From the IMG/VR virus record IMGVR_UViG_3300046321_000098, positions 18,012 to 82,011 of that record: a stretch of 64,000 bases of DNA; one strand, given 5' to 3'. Position 1 is the first letter of the stretch. Every line of letters begins with the position of its first letter. The DNA comes from a virus. This document shows, one piece after another, positions 1 to 64,000 of the stretch. The notes beneath the pieces were generated by a model that saw only the letters and a list, made by a program, of their open reading frames with translations, did no database searches and was not told the origin of the DNA. The position numbers were made by a program, and so were the translations under genes.

Positions 1-13
1 ATCTATAAATTAT

Positions 14-40
14 AGCCTCCTCGTGAGGCTTTATTTTCAA
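14..40 (+). terminator. Intrinsic terminator-like hairpin upstream of the tape measure gene
   Basis: AGCCTC-CTCGT-GAGGCT followed by TTATTTT. Confidence 0.55.
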
Positions 41-84
41 ATATCAATCATCTGGTATTTCAAAATAATGACAGGATAAAAGAA

Positions 85-3000
85 ATGTTTGAACTCTCCT
101 CCCTAAAGTTTAACGTAAACACAGAAAAGCTCAAAGAAGCTATCGAGATGGTAGATGAATTAGGCACGTCTGTTAACAAACTTAAAACACCCCTAAAAGG
201 TTTAGAGACAGCGGCAACAACAGCAGGTGATGCTGTTGTTAAAGGAGCAGGTGCAGGGACAACCGCACTGCAGAAACAGACAAAACAAACGGACATGATG
301 GGTCACGCTGTAGAACGCTTTTATAAAGAGAAAGAAAAAGCAGCAAAAGCAGACGAGATTGTTCAGAAACGCAGTCAAAGTATTCTTGAGAAACAGGTAT
401 CCGTCCTCAGTATTATGGGCGACGGTTGGTCAAAAGGTCAAGCAGGTGTTCTTGCCGCAGCTCAGGCTGCTGGTATAGCTAACAATGAGTTTCAGAAACT
501 AAAAGACACACTGGCTTCCCAAAGAAGACTTGTTGGTGGTGATCCATTTGACAAAAGTGCAAGCGGTCTTGTTGGTTTGAAACAAGGTCTAGGAGAGGCT
601 CGTGAAGGCTACCGTCAACTCACAGTTTACGAAAAAGAATACGCAAGATTAAAAGCGGAGGGCAATGGTGTAGAGATGCGACTGGTTGCCCTTAATCGTA
701 AAGAAACTGACAGTCTGTATCGTGACAAGCAACGAATGATTGAGCAATACAAAATGCTCAAAACAGCTCAGTTTGACTCTAGCGACACTGCGATGATTGA
801 GAAGCAAAAGAACGCTTACAAGGACTTAGTATCTAATGTTAAGAACCTCGAAAATACATACAAAGAAGTAGCCACTGCCAAGCGCCCACTGGATAATATT
901 CGCACAGTTGATGCGACGAAACGCCGCGACCAGTTAAACTACATTGCTCGTGGCACTTCCGTACAATTAGGTGATATTGGTGTCTCACTAGCAGGTGGTC
1001 AGAATCCTATCACTGTAGCGATCCAACAATTTGACCAGTTGCGTAGTATTCTTGGTGGTGTTGGCAACGACACCAAGGCTATGCAGGAAGTGATGCAAAA
1101 TGCATTCACCCAAATTGTGCAGGGATTTGCATACGTTGCAACTGCAATGGGGCAGTTTGTTGTTGGTGCTGTTGTCAATACATCAAAGGCACTTCTAACA
1201 TTCGCAAGCGACATCACAGGTACAACCTATGTTTTAGCAACTTTACGCAAAGCCTTGGTTAGTCTTTCAGGTAGTGAAGCATCAGGTGTTGTTAAAACCT
1301 TTGACAGCATAGGTAAAGTTATTGTAGGAATCTCAGCTACACTCGTAGCATCACTCACCGTAGGTTTAATCGGCGTAGCCCTAGCCTACAAAGAAATCAT
1401 CCAGACATCTCAAGACCTCTCAGTAGCTCTTGCAATGTCAGGCGGTGCAATCGCCATCAACAAAGACGAAGCCTTAAAAATGTCAGCAGCACTGGCAAGT
1501 ACATCAGGCACGTCTATGCAAGTCGTAGGTGTTATCACTGAGATTGCTAAAGCAGGTAACTTAGGTAAAGACTCAATAGCTGGTATCACCAAAGCCTCTT
1601 TGGACTTGCAAAAGTACGGTGGTATTGCTGTTAAAGACACAGTGGCTTTGTACGCTAAATTAGCTGATGACCCTGTAAAGGGTTTGACTGAACTCGCCTT
1701 GAAAACAGGTGATGTATCTCAAGCGACTCTTGACCATATTGGAAAACTTGTTGCACAAGGCGACTCCGTTAATGCGGTGACATTAGCCATTGAAGAGATG
1801 AACCGTGTGAATGGTTTAGCTTCACAGCAAATGCTTGCTGATATGAGTCCATTAGAAGTGCTCTGGTCTGAAATGAAAGGTCAATTAACCTCTTTGAAAG
1901 AAGAGTTTTACGCGATAGCAGGTTCATCTGAACTTGTTAACGTCTTTGCAACAGCTTGGAGAACTGTTTCTGTAATGGTGTCCGAAGTTTGGTTTGTAAT
2001 TAAAGGTGTAGGTAAAGAGATAGGCGGTTTAGCTGCACAATTAGGTGCTCTTGCATCTGGAGATTTCAAAGGCGCTTCCAACATCAGAGGCATGATGGTA
2101 GAGGACGCTAAAGCAGCAAGAACGGCACAAGATGCGTTAACTAAATCTATTGTAGAAGGAACAAGTTCAAGGTCTAGTGCAGAAAAGCAGTACATCAACG
2201 TAATGCAAGCTGGTGCTATTGTTCGCCGTGAAATGACTGAAGCTGATAAAGCTCAGAATATCGCAGGAATCAAAGCAGGAGAATCTTTAAAGAAAGAAGC
2301 TGAAAAATACAACAACGTATCTAACCTAGATGGTGCAGGACGTGAAAAAGCTAAACAAGCGGCAATAGATAAAGTGCGTAAGTTAACCGTAGAAAGTATG
2401 AAAGCTCATGGTGCTGATGTTGTAGCCATTGAGAAAAAATTAGCTGAAACTACAGCAAACATTGAGGAGCAGTACAAGCCTAAGAAAGAAAAGTCCAATT
2501 CGTCAGGTATTAACGACTCAATTAAAGCAGAACAAAAGACAATTGAGGATGCCCGTAAAGGTATTCAGCGAAGTGCAAACATGCAAATGGACGCACTTAA
2601 CAGCTTGCACAAACGTGAGTTAGTTAATGATGTTGATTTCTTTAATCAGAAGTTCCTGATTGAAAAAGAAAGCATCGACAACTCCATTGATCTACTCAAG
2701 CAAGAGCAATCTATTGCAAGCAAGAAAAAGAATAGCCTAGCAGAAGTACAAGCCTTCCAAGGCAAGATAAGGGACGAGCAGGATAAGCTCAAGGACAAAG
2801 AATTAGAACGTAACTATGCCTTGCTGGACTTACAAGACAAGCTCGCTAAGGCTAGTATCAAAGCGTCCTTGACTGAAATAACAGCACTGCAAGAAAAGAA
2901 CAAAGCTCAAAAGTTAGACAACGAATTGATCGGTTTAACTATTCAAGAGACTCAAGCCTTGAAAGCAGTAAGAGCAGACAGTGTTATTGCTTTACAAGCA

Positions 3001-5739
3001 GAGCATGTTGCTTATATGGAAAAGTACGGTTTGTCTGAATCAAGTGCAACAGCTTATGAGCTTGAGAAGCAAAAGCTGAACGCACTCAGAGAAGCACGTA
3101 ACCTTGACACTGATGCAATCGCTCGTCACACAGAAGCAGAGCGTAAGAAGTTGAATGAAACTGTCAACGAAGGCTTTAGAAAAGATGGGTTAAATCTTGA
3201 AGATGCTCAAGCTGAGTTGAACTTTAGAGAGTCTTTGATTGGAACCTACGGTGTTCAAAAAGAAGAGGCTAAACAAGCCTACGAACTTGAGAAGCAGATG
3301 CTGCAAGTTAACCGCAAGCAGACCGAGGATTTAATCAGTGTTAGAAAACAGTACAACGCTTTATTAACCAACAACCCAGAGCAGAATAGTAAGACACTTA
3401 GTGATTTAGCTGCTGTTGAAGCAGTTATCAATTCCAACGCTGAAAAACAAATCCAACAGATTCAAAAGGGTGCGAAGATTGCACAGAAGGAACTATTGGA
3501 TGGTAAATTTGACAAGGTAGCAGAGGGTCTAGCGGATGCCTTGGTAACAGGTATGACTAAGGGGGCTAAAGCGGGTCGTAAAAAGTTACGTGACCTGATT
3601 GTTGCAGAACTTGAAAAGACAATTACTCTTTCTATTACAGCAAACATCAAGGGGTTGCTTGGTGGGGGGCAAGGTGGTGGATTGCTGGATAGTTTATTTG
3701 GTAAGGTCACTGACAGTCTTTTCTCAAAAGGTGCGGATTTACTTGGAGGCTTGTTTGGTAGCAGCGGAGCGGCAGGAGCGTTTGGTGCTTCGTCAACTTT
3801 TGGTGTAGCTACTGGTACAATAGGTACTGGTGGCTTGAGCGCGGCTGGTGGTACTGGTGCGGCGGCACTGGCTGAACTGAGCACAGGCATTGCTGGATTA
3901 GGAACAGCGGCAACCACAACCGCTGCCGCTGCAGCATCTGGAGCAGTAGCTACAGGCGGTTTAGGTGCTTCTATTTTAGGAGCAATTCCTGGCGTTGGCT
4001 GGTTAGCACTAGGTATTGGGGCTTTGATAGGAATTTTCGGCTCTGGAAAAGATAAGATTCCTACGGTATTAAACGACCTAGCTTTATTTAATAACTCTCT
4101 TATTGGCTTACCTTTTCTTGAACTTGCGATAGGCAGTGATGAGGCGGCACAAGGCTTGCGTGATGTGATGTATGGTTTAGAGAACTCATCCCCTACCATG
4201 CGTAAACTTGCTGGTGAAACTTTAAGTCTAAGTGTCGAGTTGCTAAGAGCGACTGGAGATATTGCAGGTGCTGCAAATCTAGCTAGAAACATTGGTACAA
4301 GGGGAATGTCTGAAAAAGAAATTGCTGTATATGACTACAACGAGAAACTACGCAGTCAAATCGAAGCAGCAAGAGCAGGTGCAAGTGCAGCCCAAGCAGC
4401 AGCCCAAGCTGAAGAGCAGTTAGCTAAGACTCGTTGGGATTTAGCGGGTAAGTTGAACATCCTCCTAGGGCGTACAACACAGAAGGAGTTTGACCGTGCT
4501 ACACAGTTAGCTGGTACAACAGATGCTGCATCTCTTAGTATGTTGAATTTAATCTTTCAAATGGAAGACCTGCATTTAGCGGTAGATGCCGCCTACGGTG
4601 TGCTTGAAAGAAGTGTAGCTGCTGAACGTAAACTTGGTGAAGTGCGTTTAAAGGCTGCTACAGACCTCCAAACATTGCTTAAAGCATCGAAAACAGCTAA
4701 CACTGTAGAAGTATCTAGGAAAGCAGCCCAAGCGCAGTTAAGTATGTTCTTGGCAGTGGCTAAGGCAAGTGGCTTCTTGCCATCTGCGGAAACGTTAAAA
4801 CCTTTGCTAGATTCAATTGGCAAACCTTCCGAGGACTTGTTTAGTACTTTTGAGGATTATCAAAGAGACTTCCTAAAGACTTCTAGGAATATTGCAGAAA
4901 TGTCTGGACTAGCAGATAAGCAAGTGACAATGGAGCAAAAAACTCTTGACGCTTTAGATGCACAACTAGCGAATGCTAAGGCACAGTTAGACGCGCTGAA
5001 AGGTGTAGATAATTCAGTCAAGGATGTTTCAACAGCTGTTAATGATTTTAGTGCAGTAATGCAAGCTTTATCTGCCGCGCAGAGTTCAGCCGCAACCTTT
5101 AGTTACCCTGCTCCGTCCTCTGGCGGCGGAGGTGGCGGTAGTTCAGGTTCTGGTGGTTCATCCTCTGCAGCATCTACACCTACGTTTGAAGATATTATCG
5201 GTCAAGATAATAAGGACATTGTTGACGCATACAGAGAGTACTACAACCGCAACCCTGATCCCACTGGCTACAAGGGGTTTTTGGATTCAAAACTAACTGG
5301 AGATAAGTTGTCACAAGCGATTTTAGGTGCTTCTGCATCTAATACAGCAAGTGCGGATTATCGTATGGCAGTCTCAAGGAGTTATGACCCGCTAGACCCT
5401 ATTAAGAAGTTTTGGAAAAGCAAAACCTCAACTAATACAGATATAGAGGGTTCATTCGCACAAGGTATTAATAGTGTGCCTTACGACATGACTGCACAGA
5501 TACACAAAGGTGAAAGAATTTTACCTGCTGCAGACAACACCGAACTGTTTGCAAGATTGCAAAGTCCTCAAGACAACGCTGTTGTTATGGCAGCAGCTAT
5601 TGCAAGATTAACAGAGGAAGTAAAGATGCTGAGAAGTGAAACACGTCAGGGTGTTGTTAATACAGGGAAAGCTGCAGAAAGTTTAAGAAATATGACAAAT
5701 GAAAATGGAACAGCTTTTAATGTTGTAATGGAAACATGA
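85..5739 (+). CDS. Tail tape measure protein
   Basis: 1884 aa, Ala/Lys/Glu-rich helical sequence; lambda-type TMP motif QLGDIGVSLAGGQNP; C-terminal FAQGINSVPYDMTAQIHKGERIL; precedes tail genes. Confidence 0.92.
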   Translation: MFELSSLKFNVNTEKLKEAIEMVDELGTSVNKLKTPLKGLETAATTAGDAVVKGAGAGTTALQKQTKQTDMMGHAVERFYKEKEKAAKADEIVQKRSQSILEKQVSVLSIMGDGWSKGQAGVLAAAQAAGIANNEFQKLKDTLASQRRLVGGDPFDKSASGLVGLKQGLGEAREGYRQLTVYEKEYARLKAEGNGVEMRLVALNRKETDSLYRDKQRMIEQYKMLKTAQFDSSDTAMIEKQKNAYKDLVSNVKNLENTYKEVATAKRPLDNIRTVDATKRRDQLNYIARGTSVQLGDIGVSLAGGQNPITVAIQQFDQLRSILGGVGNDTKAMQEVMQNAFTQIVQGFAYVATAMGQFVVGAVVNTSKALLTFASDITGTTYVLATLRKALVSLSGSEASGVVKTFDSIGKVIVGISATLVASLTVGLIGVALAYKEIIQTSQDLSVALAMSGGAIAINKDEALKMSAALASTSGTSMQVVGVITEIAKAGNLGKDSIAGITKASLDLQKYGGIAVKDTVALYAKLADDPVKGLTELALKTGDVSQATLDHIGKLVAQGDSVNAVTLAIEEMNRVNGLASQQMLADMSPLEVLWSEMKGQLTSLKEEFYAIAGSSELVNVFATAWRTVSVMVSEVWFVIKGVGKEIGGLAAQLGALASGDFKGASNIRGMMVEDAKAARTAQDALTKSIVEGTSSRSSAEKQYINVMQAGAIVRREMTEADKAQNIAGIKAGESLKKEAEKYNNVSNLDGAGREKAKQAAIDKVRKLTVESMKAHGADVVAIEKKLAETTANIEEQYKPKKEKSNSSGINDSIKAEQKTIEDARKGIQRSANMQMDALNSLHKRELVNDVDFFNQKFLIEKESIDNSIDLLKQEQSIASKKKNSLAEVQAFQGKIRDEQDKLKDKELERNYALLDLQDKLAKASIKASLTEITALQEKNKAQKLDNELIGLTIQETQALKAVRADSVIALQAEHVAYMEKYGLSESSATAYELEKQKLNALREARNLDTDAIARHTEAERKKLNETVNEGFRKDGLNLEDAQAELNFRESLIGTYGVQKEEAKQAYELEKQMLQVNRKQTEDLISVRKQYNALLTNNPEQNSKTLSDLAAVEAVINSNAEKQIQQIQKGAKIAQKELLDGKFDKVAEGLADALVTGMTKGAKAGRKKLRDLIVAELEKTITLSITANIKGLLGGGQGGGLLDSLFGKVTDSLFSKGADLLGGLFGSSGAAGAFGASSTFGVATGTIGTGGLSAAGGTGAAALAELSTGIAGLGTAATTTAAAAASGAVATGGLGASILGAIPGVGWLALGIGALIGIFGSGKDKIPTVLNDLALFNNSLIGLPFLELAIGSDEAAQGLRDVMYGLENSSPTMRKLAGETLSLSVELLRATGDIAGAANLARNIGTRGMSEKEIAVYDYNEKLRSQIEAARAGASAAQAAAQAEEQLAKTRWDLAGKLNILLGRTTQKEFDRATQLAGTTDAASLSMLNLIFQMEDLHLAVDAAYGVLERSVAAERKLGEVRLKAATDLQTLLKASKTANTVEVSRKAAQAQLSMFLAVAKASGFLPSAETLKPLLDSIGKPSEDLFSTFEDYQRDFLKTSRNIAEMSGLADKQVTMEQKTLDALDAQLANAKAQLDALKGVDNSVKDVSTAVNDFSAVMQALSAAQSSAATFSYPAPSSGGGGGGSSGSGGSSSAASTPTFEDIIGQDNKDIVDAYREYYNRNPDPTGYKGFLDSKLTGDKLSQAILGASASNTASADYRMAVSRSYDPLDPIKKFWKSKTSTNTDIEGSFAQGINSVPYDMTAQIHKGERILPAADNTELFARLQSPQDNAVVMAAAIARLTEEVKMLRSETRQGVVNTGKAAESLRNMTNENGTAFNVVMET

Positions 5740-7154
5740 GTAACAATGTAAAAATTATTAAACCGATAACTGTAACTAATTCAATGATAGTTAGTACAAA
5801 TCTTTTTGATACTCCTTTAAATGGTTGGTACTCTGGAGGTACATATAACACAGGGGATTATGTAAGTATTCCAGAAGATGGGGGCTACTCTTTCTACAAG
5901 TCCCTTCAGAATAGTAATACTAATCATCCACCAAGCACTTCTCCGACTTGGTGGGTTTTCAGTAACTTTAATTATTCGACTTATGTACAAGGTGCAGGGT
6001 ATGCTCTTGGCGCACGAGTATTAGACCCAGTAACTAACTACGTTTACGAGAGTCTAACAGCAAATAATAATGGCGTACTAGACCCAGTTGCTACACCTCC
6101 TTGGTTAAACATTGGGGTAAATGCTTCTATATTGCCAGCTTTTTGGCTTCCTAGCACTACTTACGCACTAGGGGAGAAGATATTGTATATACAAAGCACC
6201 CTTGGTGGAACTTTTGGACAACCTGACACAATTGTTCGTCAAATTGTCTACACTTCTCTTCAAGCGGGAAATATCGGTAACGACCCCTTCACGACACCAG
6301 CTTTTTGGGCTACAGATGTAACTTACCCTGTACCTTGGTTAAGTAGTGTTAATTATGTAAGTCAAAGAGTTGTATACACTCCAGACGGAAACCTTTGGCA
6401 GACTCCGTTTGGATGTAGGGGGATATTGCCAGCTGCTGAATATCCAGTTAACTGGTTTAAAGTTAAACCTAATAACCGTACCGCTATGTTCGATGACTTA
6501 AGCTCATCAGGCACTGAAGCTAATAAGCAAATACTGGTGACAGTGGCAAGCGGTGTAGTTACATCTATCGGTTTAGTTGCTGTTAACGCCGATGTAGCAA
6601 AAATAACGGTAAGAGACGGTTTAGCTGGTGCTATTGTATTTCAGAAAACAATAGGTTTATCTGGGGGCAATGCTTCAAATGGGTGGGATTATTATTTTAG
6701 TGACCCAACAATAAGAAAAAGACAAGCATACATAAGTGGGATACCTCCTTATCTAAATTCCCATGTGACTTTAGAATTGACTGGAACAGGTGCTATTAGT
6801 ATTGGGAATTTCATTCTAGGTGTCACAAAAGAGCTAGGTCTACCAGAGTACGGCGTAACTTCTGAAATCCTAGATTTTAGCAAAAAAACGACAGATGATT
6901 TTGGTAGAACAACCTTTGTCAGACGAGGTTTTAAAAGAACAATGGATTGTAACATGTTCATTGAGAAATCTCAGTTATCTAGGATAGAGAATTTACTAGA
7001 GGATGTTCGCTCTACTCCAATTTTAGTTATTGCATCAGAAGACCCTGCTTACTCTGAGACAGCTATTCGATACTGCTTCTATAAATCATTTAGAACAGAA
7101 ATAAACTACCCTACATTTTCATTTTGTAGTATTCAATTTGAAGGATTAATTTAA
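5736..7154 (+). CDS. Tail protein (distal-tail-like) with about four W/Y-rich carbohydrate-binding-like repeats
   Basis: Follows the TMP with ATGA overlap; repeats WYSGGTYNTGDYV, YVQGAGYALGARV, WLPSTTYALGEKI, WLSSVNYVSQRVV. Confidence 0.65.
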   Translation: MSNNVKIIKPITVTNSMIVSTNLFDTPLNGWYSGGTYNTGDYVSIPEDGGYSFYKSLQNSNTNHPPSTSPTWWVFSNFNYSTYVQGAGYALGARVLDPVTNYVYESLTANNNGVLDPVATPPWLNIGVNASILPAFWLPSTTYALGEKILYIQSTLGGTFGQPDTIVRQIVYTSLQAGNIGNDPFTTPAFWATDVTYPVPWLSSVNYVSQRVVYTPDGNLWQTPFGCRGILPAAEYPVNWFKVKPNNRTAMFDDLSSSGTEANKQILVTVASGVVTSIGLVAVNADVAKITVRDGLAGAIVFQKTIGLSGGNASNGWDYYFSDPTIRKRQAYISGIPPYLNSHVTLELTGTGAISIGNFILGVTKELGLPEYGVTSEILDFSKKTTDDFGRTTFVRRGFKRTMDCNMFIEKSQLSRIENLLEDVRSTPILVIASEDPAYSETAIRYCFYKSFRTEINYPTFSFCSIQFEGLI

Positions 7155-7155
7155 T

Positions 7156-8514
7156 ATGACACTCGCAACTTACACAGGTAATATACCAAATCGCTTAACA
7201 GGAGCTGACACTTTTAGTTCTGACGTGGATTATTATCATGCTTATTTTACACCGTTTATTGCTCAATTTAACGCTGATGTGGCAGCTCTGAATTTAAACT
7301 CCGTTATTGACACAAGTGCTTCAAGTGTCTTAATTGGTACAGGAACAAAGAGTTTCACAGTCAGCCTCAATAAAAGTTTTCAAGCTGGACAGTTTCTAAT
7401 TTTTGCTGACAGTGCCGCGCCTTCGACTAACAGCATGGTTGTACAAGTTACTAGCTATAATACAAGCTCTGGTGCTATTGTAGTTAACTCCCTTTCTGTG
7501 TATGGCTCAGGGACAAAGACTGCATGGGTAATATCTCTTACTGGAGCACCTGCACAATTACCAAGTGGTCAAGCTGGACGAGCTGCGCTAGATATTAAAC
7601 AGCAAGAGAGTGTTGATTATTCTTTTGCTTCAGGTTCGTTAACATTAAAACTAAACCCAACCAATCTCGATTTTAGATCCACTACAACTTCTAGTGGTGT
7701 ACCTGTTAATATTGTCGCAGCCGGTCAATTAACGACAGTAATTAGTTCAGGTTCTACTGCAGGAATGGTATCAGGTGTATCAGGGGATATTTTATTACTC
7801 GCTATTAATAATGCGGGGACTATGGAGTTAGCTTGGAGCAACACAGTAAACCCTTTTATTTTTGACGAGACTAGCTTAATCAACACTGTTGCCGAAGGAG
7901 GAGCAGGCGCTGCAGATTCAGCTTCTACAATATACTCTACAACAGCTAGAACAGGGGTAGCTTATAGGGTTGTAGGTTTATTTAGAAGCACTCAAACAAC
8001 TGCAGGTACTTGGGCGCAGACTCCTACGCTTGTACAAGGCGCAGGGTTTGCAACACTAGGTATATTCAATAAAAGAAGTCTAGTAGATATACCCTTACCA
8101 GCTTTTAGCGCTTACGCTAACACTAACCAATCTGTTGCTACAAGCACTTTCACAAAAGTGCAGCTACAAGTTAAAGAGTACGACACTTCCAACAGTTTTG
8201 ATAATACATCGTTATACAGGTTTACACCACAAGTTGCAGGATATTATCAAGTTAATGGCGGCACTAACTATGTATTACCTGCTGCTAGTATGCTTTGTGT
8301 TCTTTACAAGAATGGTGTTATTTATAAACGTGGAACTCAAAGTGGTTCTGCAGCTTCTGCAGGCTACGGGTCAACAGTTCACTCCTTAATCTACTTAAAT
8401 GGCACATCGGATTATATTGAATTGTACACTTATCAAGCCTCTGGAGGCACAATAGGCACACTTGGAACTATAGATGGAACTTATTTCAACGGTGTTTTGT
8501 TAAAGGCAGGTTAA
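7156..8514 (+). CDS. Tail fibre / receptor-binding protein with C1q-like C-terminal domain
   Basis: Ser/Thr/Gly-rich; C-terminal AFSAY...RFTPQVAGYYQV...IYLNGTSDYIELY...YFNG. Confidence 0.7.
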   Translation: MTLATYTGNIPNRLTGADTFSSDVDYYHAYFTPFIAQFNADVAALNLNSVIDTSASSVLIGTGTKSFTVSLNKSFQAGQFLIFADSAAPSTNSMVVQVTSYNTSSGAIVVNSLSVYGSGTKTAWVISLTGAPAQLPSGQAGRAALDIKQQESVDYSFASGSLTLKLNPTNLDFRSTTTSSGVPVNIVAAGQLTTVISSGSTAGMVSGVSGDILLLAINNAGTMELAWSNTVNPFIFDETSLINTVAEGGAGAADSASTIYSTTARTGVAYRVVGLFRSTQTTAGTWAQTPTLVQGAGFATLGIFNKRSLVDIPLPAFSAYANTNQSVATSTFTKVQLQVKEYDTSNSFDNTSLYRFTPQVAGYYQVNGGTNYVLPAASMLCVLYKNGVIYKRGTQSGSAASAGYGSTVHSLIYLNGTSDYIELYTYQASGGTIGTLGTIDGTYFNGVLLKAG

Positions 8515-8973
8515 ATGTTAGATACTATTCTATTTCTTTATCCGAGTGCTATACCATTAACTGATTTTATATTGGAAGACTCAGGGAACGGTGTAGAAAT
8601 AAAAAACTGGAATACAGGTAAACTAGGTGATACTCCTGCTCTAGCTACTTTAGCCTCTACAATAGTACCACCCAAGACACAAGCGGAGTTAGACTATCTT
8701 CGCTATGTTAAACGCAGCCAAGCTAAGGATAAAATACTAGACGAGTTTGCTGCAGAAAACATGGGACGCATTAGGGCAGGTACTTGGACTGTTCCTAATC
8801 TAATTGCCTTGACGCAAGATGCTCAGTTGACAACCCTTCTCAGTAATATTAATACACTAAGTTTTGAGTTAGCAATTAGTTCTGTTCAGTCTTTAACAAA
8901 CCCCTTAATCACCCCTGTCATTAAAACATCTTGGATTTCAAAACTCCAAGCTAACTTGTTCTTAACACCATGA
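8515..8973 (+). CDS. Tail fibre-associated protein (XkdW-like N-terminus)
   Basis: Follows the fibre gene; ILFLYP...DFILEDSGNG.EIKNWN. Confidence 0.45.
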   Translation: MLDTILFLYPSAIPLTDFILEDSGNGVEIKNWNTGKLGDTPALATLASTIVPPKTQAELDYLRYVKRSQAKDKILDEFAAENMGRIRAGTWTVPNLIALTQDAQLTTLLSNINTLSFELAISSVQSLTNPLITPVIKTSWISKLQANLFLTP

Positions 8974-9410
8974 AAATCGGATTTAAAAAGGGGCATAAAT
9001 TCTATAGCCCAATTGTAAGAACCTTTACTACTTCACAATGGTCACATGCTGCTGTGTGGATTGGTGATAACCTTTATGAGTCTACGGCTTTAAAAGGTGA
9101 TAAATACAAATCTGGTGTGAGGTGCTACCCAATTTCACAAGAAATTAGTGATGAGTATGAGTGGTTTGATTGTAATGTTCCTGATAAGCTAGCACTTGAA
9201 AGGTTTAATCAAATTAGCGGCTGCTCCTACGACTACTTCAGTTTACTCTCTTTCTTGACTTTAAAAGTACGAGATTCTAAGCGGTATTATTGCTATGAAT
9301 TAGTTTTGTACATGATGACAGGAAATGTAAATGAAAGAGCAACAGGTGAAGTCTTATTAACCCATCTTGCAAGACTTCAGAAAGCACAAAATGGAACAAA
9401 CATTATTTGA
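8970..9410 (+). CDS. Permuted papain-like NlpC/P60 (YiiX/YaeF-like) protein
   Basis: WSHAAV ... YDYFSLL ... YYCYELV, His-before-Cys motif order. Confidence 0.7.
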   Translation: MKIGFKKGHKFYSPIVRTFTTSQWSHAAVWIGDNLYESTALKGDKYKSGVRCYPISQEISDEYEWFDCNVPDKLALERFNQISGCSYDYFSLLSFLTLKVRDSKRYYCYELVLYMMTGNVNERATGEVLLTHLARLQKAQNGTNII

Positions 9411-9582
9411 AAAATACCTTGCGAGAGAGTATACACAGACTACAGGGGTAATCATTCTGGGTTTTGTATCTTTGTGGTTGGGCTTTCTTGAGTCCACAGC
9501 ATTGGTAACACTGGTTGGGCTTGCCCTTGGTGTGTATGGCGCTAGTAAATATGCCGAAAAGAAATTGGAGTTAGAAAAATGA
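9391..9582 (+). CDS. Small two-TM membrane protein (holin/antiholin candidate)
   Basis: Two hydrophobic segments; located in the lysis cassette. Confidence 0.5.
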   Translation: MEQTLFEKYLAREYTQTTGVIILGFVSLWLGFLESTALVTLVGLALGVYGASKYAEKKLELEK

Positions 9583-9782
9583 AATTAGAAATCAAAGAGG
9601 TGTTTTGGTTAACTGTCGTGATAACAGGTTTACTGTTCTTTACAGGAATAGCTGTTGTGCCATTCACGACGAGTTTAACCACAGACCCCTACACACAGAA
9701 CATTATGTACGCGATTGGGAGGTTACCTGTAGTGTTTACTGCTATTTATTTTTATTTGAGTCTATTAGGGGAAAAGCGATGA
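9579..9782 (+). CDS. Small two-TM membrane protein
   Basis: Two hydrophobic segments; GGAG RBS. Confidence 0.5.
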   Translation: MKLEIKEVFWLTVVITGLLFFTGIAVVPFTTSLTTDPYTQNIMYAIGRLPVVFTAIYFYLSLLGEKR

Positions 9783-10042
9783 ATGAAACAGGGTATGAAC
9801 TGTTTGGTTTTAAGGTGTCAATGACTGGAGGTATTACTTGGTTTGCTTCAATGATGCAGGGAATTGATTTAACACAGGTACTTGGTTTTGTGGCTTTAGT
9901 GGTAGGTGTGTTTATCCAAATCGTTTCACACATTAGGAATAAGAAAGCAGATGAACGTGCGAAGCAGCAACACACCCTTGAGATGAAATTGTTAACTAAG
10001 CAACTGGAAGAACTGGAGGAGAAGGATGGACGCGAATCGTAA
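9779..10042 (+). CDS. Putative holin
   Basis: Start at MNETGY; TM segment followed by a charged tail; directly upstream of the endolysin. Confidence 0.6.
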   Translation: MNETGYELFGFKVSMTGGITWFASMMQGIDLTQVLGFVALVVGVFIQIVSHIRNKKADERAKQQHTLEMKLLTKQLEELEEKDGRES

Positions 10043-10559
10043 GTCGATAGCAGCACTGACCATTACTGCTGCTCTTCTGTTGGGCGTTTCTCAGCACGAA
10101 GGGTTTAGGGATACCGCTTACATTCCAATCAAAGGTGATGTACCGACTATTGGTTTTGGTAGTACCGTTCACCCTGATGGGACTCCTGTAAAACTTGGCG
10201 ACACAATCTCAAGAAAGACAGCGGAGTCTTACCTGAAGGGTGATTTAGATAAGTTCAAGGTGGGGTTAATGAAATGCGTTAAAGCACCGTTGTACGAGAA
10301 TGAGTTCAATGCTTATATGGAGTTAACCTACAACATCGGAGCGAGTGCTTTCTGTAATAGCTCTATTCCTCGTAAGTTAAATACGGGGCAGTACGAAGAA
10401 GCTTGTAAGACAATTTTACAGTTCAATAAGATGAGGGACACCTCTAAACCGATGGTGCGAAATGCTCAGGGTAAGATGGTTTATCAACTGAAAGTCATTA
10501 AAGGTCTTGACAATCGCCGCAAGAGTGAACACCGTGAATGCATAGGAGGGTCTGTATGA
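10026..10559 (+). CDS. Endolysin, GH24 phage lysozyme, SAR-type
   Basis: HEGFRDTAY...DVPTIGFGST (E-D-T triad), YNIG, GLDNRR; hydrophobic N-terminal segment. Confidence 0.92.
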   Translation: MDANRKSIAALTITAALLLGVSQHEGFRDTAYIPIKGDVPTIGFGSTVHPDGTPVKLGDTISRKTAESYLKGDLDKFKVGLMKCVKAPLYENEFNAYMELTYNIGASAFCNSSIPRKLNTGQYEEACKTILQFNKMRDTSKPMVRNAQGKMVYQLKVIKGLDNRRKSEHRECIGGSV

Positions 10560-11074
10560 TACTAAATCCATTAAACGGTGTCTATGGTAGCTTGATAAAG
10601 TTTGGGCTTGTTGTTACCCTTCTAGCAGGGCTTTACGGGGGTTACAAATATCAACTACATAGTGCGTACAAAGAGGGCGTAACAGTGACCCAAACACAGC
10701 ACGAAGCTGAACGCCTAGCTGCTAATGAGGTCTTGCACTTGAAGAAACTAGCAGCAGATAAAGACCTTCAACGAGAATTAGAAAAACAAAGGATTAAGTA
10801 CAATGAACAACTCGCTACTATTAACGCTAATGCTAACAGTCTCATTAACAGCCTGTCAGACCGCGCCAGTCGTCCAGAACCAAGCAGTTCAAGTGCAGAT
10901 ACCGTTGCAACAGAAAGTTCCAGAGGCGCTTACCCAAGCCAGCTTTTTAGAGAAGATGCAGCAGCTTTTATCAATCTCGCACGAGACGCTGAGGAAGTGA
11001 GATTAGCCCTTTTGCAATGTTACAAAGATTATGACACTGTAAAACAAGCTGTCGAATCCTTTAATCAGAAATAA
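10556..11074 (+). CDS. Inner-membrane spanin (Rz-like)
   Basis: N-terminal TM plus coiled coil after the endolysin; contains a nested lipoprotein ORF. Confidence 0.8.
   Translation: MILNPLNGVYGSLIKFGLVVTLLAGLYGGYKYQLHSAYKEGVTVTQTQHEAERLAANEVLHLKKLAADKDLQRELEKQRIKYNEQLATINANANSLINSLSDRASRPEPSSSSADTVATESSRGAYPSQLFREDAAAFINLARDAEEVRLALLQCYKDYDTVKQAVESFNQK
10803..11000 (+). CDS. Outer-membrane spanin (Rz1-like lipoprotein) nested in the Rz gene
   Basis: Signal peptide with lipobox LTAC, in an alternative frame inside the Rz gene. Confidence 0.75.
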   Translation: MNNSLLLTLMLTVSLTACQTAPVVQNQAVQVQIPLQQKVPEALTQASFLEKMQQLLSISHETLRK

Positions 11075-11081
11075 GCCCCAC

Positions 11082-11113
11082 ACCCCATCGGCTCACACCT
11101 TTGGGGTATTTTT
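11082..11113 (+). terminator. Terminator ending the late/lysis operon
   Basis: ACCCCA...TGGGGT stem followed by ATTTTT. Confidence 0.7.
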
Positions 11114-11156
11114 ACGCCTGTAGTTTTTACACAACAAAGTATTTTTGCCATAGTGC

Positions 11157-11185
11157 TTGCAAACCTAAATCTTGTGTGCTATACT
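11157..11185 (+). promoter_or_regulatory. Sigma70-like promoter
   Basis: TTGCAA-17-TATACT with TG extension. Confidence 0.65.
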
Positions 11186-11214
11186 TCGTTATCTAAACAA
11201 CATACAGGAGTAAA

Positions 11215-11610
11215 ATGATGAATTGGGACGACCGTAGAGATTTTAATGTGCTGTTAGGGCAAACACTTACAAGCGTAGAAATCAACGATTTACGTGACGA
11301 GATTACATTCACAACAGATGAAGGTGTTGTCTATAAGATGCTGCACGATCAAGATTGTTGTGAGTCTGTCGATATTGAAGACATTTGTGGAGACTTAGAG
11401 GACTTAATTGGAACGCCTATTTTGGTTGTAGAAGAATCCTCTAGTAAAGAGTATCAGGCTCATCAGGTTAAATCAGGGGAGGAGTCCTTTACTTGGACTT
11501 TCTATAAACTTGCTACAATTAAAGGGTGGGTTGATATTCGTTGGTTTGGTTCAAGCAATGGGTACTATTCCGAAGGTGTGGACTTATACGAGGTGACAAA
11601 CGATGAGTGA
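11215..11610 (+). CDS. Conserved phage hypothetical protein
   Basis: [18 protein letters not shown] and [11 protein letters not shown] motifs; AGGAG RBS. Confidence 0.7.
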
Positions 11611-11740
11611 TTGCGAGAAATTCTATGCAGCAATCGTAGCCAAGTTAGGCGGTACAAGAAATTGGGAGCAATTGTCCCCAATGGAGCAGCATAACTTCGT
11701 GCAGGCTTTGAACATCATTTTACAGGTCTGTAGCCAATGA
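11603..11740 (+). CDS. Small hypothetical protein (45 aa)
   Basis: Translated by hand; overlaps both neighbours; GAGG RBS. Confidence 0.5.
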
Positions 11741-11883
11741 TAGATTTTAAGAACTTAACCCACGAAGAACTAGTCAAAGTAGTGGAGGCATTAGCTGGTG
11801 AGCTTGGTGTTTACTTTGATAAACATACTCTTATCAATGGAGAGTATGTTATAACCCTTCACCGTTACACAGACTCAGATTAA
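11737..11883 (+). CDS. Small hypothetical protein (48 aa)
   Basis: Translated by hand; ATGA coupling with the upstream ORF. Confidence 0.45.
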   Translation: MIDFKNLTHEELVKVVEALAGELGVYFDKHTLINGEYVITLHRYTDSD

Positions 11884-11891
11884 GGCTACAA

Positions 11892-12406
11892 ATGACAAAA
11901 GTAAAAACAGGCTTCACACACGAATCACAAGCAGCTAAGAGTGTTGAGTGGTACACACCTCCAAGTATATTTCAAGGGTTAAGCACACAATTTTCAATGG
12001 ACACATGCGCTCCAGAGGGGGGTCTACCTTGGATTCCAGCCTTGCACTCACTATCTGTCAAGGATAATGGTTTAACTGCGCCTTGGTACGGTTTTGTGTG
12101 GTGTAATCCGCCATACGGAAAAGAGACACCTTTGTGGTTGAAAAAGATGCTGGAGCACAACAACGGTATTGCTTTAGTATTTAGCAGGACTGATTGCAAA
12201 TGGTTTTACGATTATGTGGTAAAAGCAGGTGCTGTGTTATTCCTAAAGGACGAGTAAAGTTCGTAGATGGTAACGGTGACTCTGGAAACAGTGGAGCAGG
12301 TAACGGGAGTATGTTAGTTGCTTACGGCGAAGAGGCTAAGGAAGTTTTAGAAAGGTGCAGCCTTCGGGGTGCTTTATATTATCCAACTAAGGAGAATCAA
12401 ATATGA
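11892..12406 (+). pseudogene. Phage N6-adenine DNA methyltransferase split by a frameshift near 12246
   Basis: EWYTP, WCNPPYG, IALVFSRTD in frame 1; typical C-terminus KGRVKF...GSMLVAYG continues in the -1 frame. Confidence 0.8.
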
Positions 12407-12696
12407 CAAACAAACCTGACCACAACCTCCCACAACAGATTAGTCTTCGCTATGCTATTCCAAACAGGTATCTTGATCGTTCCCTTAGTTTTAGTAAGGC
12501 TGAGGCAGTCAGAAAGTTGGAGTTTCAATTGGCACATTGTCTGACAGGGGATATGTTTTCTGAGCGACAAAGTTTTGACCAAACAACAGTTTTTGAATTG
12601 AATGGTTACTTTGTAACACCTCAAGCACTTGAAAAACTTGTGCAAGATAGGGTACATAAGGTACAATGTGGCTACCCTATTGTGGCTTTTTATTAA
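12403..12696 (+). CDS. Hypothetical protein
   Basis: ORF with AAGGAG RBS. Confidence 0.6.
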   Translation: MTNKPDHNLPQQISLRYAIPNRYLDRSLSFSKAEAVRKLEFQLAHCLTGDMFSERQSFDQTTVFELNGYFVTPQALEKLVQDRVHKVQCGYPIVAFY

Positions 12697-12706
12697 GGAG
12701 AGAAAA

Positions 12707-12901
12707 ATGAAGAAATATCTTATAGCAGCAGTAATTATGTTTTCATTAATAGGTTGCTTCCATCAAACAATAAACTCAAACGACATCCACCGAGCACAGA
12801 CTTTTTATTTAGAGAAAGGTCTACAGGTTGTGCAAATCAAGGCAGTTTTCGGAGGTACAGAGACTGTGACCTGTTCGGACGACAAGGAGAGTCAAATATG
12901 A
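12707..12901 (+). CDS. Putative lipoprotein
   Basis: MKKYLIAAVIMFSLIGC lipobox; AAGGAG RBS. Confidence 0.6.
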   Translation: MKKYLIAAVIMFSLIGCFHQTINSNDIHRAQTFYLEKGLQVVQIKAVFGGTETVTCSDDKESQI

Positions 12902-13269
12902 TAGTCTTAATTAAACACCTCATCCCCTTTGTTGAGAGGAGACTTTGTGCCTTACTTCGTCAAATAGAAGAGGACGTAGTGGAAAATTTAAAACTTGAAA
13001 AAGAGTTTAATGATAAGTTCTTTAATAAGCTACTTAACAATAAGTACCAGTCAAATAAGTATCCCTGGAGTAAATCGCCATCACAGGATTTTAAGGATAC
13101 ACTGACTTTTCTGAGAGGAATGGTTTACCACTCAAATAATAATATTAAGGATACAGTAAACCTTGGTGAGTTTTGTTCAAGGTACAGTTCTATGTACTCA
13201 TCAATTGAAGCTGCTATCCTGACACAACACGCAGGGGATTACTCGATAAAGGAGAAGACGAATGATTAA
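12898..13269 (+). CDS. Hypothetical protein
   Basis: Start MIVLIKH after AAGGAG. Confidence 0.55.
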   Translation: MIVLIKHLIPFVERRLCALLRQIEEDVVENLKLEKEFNDKFFNKLLNNKYQSNKYPWSKSPSQDFKDTLTFLRGMVYHSNNNIKDTVNLGEFCSRYSSMYSSIEAAILTQHAGDYSIKEKTND

Positions 13270-13528
13270 GATTACCCCCCTCACAAAAGAACGAATCAAG
13301 AAGTTCAACGTATTTGGTGCTGATGTGTCAATTGGTTTTGCTAAGTACGTCCTTGAGAAAGCAACGCTACGAGCTTGTTATACAATAGGTGTAGGATGGC
13401 ACTCGCAACCTATTAACTACCTCTACGACCACGAAGAACTTGATGGTATAATCACGCATAGATTTATTTTGTGGCGTGTAAAGATTGAGGTTAAGACTGC
13501 GATAGAATATACTTATTCGTTTACTTAA
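13262..13528 (+). CDS. Hypothetical protein
   Basis: ORF with RBS. Confidence 0.55.
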   Translation: MIKITPLTKERIKKFNVFGADVSIGFAKYVLEKATLRACYTIGVGWHSQPINYLYDHEELDGIITHRFILWRVKIEVKTAIEYTYSFT

Positions 13529-13537
13529 AGGAGAGAT

Positions 13538-13936
13538 ATGGAAGAAGTTCTTTATAAAAAAGTAGGCAAGAAGTACATCCCTGTTCGGCAAACATTCGGC
13601 GCTTATGCTTTACCGACAATGAAGTTAGGGTCTTTTGTTTTGACTTACGCTTATACCGATGGTGGGCAATCTTACACTTATGAAGTCACTCCAGATACTG
13701 CTTCATTTATTGCAGCATCAAAGGTGGCACAAAAAGCAATGGAAGAAGTCATTCAAGAGAAGTGTAGATATGTACCTGAGCGCGTTAAGTTCACAAAGAA
13801 GCAGCAAGCTATTATGGAGGACTTTCAAAATCAGATGTTCAAGGCTGGTGGTAACATGCCTACATGGTGGACAAGTGCTTCAGGATACGAGATAGCTCAA
13901 GCAGGTATTGATGCTGTGCGGAATTATAAACCATAA
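13538..13936 (+). CDS. Conserved phage hypothetical protein
   Basis: LYKKVGKKYIPV N-terminus; AAGGAG RBS. Confidence 0.6.
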   Translation: MEEVLYKKVGKKYIPVRQTFGAYALPTMKLGSFVLTYAYTDGGQSYTYEVTPDTASFIAASKVAQKAMEEVIQEKCRYVPERVKFTKKQQAIMEDFQNQMFKAGGNMPTWWTSASGYEIAQAGIDAVRNYKP

Positions 13937-13943
13937 GGAAATT

Positions 13944-15602
13944 ATGACATACAATACAAAGGGTAAAATGAAAAAAGAAGATAATTATGTAGCAAAAGAA
14001 AAGGTAACAGAAGTTGAGAAATTTCCAATCCTTGAGTGCAAAGAACGGGGGATTCGTCAAGAGACTTTAGACATCTTTGGAGTACGGGCAGGTCTTTCTC
14101 AGGTTGATGGAAAAACTGTAGAGGCTTACTATTTCCCTTCCTTCAATAAGAAGGGGAAAATTGTTGGTTACATGAAACAGGACTTGACTAAATCCAAAGA
14201 TGAAAAAGGTCACTGGTCTGCTGTTGGGTCAGTCTCTCTAAATAACAAATTGTTTGGGCAAGATGTTGCTGAAACCGTAGGACGAAAGCGGAATAATCTG
14301 GTTGTTACTGAGGGACAGTGGGATACTCTTTCTGTTTATCAATCAATGGTTGACAGTGTAAAAGGTACACCCTATAGCGGTATTGAACCTTTTGTTTGCA
14401 GTATTCCCCTTGGTACAGGTAATGCTGTAGAGGCACTGCTACACAACGAGGATTTTGCTAAATCTTTTACAGGATTGACTATCTTTTTTGATGATGATTA
14501 TTGCACACCTGCTGAGGCTAAAAAGGGTATTTTAAAAGGGCATGAGGCGCGTGAAGCTGTAGCCAATGCCTTCGTAGGGTCTAAGCTTTCTTTGTTCACT
14601 GTGTACCCATCTAAGGGATACAAAGATGCTTCTGACTACATGCAGAATGAGGACTCAAAACTTCTAGCTAAGGATGTATCTTTTAACAAGAAATCCTTTA
14701 GTGCCGAAAAGATTGTGAAAGCTTCAGACATATCCGTTGATGAATTGATTGCACCACGTCCAGAAGGTGTGTATGTAGATAGTTTCCCTCTCTTGATGGA
14801 GAAGATACACGGCTTCCGTAAACGAGAGTTGGTACTATTGACAAGTCCCAGTGGTGTCGGTAAATCAACGGTTACATCTTTCTTTGCAAATGCTTTTGTG
14901 GAGAAGGGTGAAAAAGTTGGAATGATTTACCTTGAAGAAACAAAGGTTGAAACACTTCAACGTGTTATTGCAAGTAAACTAAAAGTGAACTACTTGAAGT
15001 TTAAAAACAACCCCTTGAGCCTAGCCACACGAGAACAAATTGAACAAGCAAAACGTGAAGTTGACGAAGGTGATAAACTTGTTATGCTTGACCACTTTGG
15101 GTCTTTACCTATCAGTCAGTTGATGCAAAAAATTAAACACATGCATTTTGTAGAAGGATGTAATTATATTTTACTTGACCATCTTTCTGTGGTAATATCA
15201 GGTTCTGATATTGCAAACGAACGTAAGGAACTGGATATTGTTATGACCGAGCTTGCCGCATTCTGTGCAGCTAATGATGTTTGCATTATTGCAGTATCGC
15301 ACATTAACCGTGATTCGATTTCAGACCAATTGAAACCTAAGAAGGGTGAAGAAGATAAGCCTTTTTGGATTCGGGTGGGAAAAGAAAGTATGAGGGGAAG
15401 TGCCTCTTTAGAGCAACTGAGCTTTATTGTGTTAGCATTAGAGCCTGAGATTATGCCTAACCGTAAACGAGGAAGAGTGCGCTTAGTTGTACTGAAGAAC
15501 CGTCCTTGGGGTTTCTTGGGGCAGTGTGACACATTCTCAGTTGACGATAACACATGGGAAGTTGTTCTTTCAGATTTGGAAGAGGAACAGAAAGGGTTTT
15601 AA
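13944..15602 (+). CDS. DNA primase-helicase (T7 gp4-like TOPRIM + DnaB-type helicase)
   Basis: VVTEGQWD, FFDDD, KDASD TOPRIM motifs; Walker A SPSGVGKST; LLDHLS, VSHINR, MRGSASLEQ, LKNR. Confidence 0.92.
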   Translation: MTYNTKGKMKKEDNYVAKEKVTEVEKFPILECKERGIRQETLDIFGVRAGLSQVDGKTVEAYYFPSFNKKGKIVGYMKQDLTKSKDEKGHWSAVGSVSLNNKLFGQDVAETVGRKRNNLVVTEGQWDTLSVYQSMVDSVKGTPYSGIEPFVCSIPLGTGNAVEALLHNEDFAKSFTGLTIFFDDDYCTPAEAKKGILKGHEAREAVANAFVGSKLSLFTVYPSKGYKDASDYMQNEDSKLLAKDVSFNKKSFSAEKIVKASDISVDELIAPRPEGVYVDSFPLLMEKIHGFRKRELVLLTSPSGVGKSTVTSFFANAFVEKGEKVGMIYLEETKVETLQRVIASKLKVNYLKFKNNPLSLATREQIEQAKREVDEGDKLVMLDHFGSLPISQLMQKIKHMHFVEGCNYILLDHLSVVISGSDIANERKELDIVMTELAAFCAANDVCIIAVSHINRDSISDQLKPKKGEEDKPFWIRVGKESMRGSASLEQLSFIVLALEPEIMPNRKRGRVRLVVLKNRPWGFLGQCDTFSVDDNTWEVVLSDLEEEQKGF

Positions 15603-16117
15603 TGGGTAAAGTTTTAACACAAGAGTACTTGAAAGAGATATTAGAGTATAATCCTGAGAGTGGATTGTTTATTTGGAAGGTGCGAAAGTCTCGCCGATCT
15701 GCCATCGGCTCTGGTGCAGGAACTAGAAGTAAGAAGGGGTACTTCAGTATTTCTATTGATTCAAAAGTTTACCGCAGTCATCGTTTAGCTTGGTTATACG
15801 TTTATGGAAAGTTCCCTGAGAACGGGATTGACCATATCAACGGAAATCCATCTGATAATTCGATACATAACTTACGGATTGCAAGTCAGCAGAGCAATAA
15901 TAAGAACGTAACAACAAGGTGCAACAATAGTTCTGGTTATAAGGGTGTGAGTTTTGATAAGAACACAGGTAAATGGAAAGCTCAGGCGCAAGTGAATGGT
16001 AAGAAAAAACATCTAGGGTTGTTTACAACTCCAGAAGAGGCTTCAGTGGTGTATAACGAGTATACAAAGGAGCACTTTAAAGAGTTCTATAGGAATACTA
16101 TAAATAAAGGAAAATAA
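15602..16117 (+). CDS. HNH homing endonuclease with AP2-like domain
   Basis: HRLAW, IDHINGNPSDN; SGYKGVS...KWKAQ...HLGLF. Confidence 0.9.
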   Translation: MGKVLTQEYLKEILEYNPESGLFIWKVRKSRRSAIGSGAGTRSKKGYFSISIDSKVYRSHRLAWLYVYGKFPENGIDHINGNPSDNSIHNLRIASQQSNNKNVTTRCNNSSGYKGVSFDKNTGKWKAQAQVNGKKKHLGLFTTPEEASVVYNEYTKEHFKEFYRNTINKGK

Positions 16118-19100
16118 TGATTTTAAACGGATGGTGCTTTGACTGTGAAGCAGATAATTTATACCTTCAAGCTAAGAAAATTTGGTACATCCGTCTTAAA
16201 TCCTTAGACGGAACCCGTAGCCTAGCACTGCACCCTTTCAGGTCTTCCAAGGATGAAATCTACAATCAATTTATGGAATGGGTGGACTCTTTTGAAGACG
16301 GTGCTCACGTTGTATTCTTTAACGGACTTGGTTATGACTTATGGCTTATTTGGAAACTGCTAGATATTCAACCTCGTGTTGGGAAGCAAGGTAAGGACTG
16401 GATTGAGGACAAGCACGTCCAATTCATCGACGGTTATGTGCTGAGCATGTACCTCAACCCAAACAACCCTAGGCACTCCCTAGGTGCCCTATCAGGTTCT
16501 GAAAGTGATGATGGTAAGATTGATTACCGTAACAGTCTAATCAAGGCTGGTGCGATGACGGGCTTAGAGCCAAAAGGTCACGAGTTCTCGTTCTACCACC
16601 CTCTCACAGAGCCGTACTGTGACCGAGACGTTGATGCTACCATTCGTGTTGTAAAAGACTTATGGAAGCAGGCTCAAGGTATGTACGGTGAATCATGGCT
16701 TCATCCTAGCTTTCGACAGATGCAAAAAGATTACTGGCTGTACAGCGCACAAGCCTACACTGGTGTCAAATTTGATATAAACAAGGCTAAGGAATTAGTC
16801 ATCCATATCGAACAAGAAATGAAGGTACTTAAAGACTACGTAGACCCGTTACTACCATCCAGACCACTGAAGACTGCTGAGTTGAGTTACTACAAGCAAC
16901 CAGCGAAGCCTTTCTCCAAGTCAGGTGAAATATCGTCAAGCATGGAGAAGTTCTTAGTTAAGCACAACGCAACATTAGTTGACCGAATCATTACAGCTTA
17001 TGGCGAGTCCGTGCCTGTTGAGTCCAACGCAGTTTTACCTGTTAAGCTTCCGATGGAAATTGACGACAACGTAGAATTGAAGCAATACTTCCTAGATAAC
17101 GGGTGGATACCTAGTGATGATTACTGGAATCATAAAAAAGGTACTGACGGTAAACCAGAGCGAGATGCGAACAATAAGTTTACTAGAACTACTCCTAAAA
17201 TCAATCACGCTGGAAAAATTTGCCCTAATTTACTAAAGCTTGATGGGGACGTGCCGAAGAAAGTTGTTAAGTTTCTAAGCTACCGAAACCGATTAGGTGT
17301 TGTCACTGGTTGGTTGAACAACTGGAGACTTGAGTTTGATGGTAGACTCAGTGCTGAGATTTCAGGCTATGCTCCAACCTCAAGGGTTAAGCATAAGTTA
17401 GTTGTCAATGTACCAAAGGCTGCAGATGATGTGTTGCTTGGTCACGAGATGAGGGAGTTATTCTGTGTAGATAAGGGTAACTGGTACATTGGAACAGACG
17501 CTTCTGCTCTTGAAAATCGTACCCTTGCTGGGTACACCTACAAGTACGACAACGGGGAGTTTGCAAGAGTTCAATTAGAGGGTGACCCACATTGCTACTC
17601 AGAAGATACTGAGATTTTAACACCTAATGGTTGGTCTACTTTTGGTAATCTAACTAAAGGGGAGAAGGTTGCACAGTGGGATAACGGTGAGATTTCATTT
17701 GTTAAGCCAAGCCGTGTTATCTGGCAAGATTACGAAGGAGAAATGGTAAGTCTATCAGGTATGGCTGTTGATTTCCTTGTCACACCTAATCATAGAGTAC
17801 TTGTAACAAACGTAAAAAGCGGGAAAAGCAAGGTAAAACTAGCACATACACTGCACAATCGAAACTCTAATTGGAGATTGCCCACTCACGGATTAACAAC
17901 CTCTAAGGGTCTAGAACTGTCGAACGATGAAATCAGATTTATTGTTGCTCTACAAGCTGACGGTAGTATGAGTAAAACTGCTTTCAGGTTCGAGTTTGTA
18001 AAAGATAGGAAAATAGTTAGGATGCGGAATATTCTGTGCAACTTAGGTATACCTTATACAGAGTCCACTGGTAAAAGTAATACAACTACTCGCTTTTACG
18101 TGAAGCATGTTGACGCAGGTTTTGTGTTCAAGGGTATAACTATTAATAAAGTATTCTCTAACTTGTTGCTAGGAATGTCTCTAATGCAGTGTGAGACCTT
18201 CATCGAGGAGATTAGGCACTGGGACGGTACTACACTGAGAAGTGGTGACACCGTTTTAGATACGACCTGCGAGGAGAGCTGTGACATGGTTGCAACTATT
18301 GCAGCCCTAGTGGGTAGAAAATCGCGCAGGTCTGTGTTTGACAAACGAGGTGGTTTTGGTGACTGTACAATTCATAGGTGTTATATCTCTAAGGACAGTT
18401 CTTCGATAGGTGCTGCTGTACTTGGAACAAGTATAAAAGCAGTTGAGTATAAGGGTAAGATTGGTTGTGTCAGTGTTCCAAGTACATTCGTGGTTGTGAG
18501 GAGGAATGGTAAAATTCTAATCTCTGGTAATACTTTCAATGCTTTTGCCTTCTTCCCTCACTTGTTGAAGAAGTTTGATACTGATAACCAAGAGAATAAA
18601 GAGAACCCTGAGTTCAAACCTTGGCGAAACAAGGCTAAGACTGGTGCATACCTACTAGCCTTTGGTGGTGGCGCACCTAAGCTTGCCTCAAGCCTCGGAT
18701 TATCTAAATCCGATGGTCAAGCTGCTTTTAATAACTACTGGGAGAAGAATAAAGGTCTTGGGTTACTGAAGAAAGCAGTAGAGGGTTACTACGACACTAC
18801 AGGGAATAAGAAATACATTCCTGCAATTGATGGTAGGATTGTTTCGGTACGAGGTAAAAATGTTTTACTATCCTGCCTTGGGCAAGGATGTGGAGCAATT
18901 GCTATGTCCTATGCAGGTTGCTTAATGGATAATTGGCTAGGAGACTTCTACCTCGACGAATTAGGCAGACCTTACTACGATGTTGATGGATACAAGATAA
19001 GACGTATATCCTTCTTCCACGACGAATATTCTTGGGAAGTTGAAGACGGCGCACAAGACAGGATTAGGGAGTTAAGTGTAAAAGGTATTGTTAAGGCTGG

Positions 19101-19179
19101 CGAAGTCCTAAAATTAGTATTACCATTAGCAGCAGAGGGTAAAATGGCTTTTGAAGGTACTTGGCAAAATGTGCATTAA
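16117..19179 (+). CDS. Family A DNA polymerase containing an intein
   Basis: Exo I DCEAD; motif A DASALENR; motif B RNKAKTGAY; motif C FHDEY. Confidence 0.93.
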   Translation: MILNGWCFDCEADNLYLQAKKIWYIRLKSLDGTRSLALHPFRSSKDEIYNQFMEWVDSFEDGAHVVFFNGLGYDLWLIWKLLDIQPRVGKQGKDWIEDKHVQFIDGYVLSMYLNPNNPRHSLGALSGSESDDGKIDYRNSLIKAGAMTGLEPKGHEFSFYHPLTEPYCDRDVDATIRVVKDLWKQAQGMYGESWLHPSFRQMQKDYWLYSAQAYTGVKFDINKAKELVIHIEQEMKVLKDYVDPLLPSRPLKTAELSYYKQPAKPFSKSGEISSSMEKFLVKHNATLVDRIITAYGESVPVESNAVLPVKLPMEIDDNVELKQYFLDNGWIPSDDYWNHKKGTDGKPERDANNKFTRTTPKINHAGKICPNLLKLDGDVPKKVVKFLSYRNRLGVVTGWLNNWRLEFDGRLSAEISGYAPTSRVKHKLVVNVPKAADDVLLGHEMRELFCVDKGNWYIGTDASALENRTLAGYTYKYDNGEFARVQLEGDPHCYSEDTEILTPNGWSTFGNLTKGEKVAQWDNGEISFVKPSRVIWQDYEGEMVSLSGMAVDFLVTPNHRVLVTNVKSGKSKVKLAHTLHNRNSNWRLPTHGLTTSKGLELSNDEIRFIVALQADGSMSKTAFRFEFVKDRKIVRMRNILCNLGIPYTESTGKSNTTTRFYVKHVDAGFVFKGITINKVFSNLLLGMSLMQCETFIEEIRHWDGTTLRSGDTVLDTTCEESCDMVATIAALVGRKSRRSVFDKRGGFGDCTIHRCYISKDSSSIGAAVLGTSIKAVEYKGKIGCVSVPSTFVVVRRNGKILISGNTFNAFAFFPHLLKKFDTDNQENKENPEFKPWRNKAKTGAYLLAFGGGAPKLASSLGLSKSDGQAAFNNYWEKNKGLGLLKKAVEGYYDTTGNKKYIPAIDGRIVSVRGKNVLLSCLGQGCGAIAMSYAGCLMDNWLGDFYLDELGRPYYDVDGYKIRRISFFHDEYSWEVEDGAQDRIRELSVKGIVKAGEVLKLVLPLAAEGKMAFEGTWQNVH
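17593..18531 (+). mobile_element. Intein (313 aa) with LAGLIDADG-like homing domain
   Basis: GDPH|CYSEDTEILT block A; VTPNHRV block B; ALQADG and RHWDG; ends ISGN|T. Confidence 0.9.
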
Positions 19180-19256
19180 TCTCCACATGTTGCAAATAAA
19201 CAACCACAAACACATAACTTTGCGCTATAATTAAGTTTTTAACAAAAGGAGTAAAT

Positions 19257-19439
19257 ATGTTCGGATTTTTAGAAGATGTAGTAAAAACAGTATCAGCGGT
19301 AGTAACTGTACCAGTCGGTATTGTTGCCGATGTCGTTACAATGGGTGGGCAGCTTAATGACAAGGATAAACCCTATACAGCCGAGGCAGTTGAGGATTTT
19401 ATGAAGAATCTTAGCAATATTACTAAACCAAGAGGTTAG
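19257..19439 (+). CDS. Small hypothetical protein
   Basis: TATAAT plus AAAAGGAG leader. Confidence 0.65.
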   Translation: MFGFLEDVVKTVSAVVTVPVGIVADVVTMGGQLNDKDKPYTAEAVEDFMKNLSNITKPRG

Positions 19440-19440
19440 G

Positions 19441-19770
19441 ATGCAGCACTACAATTGGAATAAACTAGACGAGATTGCTTGCAAAGCCTTGAACAAGTAC
19501 GGTGTTCATATTGCTTACGGCTTAGATGACACACCAGAGGATGATAAAATTGCAGAATTTGTTTGTAAAGAAGTTCGACGCCTTTACGCAGATAGTGCAA
19601 CTTATCACAATTTCATGTCAGCAATTGTGTGCGGAGGTTTGTTAACCTTCGACACAAAAGAAGAGGCTTGGGCTTTCTACAAAATCTTTGAGCAAGATCT
19701 CACAGATTCATCAAGTATTTATGCTTGTATTTATTCGCCAACAGAAGGTTGTATGACGGAGAATACTTGA
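19441..19770 (+). CDS. Hypothetical protein
   Basis: GAGG RBS, operon context. Confidence 0.6.
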   Translation: MQHYNWNKLDEIACKALNKYGVHIAYGLDDTPEDDKIAEFVCKEVRRLYADSATYHNFMSAIVCGGLLTFDTKEEAWAFYKIFEQDLTDSSSIYACIYSPTEGCMTENT

Positions 19771-20048
19771 TGAAACCGATTCTGAATCTCTATGCCAACA
19801 AAAGGCAAGCAGTACAAGCTTTTGAAAAATGCATAGTCGAGGGGCAATACTATAAGGCTTCTTCTCCTTGTATGCGAATAGAGACATTTGATTCACTGGT
19901 GTACTTCATGTATTACACATCTTATGAAAATGCTAGACACAATGAACTTTGCCAAGTGTGGGGTGAAATCAACTTCTTTGTTGAATTACCTGAGAATGTA
20001 AGGCTGCACTATTTATCGAGGATTCGACAGGTAAAGGAGAGTAATTAA
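19770..20048 (+). CDS. Hypothetical protein
   Basis: TGATG coupling. Confidence 0.55.
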   Translation: MKPILNLYANKRQAVQAFEKCIVEGQYYKASSPCMRIETFDSLVYFMYYTSYENARHNELCQVWGEINFFVELPENVRLHYLSRIRQVKESN

Positions 20049-20464
20049 TGTACGACTACTACACAAAAGACATTGAATCAGTGCATGACTTAGATGACGA
20101 TGGGATTTTTGTTTTTGGTTCTAACTTAGCAGGTAGGCATGGTAAAGGTGCAGCAAAGTTTGCGCGTGATTACTTAATGGCAGACATTGGAACAGGTTAT
20201 GGTTTCACAGGCTTTTGTTTCGCCATACCCACAAAAGGTTATAACCTAGAGGTGTTGTCTCTTGAGGATATTGAGGAGTTTGTTAGACTTTTTAAAATAT
20301 GTGCAAAAGAAGAACCTAACAACACATTTTATGTGACTAAAATTGGTTGTGGTCTTGCAGGTTACAAAGACCACGAGATTGCACTACTGTTTAAAGGGTC
20401 ACCAAGCAATTGTAAGTTTCACATAGACTGGAAGATGTACCTACAAAATCCAGTCTTACGGTAG
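20048..20464 (+). CDS. Macro-domain-like phage protein (IFVFGSN family)
   Basis: IFVFGSNLAGRHGKGAA, FAIPTK, VTKIGCGLAG. Confidence 0.7.
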   Translation: MYDYYTKDIESVHDLDDDGIFVFGSNLAGRHGKGAAKFARDYLMADIGTGYGFTGFCFAIPTKGYNLEVLSLEDIEEFVRLFKICAKEEPNNTFYVTKIGCGLAGYKDHEIALLFKGSPSNCKFHIDWKMYLQNPVLR

Positions 20465-20533
20465 AGTTCACGATCTTTAAAATCGTCCACGGCATATTGC
20501 CACAATTTAAATAAACGAAAAAGGAGTTAATAA

Positions 20534-21541
20534 ATGAGTGATTTTACATTTGAAGCCTATGGTGTATCACAGAACGAGGGTAAACAAAAGAGCACAGTGG
20601 ACTACGAGGCACTTAATACTTACGTTGTAGAGGCGGTAGGTTGTCAGCAACCAGAGGTGCTGATTGGTACTATCGTCGGTATTGTAGACGTTGGTGTACA
20701 ACGTATGGAAGATGCTGAGATTGTCTTTACTGGCACTGAGGACGAAGAAGCTGATATTATTGCAGACAAGCCTGATACTTACTTCAAGGATGGTTTTGAT
20801 AACGGTAAACCAGTTCGATATAAGTGCTATCCACAACGTGATCAACAATCTGTAGCATTGGTTGTGGACTTCCCATCGGTTATGCTTAACAAGGCACAAT
20901 TCTTTAAGGCTGGTAGCACAGAAGAAAAACCTTTGCGTATGGTGCTTGGCGGTGAGTTCTGGAACAGCAATCTAAAGCAAAAATTGATGCAACGTCCTAC
21001 TGCACTCAAGGTTATGAAGAACACCGATGGAAAATGGAGCTTCAACGATAAGCACCTTTTGTACAAGATGGCAATTGCCTCGAAACTGATTGAGCCAAAG
21101 GGTGTATTCCTTCCTGAGCACATTGGTAAACTGCTTGGTAAGTCATTTCAGTTTGAAGTTCAAATCTTCAATAAAAAAGGTAAGGACAATAAAGATTATT
21201 ACACTGAAAAAGTTGGGTTCAAGGCAGGACTTGGACGTGGTATGACAGCAGAACCTTTACCGACAGAACCATTTGTTGTGCAGTTTAACAAAGAGAACAG
21301 CCCTGAATCCTTAAAAGAACTGCGTTTTCACGTTGTGAATACAATCAAGAATGCTGTGAATTATGAAGGTTCACCAATCAGTAAGCAGTTAGACGCTGCT
21401 CGTAGTTATACGAAGCCTGTTGAATCAGCTAATGATGATGCACCTGACGATGTGCCATCTACACCACCAGTTAAAGCGCCTGTGCGAACACCACGAGTAG
21501 CTAAGGCTGTACCAGAGGAGTCTGAAGATATTCCGTTTTAA
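20534..21541 (+). CDS. Putative ssDNA-binding/recombination protein
   Basis: Replication cluster; disordered acidic tail ending EDIPF. Confidence 0.55.
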   Translation: MSDFTFEAYGVSQNEGKQKSTVDYEALNTYVVEAVGCQQPEVLIGTIVGIVDVGVQRMEDAEIVFTGTEDEEADIIADKPDTYFKDGFDNGKPVRYKCYPQRDQQSVALVVDFPSVMLNKAQFFKAGSTEEKPLRMVLGGEFWNSNLKQKLMQRPTALKVMKNTDGKWSFNDKHLLYKMAIASKLIEPKGVFLPEHIGKLLGKSFQFEVQIFNKKGKDNKDYYTEKVGFKAGLGRGMTAEPLPTEPFVVQFNKENSPESLKELRFHVVNTIKNAVNYEGSPISKQLDAARSYTKPVESANDDAPDDVPSTPPVKAPVRTPRVAKAVPEESEDIPF

Positions 21542-21646
21542 ACGGGTTTAACAGAGGCTAGGGCGATTATTTTAAGATTTGGGTATGAACGTACTCAGAT
21601 TGGGAATAATCGTTCGTAGAAGGTTTAATTTAATAAGGAGAAACAT

Positions 21647-21865
21647 ATGGAATCTAAAGAAATTATTGCTAAGATGGTATCAGTGTACGCAGAGATTGAA
21701 GCACACACAGAGCGAATGAAAGAACTTAAAGAAGAGGCTAAGGCTATTGGGACTGATCCAAGTATTCTAGCTACAGTAGCTAAGGCTATCTTCGATGGTA
21801 AATCAGGTAAACTTCGTGGAAAGTACGAGGAGACCTTGGATATTCTTGATAAACAGGACGAGTAA
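21647..21865 (+). CDS. Small helical DNA-binding protein (GapR/T4 DsbA-like)
   Basis: MKELKEEAKAIG.D pattern, 72 aa. Confidence 0.5.
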   Translation: MESKEIIAKMVSVYAEIEAHTERMKELKEEAKAIGTDPSILATVAKAIFDGKSGKLRGKYEETLDILDKQDE

Positions 21866-21866
21866 T

Positions 21867-22076
21867 ATGAGCGTAACTATTACTATTTCAGTGGACTTGT
21901 TTGAGCATATTAAGAAAGTCAGTTCGCAGTTTGAAGAATTACCAGAAGATTTCAATCCTTATGACCAGTTTGGCGGCAATATGGATGATTCCTTTTGGGG
22001 TGGAGCTACTTACGGAGAGAATGAACTAGCTGCACAGATTATTGGTTCTTATGAAGCAAACAAAGTTCAAGGATAA
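21867..22076 (+). CDS. Hypothetical protein
   Basis: Start MSVTIT; GGNMDDSFWGG. Confidence 0.55.
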   Translation: MSVTITISVDLFEHIKKVSSQFEELPEDFNPYDQFGGNMDDSFWGGATYGENELAAQIIGSYEANKVQG

Positions 22077-23076
22077 AAAGAAAAGGGTTGTGCTTGTTGA
22101 TTCAGATATTTTAATATACCGTGTAGCAGCAGCCTGTGAAGTAAGGTCAGTTGAAGTCAAGCACAACAAATCAGGGCGAGTAAAGGTGTTCAAGAACAAG
22201 ACAGCATTTAAAGATTTTCTTAAAGAAAAGTCCTTTGAGTACGTTGAAAATGATTACACCTTTATGGATTTACAACAAGTCAATGAAGATATGTCGTGGC
22301 AGTTTATTTTAAACAACCAAGTTAAATCTTTCAAAGAGACATTGTGGGGCGATGAGTTAATCTTTTTAATCTCAGGAGAAGGGAACTTCCGTGATGACTT
22401 GCCGTTACCTAAAAAATACAAGGGTAATCGTGATGACATGATGAAACCTCTACTCCGCCAAGACTGTAAGGAGTATTTGAAGGGTAAGTACAAAGCTGTT
22501 TTGATTAACAACGAGGAAGTTGACGACGCAATCGTTTGGATGGGTTATGAGTATCTTGCAAAAGGTTACGAAGTTATTATTGTAACCTCAGATAAAGATG
22601 CGAACGCTTATTCAGGTTTGAAGTTGTATAACTACACACATGAAAAACCAGGGATTGTTGAGATACCTGAATTTGGGTCTTTGTGGGTGGATGATAAAGG
22701 TGCAGTCAGAGGATTAGGTTTCTTGTGGGGGTGTTTTCAACACGTCAAGGGCGATGTTACCGATGGGTTCAAACCTTGCGAGCTTGCTGGTGTAAAGTAC
22801 GGAGATATTTCAGCGTACAATTTGTTAAAAGACTGTCAAAACGAGCAAGAAGCCTTGGTAAAGGTTTGTCAACAGTACCAGTCTTGGTATCCGAAGCAAA
22901 TCGAATACAAGGATTGTTTTGGTGTGAAACACCTTGCAGGTTGGAAATTCTTAGCAGGTTTGTATTTCAAATGCTCACGTATGAAGACTACAAAAGATGA
23001 CAAGGTAGTGTTTTATGACTTTGCGAAAAGTTATGGGCTGGACTTACTAGATTGGGCAGATGAACTTGAAGATTGA
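22051..23076 (+). CDS. 5'-3' exonuclease (T7 gp6-like)
   Basis: LVDSDILIY, YKGNR, EVDD, SDKD, GDVTDG. Confidence 0.85.
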   Translation: MKQTKFKDKKKRVVLVDSDILIYRVAAACEVRSVEVKHNKSGRVKVFKNKTAFKDFLKEKSFEYVENDYTFMDLQQVNEDMSWQFILNNQVKSFKETLWGDELIFLISGEGNFRDDLPLPKKYKGNRDDMMKPLLRQDCKEYLKGKYKAVLINNEEVDDAIVWMGYEYLAKGYEVIIVTSDKDANAYSGLKLYNYTHEKPGIVEIPEFGSLWVDDKGAVRGLGFLWGCFQHVKGDVTDGFKPCELAGVKYGDISAYNLLKDCQNEQEALVKVCQQYQSWYPKQIEYKDCFGVKHLAGWKFLAGLYFKCSRMKTTKDDKVVFYDFAKSYGLDLLDWADELED

Positions 23077-23569
23077 AACAAAAGACCTCTACGGTGCTAA
23101 GGATGTAAAAGAAGTTCGAGAGCTATTAGTTCAAGAGCAGGAGCAGCTTGATAAGTTAACCCTTTCTTTAATGCATCCCTCTCAGTATGTACTTGACCAC
23201 AACCACCAGAACTTATTCGTCCGTGGAGTTTTAAATCGTGCAACTAATTCAATGCTAGGTAAGATTGAAAACGCTTTCAACAGGTACATCAAACACTGGT
23301 ACACAGGAAGCTTGTCAAACTTCCTCAGACAGTGTGCAAGTTATTTAGAGCACCCACCAGATGAAAGGTTTAGACATCCGCAGTGGCAAAAGCAACTAAA
23401 AGTGCAGTTCAACAAACTATCCGAAGGGCAGAAACGAACAGTGCTGGAGACGTTTGAGAAACCAGACGGTAAGAATGGTAAAGAGCGTAAGGCGATATTC
23501 GCTAAACTAATCCTCGATAGAAATCTAGGCTATGAAAAAATCAGTAATATTTTAAAAGGAGTAAATTAA
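23060..23569 (+). CDS. Endonuclease VII-like Holliday junction resolvase
   Basis: VLDHNH...VRGVL...NSMLGKIEN. Confidence 0.8.
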   Translation: MNLKIETKDLYGAKDVKEVRELLVQEQEQLDKLTLSLMHPSQYVLDHNHQNLFVRGVLNRATNSMLGKIENAFNRYIKHWYTGSLSNFLRQCASYLEHPPDERFRHPQWQKQLKVQFNKLSEGQKRTVLETFEKPDGKNGKERKAIFAKLILDRNLGYEKISNILKGVN

Positions 23570-23570
23570 T

Positions 23571-23861
23571 ATGGAAAACCAAGCAAGGACTTGTATAGAT
23601 GTTGTATGTTCAGCGGTGTCGTTCAATAGGGAAGGGTTCATAATTTCAGATGTTAAGCAAATCGAACGAGACAACACTGTCCATCTTTTGTTTAAGGACA
23701 TTAAAAATACCAAGACGGTTCAGTGGATGCAAGATTTTCTTAACGCTTTTAAAACAACAGGTGTAGCAATTGAGTTAACACAGAGTGCAAAAAACTTGGT
23801 GCGGCATATTGGGTTAGCAGAGTGCTTAAACGGATTAAATGAACAAAAAGGAGTTAACTAA
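23571..23861 (+). CDS. Hypothetical protein
   Basis: AAGGAG RBS. Confidence 0.55.
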   Translation: MENQARTCIDVVCSAVSFNREGFIISDVKQIERDNTVHLLFKDIKNTKTVQWMQDFLNAFKTTGVAIELTQSAKNLVRHIGLAECLNGLNEQKGVN

Positions 23862-24350
23862 ATGCAAGACAACAACACCCCAACTTGGGGCTTCACTTAC
23901 CGAGACATAGACGGCGCAATTAGCACTAAGTCTTTTGAAGCTATTTCATGGACAAGAGCACTACAAGAGTTTGTGTACTTTCTGAAGGGTGCAGGATTTA
24001 GCTTAGATGACGACTCTATCCAAATTAAGCACGAACACTACGATGAATCTCTTTGGTTTGGATACATCTGTCCCAATGTTGACGAAGAAGAAACTGAAGA
24101 TTGGAGACACCCTGATGACACAGACCTCTCAATGCACTTCTGCCCTCCGTTTGAAGGTGACCCAACTGATTGTGCTTTTAAACACGATCCCACTTTAAAA
24201 GACCTCAAGGAGTCTGTTGACGCTTTAGTTTTAGAGATTAGTGCTTTGAATTACTACAAAGAGAAAGAGTTGCAAGAGCAAGAAGCATGGGCAAAGACTA
24301 TGGACTCTTTCATTGATTCATTACGTTATACACAAGGAGAGAAAGTTTGA
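23862..24350 (+). CDS. Hypothetical protein
   Basis: AAGGAG RBS. Confidence 0.55.
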   Translation: MQDNNTPTWGFTYRDIDGAISTKSFEAISWTRALQEFVYFLKGAGFSLDDDSIQIKHEHYDESLWFGYICPNVDEEETEDWRHPDDTDLSMHFCPPFEGDPTDCAFKHDPTLKDLKESVDALVLEISALNYYKEKELQEQEAWAKTMDSFIDSLRYTQGEKV

Positions 24351-25273
24351 GTTATACAACAGAACAACAAAAAGCAATTACATTTTTAAAGCAATCAGGG
24401 TTATCTAGCCGTGCAATTGCAAATGAGTTAGACATCTCTAAATCTGGAGTTAATTATTTCCTAGCACGAGAAACGGAAGTAGTTGTTAAAAGCAAAGAAC
24501 CTAGGATTCTTATCTTAGACTTAGAAACAGCAGCAGCAGTTGCTATGACTTTTGGCAGGTTTAAAATTAACCTCGGGCAAGACAACATTGTGTCAGAAGG
24601 TGGTTGGATTATGTGCGCGAGCTGGCAATGGCTAGGTGAAGACGTGGTTCATAGCATTGCACTCACACCCACTGAAGTCGCTGCATGTGATGATTCCCGT
24701 ATCATTGCAACCTTTTGGGAGCTTTACGAGCAAGCCGATGCTATTGTGGCGCACAATGCGCTTCAGTTTGACCATAAAGTTTTACAAGCTCGTACAGCAT
24801 TCAATGGCTTCCCTCCTTTACCGACTGTCAAGGTGCTAGACACACTGGTGCTTGCAAAGAAGCATTTACGCTTACCAAGTAACAAACTGGACTCAATAGG
24901 AGAATATTTTGGTCTTGGACGTAAAATCGACAACGGTGGAATCTCCCTCTGGAAGCGAGTTCAAAGCGGCGAGAAGGCAGCAATGAAGGAGATGGTGGAA
25001 TACTGCGAACAGGACACACGATTGCTTACAGAGGTTTATTTACGCTTACGTGCGATAGGTCACGCTGGTTCGGACTTCAATGCAGGGTTGTATCACGATG
25101 ATGATAAGAAACGGTGCCGACGCTGTGGTTCTGAGCATGTGCATGAAACAGGGCGAACCAGTAATACATCTTTAAGTGTGTTTACTGAGTACCGTTGTAA
25201 TGATTGTGGTGCGACACAGAGGGACAGAGTTTCAATAACAACAAAAGCTAAACGTGCTGTGTTATTAATGTAA
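24347..25273 (+). CDS. DnaQ/RNase H-like 3'-5' exonuclease with N-terminal HTH and C-terminal Zn ribbon
   Basis: ILDLET, HNALQFD, YCEQD; CRRCGS...CNDCG. Confidence 0.8.
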   Translation: MSYTTEQQKAITFLKQSGLSSRAIANELDISKSGVNYFLARETEVVVKSKEPRILILDLETAAAVAMTFGRFKINLGQDNIVSEGGWIMCASWQWLGEDVVHSIALTPTEVAACDDSRIIATFWELYEQADAIVAHNALQFDHKVLQARTAFNGFPPLPTVKVLDTLVLAKKHLRLPSNKLDSIGEYFGLGRKIDNGGISLWKRVQSGEKAAMKEMVEYCEQDTRLLTEVYLRLRAIGHAGSDFNAGLYHDDDKKRCRRCGSEHVHETGRTSNTSLSVFTEYRCNDCGATQRDRVSITTKAKRAVLLM

Positions 25274-25337
25274 ATTATGATGTAGTAACTCCTGTAAATT
25301 ATGATTTTCACAGGAGTTTTAATTTTAGGAGTTAAAT

Positions 25338-25853
25338 GTGCTTACACAGAATTACTTAAAAGAGGTCTTGGAGTACAACGCAGGACAAGGGCAGTTTTAC
25401 TGGATAAAGAAAACCTCTTCAAAAAGTAGAATAAAAGTCGGAGTTATTGCGGGTAATTTAAACATAGATGGTTATAGACGAATTAAGATTTGTGGTAAGA
25501 AGTACCAAGAACATCTTCTTGTATGGTTCTATAACTACGGATATTTCCCTATTAAGGTACTTGACCATATTGACGGTAATCCATCTAATAACAGACTGGA
25601 AAATCTAAGAGAGTGTTCCCAAAGTGAGAATAATAGGAATAAAGGAATAGCTGTTAACAACACAACAGGTTTCAGAGGAGTAACTTACTGCAAGAAGAAG
25701 AAAAAGTTCAAGTCTACGGCTTGCTTAAATGGTAAAAAGATTCATCTTGGTTATTTCTCCACTGGTGAGGAAGCCTCTCTCGTTTGTGAAGCCGCAACAA
25801 AGGATCTACACGGAGAATTTTACAGAGATACAACAAAAGATGTAAAAATCTGA
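25338..25853 (+). CDS. HNH homing endonuclease with AP2-like domain
   Basis: LDHIDGNPSNNRLENL; TGFRGV, IHLGYF. Confidence 0.88.
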   Translation: MLTQNYLKEVLEYNAGQGQFYWIKKTSSKSRIKVGVIAGNLNIDGYRRIKICGKKYQEHLLVWFYNYGYFPIKVLDHIDGNPSNNRLENLRECSQSENNRNKGIAVNNTTGFRGVTYCKKKKKFKSTACLNGKKIHLGYFSTGEEASLVCEAATKDLHGEFYRDTTKDVKI

Positions 25854-25917
25854 TATAATACACTCCATCGAGCGAAAGCTCTTTGGAGTTTTAATTTTAT
25901 TAAAAAGGAGAAACAAC

Positions 25918-26283
25918 ATGATAGAACGTAAAACAGTTAGACAAAAACTAATATCTTTTGACACAGACGAACTTCGTTGCTTTTTTGACGAAGTTGAAGT
26001 CAAGGAAGCATTACAAAAGTTCACAGCAAGTATTGAGCGACAACTAAACACCCTTGCAGCTAAAAACGCAGACAAGTGCATATTCTATCTTGAAACTTCA
26101 TGTGATGATTACGGCAAGGATGTTATAGACGGAATTTATTTGAGTGCAGAGCGCCCTGAAACAGATGAAGAAGTACAACTACGTATTAACAAAGAGAATA
26201 TTCAAGCGGAGTGGAACTTAGTCTACGAGCAACAAGAGTACCGACGATTGAAACAGAAGTTTGAGGGAACAAGTAATGACTGA
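25918..26283 (+). CDS. Hypothetical protein
   Basis: ERPETDEE motif shared with the ORF at 49097. Confidence 0.6.
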   Translation: MIERKTVRQKLISFDTDELRCFFDEVEVKEALQKFTASIERQLNTLAAKNADKCIFYLETSCDDYGKDVIDGIYLSAERPETDEEVQLRINKENIQAEWNLVYEQQEYRRLKQKFEGTSND

Positions 26284-26458
26284 AATCCAAATCAAGTCCT
26301 GTAAAGACTCGCTTCTCTGGTACAATAGCCAAGTTGGACAAACCTTCACCTCTTACCGTGAATACGATGACTCGTACTTAGTGCGCTGTCCAGATGGTTT
26401 GTCAAACATTATATACAAAGTAGATTGTGAAATTATTAAAGGAGAAATGAATGAATAA
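26276..26458 (+). CDS. Small hypothetical protein
   Basis: Overlaps neighbours; RBS. Confidence 0.5.
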   Translation: MTEIQIKSCKDSLLWYNSQVGQTFTSYREYDDSYLVRCPDGLSNIIYKVDCEIIKGEMNE

Positions 26459-26969
26459 AATGCAAGAGTTATACGAGCTAACTAAACGGTTTAATGACAT
26501 CTCAGGAGCAACAAAAGAGGTGAGCGAGAAATCACTGATTGAGCAGTACACTTACATTCGAGAAGAGTTCAAGGAGATGGCAGATACTTTTGGTGATGAT
26601 GTTTACTACGACAGTTCTCAGTTGAGCCTTGAAACACGGATGGTTGAACCACTGTTGGATGATTGCTTGGACGTGCTCATAACTGTCTTTGGAATGCTGC
26701 AAAAGCTCGAAACACTTGGAGTAGATGTAAACGGTGCAGCTATCGCTACAGCAGAAAACAACCTATCTAAGTACCCTGCAGCACCAGCGGTGGCACACGA
26801 GACTGTTGAGCGTAGAGCTCGTGAAGGTATGGAAGTTCTAACTAAGTTTAATGAAGAATATGGTGTCTATACACTTCGCAATGCTGTTACAATGAAGGTT
26901 GTCAAACCTTATAATTTTGTCAGTAATGATTTGAGGGTTTTTGTTCCTAAAGATTTGGAGATTAAATAA
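26451..26969 (+). CDS. MazG-like all-alpha NTP pyrophosphohydrolase
   Basis: IREEFKE...LLDDCLDV...NNLSK. Confidence 0.65.
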   Translation: MNKMQELYELTKRFNDISGATKEVSEKSLIEQYTYIREEFKEMADTFGDDVYYDSSQLSLETRMVEPLLDDCLDVLITVFGMLQKLETLGVDVNGAAIATAENNLSKYPAAPAVAHETVERRAREGMEVLTKFNEEYGVYTLRNAVTMKVVKPYNFVSNDLRVFVPKDLEIK

Positions 26970-27466
26970 TGGAAAATACAGATAAAATTGTGAATGGTGT
27001 GACTTATGAAAGAGTACCCATCACTGTACTACATGGACAAATATCTTGTGTTGGTTGTGCTCACAAAACTAACCCTGACAGAGGCTTATGCGGTAGTTTA
27101 ACAACAGCAGATTGTGCAAAAGAATACGTATGGCAAGTTAAGGATGTTACTAAATCTTCGGTTCAAGGTGTCAAAACAGACACAGGTAAGCCCCGCTACA
27201 CCCTTATCCCCCCGTTTGCCTTAGAACAAGTAGCTATCTGTTTAACAGAGGGTTTAAAGACACATCCTGCAAAAGATAATTGGAAACTTGTTGAGAAAGG
27301 TAAGGAGCGATTCTTGGACTCGTTGTATCGACATTGGAACCAGTATCAAATGGGTGAAATTTTTGACAGGGATAACCCGAATGTTCGGAACTTGGCTGCA
27401 ATAATTGTGAATGCGTTATTTGTGCTTGAATTTGAAACTAATCCAGAATTGAAAGGAAATAAATAA
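26969..27466 (+). CDS. dATP/dGTP diphosphohydrolase-domain (DUF5664-like) protein
   Basis: GVKTDTGKPRYTLIP...NWK...SLYRH...LAAIIVNALF. Confidence 0.7.
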   Translation: MENTDKIVNGVTYERVPITVLHGQISCVGCAHKTNPDRGLCGSLTTADCAKEYVWQVKDVTKSSVQGVKTDTGKPRYTLIPPFALEQVAICLTEGLKTHPAKDNWKLVEKGKERFLDSLYRHWNQYQMGEIFDRDNPNVRNLAAIIVNALFVLEFETNPELKGNK

Positions 27467-28129
27467 TTGGAATTTATTAAAGCAAAAATAATTGGTTATA
27501 CCCAACCATCAGAGGAGTTCAAAGACTCCTTCTCAAACCTAAAAGAATTGGTTGCATACTGTAGCCGTGTATCTAACCCAAGTAATCAGTTCAATAATGA
27601 CACTGCAGATAAGTTAATTAATTACTTGGTTAAGAATAAACACTGGTCACCATTAGAAATGTGTAGTTTGACTTTAGAACTGGAATGCCCACGAGACATT
27701 GCACGACAGCTTTTACGTCACCGTTCATTTAGTTTTCAGGAGTTTAGTCAAAGATATGCAGACCCTACTAAAGATATGCACTTCATTCTCCGTGAAGCAC
27801 GTCTACAGGACTCTAAGAACCGTCAGAACAGTATTGAATCCAGTGATAGAGAACTTCAAAACCTTTGGGAAGAAAAGCAGCAAGAGGTTATTCATGCGGC
27901 TAAGGAAGCCTACGAGTGGGCTGTGATCAACGGTATTGCAAAAGAACAAGCTCGTGTAGTTCTTCCAGAGGGCAACACTATGTCCCGATTATATGTACAA
28001 GGTACTTTAAGATCTTGGATTCATTATATTGAAGTGCGTAAAGATATTAGCACACAGAAAGAACACAGAGAACTTGCACTAAAGATAGCTGAAGTAATAT
28101 CTAGAGTATTTAGTTTAAGTAATCTGTAA
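27467..28129 (+). CDS. thyX: Flavin-dependent thymidylate synthase
   Basis: HWSPLEM, RHRSFSFQEFSQRY, ARVVLP. Confidence 0.95.
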   Translation: MEFIKAKIIGYTQPSEEFKDSFSNLKELVAYCSRVSNPSNQFNNDTADKLINYLVKNKHWSPLEMCSLTLELECPRDIARQLLRHRSFSFQEFSQRYADPTKDMHFILREARLQDSKNRQNSIESSDRELQNLWEEKQQEVIHAAKEAYEWAVINGIAKEQARVVLPEGNTMSRLYVQGTLRSWIHYIEVRKDISTQKEHRELALKIAEVISRVFSLSNL

Positions 28130-28180
28130 CAATTGTTACAAAACGTGGTATAATAGTAAGTCCAAATTAACAGGAGAATT

Positions 28181-28540
28181 ATGAAAACAAAACAGGAAAA
28201 GATTACTACATCTAGCATTATCGCTTTGTGCTATGTGTCAGCAATGGATATTGCAGAAATTAAACCAGATTACACATATAAATGGGGGGACGAAAATCCT
28301 GAATTATTCAATGATATTTTGTATCAGTTCGGGATGGACACAACCAGTTTCATTGAGCGTCAGGAAAGTGTGACACACCGTTCACGCCTGAATCGGCTAG
28401 TAACAGCAGACCGTTGGGTTGGTAACGAACGAATTGACGACGATTGGATAAAGTCTAGTTATGCTAGCCGTGAAGCGAGAGATAAGGCGAGTGGAAGTAA
28501 ATTATTGAATGATATTTATCGTATGAAGGGTTTAAGTTAA
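28181..28540 (+). CDS. Hypothetical protein
   Basis: TATAAT upstream and AGGAG RBS. Confidence 0.6.
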   Translation: MKTKQEKITTSSIIALCYVSAMDIAEIKPDYTYKWGDENPELFNDILYQFGMDTTSFIERQESVTHRSRLNRLVTADRWVGNERIDDDWIKSSYASREARDKASGSKLLNDIYRMKGLS

Positions 28541-29529
28541 TGAGTGAACAACTTGCACAACATTTAATTCCGATTGATGAATTTCAAGAGCCTATTGATT
28601 TTGCAAAGACACAGCTTAAAATCATGTGGTTTCCAGACGAGATTAAAGTAGAAAAAGATATTCAAGATGTGTTGGTTAACTTCTCTGAAGCTGAAAAAGA
28701 AGCGGTCATTACAACTTTAAAACTTTTTAGTCTTTACGAGACCCATGCTGGTGATGAGTACTGGGGGGGACGTTTTAAGAAAATGTTCACTGGTGCGGAG
28801 TTTCACAGGTTAGCCAGTGTCAACTCAATGGTAGAACTTGCAGTACATGCTCCGTTCTACAAGAAGATTAATGAACTACTTCATATTGACAACCCAGAAT
28901 TTTATTTATCCTATGTAAATAACCCAGTATTAAATGCACGGATAAAACACATCGGTGAAATTATAGACCATCCGAATGACCTAGTATCACTTGGTGCTTT
29001 CTCCATGATAGAAGGGGCTGTGCTTTATAGTAGTTTTGCTTTTTTAAAGCACTTTCAATCTGAAGGTAAAAATAAACTTATGAGCACAGTTCGAGGTATT
29101 AATTTCAGTGTTCGAGATGAGAATTTACATTCGATGTCAGGTGCTTGGTGTTTTAAGCATAAAGTAAAGATTAACAAGGTATCTGAGATTGAGTTAAAAA
29201 AAGTAGAGGTAATTTTACGCGAGACAGCACATAAGTTACTTGAACACGAGAAAGAGATTATCGCGCTCACATTTAGTAAAGGAAAAATTGAAGGTATCAC
29301 AGCGCATCAGTTAGAGAACTTCACAATGTCACGTCTAAATGAGTGCCTGAAGAACTTAGGTTTTGCTAAGGAATTTGATGTGAAATATGACCCAATAAGT
29401 TCTTGGTTTTATAAGGGTATTAACAGCTACCAAATGAATGATTTCTTTTCTGGACAAGGAAGAGAGTACAGTCGAGAGTGGGATGAGCATGGTTTTGTAT
29501 GGAAATTAGAAAAGGAAACAACAAAATGA
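28540..29529 (+). CDS. nrdB: Class I ribonucleotide reductase beta subunit
   Basis: WFPDEI, ELAVHAPFY, EGAVLYSSF, RDENLH, DFF. Confidence 0.92.
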   Translation: MSEQLAQHLIPIDEFQEPIDFAKTQLKIMWFPDEIKVEKDIQDVLVNFSEAEKEAVITTLKLFSLYETHAGDEYWGGRFKKMFTGAEFHRLASVNSMVELAVHAPFYKKINELLHIDNPEFYLSYVNNPVLNARIKHIGEIIDHPNDLVSLGAFSMIEGAVLYSSFAFLKHFQSEGKNKLMSTVRGINFSVRDENLHSMSGAWCFKHKVKINKVSEIELKKVEVILRETAHKLLEHEKEIIALTFSKGKIEGITAHQLENFTMSRLNECLKNLGFAKEFDVKYDPISSWFYKGINSYQMNDFFSGQGREYSREWDEHGFVWKLEKETTK

Positions 29530-31229
29530 CAGATAACTTATATCGCCGTTTAAGCGAAGAACGAAAGACACTCCAAGGACAGGATTTAATTCCAGAATGG
29601 TATACAACTGCAGGTTGGCAGCTATTTAAAGAGAAGTACCTCTACGAAACTGACCGAGCGGTACGAGGACAATTTGAACGAATTGCAACCACTGCTGCAA
29701 AACACTTAAAAGGGACTAAGTTTGAATCTCAAGCTGAATCCAAGTTCTTCGAGTTATTTTGGAAGGGTTGGTTGTCACCATCCACGCCTGTGCTTGCTAA
29801 CATGGGTACAACTAGAGGTTTACCAGTGTCGTGTTCTGGTACGTTCGTAGATGACAGCATTGACGGTTTCTACAGCAACCGCCGTGAAGTAGCTATCCTA
29901 ACCAAGCACGGTTTTGGTACAGCAAGCTACTTAGGTGCAATTCGACCTCGTGGTGCTGTAATTAGTAAAGGCGGTAAAGCATCTGGTGTACTACCTGTAT
30001 TAAAAGGTCACATCCAAGACATGAGAGATGTAGCACAAGGTACGGCGCGGCGTGGTGCTTGGGCAGGTTATATTGAAATTGACCATGACGCATTTGACGA
30101 GATTGCAGATTTTGTAGAGGCAGAACCAGATGATGCGAACATTGGTTGGATCATTAAAGATTCTTTTGTAGCTAAATTAGATGCAGGTGATAACGAGTCC
30201 ACACGAAGATTTCAGAAAGCTTTGAAGTTGAAAATGCTGACAGGTAAAGGTTATTTTATGTTCATGGACAAGATTAATCGCAAGCGTCCTGAAAGTTATT
30301 TGAAAAATAACCTTGAGGTTGTCACGAGTCAACTTTGCAGCGAGATCACACTTTTTTGTGATAAAGAGCATACATTTACTTGTGTCTTATCCTCAATGAA
30401 CGTATCAAAATATGACGAGTGGAAAGACACGGATGCTGTACAGTGGGCAACTATTTTCTTAGACTGTGTTGCTTCTGAGTTTATCGAACAAGCGAAGGAC
30501 ATTTCAGGCTTAGAGAAAGCAGTCTTGTACACTGTAAAAGGAAGAAGTTTAGGGTTAGGGCAATGTGGTTTTCACACTTACCTTCAGGAGAAGATGATTC
30601 CTTTTGAAGCCTTTGAAGCCCACATGATTAATTTAGATGTTGCAGCACACATTGATAAGGAATCCTTGGTTGCGTCGAAATTACTAGCAACTGAGCTTGG
30701 TGAACCAGAGTGGTGTAAAGGGTTAGGTATCAGGAATACTCACCGTATCGCTGTTGCTCCGACAAAATCCACAGCTTTAATTATGGGGGGTGTATCTGAG
30801 GGAATCAGTCCAGACCCTGCAATGAGTTTTACACAGCTTACTGCAGCGGGTGAAGTTGATAGATTGAACCCTGTACTCCTTAACTTAATGAAAAGTAAAG
30901 GTATTTATAGTGTTCACAAGGTTAAAGAAATCACAGACAAACAAGGAAGTGTACAACATGTGGATTGGTTGACTCAAGAAGAGAAGGATGTATTTAAAAC
31001 AGCTTTTGAAATCAACATGAAATCAGTGCTGCGTTTAGCTGCAACAAGGGGTCGTTATGTTGATCAGTGGCAGTCTCTAAACCTGTTTTTCTCAGCAGAA
31101 GCTGCGCCTGAGTGGATAGCTGAAGTGCATCAAGAGGCGTTTACTAATCAAGATATTCTTGGGTTGTACTATATTTATACTCAAGCAGGCGTTCAATCGG
31201 CTGACGGTGAATGTATTGCTTGTCAATAA
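29526..31229 (+). CDS. nrdA: Class I ribonucleotide reductase alpha subunit (no ATP cone)
   Basis: SPSTPVL, PVSC, SQLCSEI, APTKST, LYY, C-terminal CIAC. Confidence 0.93.
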   Translation: MTDNLYRRLSEERKTLQGQDLIPEWYTTAGWQLFKEKYLYETDRAVRGQFERIATTAAKHLKGTKFESQAESKFFELFWKGWLSPSTPVLANMGTTRGLPVSCSGTFVDDSIDGFYSNRREVAILTKHGFGTASYLGAIRPRGAVISKGGKASGVLPVLKGHIQDMRDVAQGTARRGAWAGYIEIDHDAFDEIADFVEAEPDDANIGWIIKDSFVAKLDAGDNESTRRFQKALKLKMLTGKGYFMFMDKINRKRPESYLKNNLEVVTSQLCSEITLFCDKEHTFTCVLSSMNVSKYDEWKDTDAVQWATIFLDCVASEFIEQAKDISGLEKAVLYTVKGRSLGLGQCGFHTYLQEKMIPFEAFEAHMINLDVAAHIDKESLVASKLLATELGEPEWCKGLGIRNTHRIAVAPTKSTALIMGGVSEGISPDPAMSFTQLTAAGEVDRLNPVLLNLMKSKGIYSVHKVKEITDKQGSVQHVDWLTQEEKDVFKTAFEINMKSVLRLAATRGRYVDQWQSLNLFFSAEAAPEWIAEVHQEAFTNQDILGLYYIYTQAGVQSADGECIACQ

Positions 31230-31248
31230 CAAACAAAGGAGAAACAAA

Positions 31249-31503
31249 ATGAAAGACAAAATCGTAACCATCTTCCGCACGAAACAGTGCAAGAACGGTA
31301 AAGCGCTAACAGAAGCAGTACGATTACTGCCTGTTGATCAAGAGTCAGTCCAAGTGGTGTACGTCAACGAGGAACCAGCTATAGCAACGTTTTTCAGAAT
31401 TATCGAATCACCTACCGTCCTGATGTTCGAAGATGGCGAGGAAACTGTCCGACACGAAGGTGCAGTACCTCCTGAAATCATTCTTGCTTTCCTAAACAGC
31501 TAA
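31249..31503 (+). CDS. Thioredoxin-fold protein without CxxC
   Basis: After nrdA; SPTVLMFEDGEE..RHEG; only one Cys (QCKNG). Confidence 0.55.
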   Translation: MKDKIVTIFRTKQCKNGKALTEAVRLLPVDQESVQVVYVNEEPAIATFFRIIESPTVLMFEDGEETVRHEGAVPPEIILAFLNS

Positions 31504-31510
31504 CCAAACG

Positions 31511-31546
31511 AAAACCTCCTTGTTTAACCACTCGGGGGTTTTCTCT
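31511..31546 (+). terminator. Terminator after the nucleotide-metabolism operon
   Basis: AAAACCTCC...GGGGGTTTT. Confidence 0.65.
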
Positions 31547-31587
31547 CGCCTTTACAAACTGTTACAAAAATATTTCTTATAAATCTG

Positions 31588-31615
31588 TTGACACAGTAAT
31601 CAACTCTGCTACAAT
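31588..31615 (+). promoter_or_regulatory. Sigma70-like promoter
   Basis: TTGACA-16-TACAAT with TG extension. Confidence 0.7.
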
Positions 31616-31646
31616 CCAAACATCATCAACAACAAAGGAGTAAACC

Positions 31647-32009
31647 ATGCTATACATCACACCATCACAACGAGCACAAATCAAGCAACGAGCAGTTCAA
31701 ATTCGCCAGACTGTAGGTCAAGGAAAGCAAGACAACGCCGCTGCGAAACTAAAAGTAAAGAAAGAATTAACACAAGGGGAAACACAGCAACTGTTGCACA
31801 TTCTCCACGGAGAATTAGAGTGTACAACGTCTAATAAAGAACGTGAAAACGAAACGGCAAGTGAAATGTGGATAGGTGCAAACAAAGACGACGAGGAAGG
31901 TCAAAACTACTTCGAGGAGTTTTCGTTCTACAATTCTCTTGCTAAGAAAAGTAAACAAAAAGAGAAAACCCTTGTCAACCTTATCACCAAGCTCAAAGGA
32001 ATGCGCTAG
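31647..32009 (+). CDS. Hypothetical protein
   Basis: AAAGGAG RBS. Confidence 0.6.
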   Translation: MLYITPSQRAQIKQRAVQIRQTVGQGKQDNAAAKLKVKKELTQGETQQLLHILHGELECTTSNKERENETASEMWIGANKDDEEGQNYFEEFSFYNSLAKKSKQKEKTLVNLITKLKGMR

Positions 32010-32194
32010 TGAAAGCAGTAGATTTAACTAACCTACACAATTGGCAACGAGTCAAGACATTGACCAATGCTTTACACATGGAAAAAGATTATGACTGTGA
32101 ACTGTCACCTTACGCTAAAGTCCTCCTTGCGAACTTGACTAAATTAACAATAGAAGCACTAGAATACGCGAAAGGGAATGAATATGATAACTAA
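32009..32194 (+). CDS. Hypothetical protein
   Basis: Coupled ORF. Confidence 0.5.
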   Translation: MKAVDLTNLHNWQRVKTLTNALHMEKDYDCELSPYAKVLLANLTKLTIEALEYAKGNEYDN

Positions 32195-32483
32195 GGATTA
32201 TGTAGAAGCACACCCTGAACTGTGGCAAGATATTCTAGTACCTCATGTTGTTCACGGCTGGATGTGGGATTTTGCTAAGACAGCGGAGCATCTAGGTTAT
32301 AAATTCTTCCTGTGGAACGATGTTGTGTACCTTTCGACAACAGGACGCATGGCAACACTGGGAGAGGTACAACCCCTAACGTTTACAACACCTAGTTACC
32401 ACCGTATCAAGATTGTTACATCAACGAAAGCGGGTATAGGTATGGTGTTAAAAGACACATTTCTAAAGAATTGCCACAATTAA
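32178..32483 (+). CDS. Hypothetical protein
   Basis: Coupled ORF. Confidence 0.5.
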   Translation: MNMITKDYVEAHPELWQDILVPHVVHGWMWDFAKTAEHLGYKFFLWNDVVYLSTTGRMATLGEVQPLTFTTPSYHRIKIVTSTKAGIGMVLKDTFLKNCHN

Positions 32484-32484
32484 A

Positions 32485-32913
32485 ATGAAGCAAAAGTACA
32501 AAACCGCGTACTTAGACATGGCTGAGCGATTCGGTCAGACATCAGAAGCTACACGCCTTAAAGTTGGTGCTCTGATTATCAGGGACGATACCATCATCGC
32601 TCAGGGTGTAAATGGAACTCCAAGGGGTTGGTTGACAAATTTGTGCGAGGACGCAGACAGTAGTACCAACAGTGTAGTACGACACGCTGAAGTAAACGCT
32701 TTAAACAAGCTCAGACGCTCTAACAGCTCATCAAATGGTGCTACTATGTTCTGCAGTCACGCTTGCTGCTTACCGTGTGCTATAGAGCTTGTGGATGCTG
32801 GTATCAAGGAATTCTATTTCAAGCACGAATACAGGGACATGAGTGGATTGGATTATTTAGAGTCTAAAGGTGTCAAAGTTGAATGGCTAGACCAAGAGTG
32901 TAAATCTTTGTAA
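32485..32913 (+). CDS. dCMP deaminase
   Basis: KVGALI, GVNG, HAEVNAL, CLPC Zn motif. Confidence 0.88.
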   Translation: MKQKYKTAYLDMAERFGQTSEATRLKVGALIIRDDTIIAQGVNGTPRGWLTNLCEDADSSTNSVVRHAEVNALNKLRRSNSSSNGATMFCSHACCLPCAIELVDAGIKEFYFKHEYRDMSGLDYLESKGVKVEWLDQECKSL

Positions 32914-32974
32914 AATCGGCACAACCTTTGGATTTCTGTGTATAATCTACGTATCTAAACAAAAGGGAACGAAC

Positions 32975-33496
32975 TTGTTAGTATCTATCACGGATCAAAG
33001 ACTTATTCAAGAAACTATTCAATCTTGTCTTAATAAGATTCTGGGTGAAACTATAGCGAATTACTTCAAGATTGTTGTAGAATTTAAAAATAAACTAGGA
33101 ACTGTGGCTGGACTAGCTTACCGAGCAGAGCAAAGGATTGTACTAAACGAAGCGTTGTTCCTGAACAACAAAGAGCACTTTTTCAGTGATATAATTCCAC
33201 ATGAAGTTGCTCACATCTTGCAGTACGTTCTTTACCCAGATGAGCGACTACATCACGGTAAAAAGTGGAGATTAATTATGCAACAATTTGGATTACAACC
33301 TAATGCCTATCACGACTTAGATGTGTCAAAAGTGGATAATAAGGTACATCGCTACACCTGTAACTGTGAAGGTGGTTACAAGTATCATCAAATACTTGAT
33401 AATGAACATAGAAAGTTACAAAGTGGTCAAGCAAGAAAGTGTGGAACTTGCGAGACTAGGATTATTCATTTTCCACGAGGAGATTCAGTATGGTAG
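32975..33496 (+). CDS. SprT-like zinc metalloprotease
   Basis: IPHEVAH, HGKKW, YTCNC, CGTC. Confidence 0.85.
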   Translation: MLVSITDQRLIQETIQSCLNKILGETIANYFKIVVEFKNKLGTVAGLAYRAEQRIVLNEALFLNNKEHFFSDIIPHEVAHILQYVLYPDERLHHGKKWRLIMQQFGLQPNAYHDLDVSKVDNKVHRYTCNCEGGYKYHQILDNEHRKLQSGQARKCGTCETRIIHFPRGDSVW

Positions 33497-33876
33497 GTGA
33501 TAAATTAGAAATTAAAGAATTTGACGGTGAAAGACTTCAAGCTGTTGGATCAGACGGCTCGTGTATTGGTTGTGAATATGAAGAAGGCTGGAATTGCGTC
33601 GATATTTTGAAGACTCACCCATGCTCCTCTACAAAACGCTATGACGGGAAGGAAGTTATATGGTTGAAAATTCAACACGGTAAAGACCCTAGACTAACTT
33701 CAGTTAAAGAAGTAAAAGACAAGGTTAAGGCTCTACAACAAACAATCCAAGAGCTTATAAGCACTTTTGAAGGTGAGACAGCTACAAGGGTAAGTGCTGT
33801 TGATTTCACGGCTTGTCAAGAGACAAGTGGTGCTCATTGTACCTACGACGTAGCAATTACAGTTACCTTGAATTAA
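33490..33876 (+). CDS. Hypothetical protein with N-terminal Cys cluster
   Basis: SCIGC...C...C, similar to the N-terminus of the 26969 ORF. Confidence 0.55.
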   Translation: MVGDKLEIKEFDGERLQAVGSDGSCIGCEYEEGWNCVDILKTHPCSSTKRYDGKEVIWLKIQHGKDPRLTSVKEVKDKVKALQQTIQELISTFEGETATRVSAVDFTACQETSGAHCTYDVAITVTLN

Positions 33877-33885
33877 AGGAAATAC

Positions 33886-34050
33886 ATGATTAAGTACTTT
33901 AGCAAAAACACACAAGGCAAGGATTACTTTACTGGGGACACACCCTTACAGAAACCTACTAAACTTGGGAATGTGTATTACATTGATATAGGGGCATGTT
34001 TTGGTAAGGATTTGACGCTTCTGAGCACAGAAGAATTAATAAGGATTTGA
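33886..34050 (+). pseudogene. Internally deleted Ser/Thr metallophosphatase remnant (54 aa)
   Basis: MIKYFSKNTQGKDYFTGD joined directly to TPLQKPTKLGNVYYIDIGACFG..LTL. Confidence 0.65.
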
Positions 34051-34129
34051 ACTTTACAAAGAGTTACAAAATTCAGTGAAAACAGGTAGAGATTTAATAT
34101 AGAATACATCTATTGAAACAAAGGAGTAA

Positions 34130-35251
34130 ATGATGAAAACAGTACCAAAGATTACACGCGAAATATGGAACACTGCAAGCTGCACAATAGGATGTGCTGG
34201 AGGTGCATGGGAAATCTGCAACAAAGCCATTGAAATAGCCCTAGCAGAGCAGCAAGAGCAAAATCTAAAGAATGAGATTGAAGGGATGAGTACACCGGCT
34301 CTGAAAGCATACCTAAATTTATTGACTGAAAAACAAGAGCAATACATCACAGCAGCACAGGCGCGACGGCTAGGTTTTGGAAAAGTTTTAGTGAGACAAA
34401 AAGGTGAAAAATACTGGCAAGGTGTTACAGATGGTTTTTATTACTCGCCACAATTTGAATACCGCGCCATCAAGCAAGCACAGCCCGAGCCAGTTCAACC
34501 AGCCGTCGATGTAGACAAGGTACATCCGGAATGGGAGTTTGGGTCAGCACCGTTCAAGGATTGGTGCGGAAAATGGTTCGGCTCAGATTCCGATGAAACG
34601 TATCTGGCTAAAGCTGTCTTGTCTCTACCCATCAAAGCACAACCTGAGCCAACCGACAAACATACCGACGTTCGCGCTGAGTATGCCAAGCAAGTCAGAG
34701 ACGATACTAGACATTTTTATTTGTGGAAACATAAAGCACCCTTACTGCCGCTCATTAATTGCTACGGCGCTCCTGAATTTCACCCTGAATACGAATACCG
34801 CTGCACAGACATAAGCTGCTACGTTTCAAAAGACGGTGAGTCTGCTATCAGGATGTTGCGGACTGAGGCGCAGGAGTTGCAAGCCAAGACTAGAGATGAG
34901 TGCGACTGGTTTACTCCGTTCAGCAGTCAACTTGACGTCGATGATGACTTTTTTAGCTTTGGCAGTAAAGGCACTTACACCTACCGCACCAAAGCCACCA
35001 TCAAACTAGACGGGCGCAGGGTCACACCTGAGCAGGCAGCGGCTGAGTGGGATGCTAAGAAAGAGACGCATGTAATGTGGTTTAAGTTTGCCAACATTGA
35101 TTGGACAGACGTTATCGTATACCCCGAGGATTATGTTGAATACTTCGCTAATACTGCTAACTGCGAATACGAACTCCGCCCCAAGCAACCAACATGGACA
35201 GGTAGCCGTGAAGATGTGATTGCTTTGCTTAAAGAAGTGGGGGTGCTATGA
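34130..35251 (+). CDS. Modular hypothetical protein with internal repeats
   Basis: 373 aa; repeated W...EYR units; AAAGGAG RBS. Confidence 0.6.
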   Translation: MMKTVPKITREIWNTASCTIGCAGGAWEICNKAIEIALAEQQEQNLKNEIEGMSTPALKAYLNLLTEKQEQYITAAQARRLGFGKVLVRQKGEKYWQGVTDGFYYSPQFEYRAIKQAQPEPVQPAVDVDKVHPEWEFGSAPFKDWCGKWFGSDSDETYLAKAVLSLPIKAQPEPTDKHTDVRAEYAKQVRDDTRHFYLWKHKAPLLPLINCYGAPEFHPEYEYRCTDISCYVSKDGESAIRMLRTEAQELQAKTRDECDWFTPFSSQLDVDDDFFSFGSKGTYTYRTKATIKLDGRRVTPEQAAAEWDAKKETHVMWFKFANIDWTDVIVYPEDYVEYFANTANCEYELRPKQPTWTGSREDVIALLKEVGVL

Positions 35252-35460
35252 ACGAACAACGCGCTTTTACTGTAGTGACAGTGATTCGGGGCTGTAAAAC
35301 ACCATGCCCGCATTACGATGGCGACGATATGTGTGATAGAGAATTTATTCGACCTGAGAACTTTAGACGCGCTATGAAGTTGTTCGTAGAAAACCAGCAC
35401 ACCCTTACCCCCACCTGCCCGATGTGGAATGAAGCTAAACCTATTGGAGAATTGAAATGA
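35248..35460 (+). CDS. Small Cys-containing hypothetical protein
   Basis: ATGA coupling. Confidence 0.5.
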   Translation: MNEQRAFTVVTVIRGCKTPCPHYDGDDMCDREFIRPENFRRAMKLFVENQHTLTPTCPMWNEAKPIGELK

Positions 35461-35599
35461 AATCTCAAGTAAAAATATGTAAAGTTTGGCACTTAGTAAT
35501 GCCCAATGGAGCAATGCGATTGTTCTCTGGCGTTAAAAAATACAAGCACATGAACTTGAAAAAGATTTGCATCATGAAGATGAACTTAGAGGCGAGAAA

Positions 35600-35866
35600 A
35601 TGACTCCATCACCAGAACAAATAGCAGAGTTAAATTGGGACGCAGCTAATACGTTAGTAGCGCAAGCCACCGAGATAGCCGAGCTAAAAGCAAAGCTAGC
35701 AGAGCTTATGCCGCTTGCGAAGTTTGGGGCGATGGTTATGTGTGATTTTTCGGCTTTGACCGTCACAAAAATAAACAATCATGCACTATCGCAAGACCTT
35801 ATCGGCAACGGCAGCGAAGTTAAACCAAGCATCGAAGCCACTATTGCCAAAATATTGAAGGACTAA
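35600..35866 (+). CDS. Hypothetical protein
   Basis: Start MTPSPEQ after GAGG. Confidence 0.5.
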   Translation: MTPSPEQIAELNWDAANTLVAQATEIAELKAKLAELMPLAKFGAMVMCDFSALTVTKINNHALSQDLIGNGSEVKPSIEATIAKILKD

Positions 35867-35867
35867 C

Positions 35868-36371
35868 ATGCAGTACATAATCACAGCCCAAAGAATTGCA
35901 GAAATTATTGCTTATGCAAAAATCTACGATGGTGAAAAAATATCAACTTTGCTTCAATCCCTCCCAGTCTTAGAGGGTGAGCCAGTGGGGATAGTGGTTT
36001 ACAAGCCAAAAATGCTCAGGGTTGGCGCGTTAAATCAAGTAGGCTTGGCGTTGCCAGACCGTACAAAGCTCTATACCCACTCCGCACCATTCACACCCAA
36101 ATCCATTGTAGAAAAGTGCGCCCAAATCTGTGAGAGCAGGTTTAGATCACTTATGTCCGACAACAATATTACCGCAGGAAATGAGGCTAAGAAGTGTGCA
36201 AGTGCCGTACGTCATCACGGGTTAACTTATCCCATCACACCTATTACAGCGGATATGGTTACGGATGAGATGGTTGCAGCTTACGGCGCGAATTTTAATA
36301 GCTGGGACACGCCAACGTATTCGGAACAAATAGAGGCCGCTGTCAACGCATACATAGGATCAAAGAAATGA
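35868..36371 (+). CDS. Hypothetical protein
   Basis: RBS; mosaic phage-type motifs (EPVG, VTDEMV). Confidence 0.55.
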   Translation: MQYIITAQRIAEIIAYAKIYDGEKISTLLQSLPVLEGEPVGIVVYKPKMLRVGALNQVGLALPDRTKLYTHSAPFTPKSIVEKCAQICESRFRSLMSDNNITAGNEAKKCASAVRHHGLTYPITPITADMVTDEMVAAYGANFNSWDTPTYSEQIEAAVNAYIGSKK

Positions 36372-36595
36372 AAATAAAAACACTTTACACCGCAATAAAT
36401 CATGTGGTCGCATCAATCGGCATGAACGGTGCAATTGACAGCAGAAGCGAGTTAATAGAGGAGCTAAAAGACGCACTGTTTGCCATTGACGGTGGCGTTT
36501 ACAAGCCCGAATTATTCGATGAAACACAATCAAAATTCACCCAGCTACAAGCCGAAGTGGAAGCGCTACAGGAGATATTAAATTATGCCAAGTAA
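36368..36595 (+). CDS. Hypothetical protein
   Basis: ATGA coupling. Confidence 0.5.
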   Translation: MKIKTLYTAINHVVASIGMNGAIDSRSELIEELKDALFAIDGGVYKPELFDETQSKFTQLQAEVEALQEILNYAK

Positions 36596-37478
36596 AAAGG
36601 AGTTAGCTCTCACAAGAGAGCAAGTGTTAGGTATTCTTGAACTGAGGTTTCCTGAGTACGAGTTTTACTGGAAAGTAGCTATAGCTCGCAACGTCAAAGC
36701 TGGAAGCAAAGCTGGGCGATTGAACAAAGATGGATACACTGTAATCACTATAGATGGGAGCAAATTCAAGGCTCACCGTTTAGTCTGGTTTGTTACTTAC
36801 GGGGAATTTCCTGATAATCAAATTGACCACCTTGACGGTAACCCCTCTAACAACAGGATTGAGAACCTTAGAGATGTTTCTAACAAAACTAACGGGCAGA
36901 ACCGCAAGAAGCGCAAACGACTTGATGAGGGTTTACCTACAGGAATCAAAGTCGGTAAGCGAAACAAGATTGGCGAAATTATTGGTTATTACGCCTCTTG
37001 GTATGACATTAACGGCAAAAGGCAGGATATATATTTTGGGATTAAAAAGTGGTTAACTTTGGGGGCAGCGTTAGCTGCTTCTATAGCTAGACGCGAACTT
37101 GAAATGACTAATCTGCTTGACCTAGGCGCAGCATATACTGATAGACACGGGTGTGAAACTGCTAAGAACCACTGTAAGGATGCTGAGTGGCAACCTATTG
37201 AGACAGCGCCGAAGGACTACGTTACCGAGTTTGACGGATGGAATGGGGAGCGAGTTACAAATATCAGTTGGGAACATCCCGCTTATTCACCCAAAGGACA
37301 CTTTGCATGGTGCGTCAGTGAATATGTCGCCCATCACGGACACGACAATGTAGAAGTAAAAGGGTTAACCCACTGGATGCCTTTACCCAAGCCACCCGCT
37401 GCAATAGCTAAAGACACTCAGCTAACCGCACTTAGTGAAATGGTAAAACTTAGTCAGGAAATGGGGTTGTATAATTGA
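36585..37478 (+). CDS. HNH endonuclease fused in frame to a DUF551-like domain
   Basis: AHRLVW, IDHLDGNPSNNRIENL; then WQPIETAPKD...THWMPLPKPP. Confidence 0.8.
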   Translation: MPSKKELALTREQVLGILELRFPEYEFYWKVAIARNVKAGSKAGRLNKDGYTVITIDGSKFKAHRLVWFVTYGEFPDNQIDHLDGNPSNNRIENLRDVSNKTNGQNRKKRKRLDEGLPTGIKVGKRNKIGEIIGYYASWYDINGKRQDIYFGIKKWLTLGAALAASIARRELEMTNLLDLGAAYTDRHGCETAKNHCKDAEWQPIETAPKDYVTEFDGWNGERVTNISWEHPAYSPKGHFAWCVSEYVAHHGHDNVEVKGLTHWMPLPKPPAAIAKDTQLTALSEMVKLSQEMGLYN

Positions 37479-37604
37479 GCCTATGTTACACTTGTTTAAA
37501 ACAGTTCAACGGATAGAAAATTCAAAGGTTCCCTACTCAAAATGGGGAAATAACACATATATCGACGATAATCATAGTAAATTTAATATTAAAGTGGAGG
37601 TCTG

Positions 37605-37832
37605 ATGCATAGCGAAATTAAAATTGAAGAATGGAAGTGCAGTGACGAGGTTGTTAGACTTTACGAAGTTGAACGTAACTCTGTTGTCTCTGTTGTCGGA
37701 GACAACAATTGGGTACTACTCTTTGATCACATTGATGGAGCATACAGTTACTGCTTGGATTTACTATCAGGTGACGTAGTTCACCTTGCTGCTTATACGG
37801 ACGTTAATTTATGGAACAAGAAAAATGCTTGA
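37605..37832 (+). CDS. Hypothetical protein
   Basis: GGAGG RBS; FDHIDGAYSYC. Confidence 0.6.
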   Translation: MHSEIKIEEWKCSDEVVRLYEVERNSVVSVVGDNNWVLLFDHIDGAYSYCLDLLSGDVVHLAAYTDVNLWNKKNA

Positions 37833-38004
37833 GTCCTTTCATTTAACCCCCCTTGAACTTGCAGAGGTCAACGAGCTTTGTGACTTTTATAGTGTGAACA
37901 ACCTTTACGATTTAATTCATACTCAGCAAACACAGATTGAGAGACTTCAAGAAAAACTCAACGAGTATCAGGTTCGTTATTCATCTAAAGTTAGGTACGC
38001 CTAG
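37825..38004 (+). CDS. Hypothetical protein
   Basis: Overlaps the upstream stop. Confidence 0.5.
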   Translation: MLESFHLTPLELAEVNELCDFYSVNNLYDLIHTQQTQIERLQEKLNEYQVRYSSKVRYA

Positions 38005-38005
38005 G

Positions 38006-38416
38006 ATGAGCATAGAAAAGACTAAGCTTCGTCTCAAAGACTTGGTACGCTTGACGGCAGATGAGTGCGATTATCACATTTACGAAGTTGAAGATGTACT
38101 TTCTACGTTTATAAGCGTATTACGCCACGAGTTGTACAAAGGGAACAGTGTGCTTATTGAAAAATTATGCAAGTTGCAAATTTACAAGCCTAAACCAAGG
38201 CGGCTTTACAACTTCAAGACAAAACGCTTGAAACTGTCACCGTCTCACCCAAAGCTTAAAGTCACACCAACTATAGGCTTACTTGACTATATACGTGAAC
38301 AAGAGGGTACTGGACTTGAAGTTAAAAAAGACACAGCTAACAAACGTCTTCAACACCATCAACACACCGAACAAGGAAAATATTATGAGCAAAACAAACC
38401 GCAACCAGTTCAGTAA
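38006..38416 (+). CDS. HU/IHF-like DNA-binding protein
   Basis: Two helices, then L.KG.SV.I...KPRRLYNFKT...KLKVTP arm pattern. Confidence 0.7.
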   Translation: MSIEKTKLRLKDLVRLTADECDYHIYEVEDVLSTFISVLRHELYKGNSVLIEKLCKLQIYKPKPRRLYNFKTKRLKLSPSHPKLKVTPTIGLLDYIREQEGTGLEVKKDTANKRLQHHQHTEQGKYYEQNKPQPVQ

Positions 38417-38552
38417 GAAGAGTTCCCAGAACCAGTATGATACTCAAGAATGGGACGAGGAAAACTTGAATTATCTTGAAGACATTTCATCTGAATTTGG
38501 AAATCTTCCTCAGCTTCAGAGGTGGTCAATGAGTAGTGATGGAGAAGAGTAA
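38385..38552 (+). CDS. Small hypothetical protein
   Basis: AAGGA RBS. Confidence 0.4.
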   Translation: MSKTNRNQFSKKSSQNQYDTQEWDEENLNYLEDISSEFGNLPQLQRWSMSSDGEE

Positions 38553-38608
38553 CAATTTGTAACAGTGCTTGCTTGGTTAAATATTTGATGTAGAATTGGT
38601 TCATAGAC

Positions 38609-38731
38609 GCAACAGTGGTGGAATTGGTAGACACAGGTGACTAGGGGGATTTATCTTAGAGTAAGGCGCTCAGAGCTTACCTACCCGAAATCGCAGAGCA
38701 GGTGAAGGTTCAAATCCTTCCTGTTGCACCA
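38609..38731 (+). ncRNA. tRNA-Leu-like RNA with a large structured insertion in the anticodon loop
   Basis: Acceptor GCAACAG/CTGTTGC-ACCA; D arm GTGGAATTGGTAGACAC; T arm GAAGG-TTCAAAT-CCTTC; 50 nt where a 7-nt loop is expected. Confidence 0.75.
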
Positions 38732-38757
38732 AGTTAATTAAACAAAAGGAATAAACA

Positions 38758-39024
38758 ATGTTAACAATTCACAAATATGATTTATATAGACACGTAGGAC
38801 GTGTTGCAATGCCTGTTGGTGCTACGGTTCTCTGTATTCAATATTAAGACAACAAACCTTCTCTGTGGGCTAAAGTAGACACGGATAAACCTCTAAGTCC
38901 CCGCCAGTTTGTCCGATACGGTACAGGTTGGGAAATTGAAAATGATGATTACTACGCCGATGTCTATATTTCTACAGTGCAAGACAAAGATGGACTTGTG
39001 TGGCACTGGTTTGAGGTTGTTTAA
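38758..39024 (+). pseudogene. Conserved phage protein interrupted by an in-frame TAA at 38845
   Basis: IHKY..MPVGA.VL.IQY*..LWAKVD..GTG..YISTVQ..VWHWFE reads in frame through the stop. Confidence 0.7.
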
Positions 39025-39025
39025 C

Positions 39026-39382
39026 ATGTTTAAACACTCCCTAAAAAGCAAGACTGCACCAGCATCTTACAACGAGTCCAAAGACTGTTCAGTACGTGCT
39101 GTAGCTAATGCAAGCGGTAAGTCCTACGAAGATGTGCGTATCATTATGAAGGCTCTAGGGCGCAAGGATGGGCAGTTCATGGACATGAGAATGTGTGCTG
39201 CTGGCTGCATGAAAGCTGGTGGTCAGTTGTTCATTACTGAGTCCTTGAATGATTACAGGTTGAAGCAAGGACGGTATGTTGTATTTGTACCACAGCACTG
39301 CTATGCATTAGTTGATGGGGAAATTCATGATACAATCAAACCTAATTCAAGTGATAAACTGCTTGGTGTTTTTAAGTTTTAA
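39026..39382 (+). CDS. Hypothetical protein (DCxVRA...H...DG, possible papain-like fold)
   Basis: DCSVRAVA and HCYALVDGEIHD. Confidence 0.55.
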   Translation: MFKHSLKSKTAPASYNESKDCSVRAVANASGKSYEDVRIIMKALGRKDGQFMDMRMCAAGCMKAGGQLFITESLNDYRLKQGRYVVFVPQHCYALVDGEIHDTIKPNSSDKLLGVFKF

Positions 39383-39398
39383 ATAAGGAGTTAGATTA

Positions 39399-39743
39399 AT
39401 GTCTAAAGTTAAATTAAAGTGGCATGTCCAATCTGCACCCACAGGGCGTTACCGTAGTTTTGAATCTAGGGGATTTCCTAGTGCAGACTATGCTAATCTT
39501 CCAAAAGCACTAGCTGCTGTTAGTTTGTCATGTAAAGACGAGTATATCCCCTCAGATGTCAAAATTGGTAAACACTCTGAAATTACAATTCATATCGCCT
39601 TTTGGCATGAAGACAAGAAAGGTTTTGATTGGAAGCAGTTGAAATCTAAAGCTAAAACTTTAAAAGAGGCGAAAGAGATTGCAGAAGATTTTATTAACAC
39701 ATATCCACAGGTTCAACCTAAAGAACATCATTGGAATTATTAA
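39399..39743 (+). CDS. Hypothetical protein
   Basis: AAGGAG RBS. Confidence 0.6.
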   Translation: MSKVKLKWHVQSAPTGRYRSFESRGFPSADYANLPKALAAVSLSCKDEYIPSDVKIGKHSEITIHIAFWHEDKKGFDWKQLKSKAKTLKEAKEIAEDFINTYPQVQPKEHHWNY

Positions 39744-39877
39744 AGGAGAATAATTATGGTTACAATTAGTACAGTAGAAATCTTTGCTGCACTTGGTGCT
39801 GTAGCATTAGGCGGTATAATGGGTGGATTGTGTGGGACAATGGTGTTTAAATTATTTAATAAGTAAGGGGAAACTAA

Positions 39878-40105
39878 ATGACTGAATCACAAAAGGCTTT
39901 TAAAAGATGGTTTGATGCTAACTATGCAGTGTACTATGGTCAACAAGCACCAATAGCTGTCAAGGCGGCATGGCTGGCAGCCGAAGCCTACTGGCATGGG
40001 CAAGAGCAAAAGGAACTAGAGTCCAAGGAAATAGTTAGCGCACAGTTAAGAGAAAAACAAGAGCGACTACTAGATGCTGTAGTTGATGAAGCACGTTATC
40101 AATAA
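39878..40105 (+). CDS. Hypothetical protein
   Basis: RBS. Confidence 0.55.
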   Translation: MTESQKAFKRWFDANYAVYYGQQAPIAVKAAWLAAEAYWHGQEQKELESKEIVSAQLREKQERLLDAVVDEARYQ

Positions 40106-40117
40106 GGAGTTAAGTAA

Positions 40118-40318
40118 ATGAACAAAGAATACAAACCAGTGAACATCAGCTACCGTGAGCATTTCAAACTTCATGGTTATTTGTCCCTGACAATGATTGA
40201 AGAGCTTCTTGACAAGGTTGACGAGCTTGAGGGGCGGGTTTCCACGGCAGAGCATGATGCTGAAGAATCTCACAACGAAATGGTTTACTGGAGGGAGCAA
40301 TGCGAAAATATGGATTAA
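40118..40318 (+). CDS. Hypothetical protein
   Basis: AAGGAG RBS. Confidence 0.55.
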   Translation: MNKEYKPVNISYREHFKLHGYLSLTMIEELLDKVDELEGRVSTAEHDAEESHNEMVYWREQCENMD

Positions 40319-40794
40319 CCCTTGCTGTGTTGTTAGTTCCTTTCGTTGCAATAGCACAACCCTCTGAGCTTGACTGTCTCACAACTAATGTCTTCTTTGA
40401 AGCGAGAGGTGAATCTAAGCGCGGTATGCAAGCAGTGGCTGATGTTACACTGAACAGGGTGAAGCACTCAGCTTTCAAGGCTCAAGATACAGTGTGTAAG
40501 GTAGTGTTTGCACCGTATCAATTTAGCTGGGTGAGTCAGCAACCTAAGAAGCGCATCCAGAAGCTTTTAAACAGGGATTTAAGCGATTTAAAGGACAAGG
40601 ACTTAGCTGCATATCAAAAAGCACAAGAAGTTGCTGTAAAGGTTTTAAATGAAGGGTACAAACCTTTGCTACCCTCTTGGGTGATTTCATTTCATTCTGT
40701 TGGTATTACACCACAATGGGTAAATAGTATGAGAAAATACAGTACAATAGGTGGGCATGTGTTTTACGGTTTTAAACGAAAGGGAATGAAATGA
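40300..40794 (+). CDS. SleB-like cell wall hydrolase (Hydrolase_2)
   Basis: Signal peptide; CLTTNVFFEARGES, VTLNRV, YQFSW, IGGHVFY. Confidence 0.88.
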   Translation: MRKYGLTLAVLLVPFVAIAQPSELDCLTTNVFFEARGESKRGMQAVADVTLNRVKHSAFKAQDTVCKVVFAPYQFSWVSQQPKKRIQKLLNRDLSDLKDKDLAAYQKAQEVAVKVLNEGYKPLLPSWVISFHSVGITPQWVNSMRKYSTIGGHVFYGFKRKGMK

Positions 40795-40985
40795 ATCTAC
40801 AAGAGTTTAAGGAAGAATACAGCGGAGCGCCAATTAATGTGGTTGAACTTGCTTGTTCAATAATAGACCACTTAGATTTAGATGGAGATATAACTCACGA
40901 CCTTTATCACAGTGCCTCAAGTTTTATAAGTGCATATAACACCTTCACCCGTACTTTGTTTGATGCTAATATTGAGTTAGGTTAA
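40791..40985 (+). CDS. Hypothetical protein
   Basis: ATGA coupling. Confidence 0.5.
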   Translation: MNLQEFKEEYSGAPINVVELACSIIDHLDLDGDITHDLYHSASSFISAYNTFTRTLFDANIELG

Positions 40986-40987
40986 CT

Positions 40988-41233
40988 ATGAAACTAACAA
41001 AACAACTCTTACTGTCCTGCATCCTAGGTCTAACACTAGGTGCTACATCAGGGCTTGCCAAAGCAGAACCAAACACCAAGGACTTTAACCCAGAACCGTT
41101 TAAGGTAGTCTGTGTCAAAAACTCCCTGTATCTGGTCTGGGAACATCGTGATCTGGTTGTGCAAATCAAGGGTATATTCTGCAGCAATACAGAAGACCTT
41201 GTTAAGTTACCAAAAGTTACAAATATTTTGTAG
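40988..41233 (+). CDS. Putative secreted protein
   Basis: Signal peptide ending AKA. Confidence 0.5.
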   Translation: MKLTKQLLLSCILGLTLGATSGLAKAEPNTKDFNPEPFKVVCVKNSLYLVWEHRDLVVQIKGIFCSNTEDLVKLPKVTNIL

Positions 41234-41295
41234 AGATTTCATAAATAACTCAAAATCCATGTACACTCCAAGCATCTAAACAAAAGGAGGAGTCA

Positions 41296-41589
41296 ATGTC
41301 AAACAAGATTAAAATCCAAATTCTTGAGTATGTCCTTGAGAACTTATGGGATGGAGTAGGTGATTACCGCTCAATGTATATTTGTAATCTAATTGAAAAT
41401 GCAGATATTGATACAAGGGTACAAGACAAGTTCCGAGATATTATAGCTGAAAGATTGGACTATGCATTTTGCCTGAAAGTTTGGCTGCATTCAAACGGTG
41501 TTCCATTGATGGACTTAACACCTAAAAATGTTCAAGCACATCGCAGGGCTTGGGTTAAGTTATTGATTAAAGAATTTGGAGGGAAATGA
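41296..41589 (+). CDS. Hypothetical protein, tandem paralog 1
   Basis: WDG..MYIC..R..W...EF shared with the next ORF. Confidence 0.6.
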   Translation: MSNKIKIQILEYVLENLWDGVGDYRSMYICNLIENADIDTRVQDKFRDIIAERLDYAFCLKVWLHSNGVPLMDLTPKNVQAHRRAWVKLLIKEFGGK

Positions 41590-41590
41590 A

Positions 41591-42022
41591 ATGTCAAAGT
41601 TATCAAAAGTATTTAGAGATGCTAATAAGTTAGTGTGGGATGGTGGTTGTACTTATACTGATGCACATGAGAATGGTTTTAAAATGTACATTTGTCACAG
41701 CATTGAAAAAGTAATCCAAGGGGCTTTGCAAACTAAGGCTAAAACTATTATTCTTTCTCGGTTAGGTGTTAATAACAATGGGGAGTGCCACACTGTCGTT
41801 AGTTATCTACGTGAGGTGCTAGGAATTTCTTATGAGGACACAACAGATGGTTTTAGAGTACAAAAATACCGTAAAGATTGGTTAACTGCACTAGAGCAAG
41901 AGTTCAAAGAAATTGAAAATAAGTTCCCGAAAGGAGTGCATCATATTGATGGTAATAAAAATAATTGGGATATGAGTAACCTCGTGAAGCTAAGAAAACC
42001 CAATAATTTTAGCGGATTTTAG
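41591..42022 (+). CDS. Hypothetical protein, tandem paralog 2, with C-terminal HNH remnant
   Basis: Same motif plus VHHIDGNKNNWDMSNL. Confidence 0.6.
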   Translation: MSKLSKVFRDANKLVWDGGCTYTDAHENGFKMYICHSIEKVIQGALQTKAKTIILSRLGVNNNGECHTVVSYLREVLGISYEDTTDGFRVQKYRKDWLTALEQEFKEIENKFPKGVHHIDGNKNNWDMSNLVKLRKPNNFSGF

Positions 42023-42095
42023 GAGTTATCAGGATTTTATGGTAGAATTGTAAGACTCAATCAGGAGTTAAGTTTTTAACAAAAAGGAGTGAATT

Positions 42096-42278
42096 ATGGG
42101 TAAAATTATCGCAGGGCTTTTATTATACATTACAATTATTATTGGAGGAATCTATGGGTGGATTATGAACATTGTTCAATTAGTTCAGAATGATATTGTC
42201 TGGACTTCTGGTATGTCAATTGGACGTATCATTGGTATTTTTGTTGCACCTCTTGGTGCTGTGTTGGGTTATTTCTAA
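42096..42278 (+). CDS. Small membrane protein
   Basis: GWIMNIV...RIIGIFVAPLGAVLGYF. Confidence 0.65.
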   Translation: MGKIIAGLLLYITIIIGGIYGWIMNIVQLVQNDIVWTSGMSIGRIIGIFVAPLGAVLGYF

Positions 42279-42288
42279 AGGAGACTAT

Positions 42289-42801
42289 ATGAAAAAAGTA
42301 TTTAAAGGTCTAGCTGTAGTTTTGTTTGCAATGGCTATTACAGCTTGTGGTGATAAACCAACAGTGGAGAGTGTCATGCGTGACGGCGGAGCAGTGCATA
42401 AGGAAAACTCATTTTCGTTTGTAACAGTAGAGGAGCAGCGTAACCAAGGTCGTGCTAATGCCTCTGCAAGCGCAGCGGAATATCAACGTCAAAACCCTCG
42501 TCTACAAGGATGGGACACTATCATCAAAGCGGATACAATGCACAGTAGCACCTGCCCTCAAGGTGATGGTTGGGCAGAGGTTGTATTTATGCGAACTGAA
42601 CGAGAAGAGGGTAAGACAAAGAATCTCCAGATTGAAAAGGCAACAACAATGTGCAGTACAGTCTCAACAGCACAAGGGTGTGTGATGGTTAGTCCAGTAG
42701 ATAATTGGTCAAAACATCCAGCTAAAGGCAAGGATGGCGCTTGCCAGAGTACACTTGAAGTCCCATTTCCGCTGCCAAAAGTAGCAGGAGCTAAGTCTTG
42801 A
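42289..42801 (+). CDS. Lipoprotein
   Basis: MKKVFKGLAVVLFAMAITAC lipobox. Confidence 0.7.
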   Translation: MKKVFKGLAVVLFAMAITACGDKPTVESVMRDGGAVHKENSFSFVTVEEQRNQGRANASASAAEYQRQNPRLQGWDTIIKADTMHSSTCPQGDGWAEVVFMRTEREEGKTKNLQIEKATTMCSTVSTAQGCVMVSPVDNWSKHPAKGKDGACQSTLEVPFPLPKVAGAKS

Positions 42802-42940
42802 ACACAATTGGATTATTTGCTGGACGTGGTGATGTCATCCTTTCAATGATGATTGCATTTTCAGGTGGAGCATGGGTTGGCTACAAGTTGAATGATTTTG
42901 TAGCTTGGGTGAAGTTTAAATGCAACAAAAAGGAGAAAGT

Positions 42941-43150
42941 ATGATTTTGAATAATTCAGGCGTAAGCCAATTGGTACTAGGGCTAATGGCTAAGGTGATT
43001 TCACCTTTTGCAAGTAAAGAACCAAAGACGTATAACAACCGTAATATGTTAACTAGCTCAGATGAAGTGATTACAGCGCATAATAGCTCTGTTGAGACTC
43101 GTCAAGTAAAGCGAAGTACAGAACGCTTAAACAAGAAATTGGGTAAGTAA
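42941..43150 (+). CDS. Hypothetical protein
   Basis: AAAAGGAG RBS. Confidence 0.5.
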   Translation: MILNNSGVSQLVLGLMAKVISPFASKEPKTYNNRNMLTSSDEVITAHNSSVETRQVKRSTERLNKKLGK

Positions 43151-43308
43151 TCTTTCTGAGGTGTTTTCGTAAGAGGGCATCTTGGAAAGAAAATTTGAAA
43201 ATCTTGTAGCTATTTTGTAAAGATTTCAGAAATTTTACAGGATTTTTGGTGACATTCTGAAAATTATGTGGATAATTTATAGGTATTTTGAATAATTTAG
43301 GAGATTTT

Positions 43309-43515
43309 ATGGAAAACACTGGAGACTTAGTTTATCGCCTAAGAGAACGTGCTAGAATACGTAGGCAGATACCGACAAAGAGGAGTGTATTACTTGGTGA
43401 AACTGATAGACTTGCTGACCTACTTGAAGAAGCTGCTTATGAGATCGAGAGAATACGTTTCATTGAGAAACAGGTAACTCTTATGGAACATTTAGAATTT
43501 GAAAGGAGTAATTAA
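43309..43515 (+). CDS. Conserved phage hypothetical protein
   Basis: LVYRLRERARIRRQI...DRLADLLEEAA. Confidence 0.65.
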   Translation: MENTGDLVYRLRERARIRRQIPTKRSVLLGETDRLADLLEEAAYEIERIRFIEKQVTLMEHLEFERSN

Positions 43516-43832
43516 TGGATATCTATAGTATTGGTGAAGAGAAATGCATTGACGGCGTTTGGGGGCGTGAAGTGAATGGGAGGTTTTACGATTGGGTATC
43601 TCAAAATGACGGAGAGGGTTTATACCGTAAATTAGATATTGATAGTTTGTTTTATCAGCCCTATGCTGCTTATGATGCTAAGGTTAGCCTTAACGGAGAG
43701 ACTGTGTACGTGCAAAGTAAAGAGTATTTAAAAGCATACACACCTAAACATATCAAAGACCTTGAGAACCTAAAGCGTGGCGATATTGTTTGGGTTATAA
43801 CCGGTGGTGCTTGGTCAGTAATGACATTCTGA
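43515..43832 (+). CDS. Hypothetical protein, possibly truncated
   Basis: AAGGAG RBS; coding-like frame continues past the stops to 43955. Confidence 0.5.
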   Translation: MDIYSIGEEKCIDGVWGREVNGRFYDWVSQNDGEGLYRKLDIDSLFYQPYAAYDAKVSLNGETVYVQSKEYLKAYTPKHIKDLENLKRGDIVWVITGGAWSVMTF

Positions 43833-43962
43833 GGATACGGATATAGTAAAGGTACTTTCTAATGCGTAGATAAGTTCAGTTTTTCAGGTCTTGTTCACCT
43901 AAATAATGTATTGGAAGTGAAGGAAGTGCATATTAAACGTCCCTTTAACATCTAACCTCTAA

Positions 43963-44037
43963 ACGCCTATAGCTCAATGGACAGAGCCTCAACCTTCTAA
44001 GTTGATTATCCAAGTTCGATTCTTGGTAGGTGTACCA
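43963..44037 (+). tRNA. tRNA-Arg(TCT)
   Basis: ACGCCTA/TAGGTGT-ACCA; TCAAC-CTTCTAA-GTTGA; TTCGATT. Confidence 0.9.
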
Positions 44038-44085
44038 GAATTAATAACCCAAGGAATGCTTACAAAGCTCTCCAAGAGATTTTAT

Positions 44086-44126
44086 AAACCCCCAGTAAGG
44101 CTAACCCCTTCTGGGGTTAATTTTCG
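44086..44126 (+). terminator. Terminator after the tRNA
   Basis: CCCCAG...CTGGGG then TTAATTTT. Confidence 0.55.
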
Positions 44127-44169
44127 TCTGTAAGCCTTAGCTACGCAGTAGTGGGTGTTAAGTAGGATT

Positions 44170-44320
44170 CGATTTAAAAAGTCGTATCGGAGTAAATGGT
44201 TTTGATTTGAAAAGCCGTGGGTGGTGCAATGGTTCAAAGCGAAAAAGCCGCTACGGGTCTTATGGATAGAGTTTGTTTTCTTTCAAAGATATTCAATTTG
44301 GAAAGCCGTGGAGGGGTTTA
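44170..44320. repeat. Four imperfect direct repeats with core AAAGYCG
   Basis: GATTTAAAAAGTCGT, GATTTGAAAAGCCGTGG, GAAAAAGCCGC, ATTTGGAAAGCCGTGG. Confidence 0.55.
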
Positions 44321-44451
44321 AGGCTACAGCAGTGGGTACTGCAGCAAAGGTTACAATTTGTAGCAGTTGTAAGGTTTGTAACAAATTGTTTCAAAGTGTA
44401 AGTAAGGTTACTTTAAGGCTATGTTGTGACTGGTTAGTAAGTTATAGGTGT

Positions 44452-44474
44452 AAAAAAGCCCGCTAATGCGGGCT
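44452..44474 (-). terminator. Terminator for the short leftward operon
   Basis: AAAAAA-GCCCGC-TAAT-GCGGGC. Confidence 0.7.
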
Positions 44475-44527
44475 AATTAGGCAGCTTAAAAACTCTAAGG
44501 TTTAACTAATTAAATACATTTTAAGCC

Positions 44528-44683
44528 TTAATTAATCAAAGTAGCTGAAATCGAGTGTATCCATTTGTTACCCTCTAAGAATAAAAGAGAACCGTTGGAA
44601 CTGACACGGAGGATTTTACCCGTTTTTAATTCGCCATATGAAATATATTGCACAGTATCCCCTATTTGAAATAATGCCCTCAT
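44528..44683 (-). CDS. Small hypothetical protein (51 aa, SH3/KOW-like)
   Basis: Translated by hand: MRALFQIGDTVQYISYGELKTGKI... Confidence 0.55.
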   Translation of the reverse strand: MRALFQIGDTVQYISYGELKTGKILRVSSNGSLLFLEGNKWIHSISATLIN

Positions 44684-44835
44684 TTTTCAGTTAATCCTAG
44701 ACATCTGGCTAATTGGGTTAATGTAGTATTAATCGTTTCACAATTTTTGAACTGTATTTGTACACTATCAGAGTGGACATTTGTTGTATTGACTGTTTCA
44801 GCATCTGCAAAATATTGAGTATTAGTTTGCCCCAT
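44680..44835 (-). CDS. Small hypothetical protein (51 aa)
   Basis: GGGGGA RBS; ATGA-coupled to the next ORF; upstream TTGCAT/TATAAT on the minus strand. Confidence 0.5.
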   Translation of the reverse strand: MGQTNTQYFADAETVNTTNVHSDSVQIQFKNCETINTTLTQLARCLGLTEK

Positions 44836-45099
44836 AATGATCCCCCCTATGCCTGTAATGTGCTAATCAACTACTGACTAGCTTTCAATATTACATAAGT
44901 AAGATTATACACATAAAGCAAGTAATGCAATAAAATAATTATTTGAATTGTAACAATCTGTAATGATTGTAGCATAAAACCAACACGTCAAAACGGCTTA
45001 CAATGTGTTATTTTAGAGATTTAATACTAGGGTAGCCAAACTTAGAATAATCGCTCTAAGGACTTATAAATTGAATAGCTGTAACAAAGTACTTTAATT

Positions 45100-45320
45100 T
45101 GTAACTATTTGTAATATTACTTGACACCTTAGAATTTATGTGCTAGTCGGTTACTTATTGTTACAACTTATTTATTGACAAACTGCAGATAATGTACTAA
45201 TAAAATATATTACAAACAGTTACACCTGAAACCATTGACAACCCTTTGATTTTATGCTAGCAAGTCTATTACATTTAGTAACAATATTAATTTGACAGTA
45301 TTAAAATTTTGTGCTGCAGC
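45100..45320 (+). repeat. Tandem array of four promoter-like units (period 54-60 nt)
   Basis: TTGACA at 45121, 45175, 45235, 45292, each preceded by paired TTAC/GTAA boxes. Confidence 0.75.
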
Positions 45321-45614
45321 TCTGATATATGTTCTAATTGCCTAGCATAAAATACAATTTTAGGTGTAACAAGGTGTAATAATTCGTTGTTTATTAGAGA
45401 CAAAACGCACAGAATCGCTCAGATAAATTTTTTGATACTAGGACAGCTTGAACGTCAAATAATCTGTTTAAATCGCCCTATTCCATAATCTGTAACATTA
45501 GACAGCTAATTTGTAACAATTCAATGTATTACCTTGATTAATGAAATATTAACGTATTTAAGAACATAATTTGGTTGTGCCTGATTTTAAGCACTAACTT
45601 ATAAAGGTTTAAAA

Positions 45615-45791
45615 ATGTTTACTTATATTGCATTGTATCGTGGCAAACAAATTGAGCACACGGCAGCAACGTCTTACGCTGCACAATTAGTCGCGGTTAA
45701 ACAATTTAAAGCGAAAAAATCTTATGAAGTAGATGTTTATTTAGTAGCAAAGCCAAACAGTGAAACTGTAACGCAAGTTATTACTAATTAA
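45615..45791 (+). CDS. Small conserved phage protein (58 aa)
   Basis: Translated by hand: YIALYRGKQIE..A.TSYAAQ...FKAKKSYEV. Confidence 0.6.
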   Translation: MFTYIALYRGKQIEHTAATSYAAQLVAVKQFKAKKSYEVDVYLVAKPNSETVTQVITN

Positions 45792-45869
45792 TTGTAAAAC
45801 ATTGTAACGGTCAACAAAAATAGCCAATTTACAGATACAATCTAAACATCAACAAAACGGGAAACTAAT

Positions 45870-46037
45870 ATGCACAATCGTTCAGAGTTTACAGCAAGTC
45901 AACAATTGCAAGCTACAATCAAGCATCATAATTTCAAGGTGTCAAAAAATGAAACTAAGCCGTCAATTGTAGCATGGTTCATTTTGATTTTTGGCGCGGT
46001 TGGGTATTTATTGTCACTTGCTTATTTTGCTAACTAA
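45870..46037 (+). CDS. Small protein with C-terminal TM segment
   Basis: Translated by hand; promoter-like TACAAT and CTAAACA leader. Confidence 0.5.
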   Translation: MHNRSEFTASQQLQATIKHHNFKVSKNETKPSIVAWFILIFGAVGYLLSLAYFAN

Positions 46038-46261
46038 TGCTTGAATTTATGCTCTATTACATAATCTTTAAAGACCAATTAAACAATATACGCTATATGA
46101 CATCGTCTAATACACACACGGATTTCAACGGAATACAGTACAGAGCTATTGAATTAACAGAGGCAAAAGCTCTAAATTTTATTAAACATAAAAAGAAACT
46201 AGGTTATAAGCAAAAATTTGAGATGTTAGAGGTTAAAAATTTACAAACTATTACAGCTTAA
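46037..46261 (+). CDS. Hypothetical protein
   Basis: TAATG coupling. Confidence 0.45.
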   Translation: MLEFMLYYIIFKDQLNNIRYMTSSNTHTDFNGIQYRAIELTEAKALNFIKHKKKLGYKQKFEMLEVKNLQTITA

Positions 46262-46309
46262 ACTGTAAAATTCAAGTTATAATTAAAGTTCACTAACTAA
46301 AGGTTTACC

Positions 46310-46603
46310 GTGAAAAATACGATAATGGTAGAGGGTAGAGGGCGTTTAGTCTGTAGAATTTATGATATAGGTGATACTGCAGTTGATAGGTATACAATAG
46401 CATTTAAGGGTTATCGTTCAAATGATGGGCGCAGTATGATTTACCCTTATTTAGCCTCTAGTGAGTACCCTTTTCACCCTCAAGGATTCGGGCAACACGG
46501 TGAGTTGGTTAATATAGAGTGCAAAGGTAAACACTTAGGAAAGCGTATAGAATTTGAGGCATTACCTGATGCTGTGAAAAAGTTTATTTTGCAAAGTATT
46601 TAA
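46310..46603 (+). CDS. Conserved phage hypothetical protein
   Basis: IYD...DRYT...PFHPQGFGQHGE...HLGKRI.F..LP. Confidence 0.65.
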   Translation: MKNTIMVEGRGRLVCRIYDIGDTAVDRYTIAFKGYRSNDGRSMIYPYLASSEYPFHPQGFGQHGELVNIECKGKHLGKRIEFEALPDAVKKFILQSI

Positions 46604-46612
46604 AGGTATACA

Positions 46613-46828
46613 ATGGAAACAATAGCGCTATCAGTTTATCAGTCTACAATCGCACCTGCTCCAAAATGGGAATATTACTCTACAGAGGAAATTAAACAAC
46701 ATAAAGAAAATGGATTTATATACGCAGTAATTGAAACGTCGTATGATCAATTTATGAAGGCGCATTGTGTAGTATTGGAAAAGTACAACGAAGCTATCGA
46801 CGAGCATTTGAGTGAAGATTCAATTTAA
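46613..46828 (+). CDS. Hypothetical protein
   Basis: AAGGT RBS. Confidence 0.5.
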   Translation: METIALSVYQSTIAPAPKWEYYSTEEIKQHKENGFIYAVIETSYDQFMKAHCVVLEKYNEAIDEHLSEDSI

Positions 46829-46843
46829 CATTAGGGTGATACT

Positions 46844-47221
46844 ATGACTAAGAAAATAAAGTTTCCACGGTTTAACAGTTACGCATTAGAAGGTGACTCT
46901 ATAACATGGGAAAGCGAAGGTTTTACATTAACAGCAACGCTTAAATATGATGGCGATACAAAACCAACTGATTATGAATGCTATAGCCCTATAAAAATCA
47001 AACAATGGAAAAATGACGAATGGTTTTACGTGGGTGTGATTGTGTCAGTTAGTAAAAATGGGATAATACTAGATGACCATGCAGCTAGCCTATGGGGTGT
47101 TGATTGTAATTACAATAAAACATCTAATAAGTATTTGTCTACTGTAGCCAAAGACATGGAGCGCGAGGCTATAGAATGCGGTAAAATTGAATTAAAGCGA
47201 ATGATTGAGAAATTACAGTAA
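46844..47221 (+). CDS. Conserved phage hypothetical protein
   Basis: W.NDEWFYVGV.V...ASLWG. Confidence 0.6.
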   Translation: MTKKIKFPRFNSYALEGDSITWESEGFTLTATLKYDGDTKPTDYECYSPIKIKQWKNDEWFYVGVIVSVSKNGIILDDHAASLWGVDCNYNKTSNKYLSTVAKDMEREAIECGKIELKRMIEKLQ

Positions 47222-47240
47222 ACACAATAAAGGGTATATT

Positions 47241-47636
47241 ATGCGAATTATTGAAACTAAGGTTTATTTGTACAACGAGTTGTCAGACGCTGCAAAGCAA
47301 AAGGCGCGTGACTGGTACACAAACGGGCTTGAGTTTATACCGGATGGCGTGATTGGTGACGCAAAGCAAATGGCGGTTATTTTAGGCGTAACGGATTGTA
47401 AGGTATTCTATAGTGGTTTCTGGTCACAAGGTGATGGCGCTTGTATCAACGGTGACTACAGCTATAGTAGAGGCGCGTTAAAGCGTATCAAAGAGTATGC
47501 ACCACTTGATGCGGTATTGCATGGTGTAGCAAAGCGGTTGCAAGATGCACAGCGCAAAGCGTTCTATAAATTAGAGTGCAAAATTAAACACTCGGGCAAT
47601 GAATATGAATTTACAGAAGAGGGTAACCGCTTATGA
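47241..47636 (+). CDS. Conserved phage/MGE protein, apparently internally shortened
   Basis: ELSDAAKQKARDW, YSGFWSQGDGA, terminal NEYEFTEEG. Confidence 0.6.
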   Translation: MRIIETKVYLYNELSDAAKQKARDWYTNGLEFIPDGVIGDAKQMAVILGVTDCKVFYSGFWSQGDGACINGDYSYSRGALKRIKEYAPLDAVLHGVAKRLQDAQRKAFYKLECKIKHSGNEYEFTEEGNRL

Positions 47637-47750
47637 TTTTATTTCAGATAGCGGGGATTTGTGCCTTGATTGTCTACGGCTTATTTGTGCTTTTATTTGT
47701 GTTTGTTACGGGTTATTGGTTTGTTTGTTCTATTAATAAAAGGGGATAAG

Positions 47751-48014
47751 ATGAGAGTCCTAGTAGATGATTTTTACAACAAAGTTGCAACTGAATTAAA
47801 ACGGGTTTACTTTCCAAGTGACTTACACGGAATAAATGCTAAATACTTGGGTATGCGGTACAGTGTAGAATTATTTTCCAATGGTTGCATTAAATACGAT
47901 GCTCTACTAAATAAACTATCTAAGCAATGCAATACAGATAAGACAACTATTCACGGTACAGTGTCAAAATATATCAACGCAGATTTTACCTTCACAATTA
48001 AAGGGACAAAATGA
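47751..48014 (+). CDS. Hypothetical protein
   Basis: AAGGGG RBS. Confidence 0.5.
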   Translation: MRVLVDDFYNKVATELKRVYFPSDLHGINAKYLGMRYSVELFSNGCIKYDALLNKLSKQCNTDKTTIHGTVSKYINADFTFTIKGTK

Positions 48015-48245
48015 AAATCGAAACTACGGAATTTTACAAAATGGCACGGAATACAGCACCTAAGCGCGAGCATGTATCAAAGCGTCAAGCTTGGGAAAAT
48101 AAAGCGTATAGTGGTAAGGTTCAAAGGGATAAAGTGAAGGTTAGAGATACTTACAAACTGTTTCAATTGTGATTGGTTTATTAATGAAAAGGGTTGTATA
48201 ATTCATTCAGGCATTAATTTTGATGCTGTAACTAGGAAAACAAAA

Positions 48246-48620
48246 ATGAAATATTTATTATTGACTTTAGTATGCACTTTAGCCCTTACAGCTTGCGGGG
48301 ATTGTGTGGATAATGCGCCTGAAGCCTTGACTCTCGAAGGGGTTACGCCCGTAGAATTACCCGTATTGTCACCCGTGCCGCCTACGGTAATAGGTTCTAC
48401 TGTAGTTCCCGCTACTGTAACTCCTGAACCTGAACCCGTTCAAGTGTGCCCAGAATCTAACACATGTTCACCAAGTCCAGCACCTCTACCACCTAATCGT
48501 GTCCCCTCTGTAGTCACCCCTAGCCCTGAACCCGTGTGCATTAGAGATAGTAGCCCTTTAGTTGATATGGGCAATTACTTAATTGACAATTGCGGCAATA
48601 AGTACGGAAAAACTAACTAG
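48246..48620 (+). CDS. Pro-rich lipoprotein
   Basis: LALTAC lipobox; P/V/T-rich linker. Confidence 0.65.
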   Translation: MKYLLLTLVCTLALTACGDCVDNAPEALTLEGVTPVELPVLSPVPPTVIGSTVVPATVTPEPEPVQVCPESNTCSPSPAPLPPNRVPSVVTPSPEPVCIRDSSPLVDMGNYLIDNCGNKYGKTN

Positions 48621-48691
48621 ATAGCTTTTATAGCGTTTTATTTGATAGAATGCTATAGAGGTTAATTTTGACCTATTAGGGACTATTTATT

Positions 48692-49060
48692 ATGGAATAC
48701 TTGAATCATTCGGACTATTTGAAGCTATCCAAGGCAAAGCAAAAAGAACATGATAGATTGTACTCTGAAGCATGTTTAAAGGATATTAAATCTGGCACTA
48801 CCATTTATACAATGGTTAAGCATGTTTCAAGCTCTGGAATGAGTCGAGACATTGCACTTTATTATGTCAGCGAGGAGCGTATTTGTGATATTAGTTATCA
48901 TGTGGCACATGTGTTAGGTAATCAAAGGGCTAAAAACGGCGGGGTGAAGATTTCAGGTTGCGGAATGGATATGGGTTTTTCATTGGTGTATGATTTAAGC
49001 TGTACTCTGTTTCAAGGACAGGATAGAGCGGGTTATATTCTCAAGCACGAATGGTTATAA
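48692..49060 (+). CDS. Conserved phage hypothetical protein
   Basis: HVSSSGMSR, GCGMDMGF. Confidence 0.65.
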   Translation: MEYLNHSDYLKLSKAKQKEHDRLYSEACLKDIKSGTTIYTMVKHVSSSGMSRDIALYYVSEERICDISYHVAHVLGNQRAKNGGVKISGCGMDMGFSLVYDLSCTLFQGQDRAGYILKHEWL

Positions 49061-49096
49061 TTAACTATTGCAATTTGTTGCAAGTAGGGGTATAAT

Positions 49097-49465
49097 ATGA
49101 TTAAAGAAAATATTGAAATAGATTGGCTGGATAAAATCAATGGGTTAACTGTAGCTAATGCAATTGATTACCTGAGAACATTGAATCAGTCTCATAGCTT
49201 AACAGCTTACCCAGATGGCGATGACTTACACGGTGTTGATCAATACAGTGGTTTGTACTACGAACGTGAAGAGACAGACGAAGAACTTAAAGCGGGCAGA
49301 ATACAAAAGATTGAGGCTAAAATAAGGGATTGTGAGTATAATATTAGATACAGGCAAAAAGAAATTGCTGCGGGGTATAATATCGCACATCATACAATAA
49401 GCCTTGACAAGTCTATCAGTAACCTTGAAACCTTAAAAGGTGAATTACTGAAATTAGGTGTATAA
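49097..49465 (+). CDS. Hypothetical protein
   Basis: EREETDEE motif. Confidence 0.55.
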   Translation: MIKENIEIDWLDKINGLTVANAIDYLRTLNQSHSLTAYPDGDDLHGVDQYSGLYYEREETDEELKAGRIQKIEAKIRDCEYNIRYRQKEIAAGYNIAHHTISLDKSISNLETLKGELLKLGV

Positions 49466-49466
49466 T

Positions 49467-49681
49467 ATGAACATTAAAAAAATTGATTTACCAGCATATT
49501 GGGCTATCGCACTGGTTAACAACACTTCAAGCATTGTGGTGAACGTGAAGACTTAGAGGCGCGTGACTGGCTAGAAGCTAACCCTAATGCGGTTATGCAT
49601 TGTTGCAGTGATGAATCATATATAGGGCGTTATAATGGCGTTATGTGTGATATGCTAACCTATAGCTATACAGAGGGGTAA
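49467..49681 (+). pseudogene. Small phage protein split by a 1-nt deletion near 49523
   Basis: LPAYWAIALVNN then ...W...CCSDESY..RYNG..CD..Y in a shifted frame; span 215 nt. Confidence 0.55.
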
Positions 49682-49685
49682 TGAT

Positions 49686-49899
49686 ATGACTAAGCTAGAA
49701 CGCTTGAATAAGGGAGTAAGTGCTGTATTCAAGCATGATAACGGATCAAGGTGTATTGTGCAACATATATATATATGGTACTGTATGCACTTACTCGGTG
49801 ACAATATATGCTAAGGGTAAGCGACTACCTTACTACGGTACACAAAGAAGCCATGCAAGTGATGCAATCAAGTATGTTAACGGGTTGGGGTTTGAGTGA
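49686..49899 (+). pseudogene. Small ORF out of frame at an (AT)6 tract
   Basis: (AT)6 at 49765-49776; (AT)4 or (AT)7 would join the two halves. Confidence 0.45.
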
Positions 49900-50024
49900 T
49901 GTAATAAGGGGTGCAGTATAATGCATATAGTATGCTAGGTAGGTGCAGAATGCTACACATTAGAGCGACCTCTCTAATTACCCCTCTCAAAAACAAACTC
50001 CCTTATGCTATCATTATTAATAAC

Positions 50025-50045
50025 TTATCCACATAGTTATCCACA
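50025..50045 (+). promoter_or_regulatory. Two tandem perfect DnaA boxes
   Basis: TTATCCACA-TAG-TTATCCACA. Confidence 0.7.
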
Positions 50046-50399
50046 GTCATAAAGCATAGCATCAATCATAAATTATCGTTGCATATCATAGGGTTACAGC
50101 CCTTAGATATTTTAAAATCGTTATGAATTAGAGGACAGGGGGCGGAGGTTCTCATCAAGCACCACTTCCATACATCATCCCCAATTAATGAAACAATCAT
50201 AGTATTGAATCAATTCAGCATTCTTACTACAGCCTAAACAATCTTATTACAGCCCTACCTATATAATAACCCATCTCAAAGGACAGCTAGGAAGGCTTTA
50301 ACAGCCCTACAGCGTGTTTAAAAGACCTAGGCATATCAGTGCCTAATAAAGCATTATAAAGCGTCCCAGAGGGTTTTAATCCTTACAAGGTAAACAAAG

Positions 50400-51215
50400 C
50401 TCCTCGTCTCTACCGAGACTCGTCGCCACACTCGCTCACCGCCTATCGTCGGTTCGCTCATGCCCAAGGTTTAGTTGTCCTTGTCCCAGATATATTCCCC
50501 AGATGGAATAAAACCCCAAGGTCTTAAACAAGCCTTGTAAAATTTTAAAAAAGGTAGAATCTGTAAAACACGTCTGGTGTTGAGTGAACATCATGTATTG
50601 ATACAACCTCAAGGCTTGTCAGTAGATAAAGGATGGTAGAGGTTCATGCTTCGCATGAGATTAGACACAACCTGTCCTACGGACATCTTTTACACATTAC
50701 TATATAGATATTTTTATAACAAAAAGATTCTTTATAACACATATTAAAATAGTGTTTTCTATACAAAAGATAGTAAAATATATTTTCTTTAGGTGTGTTA
50801 CAACTTCGTGCATAGCACGAGGCATTGATAAATCTTCGATGTTTCACATCGAGTCTTGACTCAACCCAGCTCTACGAGCTATTTTGCACCAACTCAAGGT
50901 TGAATACAAGGAGATTAAATTTGTAGTTTCTTTCATTCTTTTGGTTGGGAGAAGGAGAAATTTGTAGTTAGGAGAGAGAATACCTTAACAAACATTAAGG
51001 ATTAGTTTTCTCTACTTAGGTGCGAACGGATCGTGTCTACGCCACATCTTTATTACACTTGTTAGTAAGTACTAACATTTAGTTACACCTTAGATGGTGC
51101 GGTGAGCATCCATCTATTGATACATCCTTGAGTCTTTTCTAGGTCTTACCAGTGAGGTTTATCTGTATTCTTTTCTCTTTAGGGAAGAGTGCTCTAAGTC
51201 CTTGATTTAAAACAC
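50400..51215. other. Candidate replication origin (hairpin cluster, AT-rich stretch, IHF-like site)
   Basis: No long ORF; several short perfect inverted repeats; AT-rich 50695-50790; next to a helicase-like gene. Confidence 0.5.
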
Positions 51216-51264
51216 TATTTCACCTAAACATTTTGCACGGTTGCAAAATCTTTTGAGATTAACC

Positions 51265-52473
51265 CTACCCTAACCACTCCACAAATAGTTCCTTCATCCT
51301 CTTGCTCAAGAACGTAACATTCATAGGTTTACCATCTCTAATACAACCACGGAATAGCCACTGTATAGCCTGATTCAGTGCAAAGGCTTCTTCGTCAACA
51401 TCATAACCATAGCTATTCAAATAAGATTTAACTGTCACATTGTTAAAAATATTAAACGCATGAATAGCATAAGTCTTGTGAGCAAGCTCATTTGTAGCCC
51501 TCATATTACACGCAATCATGTTGTCGAAAGGAACATTCCTAGTCTTGATTTTAGAGAAGCTGCCCAATGGGATTGTAAAGAATATTTCTGATTTTGGAAC
51601 CTTCTGTGAAGTGTGTAAGGAGTTAATCAACTTTCTCACATCATCAGGGTTTACCCCATTAGACCTTACATTATTAGATTCCCACCAAGACGATGACAAG
51701 TTAAACCTTGTTTGCTTCTCTAGGAACTTCTTCACAGAAGGTGGTTCAACAAATTCTATCAACCCTTTTACTTTCTGTTTGTTTTCAGAATTAGATACCC
51801 TAAGCGGAATAACCAACGGCTTATGACTTATTTTGTGCAACTCAAGAAATGCTTGCATTATCGAGCCACTGAAGTTATACGTCAATAGAATAAACCTGTC
51901 AGCATTGAGCACTAAATCTGGAGACAGGTAAGTGACCAGCATGTTATTCGAGTTCTTTTCACCGTACAGACAACCTCTATCACATAGTCGTTTAATATCC
52001 CCATAGCGAGCTTCATCAGACATCTCTGTTTTCAAGAACGACATCCTCCCTAGGTTTTCAACATCCTTACTCAACATCTTTTCAGAGTAGAGGAAGTCAA
52101 TGTCCTGTTTACTGATCTTAAAAGCGTCTATAAGGTTAAGTTCTTCATCACAAATAATTTGATACTCTTGCAACTTTATTAAATCAATGTGTTCTTGCTT
52201 GAAGTGCAAGGTCAGAGCGTGGGTACAGGCGATGTTATACCCTTCCCTCAAGAACTCAAGAATCTGAGGTGCGAGTCTACCATCATCATCCTTAGCTGTA
52301 TAGAACACCATATCAACTCTATCTGATTCAAGTGCAACTCGCACATCTATTTCTTGCTTCATGGGGCTAAGGTACAGGTAGGGTTTACCTTGATTCTTTG
52401 CCATGTAGTCAAAGATACCGTGAGTCTTACCACTGCCGCATAAGGCATCTACTATTTCTATTTGTTTAGTCAT
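51265..52473 (-). CDS. SF2 helicase-like / origin-binding protein
   Basis: Walker A DALCGSGKT, Walker B IICDEE, QWLFRGCIRDG. Confidence 0.7.
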   Translation of the reverse strand: MTKQIEIVDALCGSGKTHGIFDYMAKNQGKPYLYLSPMKQEIDVRVALESDRVDMVFYTAKDDDGRLAPQILEFLREGYNIACTHALTLHFKQEHIDLIKLQEYQIICDEELNLIDAFKISKQDIDFLYSEKMLSKDVENLGRMSFLKTEMSDEARYGDIKRLCDRGCLYGEKNSNNMLVTYLSPDLVLNADRFILLTYNFSGSIMQAFLELHKISHKPLVIPLRVSNSENKQKVKGLIEFVEPPSVKKFLEKQTRFNLSSSWWESNNVRSNGVNPDDVRKLINSLHTSQKVPKSEIFFTIPLGSFSKIKTRNVPFDNMIACNMRATNELAHKTYAIHAFNIFNNVTVKSYLNSYGYDVDEEAFALNQAIQWLFRGCIRDGKPMNVTFLSKRMKELFVEWLG

Positions 52474-53201
52474 CCCTTCTCCATAATTCGTTCTTCAATC
52501 CTATTCTTAGCAACCTCAAAGTATTTATCATCCTTTTCAATACCGATAAAGTTTCTGTTTGTGTTGACACAGGCTATACCTGTTGTCCCTGAACCCATAC
52601 AATTATCTAGCACTGTGTCACCTTCATTTGTATAAGTCCTGATAAGATACTCCAGTAGTGCAACAGGTTTTTGCGTAGGATGTAAAGACTCTGTTTGTTT
52701 GTCGGACTGGAATTTCAAAACACTTCTAGGATACCTCTCAGTGCTACCACCTCCAGAGATGATAGAGGTCTTACCGTATATTTCCCCATCTCCATTACGT
52801 TTTGTATAGGTGTTAACTGGAGTTTGTCCTGTTAATTTTTGAGGGTTATAAGTTGGCAGCTTTCTATAAAACACTAGAATGTTTTCATGTGCCTTCATTG
52901 GTATTTTCTTAGCATTCAGGTGACCCGTTGCCGTGGTCTTTTCCCACACCCATTCATAGCGGAGTAATGGAAGATTGCTTGAACCAAGTACCTTGTCAAA
53001 GGGTGTTTGAGCATGAAGGACAATAGCAGCGTTTTCTTTTGCGACTCTAAGGTACTGCTCCCAAAGCGACTCAAGGGGAAGAGGGGTATCCCATTTACAA
53101 TTGGTAGTACCATACAGTAAGTCACACAGAACCAAATCCACACTCCCATCGGGAATACTCTTCATAAGTTCCAAACAATCACCGTGTTTTAAATCAATCA
53201 T
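52470..53201 (-). CDS. N6A/N4C DNA methyltransferase (beta class), catalytic motif reads DLLY
   Basis: GDCLELM, CDLLYG, HPTQKP, VLDNCMGSGTTG. Confidence 0.88.
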   Translation of the reverse strand: MIDLKHGDCLELMKSIPDGSVDLVLCDLLYGTTNCKWDTPLPLESLWEQYLRVAKENAAIVLHAQTPFDKVLGSSNLPLLRYEWVWEKTTATGHLNAKKIPMKAHENILVFYRKLPTYNPQKLTGQTPVNTYTKRNGDGEIYGKTSIISGGGSTERYPRSVLKFQSDKQTESLHPTQKPVALLEYLIRTYTNEGDTVLDNCMGSGTTGIACVNTNRNFIGIEKDDKYFEVAKNRIEERIMEKG

Positions 53202-53451
53202 GTTTTTCCTCCATAACTAAATCAATTCCTGTTCTAACGCACTCACAATCCACAGGTACAAAGACCTTGATTGTAAATCCATCCCCTCCACCTCGAATAC
53301 TAGCATTATCAAGTATCCAATCAAGTCTATCTCTGTCTCTTTGAAGTTCTTCTAATAGGTCAGCAGCTTCTGAGAATGTGCTAGAAGCCTCATCAGCGTG
53401 TCCTGCGTGAGCTTGTCGCAGTTCTTTTATCAGTTCAGGTGCATCAGTCAT
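53194..53451 (-). CDS. Hypothetical protein
   Basis: Start MTDAPE; DRDRLDW. Confidence 0.55.
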   Translation of the reverse strand: MTDAPELIKELRQAHAGHADEASSTFSEAADLLEELQRDRDRLDWILDNASIRGGGDGFTIKVFVPVDCECVRTGIDLVMEEKHD

Positions 53452-53455
53452 TCTG

Positions 53456-53605
53456 TTATCTCCCCATCCACATAATATCAATTGCTACCTCACGGACGAC
53501 ATCACCAGTAACCTTATCCTCAAACTTGCGAAGTAAAGATAGCTCAAGCTCTAAATCCTTGATATACTGGGTTGTGCCTATTGGTAAGACTTCAAAATCT
53601 TGCAT
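53456..53605 (-). CDS. Small hypothetical protein (49 aa)
   Basis: AAAAGGAG RBS; translated by hand. Confidence 0.55.
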   Translation of the reverse strand: MQDFEVLPIGTTQYIKDLELELSLLRKFEDKVTGDVVREVAIDIMWMGR

Positions 53606-53695
53606 ATCTAACTCCTTTTTGTTTAACATTCCTGAATTATAATCTAAATTCTATTAATTACATTTGTTTTTATGTAGTAATTTGTAAAATAAACG

Positions 53696-53728
53696 TAAAA
53701 ATACCCCAAAGGCTTTCACCAGTGGGGT
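53696..53728 (-). terminator. Terminator after the ClpP-like gene
   Basis: ACCCCA...TGGGGT-ATTTT on the minus strand. Confidence 0.7.
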
Positions 53729-53733
53729 GGGGT

Positions 53734-54474
53734 TTATTTCTTCGTAACTTTCTTAGCTTTTGTTGACTTAACCGCTAACTTTTCAACTTTAGCAATATCA
53801 GCTTGGATTTTCTTTTGTTGAACTTCTTGGTACTTTGCTCTAGCTTCAAGGCGTTGAATAATCTCATCCGAGTCAAAGTAGAAGTCCCTCCCAATTTTAA
53901 GCTCTTTAATCTCTTGTTCACTAAGGAAACCCTCATACAGTTCACTTGTCAGCTTATCTAGCATTTTCTCAGAGTAACGAGCCATTGAGAATATCTCACC
54001 CTCTTTACCTCCAAACTCAAAGCTGCACGAATGCAACATCATGCTACTGTTCTTAGTAACAACTACTTGTGGAGCTTGTAAGAATATCATCGCTGCGGCT
54101 GATGCAAGCAACCCTGCACCAATGACTACTACATTACCTTCACAATCTTGAATAGCTTGGATAATTCGTTGAGCAGCATCTAGTCTGCCTCCTGAACTGT
54201 CAACATAAATAGCCATCTCATCGTCTTTACTCATGTGCCCCATGCAGTGAAACAAGTCCCTGTAGTAAGCTGGTGCTTGAATATTTGAATCAAGGTGGTA
54301 TTCGTAGTCATTACAGCAGATTCGGCGGTGGTAAATACCTGACCGTGAAACCCTCATATTATCCTCAAAGTCGTCTAACTCATCACCGCCTTCTTCGTCT
54401 GCTCTAGTCTTGCGTTTACCGCCTAGGTTGAAAGTAGGCTTGGTTGGATTCTTGCTGTGGTTTTTATATTGCAT
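53734..54474 (-). CDS. ClpP-like serine protease
   Basis: DSSGG, ASAAAMIF, MMLH. Confidence 0.82.
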   Translation of the reverse strand: MQYKNHSKNPTKPTFNLGGKRKTRADEEGGDELDDFEDNMRVSRSGIYHRRICCNDYEYHLDSNIQAPAYYRDLFHCMGHMSKDDEMAIYVDSSGGRLDAAQRIIQAIQDCEGNVVVIGAGLLASAAAMIFLQAPQVVVTKNSSMMLHSCSFEFGGKEGEIFSMARYSEKMLDKLTSELYEGFLSEQEIKELKIGRDFYFDSDEIIQRLEARAKYQEVQQKKIQADIAKVEKLAVKSTKAKKVTKK

Positions 54475-54490
54475 TTATTTGTTTCCCCTT

Positions 54491-55240
54491 CTAGTTACTG
54501 TACGCCTTGATTACAACCTTAACAAATTCACTACGCTGTACGTCTTCTACATCAAACTGATGATAAGCACAGTTAGGATATTTCGCTACCATATCACCAT
54601 CGTAGTCCTTAAAGAACCGAGGTATCAAATCCCTGAGAGCATTACGTCCCTTGGAGTTCGCATACATCTGTGAATTGTCACCACAGACTACAACCTTAGA
54701 GTCCAATCCTACACGCTCAAGAAGGAGTTTAAGAATCAGTGGAGACATTTGTTGTGCTTCATCAATAAGAAGCAAGGTATTGTCCAAGGTAGCTCCAAGC
54801 ATGAAGTTAGGAATCTTAAAGTGAATCCTATGATTCAAATCAGTCTCAACCTTACCTTTAGTCAATAACTGCTCTAGAAGATTCTTTGTACTCTCAAAAT
54901 GAGGCTCAAGCTTAGAGTTCAGATCAGAAGGTAAAAACCCTACATCATCCAGTCCAGCTTGCACAGGTGTACGTACAATCATAATCTGCTTTGTACTATC
55001 TGCAATGTACTCTTTTACAAAACTATACAGGACACTAAGGGACTTTCCTGTTCCAGCGGGAGCTTCACACACTACCAAGTCATTCTCAATAATCTTATTT
55101 CTAAGGGTATTCTGTGATTCTGTTAGTGTAAAATTATGAATCCCGTAAGCTTCTTGCCACTGTTGTTTAGGTATTGACTTGACTCCGCGAGTAAAAGACT
55201 CTTCTTTGTCTTTACGTGCAAACTTTGATTTTTGTTTCAT
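54491..55240 (-). CDS. phoH: PhoH-family ATPase
   Basis: APAGTGKS, VGFLP, IDEAQQ, VVCGDNSQ, DVQRS. Confidence 0.92.
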   Translation of the reverse strand: MKQKSKFARKDKEESFTRGVKSIPKQQWQEAYGIHNFTLTESQNTLRNKIIENDLVVCEAPAGTGKSLSVLYSFVKEYIADSTKQIMIVRTPVQAGLDDVGFLPSDLNSKLEPHFESTKNLLEQLLTKGKVETDLNHRIHFKIPNFMLGATLDNTLLLIDEAQQMSPLILKLLLERVGLDSKVVVCGDNSQMYANSKGRNALRDLIPRFFKDYDGDMVAKYPNCAYHQFDVEDVQRSEFVKVVIKAYSN

Positions 55241-55261
55241 ATTCCCTTTCAGATTTAAAAA

Positions 55262-55740
55262 TAAAAAAGCCCATAGAATACTACAGGCTCAATGCAACCA
55301 AGGGAAGGTTGCTAACTGGATTAGCAGCAAGAACTACTAATCTGCTTTCTAATAAAGAAGCAAGGTGCTGCCCTCAGACTTAACAGCATGTTAGACTAAG
55401 CCACTCAGGAAGGAATCTTTCACTTCCCTTCCATATTTGCTCCAACTTTGCTCACGATGGAGCTGGTCTACCGCACCCCGCAGCCACATTCAAAACACCG
55501 ACTGTTAATCTGCCGATACTAGGGCGGAAAAAGAAAGACCCCGAGAGCACAGTTCAATTTGCTATCGAGGCCTAGGCAGTCTGTTAGAAACTACGACACC
55601 ATTTTTTTAAAATGGTTGAAAGCAACACCAACCGCGCTAACGATTGGTGCAACTGGAGGTTAAAGTGGGTCTACCGAACCAGATCGACGCACTCTACCTT
55701 TAATTAGGGTTTGTCAAGTATATAATTCCCTAACTTTGGG
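55262..55740 (-). ncRNA. Long structured leader/ncRNA upstream of phoH, ending in a terminator
   Basis: About nine hairpins; G-U pairs favour the minus strand; AGCCTGTAG-TATT-CTATGGGCT-TTTTT. Confidence 0.55.
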
Positions 55741-55759
55741 TTCTCAAATCCCCTGTTAT

Positions 55760-56035
55760 TTACTTCTGCCTCTTTCGTCCGTCTACTTTTTCCACTTTTA
55801 CAGGTGTTTCGACAGCTTCTGTAACCGAAGTAGGTACAGCCTCTGCTGCTGAATCAGCTTGAGCAGGAAACATTGTAAGCAAGTGCAGACTACCCAGTAC
55901 CTGCGGAGAACCGAGGTTAGTATTCAAATCCAATTTATAACCATCATGCACAGCTTGTACAACTAATGGGAGCATTTCTATAAGGGACATTGTGGCGATA
56001 CTTAACGTACCATCCTGATTGACTGTTATTGCCAT
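55760..56035 (-). CDS. Hypothetical protein
   Basis: Downstream of a strong promoter; AAGGT RBS. Confidence 0.6.
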   Translation of the reverse strand: MAITVNQDGTLSIATMSLIEMLPLVVQAVHDGYKLDLNTNLGSPQVLGSLHLLTMFPAQADSAAEAVPTSVTEAVETPVKVEKVDGRKRQK

Positions 56036-56068
56036 TTAAGACCTTTCTTATTTGTTTACGAAAACTCT

Positions 56069-56096
56069 ATTATAGCATAATATTTTGGATTGTCAA
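56069..56096 (-). promoter_or_regulatory. Sigma70-like promoter
   Basis: TTGACA-16-TATAAT with TG extension. Confidence 0.75.
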
Positions 56097-56315
56097 GTCT
56101 AAAGTGCCCCTAGGAAATTATAAAAACGAAGGGGTAAATCCACATTTAGAACACCATAGACTAAAGCTAAAAGAAAATGCCCAAGCCAGTTGCTAGCCCT
56201 GAACAAGATGGGTAACAATTATTTATGTCATTTTTCAGTTTAATATTAAAACGAAAAAAACCAAATCATGTTAAAAATATAATAGGGACTAGGAAAAATA
56301 GATGCTGGTAAATAT

Positions 56316-56645
56316 TCATACTTCCACCTCGTAGATACGAGGCGCAGCGTCTAGCCATTGTTTGAAAAACGAATAGGCTTCTACATCTAACTGAAGTACT
56401 TTTCCCTCTGAGTCCCAAACGCGCAGTTTGTTGTTAGCAGTAACCCATGTGCGGGTGTGTACTTTCTTTGTCTCAGGTTTGATCTTAAAAGAATCAGGGT
56501 GAGCTATAACAGTAGTCATTAACGCTTTCAGAGTACCGTCCATGCCAGAATAGCAACCACTAAAGTGGTGCACTGTCGGTTGTAAGGTTTTACCATCGAG
56601 GTAAGCCTTAATCAACTCCACGATTTTATCATTTTTGTTTTGCAT
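56316..56645 (-). CDS. Hypothetical protein
   Basis: AAGGAG RBS. Confidence 0.6.
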   Translation of the reverse strand: MQNKNDKIVELIKAYLDGKTLQPTVHHFSGCYSGMDGTLKALMTTVIAHPDSFKIKPETKKVHTRTWVTANNKLRVWDSEGKVLQLDVEAYSFFKQWLDAAPRIYEVEV

Positions 56646-56809
56646 TATTTAGCTCCTTTACGTTTAACTTGCACAGCGTACAACCACTTGCTGCCAAGCT
56701 GCTGAACTGATTTAACCCACTCAGATTGGTTTCTTTGATTCAACTCCTCTGATGCGTAAGGGCTGTTAAAGATTACCTTAGCGCGTTCTTTTAGTTTTTG
56801 CTCTGTCAT
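56645..56809 (-). CDS. Small conserved phage protein (54 aa)
   Basis: Translated by hand: WVKSVQQLGSKWL; AAAAGGAG RBS. Confidence 0.6.
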   Translation of the reverse strand: MTEQKLKERAKVIFNSPYASEELNQRNQSEWVKSVQQLGSKWLYAVQVKRKGAK

Positions 56810-56872
56810 ATTGTTACTCCTTTTTGTTTAGATGCTTGTATTATACCAGAAAAAGCAGCTATTACTGCGTTG

Positions 56873-57058
56873 TTACAAAGATTTACTTGTCCCTTTGACT
56901 CTAAAATTCTCACAATGCTCAACTTTAATATAATCCATCAAATCAGGAATACTGAGCCGATTTGACACCAGCGCCCAAGAACCATCTGAAAGTCTAACTT
57001 CAAGGTCTTGACCACTGCAGACAGCTTTGAGTAGTTTCCTAAGTTCTAAGTCCTTCAT
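56873..57058 (-). CDS. Hypothetical protein
   Basis: Resembles the 56316 ORF. Confidence 0.5.
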   Translation of the reverse strand: MKDLELRKLLKAVCSGQDLEVRLSDGSWALVSNRLSIPDLMDYIKVEHCENFRVKGTSKSL

Positions 57059-57059
57059 A

Positions 57060-57512
57060 TTAAACTCTATAAAGTAGTTTACCTAGGAACAACTTAGCCT
57101 TATTCCACCAAGCTAACTCTAAAGACTCATCAGGTTGTGATTGAGGTATTGTCACAAGGTCATCCTTATCGAACCTGATTTCAATATCCATTGGGGCATA
57201 ACTCTCGTAAACTTCGGGAAACCCGCCGCGCTCGGCAATAGTAACGGCTACGTGTTGATCACCTGCTGAAGTAGTATTTTCAAGTTCAACTGATTCCTCG
57301 TAAATCTCGTACCAAAACTCAGAACCATCAGATTCCTCTGGTGTGGTATCCCATGTAAAATTATCAGCAATAACATTGTAAATAGTTGTGTCAATGTGTC
57401 TTGAATAGCGTGTACTCCGTTCCGCAATAAGTGCAGCCAAAAGGTCGGGGCAATTCAAAGTAAGCAAGTGCTCGTAGATTGCTTGTTTTTGTTTAATAGT
57501 TAATTTTTTCAT
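57060..57512 (-). CDS. Hypothetical protein
   Basis: AAGGAG RBS; FTWDTTPE...FW. Confidence 0.6.
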   Translation of the reverse strand: MKKLTIKQKQAIYEHLLTLNCPDLLAALIAERSTRYSRHIDTTIYNVIADNFTWDTTPEESDGSEFWYEIYEESVELENTTSAGDQHVAVTIAERGGFPEVYESYAPMDIEIRFDKDDLVTIPQSQPDESLELAWWNKAKLFLGKLLYRV

Positions 57513-57575
57513 GTTTATTTCTCCTTTGTCGTTGATGATGGTATTGTACACTAGATTTCTATACTGTGCTGGACT

Positions 57576-57767
57576 TTACAAATTATTACGTACTGCTTCA
57601 ACCAGTGTTTCAACACCTGCCTTACAAATACGACATGAAACGATATGGTGCTCTAACAGGTGTTTATTTATTAACAGATAATCCTTAGCATACTTAATCT
57701 CTAACTCAATCTCATTAATTGCATCTTTTAACCCCATCAAGTAGTATTTCTTTTGTTCTGGTGTCAT
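57576..57767 (-). CDS. Hypothetical protein
   Basis: Coupled ORF. Confidence 0.5.
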   Translation of the reverse strand: MTPEQKKYYLMGLKDAINEIELEIKYAKDYLLINKHLLEHHIVSCRICKAGVETLVEAVRNNL

Positions 57768-57943
57768 ACTTCCTCCGCTAAATCATTAATTTTACGCAGT
57801 CGGCTATTTGCAAGTTCGAGGTCTCCTCTTAGTGCTTGTATTTCATAAACCGCATAGTTAGCCCAATTAACAAGAGTTCTCAAATCCTCATCGTCATAAT
57901 TGTTGGGGTTTAGTTCCCTATAGGTGGTCAGCAAATCATTCAT
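57764..57943 (-). CDS. Hypothetical protein
   Basis: ELNPNNYD motif. Confidence 0.55.
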   Translation of the reverse strand: MNDLLTTYRELNPNNYDDEDLRTLVNWANYAVYEIQALRGDLELANSRLRKINDLAEEV

Positions 57944-58142
57944 GTTTCTCACCTTCGTTTGAAAAAAGAGCGATACATCCTGTGAAAACGAACAAAATAA
58001 ATTGGGCAGTTGCTTGACTATTAGAAGAAGAGTTAATAAAAGAAACACCTGTAAGTCCAAACAACACAAGGTCAAGAGACATTACCCAGAACACACCTGC
58101 ACAAATCAAGTACCAAAGTTTGTATTTTTTAAAGATGGTCAT
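57936..58142 (-). CDS. Two-TM membrane protein
   Basis: Two hydrophobic segments. Confidence 0.5.
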   Translation of the reverse strand: MTIFKKYKLWYLICAGVFWVMSLDLVLFGLTGVSFINSSSNSQATAQFILFVFTGCIALFSNEGEKHE

Positions 58143-58360
58143 TTCAAAAGACTCTCCACTAATTCTTCTTTTGTTGCAAACATCTCAGCTTCACGTAACC
58201 AAACAGTCCCTAAGTGGTAAGTAGCTCCAACATCACACTCATCGAACACAAAAGACCGTGCATTTGAAATCTGGTCTTTATACACCCTTGCTTGTACTTT
58301 GCCTGATGCTATTTTATCTAAGTGCATAAACCACACTTCTTGTTCTAGTTTGTATTTCAT
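58139..58360 (-). CDS. Hypothetical protein
   Basis: FATKEEL..SL C-terminus. Confidence 0.55.
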   Translation of the reverse strand: MKYKLEQEVWFMHLDKIASGKVQARVYKDQISNARSFVFDECDVGATYHLGTVWLREAEMFATKEELVESLLK

Positions 58361-58587
58361 AATCTCTCCCTTTCCTCATAAATCCGTTGTTCAATCTCTT
58401 GCCACTGCCTAGAGGATAAGTGCCGTAGAAGCTCCAGTGTACCGTTACCTAGTTTAACTTCCTCTAGTTGGACAACGGCTTGCTCAGGTGGCTCTATATC
58501 TGTCGCTGGTACAGAGGGTTCATAGTAGTAAGAACACTCTAATTCGAGATCTAGGAAGCCCCCTAGGGGTATTGTTATCATATTCAT
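58357..58587 (-). CDS. Hypothetical protein
   Basis: Coupled ORF. Confidence 0.55.
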   Translation of the reverse strand: MNMITIPLGGFLDLELECSYYYEPSVPATDIEPPEQAVVQLEEVKLGNGTLELLRHLSSRQWQEIEQRIYEERERL

Positions 58588-59177
58588 AACTGTCCATCCT
58601 GTTTTCCATGACGTTCTGTGTAGGCTGCACCTAATAGCTTTAAATTAGCCATTTCAAGCTCACGCCTAGCAACAGCAGCAGCTAATGCTGCTTCTAGTGT
58701 AAGCCACTCACGGATACCAAAGTAGGCATAACAACGATTACCGTTTATATCACACCAGTAAGCCTCATAACCCCTGATTGCATCATACTTATTACGCATA
58801 GCTTTCACACCAGTAGGTAGGTCAGTATCACGTCTGTTTTGCTTTGACATGTTCTGGTGATTAACTTTGTTAGTCACATCTCTAAGGTTTTCAATCTTGT
58901 TATTAGAAGGATTACCGTCAATGTGGTCTATGTGGTTATCAGGGAACTTACCGTAGGTTACGAACCAGACTAGACGGTGTGATCTGAAGTTGCCCCCGTT
59001 TATCCTGATTTCGATGTAACCATCTTTGGTTAGATAACCAGCCTTACTTCCAGCTCTGACTCTAGATCGAAGAGAAGGTCGCACTCTCCAATAAAACACA
59101 CTCTCTGGTAACCTCAACTCCAGTAATGCTTCCACCTGCTCTAATGTAAGAGCCAATTCTTTTTTACTTGCAACCAC
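58584..59177 (-). CDS. HNH homing endonuclease, paralog of the 36585 ORF
   Basis: SHRLVW, IDHIDGNPSNN; near-identical termini SKKELALT and LGAAYT.RHG. Confidence 0.88.
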   Translation of the reverse strand: MVASKKELALTLEQVEALLELRLPESVFYWRVRPSLRSRVRAGSKAGYLTKDGYIEIRINGGNFRSHRLVWFVTYGKFPDNHIDHIDGNPSNNKIENLRDVTNKVNHQNMSKQNRRDTDLPTGVKAMRNKYDAIRGYEAYWCDINGNRCYAYFGIREWLTLEAALAAAVARRELEMANLKLLGAAYTERHGKQDGQL

Positions 59178-59188
59178 TTCTGTTTCCT

Positions 59189-59500
59189 TTAGTGCAAACT
59201 ATCTTCTACGCGGAAATATAATTCCTCGCCACTATCGAGACTGAATAATCTAAACTCCGTCAAATCCAAAGCAGCAATAATCCGTATAGCAATTTCAAAC
59301 GTACTGTATCTGCCCAACTCTCTTGGTTCACAAGCCGCCCCACTTGGTACAATAACAACAACTTGTTCATTAGACGGTGTAAAGCTGTCCATACTGCCAA
59401 CAGTGAACAATCGTGCAACTTTTTGTTCGCTGGTAAAACGTGATTGGTTAGCTGGCATGTGTGCTTCGTTTAGTGCAGGTTCAGGGTGTAATTGATTCAT
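59189..59500 (-). CDS. Hypothetical protein
   Basis: Promoter-RBS cassette upstream. Confidence 0.55.
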   Translation of the reverse strand: MNQLHPEPALNEAHMPANQSRFTSEQKVARLFTVGSMDSFTPSNEQVVVIVPSGAACEPRELGRYSTFEIAIRIIAALDLTEFRLFSLDSGEELYFRVEDSLH

Positions 59501-59574
59501 AAGATACTCCTTTTGTTAAAAACTTAATTATAGCACTCACCTATTAAAAAGCAAGTGCTGTTACACAATGTTAC

Positions 59575-59889
59575 TTAGGGCGTTAATGCCAACTCATCCA
59601 CCAAGGGTGCATCTGTTTCAGTTTCCTCATCATCGTTCAAAGGCTGAATAGGGCTTAACCAAGAATCAGGTATGTAACCCTCGGTAGCTTTACCATACAT
59701 TGTCTTTATATTACCAGAAACAAGCCAGAAATCATCTGTGTCTATGGCTGCCCAAGCTTCACCGTGGATAATTATCTTATCCCCACGGTTATAGTGCCCT
59801 ACATGCTTAACACAAGTTACAATCTTACCAATGTTCTCTTTTCTTATGGCTTTCCTAATAAAAGCTAAGTCGCCTAGTTTGCATTTCAT
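59575..59889 (-). CDS. Conserved phage hypothetical protein
   Basis: CKLGDLA...N.GKIV...IPDSWLSPI. Confidence 0.6.
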   Translation of the reverse strand: MKCKLGDLAFIRKAIRKENIGKIVTCVKHVGHYNRGDKIIIHGEAWAAIDTDDFWLVSGNIKTMYGKATEGYIPDSWLSPIQPLNDDEETETDAPLVDELALTP

Positions 59890-59985
59890 TTATTACCCCC
59901 TTTTTTTTTCTGCATATAAAACCGAAGTTTAGCACAGATTCGAAGTAAAAACAAGTAATATTTAAGATATTTAGTGGTATTTCAC

Positions 59986-60014
59986 TTGCTTTTTAGGTAA
60001 TTTTGTGTTACAAT
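59986..60014 (+). promoter_or_regulatory. Sigma70-like promoter
   Basis: TTGCTT-17-TACAAT with TG extension. Confidence 0.6.
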
Positions 60015-60059
60015 TATTCTAATACAGAGAATATTAACTGATTCTAAGTTTTAACTTTT

Positions 60060-60359
60060 GAGCAACATCGCTCTACTGTAAAAAGACTCTTCGGTGAGTG
60101 GCTCTGACTAAGCTATGCATGGTTCGTCAACGAGGAATGTCTCGCTGTGTTGACGTAGACAGGGGGGATGGGCGGCTTAGAACGAGCCTCGTAATGCAGT
60201 AGCCTTAATTGGACGATTTCAAAGAACTTAAATGTTTTCTACTTCAATCATATAAGTAGAGGGGGGTTGAGCTGACAGACCATGAGCTACTTAACAACTA
60301 GCATCTGTAACTGCAAGATAGCCTAAATGATATTTATCTTTATTTCTTTATAGTTGCTC
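60060..60359 (+). ncRNA. Large structured RNA of unknown family
   Basis: Nested helices closed by GAGCAAC/GTTGCTC; G-U pairs favour the plus strand; no long ORF. Confidence 0.6.
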
Positions 60360-60433
60360 TTTATTGGGCACAGGGGATGGGGGGAGTATCGTTCAAAGAT
60401 ATAACTACGTCTGTACGATTTAAAAGGTAATTT

Positions 60434-60628
60434 ATGAAAGTTTGTAGCTGTGGTGGTGTAATCACGCCACGAATGGTCAAAGAGGGTACTGTATGGCACT
60501 GCCCTTCGTGCGGGAGATATGAAGTGCTAAGTTATAAGGACGCTCTTAGTACCTTAGATGTAGTTTTCAATACAGGTAAGAACGAAAAAACCCTAAAAGA
60601 GTCTTTAATGGGCTTATCTATATGTTAG
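60434..60628 (+). CDS. Small Zn-ribbon protein
   Basis: CSCG...WHCPSCG. Confidence 0.6.
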   Translation: MKVCSCGGVITPRMVKEGTVWHCPSCGRYEVLSYKDALSTLDVVFNTGKNEKTLKESLMGLSIC

Positions 60629-60741
60629 CCAGTATCCGTCAAATCAATGCAGCCCAAGTAATCATCTTGGGTGCAGTACTAATAATGCTTTCTGCAGTCC
60701 TTATGACCGTCCTTTTAACTCAGTACGCACCTCAGACATAG
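60622..60741 (+). CDS. 39-aa single-TM peptide
   Basis: Translated by hand: VIILGAVLIMLSAVLMTVLL. Confidence 0.4.
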   Translation: MLASIRQINAAQVIILGAVLIMLSAVLMTVLLTQYAPQT

Positions 60742-60818
60742 TGCATGGCTTAGTAGCTATTAAAGCTCCTGTAAACTTGTTTAAACACTCTAATAGACAC
60801 AAGAAAAACCCCTACAGC

Positions 60819-61307
60819 ATGGAAATACAAAGATTAAATGAACTTCTAGTCTACGAGCCATTGACAGGTGAGATATTTACTAGGCTTCCGTTTCGTAAAA
60901 TGTGCCCTGATTCGGAGAACTTTATTGTTGTTTGGGATAAAGTACAACAGAAAAGAACAAAGTTCAAGGTTGATCGCCTTGCATGGCAGCTAGGTAATAA
61001 CAAAAGGCTGAGGAAAAATCAACGAGTTCTGCATAAGAATCTAAACACTGACGACAACAGACTTGTAAACCTAAGCACAGTATCGCTTAGTATTTTCAGT
61101 AAGATAAATGAAGCAGCACGGAATCTCAAAGGAGAACTTAGGGTTCTTCCACATGAAAAAGACCAATATGATTTTTGTGTGCATTATTTTGAGAATAAAC
61201 TTAAAAGAGCAGAAAGATTTAGTGATATTGTGTTTGCTCAAAAGAGGCTACTTGTGCTACAATTGAAGTTCGCTAAGGTTTTGACAAAATATTGTCTATT
61301 TGAATAA
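60819..61307 (+). CDS. Divergent HNH-family protein
   Basis: YEPLTGEIF, RLAW, VLHKNLNTDDNRLVNL. Confidence 0.65.
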   Translation: MEIQRLNELLVYEPLTGEIFTRLPFRKMCPDSENFIVVWDKVQQKRTKFKVDRLAWQLGNNKRLRKNQRVLHKNLNTDDNRLVNLSTVSLSIFSKINEAARNLKGELRVLPHEKDQYDFCVHYFENKLKRAERFSDIVFAQKRLLVLQLKFAKVLTKYCLFE

Positions 61308-61318
61308 AGGAGTGTTAA

Positions 61319-61510
61319 ATGAAAATTAAGAATTTAATTGAGTTGTTGAGTAAGTTAAACCCAGAGGCTGAAATCAAGATAGGAGGATGGAAAGAGCAGA
61401 ATAACATCTCTCGTTACACCTGGGACAGTGAAAGCCTACAGGAGAAACACATTCACTTCTGTCGAGATAAAGATGAGAAGTTAACTGTTCACTTGGAGTT
61501 TGATATATGA
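61319..61510 (+). CDS. Hypothetical protein, tandem paralog
   Basis: LIELLSKLNPEAEI. Confidence 0.55.
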   Translation: MKIKNLIELLSKLNPEAEIKIGGWKEQNNISRYTWDSESLQEKHIHFCRDKDEKLTVHLEFDI

Positions 61511-61695
61511 CAGTTCACGAACTTATAGAGTACCTTTCAGGATGCAAACCTGATGCTGTTGTTTTTATACCCGTTATAAAAAATTACAACGAAATAGAGC
61601 TAAAACCACTAGGGTATGTAGACATTGATACATTCAATGGAAAAACCTATTGTTACCCTTACGAGGCAGATAGATTAGAAATTAACTTAACCTAA
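61507..61695 (+). CDS. Hypothetical protein, tandem paralog
   Basis: LIEYLSGCKPDAVV. Confidence 0.55.
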   Translation: MTVHELIEYLSGCKPDAVVFIPVIKNYNEIELKPLGYVDIDTFNGKTYCYPYEADRLEINLT

Positions 61696-61706
61696 TTGTA
61701 TTTCCC

Positions 61707-61735
61707 TTGACTTTATTGTAACTTTATGATACAAT
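61707..61735 (+). promoter_or_regulatory. Sigma70-like promoter
   Basis: TTGACT-17-TACAAT. Confidence 0.7.
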
Positions 61736-61934
61736 AGATTATCAAGCAAATTTAAACAAGGCGAGTTAAGTAAATGCGGTAAGGACTAATTCCACCGTCT
61801 CTGACTTTAAGTGCAACTTTATATCCTCTGCTTGATAATAATCCGCTTGCAATTTTTACTCTCCTTTTAATTGAACAAGCTGCAGGATTCGGTAACCTGC
61901 CTAAACTATGCTCCCCTTATAATAATAAAAACAA

Positions 61935-62117
61935 ATGGCTAAATGTGAATTTTGCAATACGAACTTCTCCTCTGCTCTACCAGTCTGCACAAGTGCCTGT
62001 AGATTTTGTAGTTTTCCAGAGGCGATACCAGATCAAGCGTTAAAAGAAGAATTTGGAAGCCTCTTTAATCCAACAGGTGTTACTCAGGTTCCAAAATACG
62101 AAGATTTTGAAGAATAG
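61935..62117 (+). CDS. Small Cys-rich protein
   Basis: CEFC...CRFC. Confidence 0.5.
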   Translation: MAKCEFCNTNFSSALPVCTSACRFCSFPEAIPDQALKEEFGSLFNPTGVTQVPKYEDFEE

Positions 62118-62119
62118 TG

Positions 62120-62147
62120 TTGACAATTAGCACGATTGTGCTATAAT
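62120..62147 (+). promoter_or_regulatory. Strong promoter of the tRNA cluster
   Basis: TTGACA-16-TATAAT with TG extension. Confidence 0.75.
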
Positions 62148-62247
62148 TAAGTTTCTCAGCAAAAAGAAGGTAAACAGTTTACTCGTCTTCTAGGATTGTG
62201 TACCACAAGCTGATGACGCTTCGGAAAGACGAAGACTAATTAAATAT

Positions 62248-62322
62248 AGCGGGATAGCTGTTGGTTGCACAGCAAGGCTCATAATCTTGTGTACGGACGT
62301 TCGATTCGTCCTCCCGCTTCCA
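62248..62322 (+). tRNA. tRNA with CAT anticodon (Met or Ile2)
   Basis: AGCGGGA/TCCCGCT-TCCA; CAAGG-CTCATAA-TCTTG. Confidence 0.85.
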
Positions 62323-62325
62323 AAC

Positions 62326-62497
62326 AACCTAAGATACTGAGACTGTTAGGGGTTTCCTGATAGACGCGCACTCAGTTGTAAGTTGTAACCTGTCTTGCCA
62401 GAAGCCATTACGCTTTGGAAGGTTTGACCGAGCTACGTAGAGGTAGCACTAAATAACATGGCTCCCGTCGGTCAGATACATTTAACTGCTTGGGGTT
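62326..62497 (+). ncRNA. Pseudoknotted structured RNA between tRNAs (manA-motif-like)
   Basis: Four helices plus a crossing AGCCAT/ATGGCT pairing. Confidence 0.55.
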
Positions 62498-62506
62498 CTT
62501 TTACAT

Positions 62507-62582
62507 TACTTGGTAGCTCAATTGGCAGAGCACTAGCCTCCAAAGTTAGTGGTTCTAGGTTCAATTCCTAGTCGAGTAGCCA
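62507..62582 (+). tRNA. tRNA-Trp(CCA)
   Basis: TACTTGG/TCGAGTA-GCCA; CTAGC-CTCCAAA-GTTAG. Confidence 0.9.
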
Positions 62583-62598
62583 TCACAAAGGAAACAGG

Positions 62599-63102
62599 AT
62601 GATTATCGAAACTATTATAGGCTGTGTTATTGTCGCAGCAGGTTACTACTTCTACAAAGAGCATAAAAAAGACTCTAAGCAAGAAACACCACTTGCTGCA
62701 CCTATCCCCTTAGCTGGACGATATACAGGCTTATTGACCCCTCCTACAGCTCCTGATGGGTCAATGCTGGCTTGGGCAGCACCTAACGATGAACATGCTC
62801 CTGCTTATACCGCAAAGATTTTAGCGGAGCGCCCTGATTGGCATCTTGCGGGGTATTGCCAAGCTGGTACATGGGACTTTACTGTGCATCCTGATAATAA
62901 GATTACAGGTGCTGCATTACTGTTCAGTGAATACAGTGAACCGATTATGGGGACACCCTCTGTAGACGGTAACGGTAATGTTACTATGGCACTTGCAAGC
63001 CACTGGATTAGCCTTTCGTTTAAGGATGGGAAGGTTACTGGGAAGCTTTGGGAGGGTCACGATGAGCTGAAACGTTCTATTGTGGCTGGTAATAAGGTTT
63101 AA
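62599..63102 (+). CDS. Membrane-anchored hypothetical protein inside the tRNA cluster
   Basis: N-terminal TM followed by a basic stretch. Confidence 0.6.
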   Translation: MIIETIIGCVIVAAGYYFYKEHKKDSKQETPLAAPIPLAGRYTGLLTPPTAPDGSMLAWAAPNDEHAPAYTAKILAERPDWHLAGYCQAGTWDFTVHPDNKITGAALLFSEYSEPIMGTPSVDGNGNVTMALASHWISLSFKDGKVTGKLWEGHDELKRSIVAGNKV

Positions 63103-63111
63103 GAAGAATTA

Positions 63112-63187
63112 GCTCTTGTAACTCAATTGGTAGAGTGCCAACCTTGTAAGTTGGAAGTAATGGGTTCGAAACCTGTCGGGAGCACCA
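63112..63187 (+). tRNA. tRNA-Thr(TGT)
   Basis: GCTCTTG/CGGGAGC-ACCA; CCAAC-CTTGTAA-GTTGG. Confidence 0.92.
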
Positions 63188-63293
63188 AGACCCACCTTAG
63201 GGCATGTTGTGAAGTCGGTAAGCTTAAAACGCTTGGTGTCACACACAGGAAGTAAGCGCCTGTCTAAATAAAGACTTACCTTAATTTTAACAG

Positions 63294-63320
63294 AGTCGCC
63301 TAGGGCGGCTTTTGGCGTTT
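63294..63320 (+). terminator. Terminator after the tRNA cluster
   Basis: AGTCGCC-TAG-GGCGGCT-TTT. Confidence 0.6.
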
Positions 63321-63333
63321 CAAGGATTTAATT

Positions 63334-63705
63334 ATGGCATTTCAAAAAAAAACAGCAGAGGGTGAGTATGACCCAAAGATTAACCTCAACGGCAGACCCA
63401 AAGGTGACGGGAAAAAGTTGACGAATAGGGAAGTGCGCGAGAGGGAGTTTTTGTCGCTCTTGCGCAAGTTAAAGCCCTTAGTTGCTCAGTCGATTTCAAC
63501 GGCTTGTAAGATTATGGGGAATGAAGAAGCCTCACATATGAATCGCTTAAAAGCTGCTACGATTATTTTGAGTGAGTACAAATCGGCTTTAGAGAACACT
63601 TATAATGAGAATTATGATGAGGCTGAAGCAGAAGAGGTGCAGCCAACAGGCAAGGGTGCAGTGTTCAGTTTAAAGATGATTTCCAATAATGACGAAATCA
63701 AATAA
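63334..63705 (+). CDS. Putative terminase small subunit
   Basis: NLNGRPKG N-terminus; directly upstream of TerL. Confidence 0.65.
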   Translation: MAFQKKTAEGEYDPKINLNGRPKGDGKKLTNREVREREFLSLLRKLKPLVAQSISTACKIMGNEEASHMNRLKAATIILSEYKSALENTYNENYDEAEAEEVQPTGKGAVFSLKMISNNDEIK

Positions 63706-63727
63706 GAATAATAAATAAAGGATTTAA

Positions 63728-64000
63728 ATGTCAGGTGAACTTGTATTTGCTCCTGCATCAAGGGCACAGGAACAGTACCTCCAGAGTGATGCGGATATAA
63801 CTTTTACGGGGGCGCTGCAGGGGCAGGTAAGTCCTTTTGCCTTCTTGGTTCATTCCTAAAGTTCTGTCACCACCCTCGAACAAGGGGTGTGATATTCCGT
63901 AAGACAACAAAACAACTTAGTAACAGTGGCGGTCTTTTTGATGCAGCTATCCAACTATATAAAAAAGTTGACCCAAATTTAAAGATTAGAAACCGTGACT
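63728..64000 (+). CDS. Terminase large subunit, 5' part (frameshift at 63802-63805; runs off the window)
   Basis: FAPASRAQ adenine-binding motif, then YGGAAGAGKS Walker A and IFRKT in the -1 frame. Confidence 0.85.

Follow-up and report, generated by a model that had tools for sequence, protein, structure and literature searches.

The gap between two divergent genes at 59890–60433, 544 bp long, raises the question of whether phage DNA with no recognisable coding content works as the leader RNA of the operon to its right. The window analysed here is a 64,000-nt stretch, bases 18012–82011 of an 82,011-base IMG/VR virus record that carries terminal repeats, and all 24 of the 24 public runs that contain it are freshwater metagenomes. 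On the + strand, long ORFs begin at window position 85 and extend to about 42800; on the − strand they occupy 51265–59889. A sequence-only reading of this DNA had described the gap as encoding a promoter-driven, nested and pseudoknotted RNA at the head of an operon for a zinc-ribbon protein, a hydrophobic peptide and a divergent HNH protein. The features discussed below are collected in Table 1.

Table 1. Window coordinates and strands of the features discussed; for paired strings, the first position of each arm is given.
Feature	Position	Strand	Remarks
104-aa gene, phrog_2529, unknown function	59575–59889	−	left boundary of the gap; divergently transcribed
Promoter-like TTGCTT–17 nt–TACAAT, TG extended −10	59986–60014	+	read from sequence; predicted start near 60021
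Predicted untranslated leader of the rightward operon, ~410 nt	60021–60433	+	no coding signal, no Rfam match
Zinc-ribbon protein, 64 aa, CxC...CxxC	60434–60628	+	operon gene 1; ORF and homologue searches
Hydrophobic peptide, 39 aa	60622–60741	+	~22-residue hydrophobic run; no PHROG match
HNH_3-like protein, 162 aa	60819–61307	+	Pfam HNH_3 18.9 bits; phrog_99 E 5.5e-8
Conserved core	60124–60190	+	4 diverged contigs, two other lake metagenomes; flanks >20% different
3′ leader piece ahead of a different zinc-ribbon allele	60379–60427	+	two other runs
Imperfect nested inverted repeat, 130 nt, helices P1–P4	60073–60202	+	folds better than shuffles
GAGCAAC / GTTGCTC	60060 / 60353	+	closing helix
CTACTGTA / TGCAGTAG	60073 / 60195	+	one G-U
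GGCTC / GAGCC	60100 / 60184	+	
CTAAGCT / GGCTTAG	60108 / 60174	+	one G-U
CGTCAAC / GTTGACG	60125 / 60149	+	P4
TCTACTT / AAGTAGA	60238 / 60254	+	7-bp hairpin, 60238–60260
AAGATA / TATCTT	60315 / 60335	+	
CATGGT / ACCATG	60118 / 60279	+	crossing pairing
GACGTAG / CTACGTC	60152 / 60405	+	alternative pairing
G-run block 1, ACAGGGGGGATGGG	60159–60172	+	interrupted in relatives
G-run block 2, AGAGGGGGGTTGAG	60258–60271	+	
G-run block 3, ACAGGGGATGGGGGG	60370–60384	+	second-highest G4Hunter peak of the genome

A candidate leader at the head of a zinc-ribbon operon

The ORF, PHROG and ARAGORN results agreed with the last part of that description, namely a non-coding region that heads an operon for a zinc-ribbon protein, a 39-aa hydrophobic peptide and a weakly HNH_3-like protein. 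None of the three ORFs within the leader region had a PHROG match, and ARAGORN found neither a tRNA nor a tmRNA in the region, which also contained no tandem repeats. Across the 82-kb genome we found no second copy of the leader, the best other matches being 13 nt. An upstream ORF of 17 codons (60377–60430) was considered and rejected because an indel shifts its frame in relatives.

Our preferred reading, which we hold tentatively, is that the stretch is an approximately 410-nt 5′ leader that acts in cis on the zinc-ribbon operon, with no commitment as to mechanism. It draws on the position of the stretch, its non-coding nature, a conserved core, a 3′ piece linked to the gene and, by analogy, the structured leaders of homologous genes; transcription from the promoter at 59986, RNA structure and a regulatory effect are what we infer. 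Transcription from this site would place about 410 nt ahead of the zinc-ribbon ATG, and the leader would probably act in cis on expression of the operon, via translation or RNA stability. Its working parts are likely to be the core and the RBS-adjoining 3′ piece, and the zinc-ribbon protein possibly feeds back on its own leader. As for the proposal that the RNA is promoter-driven, TTGCTT (59986) and TACAAT (60009) are visible at a 17-nt spacing and make a plausible promoter, but a consensus promoter scan made no call there. The promoter-like string TGTGTTACAAT had four matches in the window at one mismatch or fewer, against 2.6 expected.

Early operons of phages can have long leaders that are autoregulated or serve antitermination, such as the lambda nutL/N leader and the HK022 put RNA. 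Like these, the window would have a promoter-proximal non-coding RNA, a small first operon gene and a divergent control region; in contrast to them, neither a boxA/boxB-like nor a put-like two-hairpin element was identified in the leader, and no terminator was found as a target. Four terminator-like sites were detected in 59400–62000, none of them inside 60021–60433, and the AT-rich AAGATA/TATCTT stem, which is followed by a U-rich tail, was not called. The same scan revealed in the leader no intrinsic terminator of the kind that an attenuator or riboswitch sets against a competing antiterminator.

We also considered that the stretch encodes a free-standing, trans-acting stable RNA, for example one that works with the zinc-ribbon or the HNH-like protein, and we judge this very unlikely. 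Its length and composition would suit a structured RNA, and it falls outside known families, so that it could be of an unknown class, as the sequence-only reading, which did not recognise the family, had inferred: Rfam gave no match at gathering and none that was meaningful at E up to 10. The three window matches at gathering in Rfam 15 were all tRNA, none in the leader region, while the single match at E up to 10 in 59850–60700 was RsaOG (− strand, 59915–60025; E 5.5), which at 17.7 bits, where gathering requires 50, we dismissed as meaningless. Because 60021–60433 contains no terminator-like site, no defined 3′ end is predicted for such an RNA. Nor was a discrete transcript seen in the one RNA library with any of the stretch, whose contigs cover 61040–61310 only, with the proviso that contigs cannot show ends and that lack of cover elsewhere does not equal absence.

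The suggestion of a ribonucleoprotein with the HNH protein found no support. HEARO, the IscB omega-RNA, is an HNH endonuclease-associated RNA and an Rfam family. As there, the window would have a structured RNA of a few hundred nucleotides beside an HNH-domain ORF; here, however, HEARO gave no match, two other genes intervene between the leader and the HNH gene, and the protein is a 162-aa HNH_3/AP2-type remnant and not a RuvC-bearing IscB, PHROG/Pfam-type searches having returned no RuvC match. Its Pfam score is below the cut-off of 24.8 bits, and when it was aligned to the intact HNH protein encoded at 58584–59177, the first His of the motif was found to be replaced by Asp. In addition, no obvious HNH gene was present in eight homologous zinc-ribbon loci, as judged by eye from ORF translations. 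An alternative GTG start of the HNH_3-like gene at 60741 overlaps the stop of the 39-aa peptide gene, and two further small ORFs follow in the rightward set.

Folding of the leader and its conservation in relatives

All nine pairs of complementary strings named in the sequence-only reading, together with its G-runs, were located within 1 nt of their reported positions. Such strings are only slightly above chance level in the leader: 60060–60420 contains 25 complementary Watson-Crick 6-mer pairs, where dinucleotide shuffles average 14.6 ± 5.0 (19 of 500 reach 25), and seven 7-mer pairs against 3.6 ± 2.4 (56 of 500 reach 7), with no 8-mer pairs against 1.0 in shuffles.

The nested, pseudoknotted fold drawn from these strings was not supported by calculation, and it is no part of the evidence for the leader reading. 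The minimum free energy of 60040–60435 on the + strand was −96.0 kcal/mol, compared with −97.6 ± 5.8 for shuffles (z +0.27), of which 58 of 100 folded equally well; z was −0.10 for 60021–60433 and −0.04 for 60060–60360 on the same strand, and −1.19 for the leader on the − strand. In the ensemble for the whole leader, pair probabilities were 0.00 for the closing helix, for AAGATA/TATCTT and for the alternative GACGTAG/CTACGTC pairing, 0.03 for P4 (CGTCAAC/GTTGACG) and 0.09–0.16 for the crossing CATGGT/ACCATG pairing, with P1–P3 at 0.07–0.36, the level that most of the proposed helices do not exceed. TCTACTT/AAGTAGA, at 0.79–0.97, is the only well-supported helix among those proposed. One part of the leader, the inverted repeat at 60073–60202, does beat shuffles, if modestly, with z −2.19 on the + strand and −3.31 on the − strand (2 and 1 of 150 shuffles, respectively; limits set post hoc), and it folds on the − strand at least as well as on the + strand.

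We compared the leader with relatives of the stretch, which were contigs from four freshwater runs placed at 80% likeness, with a depth of 2–8 for the conserved pieces. A near-identical strain contig spans 59575–60142 with 5 differences, and diverged pieces cover 60129–60189, 60132–60183, 60220–60307, 60329–60367, 60367–60721 and 60379–60427 (the last twice). Another diverged piece, 60124–60158, sits within a 726-nt contig that is otherwise unlike the window, and one at 60131–60278 carries 17 differences and 3 gaps. Four of the diverged contigs share a core at 60124–60190, which stays at approximately 87–94% identity while their flanks drop to less than 80%, and within it no differences were listed for 60133–60162 among the aligned relative contigs. 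The 3′ piece at 60379–60427 recurs in two contigs with 4 differences and 1 gap in its 49 nt between flanks unlike those of the window, and in both contigs the flank after 60427 opens with ATG and resembles the N-terminus of P0024, a 54-aa zinc-ribbon relative, which shows this piece to accompany the zinc-ribbon gene.

Conservation in relatives was found for 60124–60190 and 60379–60427, whereas the best hairpin is disrupted in one of them. In one relative contig, 60256 G>T and 60257 T>C break 2 of the 7 pairs of the hairpin at 60238–60260, while 60241 and 60242, though covered, are unchanged; for every other helix, the relative contigs cover a single arm only. These uncompensated changes weaken the leader reading, as does a fold no better than that of shuffles, compared with the z of −8.0 reached by the 5′ domain of the leader family described below. 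Moreover, in a near relative whose contig runs through 60434, the last 67 nt of the leader differ by 1 substitution and 4 single-base indels and the next 288 coding nt by 6 substitutions and no indels, from which we concluded that the end of the leader is not constrained more tightly than the gene.

Such results are what would be expected if the stretch were a promoter-bearing spacer with no RNA-structure function, set in a mosaic region with many mobile HNH genes, in which patchy conservation stems from recent shared descent and from recombination among related lake phages and not from selection. We consider this rather unlikely. Folding at chance, the low pair probabilities of most proposed helices, the hairpin changes left uncompensated in one relative and the several indels near the gene all fit a spacer, as do the shortness of the conserved pieces, the low depth of the contigs and the HNH-type genes on both sides (58584–59177 and 60819–61307). 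The retention of the core between diverged flanks argues against it, and so do the structured leaders that homologous genes usually have and a GC content (0.42–0.46 in 60000–60300) above that of neighbouring non-coding DNA (0.29–0.31 in the adjacent promoter region).

Wider searches returned little. Neither blastn with 551 nt nor megablast with 12 kb matched any of 50,697 phage records, tblastn of the 104-aa protein against phage records gave no match, and six Lak phage records obtained by tblastn with the zinc-ribbon protein (E 0.08) were rejected as noise. Exact 18–20-mers of the region were absent from IMG/VR, JGI metagenome contigs and GTDB genomes, collections from which the record itself and its near kin may be left out. 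The 104-aa protein has 10 relatives at 55–70% identity; IMG/VR scans with this protein or its alignment yielded 1 and 3 distant loci in contexts unlike that of the window, and neither query matched metagenome contigs or genome contigs. DNA likeness to the leader in those four records amounted to a single 14-nt match, which we attributed to chance, and a contig carrying a 72% relative of a 402-aa gene (L006) proved to lack the region, with different genes on that side.

G-run blocks and the switch in GC skew

The leader contains three G-run blocks, with G-runs at 60162, 60261 and 60379 and ACAGGGG at 60159 and 60370. A degenerate form of the motif has three matches in the window against 0.21 expected, and the leader region holds 3 of the 13 GGGGGG runs of the window and two of the genome's 15 strongest G4Hunter peaks. 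The cluster is real, though modest. In the minimum free energy structure, block 3 pairs with the U-rich tract at 60327–60350.

ColE1 RNA II and phage T4 origins are R-loop primers of DNA synthesis. By comparison with these, the gap could function as DNA, serving as a control region or an origin of replication between the two diverging transcription arms, with the transcript from 59986 forming an R-loop over the G-rich stretch and priming synthesis, a possibility that we regard as improbable. As in those systems, the non-template strand is G-rich beyond a promoter, at a place where the skew switches: the cumulative GC skew is lowest at 59800–59999, and an AT-rich block (GC 0.285) precedes a G-over-C skew of +0.18 to +0.28. 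The G-run blocks and their G4Hunter peaks are in line with such an origin, and so is the inverted repeat at 60073–60202, whose − strand folds at least as well as its + strand, as a DNA palindrome would. However, the skew evidence is confounded, because the skew switch coincides with a switch in gene orientation, and no replication-initiator gene adjoining the leader was identified in PHROG/Pfam-type searches. The blocks, spaced 99 and 110 bp apart and 77–85% alike, are not arranged like iterons. Block 1 is altered in relatives, two contigs carrying 60163 G>C and three carrying 60164 G>A. Of the R-loop primer put forward in the sequence-only reading, then, the G-runs themselves are present, but the idea is weakened because relatives interrupt the first of them.

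A structured leader family upstream of zinc-ribbon homologues

The setting of homologous genes also favours the cis-acting leader reading. A word-based search with the zinc-ribbon protein of the window returned only itself, whereas HMMER found 18 proteins at E ≤0.001, nine of them small (47–79 aa) and sharing with the window protein the motif MxxCxCGG...W.C..CGRYE. A PDB profile search gave ribosomal zinc-ribbon matches only, all non-significant (E ≥0.039), and the structure neighbours in the Atlas were generic zinc ribbons with TM 0.44–0.52. The closest IMG/VR relatives are 45% identical, and a scan of IMG/VR with the zinc-ribbon alignment located 59 loci. At 45 of these, the gene is directly preceded by a conserved leader of approximately 420 nt that ends at the zinc-ribbon start, an analogy that counts among the grounds for the leader reading. 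At the other 14, the gene lies 62–114 nt past an upstream ORF or overlaps it (gaps of −4 to 114 nt), so the gene can do without a long leader.

We refer to the leader found at 45 of the 59 loci (L008–L066) as the R1 family, after R1, the covariance model of its 3′ domain, whose matches to these 45 have E values from 4e-27 to 1e-89. Its promoter, read by eye, is TTGACA–15 nt–TATAAT with TGTG ahead of the −10 element, and the promoter scan is silent on it because of the 15-nt spacer. The 5′ domain is one long hairpin ending in a U-run, which in L026 folds at −76.5 kcal/mol against −43.4 ± 4.1 (z −8.0).

The 3′ domain of the family spans 234 model positions, over which RNAalifold predicted 34 pairs; compensatory changes are seen at 12 of these. 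Statistics on 36 distinct sequences and 500 shuffles gave 98.9% paired cells against 89.3% in shuffles, 114 cells altered on both sides against 30.5, and a covariation score of 0.290 against 0.104, none of the 500 shuffles reaching any of these values; sliding the 3′ partner by 1–3 columns lowered pairing to 32–50%. The alignment was fitted to the model and is thus biased toward the structure, but an independent MAFFT alignment gave the same helices. A pseudoknot that lies outside the model joins the three nucleotides that precede TAGAG in the TGGGC loop to a triplet 2–3 nt before a TGCG box, and 34 of 35 distinct sequences preserve it, using seven triplet types (GGA/TCC, GAA/TTC, CCT/AGG, TCC/GGA, TGC/GCA, TCT/AGA and CCC/GGG), as compared with 7.5 of 35 for permuted triplets. 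Rfam yielded no match to the family leader at gathering (10 loci) and none at E up to 10 (L026 leader). PMC10690425 reports 8,495 IMG/VR candidates of 29–151 nt, and pieces of the window's leader or of the family leader may already be among them.

As far as can be detected by sequence and structure comparison, the window's leader is not a member of this family. The R1 model had no match at E ≤0.01 in the 64-kb window, nor did a search of the full 82-kb genome at E up to 1 yield any; with filters off over 59000–62000, its best match within the leader scored 2.2 bits over 19 nt (E 0.47). An nhmmer profile of the family did not match the window at E up to 10 and, run with every filter disabled against just the leader, gave no match at E up to 1000. 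Smith-Waterman comparison of the leader with 12 family members gave z −1.05 to +1.68, and with the leader as query against the 59 loci, nhmmer returned no match at E up to 10, and the top match by blastn (E 0.021) lay in the promoter region.

That the window nonetheless holds a very diverged R1 member is in our estimation the least probable of the explanations considered. The two leaders share their position and approximate length (~410 and ~420 nt), and by eye CAGGGG..TGGGC..TAGA..GAGCC (60160–60188) follows the same order as CAGGGG.GG.TGGGC...TAGAGCC of the family. On the other side, neither the covariance model nor Smith-Waterman, nor the profile HMM when set to maximum sensitivity, rose above noise, and by inspection the 3–4-bp helix that closes the TGGGC...TAGAG loop cannot form in the window, nor can the pseudoknot triplet: the window has TGGGCGGCTTAGA, with no complementary triplet at the anchored position. 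Given that none of the three methods found a match, the analogy with the family is one of position only, the window's leader lying directly upstream of a zinc-ribbon homologue. Both leaders adjoin such a gene, follow a sigma-70-like promoter (its extended −10 being TGTG in the family and TG in the window), are similar in length and share a divergent setting, which is frequent in the family; in contrast, the family has a very stable U-run hairpin and a covarying pseudoknotted 3′ domain, and the window's leader has neither.

A broader proposal, which we consider doubtful, is that the zinc-ribbon family travels with structured leaders, of which the window's would be a second class unrelated in sequence, and that the protein would bind its own leader and control read-through or translation, making this a new RNA–protein module of lake phages. 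Taken by itself, the stretch in the window is an ordinary and uncharacterised candidate 5′ leader of a phage, with modest functional evidence, and its importance lies in having led to the zinc-ribbon family, which at 45 of 59 metagenomic phage loci stands behind a large RNA with no match in Rfam 15. Should the window's leader be a functional analogue, the gene of one small nucleic-acid-binding protein would be served by two RNAs unrelated to each other, and such a picture, if true, would suggest a feedback circuit between leader and protein or an antitermination circuit. In the eight homologous loci with listed ORFs, we also observed by eye that the leader often lies in a divergent region, with small genes to the left and, to the right, genes that include one for a RusA-like protein.

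A conserved leader 5′ of zinc-ribbon homologues

Among the 59 IMG/VR loci that encode homologues of the window's zinc-ribbon protein (L008–L066), 45 carry a conserved leader of ~420 nt 5′ of the gene, without detectable sequence or structure match to the window's own leader. Leaders of this IMG/VR family combine a promoter-like site with a highly stable hairpin that ends in a U-run (z −8.0) and a domain of 234 positions; this domain has compensatory pairs (n = 12) and a pseudoknot that is retained in 34 of 35 distinct sequences. Comparison with Rfam returned no match to this leader, which looks like an undescribed RNA family. The leader is absent from the other 14 loci; there, an upstream ORF precedes the zinc-ribbon gene or runs into it, leaving gaps of −4 to 114 nt.

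Direct repeats and other small features of the leaders

Within the IMG/VR leader family we observed a direct repeat, one copy being the 10 nt 3′ of GGCTCC and the other the 10 nt 3′ of TCACC; the second copy adjoins the ribosome-binding site or overlaps it. The two copies vary in step from phage to phage. Both anchors were found in 29 leaders, and in 27 of these the copies are identical at 8–9 of 10 positions. The repeat may act as a decoy, or its copies may be two alternative partners of one strand.

The window's leader also contains a direct repeat (family D5; 15 nt, 13 of them identical), with one copy in mid-leader and one directly 5′ of the ribosome-binding site. This arrangement, which could be due to chance, recalls the repeat of the IMG/VR family. 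A 17-codon ORF runs from an ATG within G-run block 3 to a stop 3 nt 5′ of the zinc-ribbon ATG; it is unlikely to be a gene, since two relatives carry a single-base deletion that would put it out of frame.

The ACAGGGG..TG.G motif of the leader has a weaker third copy at one margin of the long stretch of non-coding DNA that lies 5′ of phoH. Using blastn, we found no wider similarity between that stretch and the leader region.

Positions of the features discussed
Feature	Location
Example of the IMG/VR leader	L026:2078–2500
IMG/VR loci without the leader	L012, L013, L015, L016, L018–L022, L025, L040, L041, L058, L063
Direct repeat, IMG/VR leader family	columns ~189–200 and 269–279 of the leader alignment (A4); e.g., within L026:2254–2499
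D5 repeat	window 60210–60224 and 60412–60426
17-codon ORF	window 60377–60430
Single-base deletion in two relatives	window 60400
Third motif copy	window 55743–55756 (− strand)
Left HNH_3-type gene	window 58584–59177
Right HNH_3-type gene	window 60819–61307
Metatranscriptome contigs	window 61040–61310
DNA polymerase gene	window 16117–19179

Genomic surroundings

HNH_3-type genes lie on both sides of the leader region, on opposite strands. The left gene is intact, matching Pfam at E = 1.1e-13; its counterpart on the right scores below the threshold, with its first His replaced by Asp. Two contigs from a freshwater metatranscriptome (X24) cover the 3′ part of this HNH-like gene at a depth of ~15, with 4 and 1 differences; these contigs may reflect DNA carry-over.

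For the 402-aa gene, IMG/VR yielded a single relative (72% identity), on the 41-kb contig L006. This contig lacks the window's leader, and its gene set differs on the side corresponding to window 52473–59889.

Elsewhere in the window, polymerase PHROGs match residues 7–495 and 820–1020 of the 1020-aa DNA polymerase. The PHROGs that match residues ~486–816 bear the labels ribonucleotide reductase, PhoH and thymidylate synthase. An insert, such as an intein, would be consistent with this pattern.
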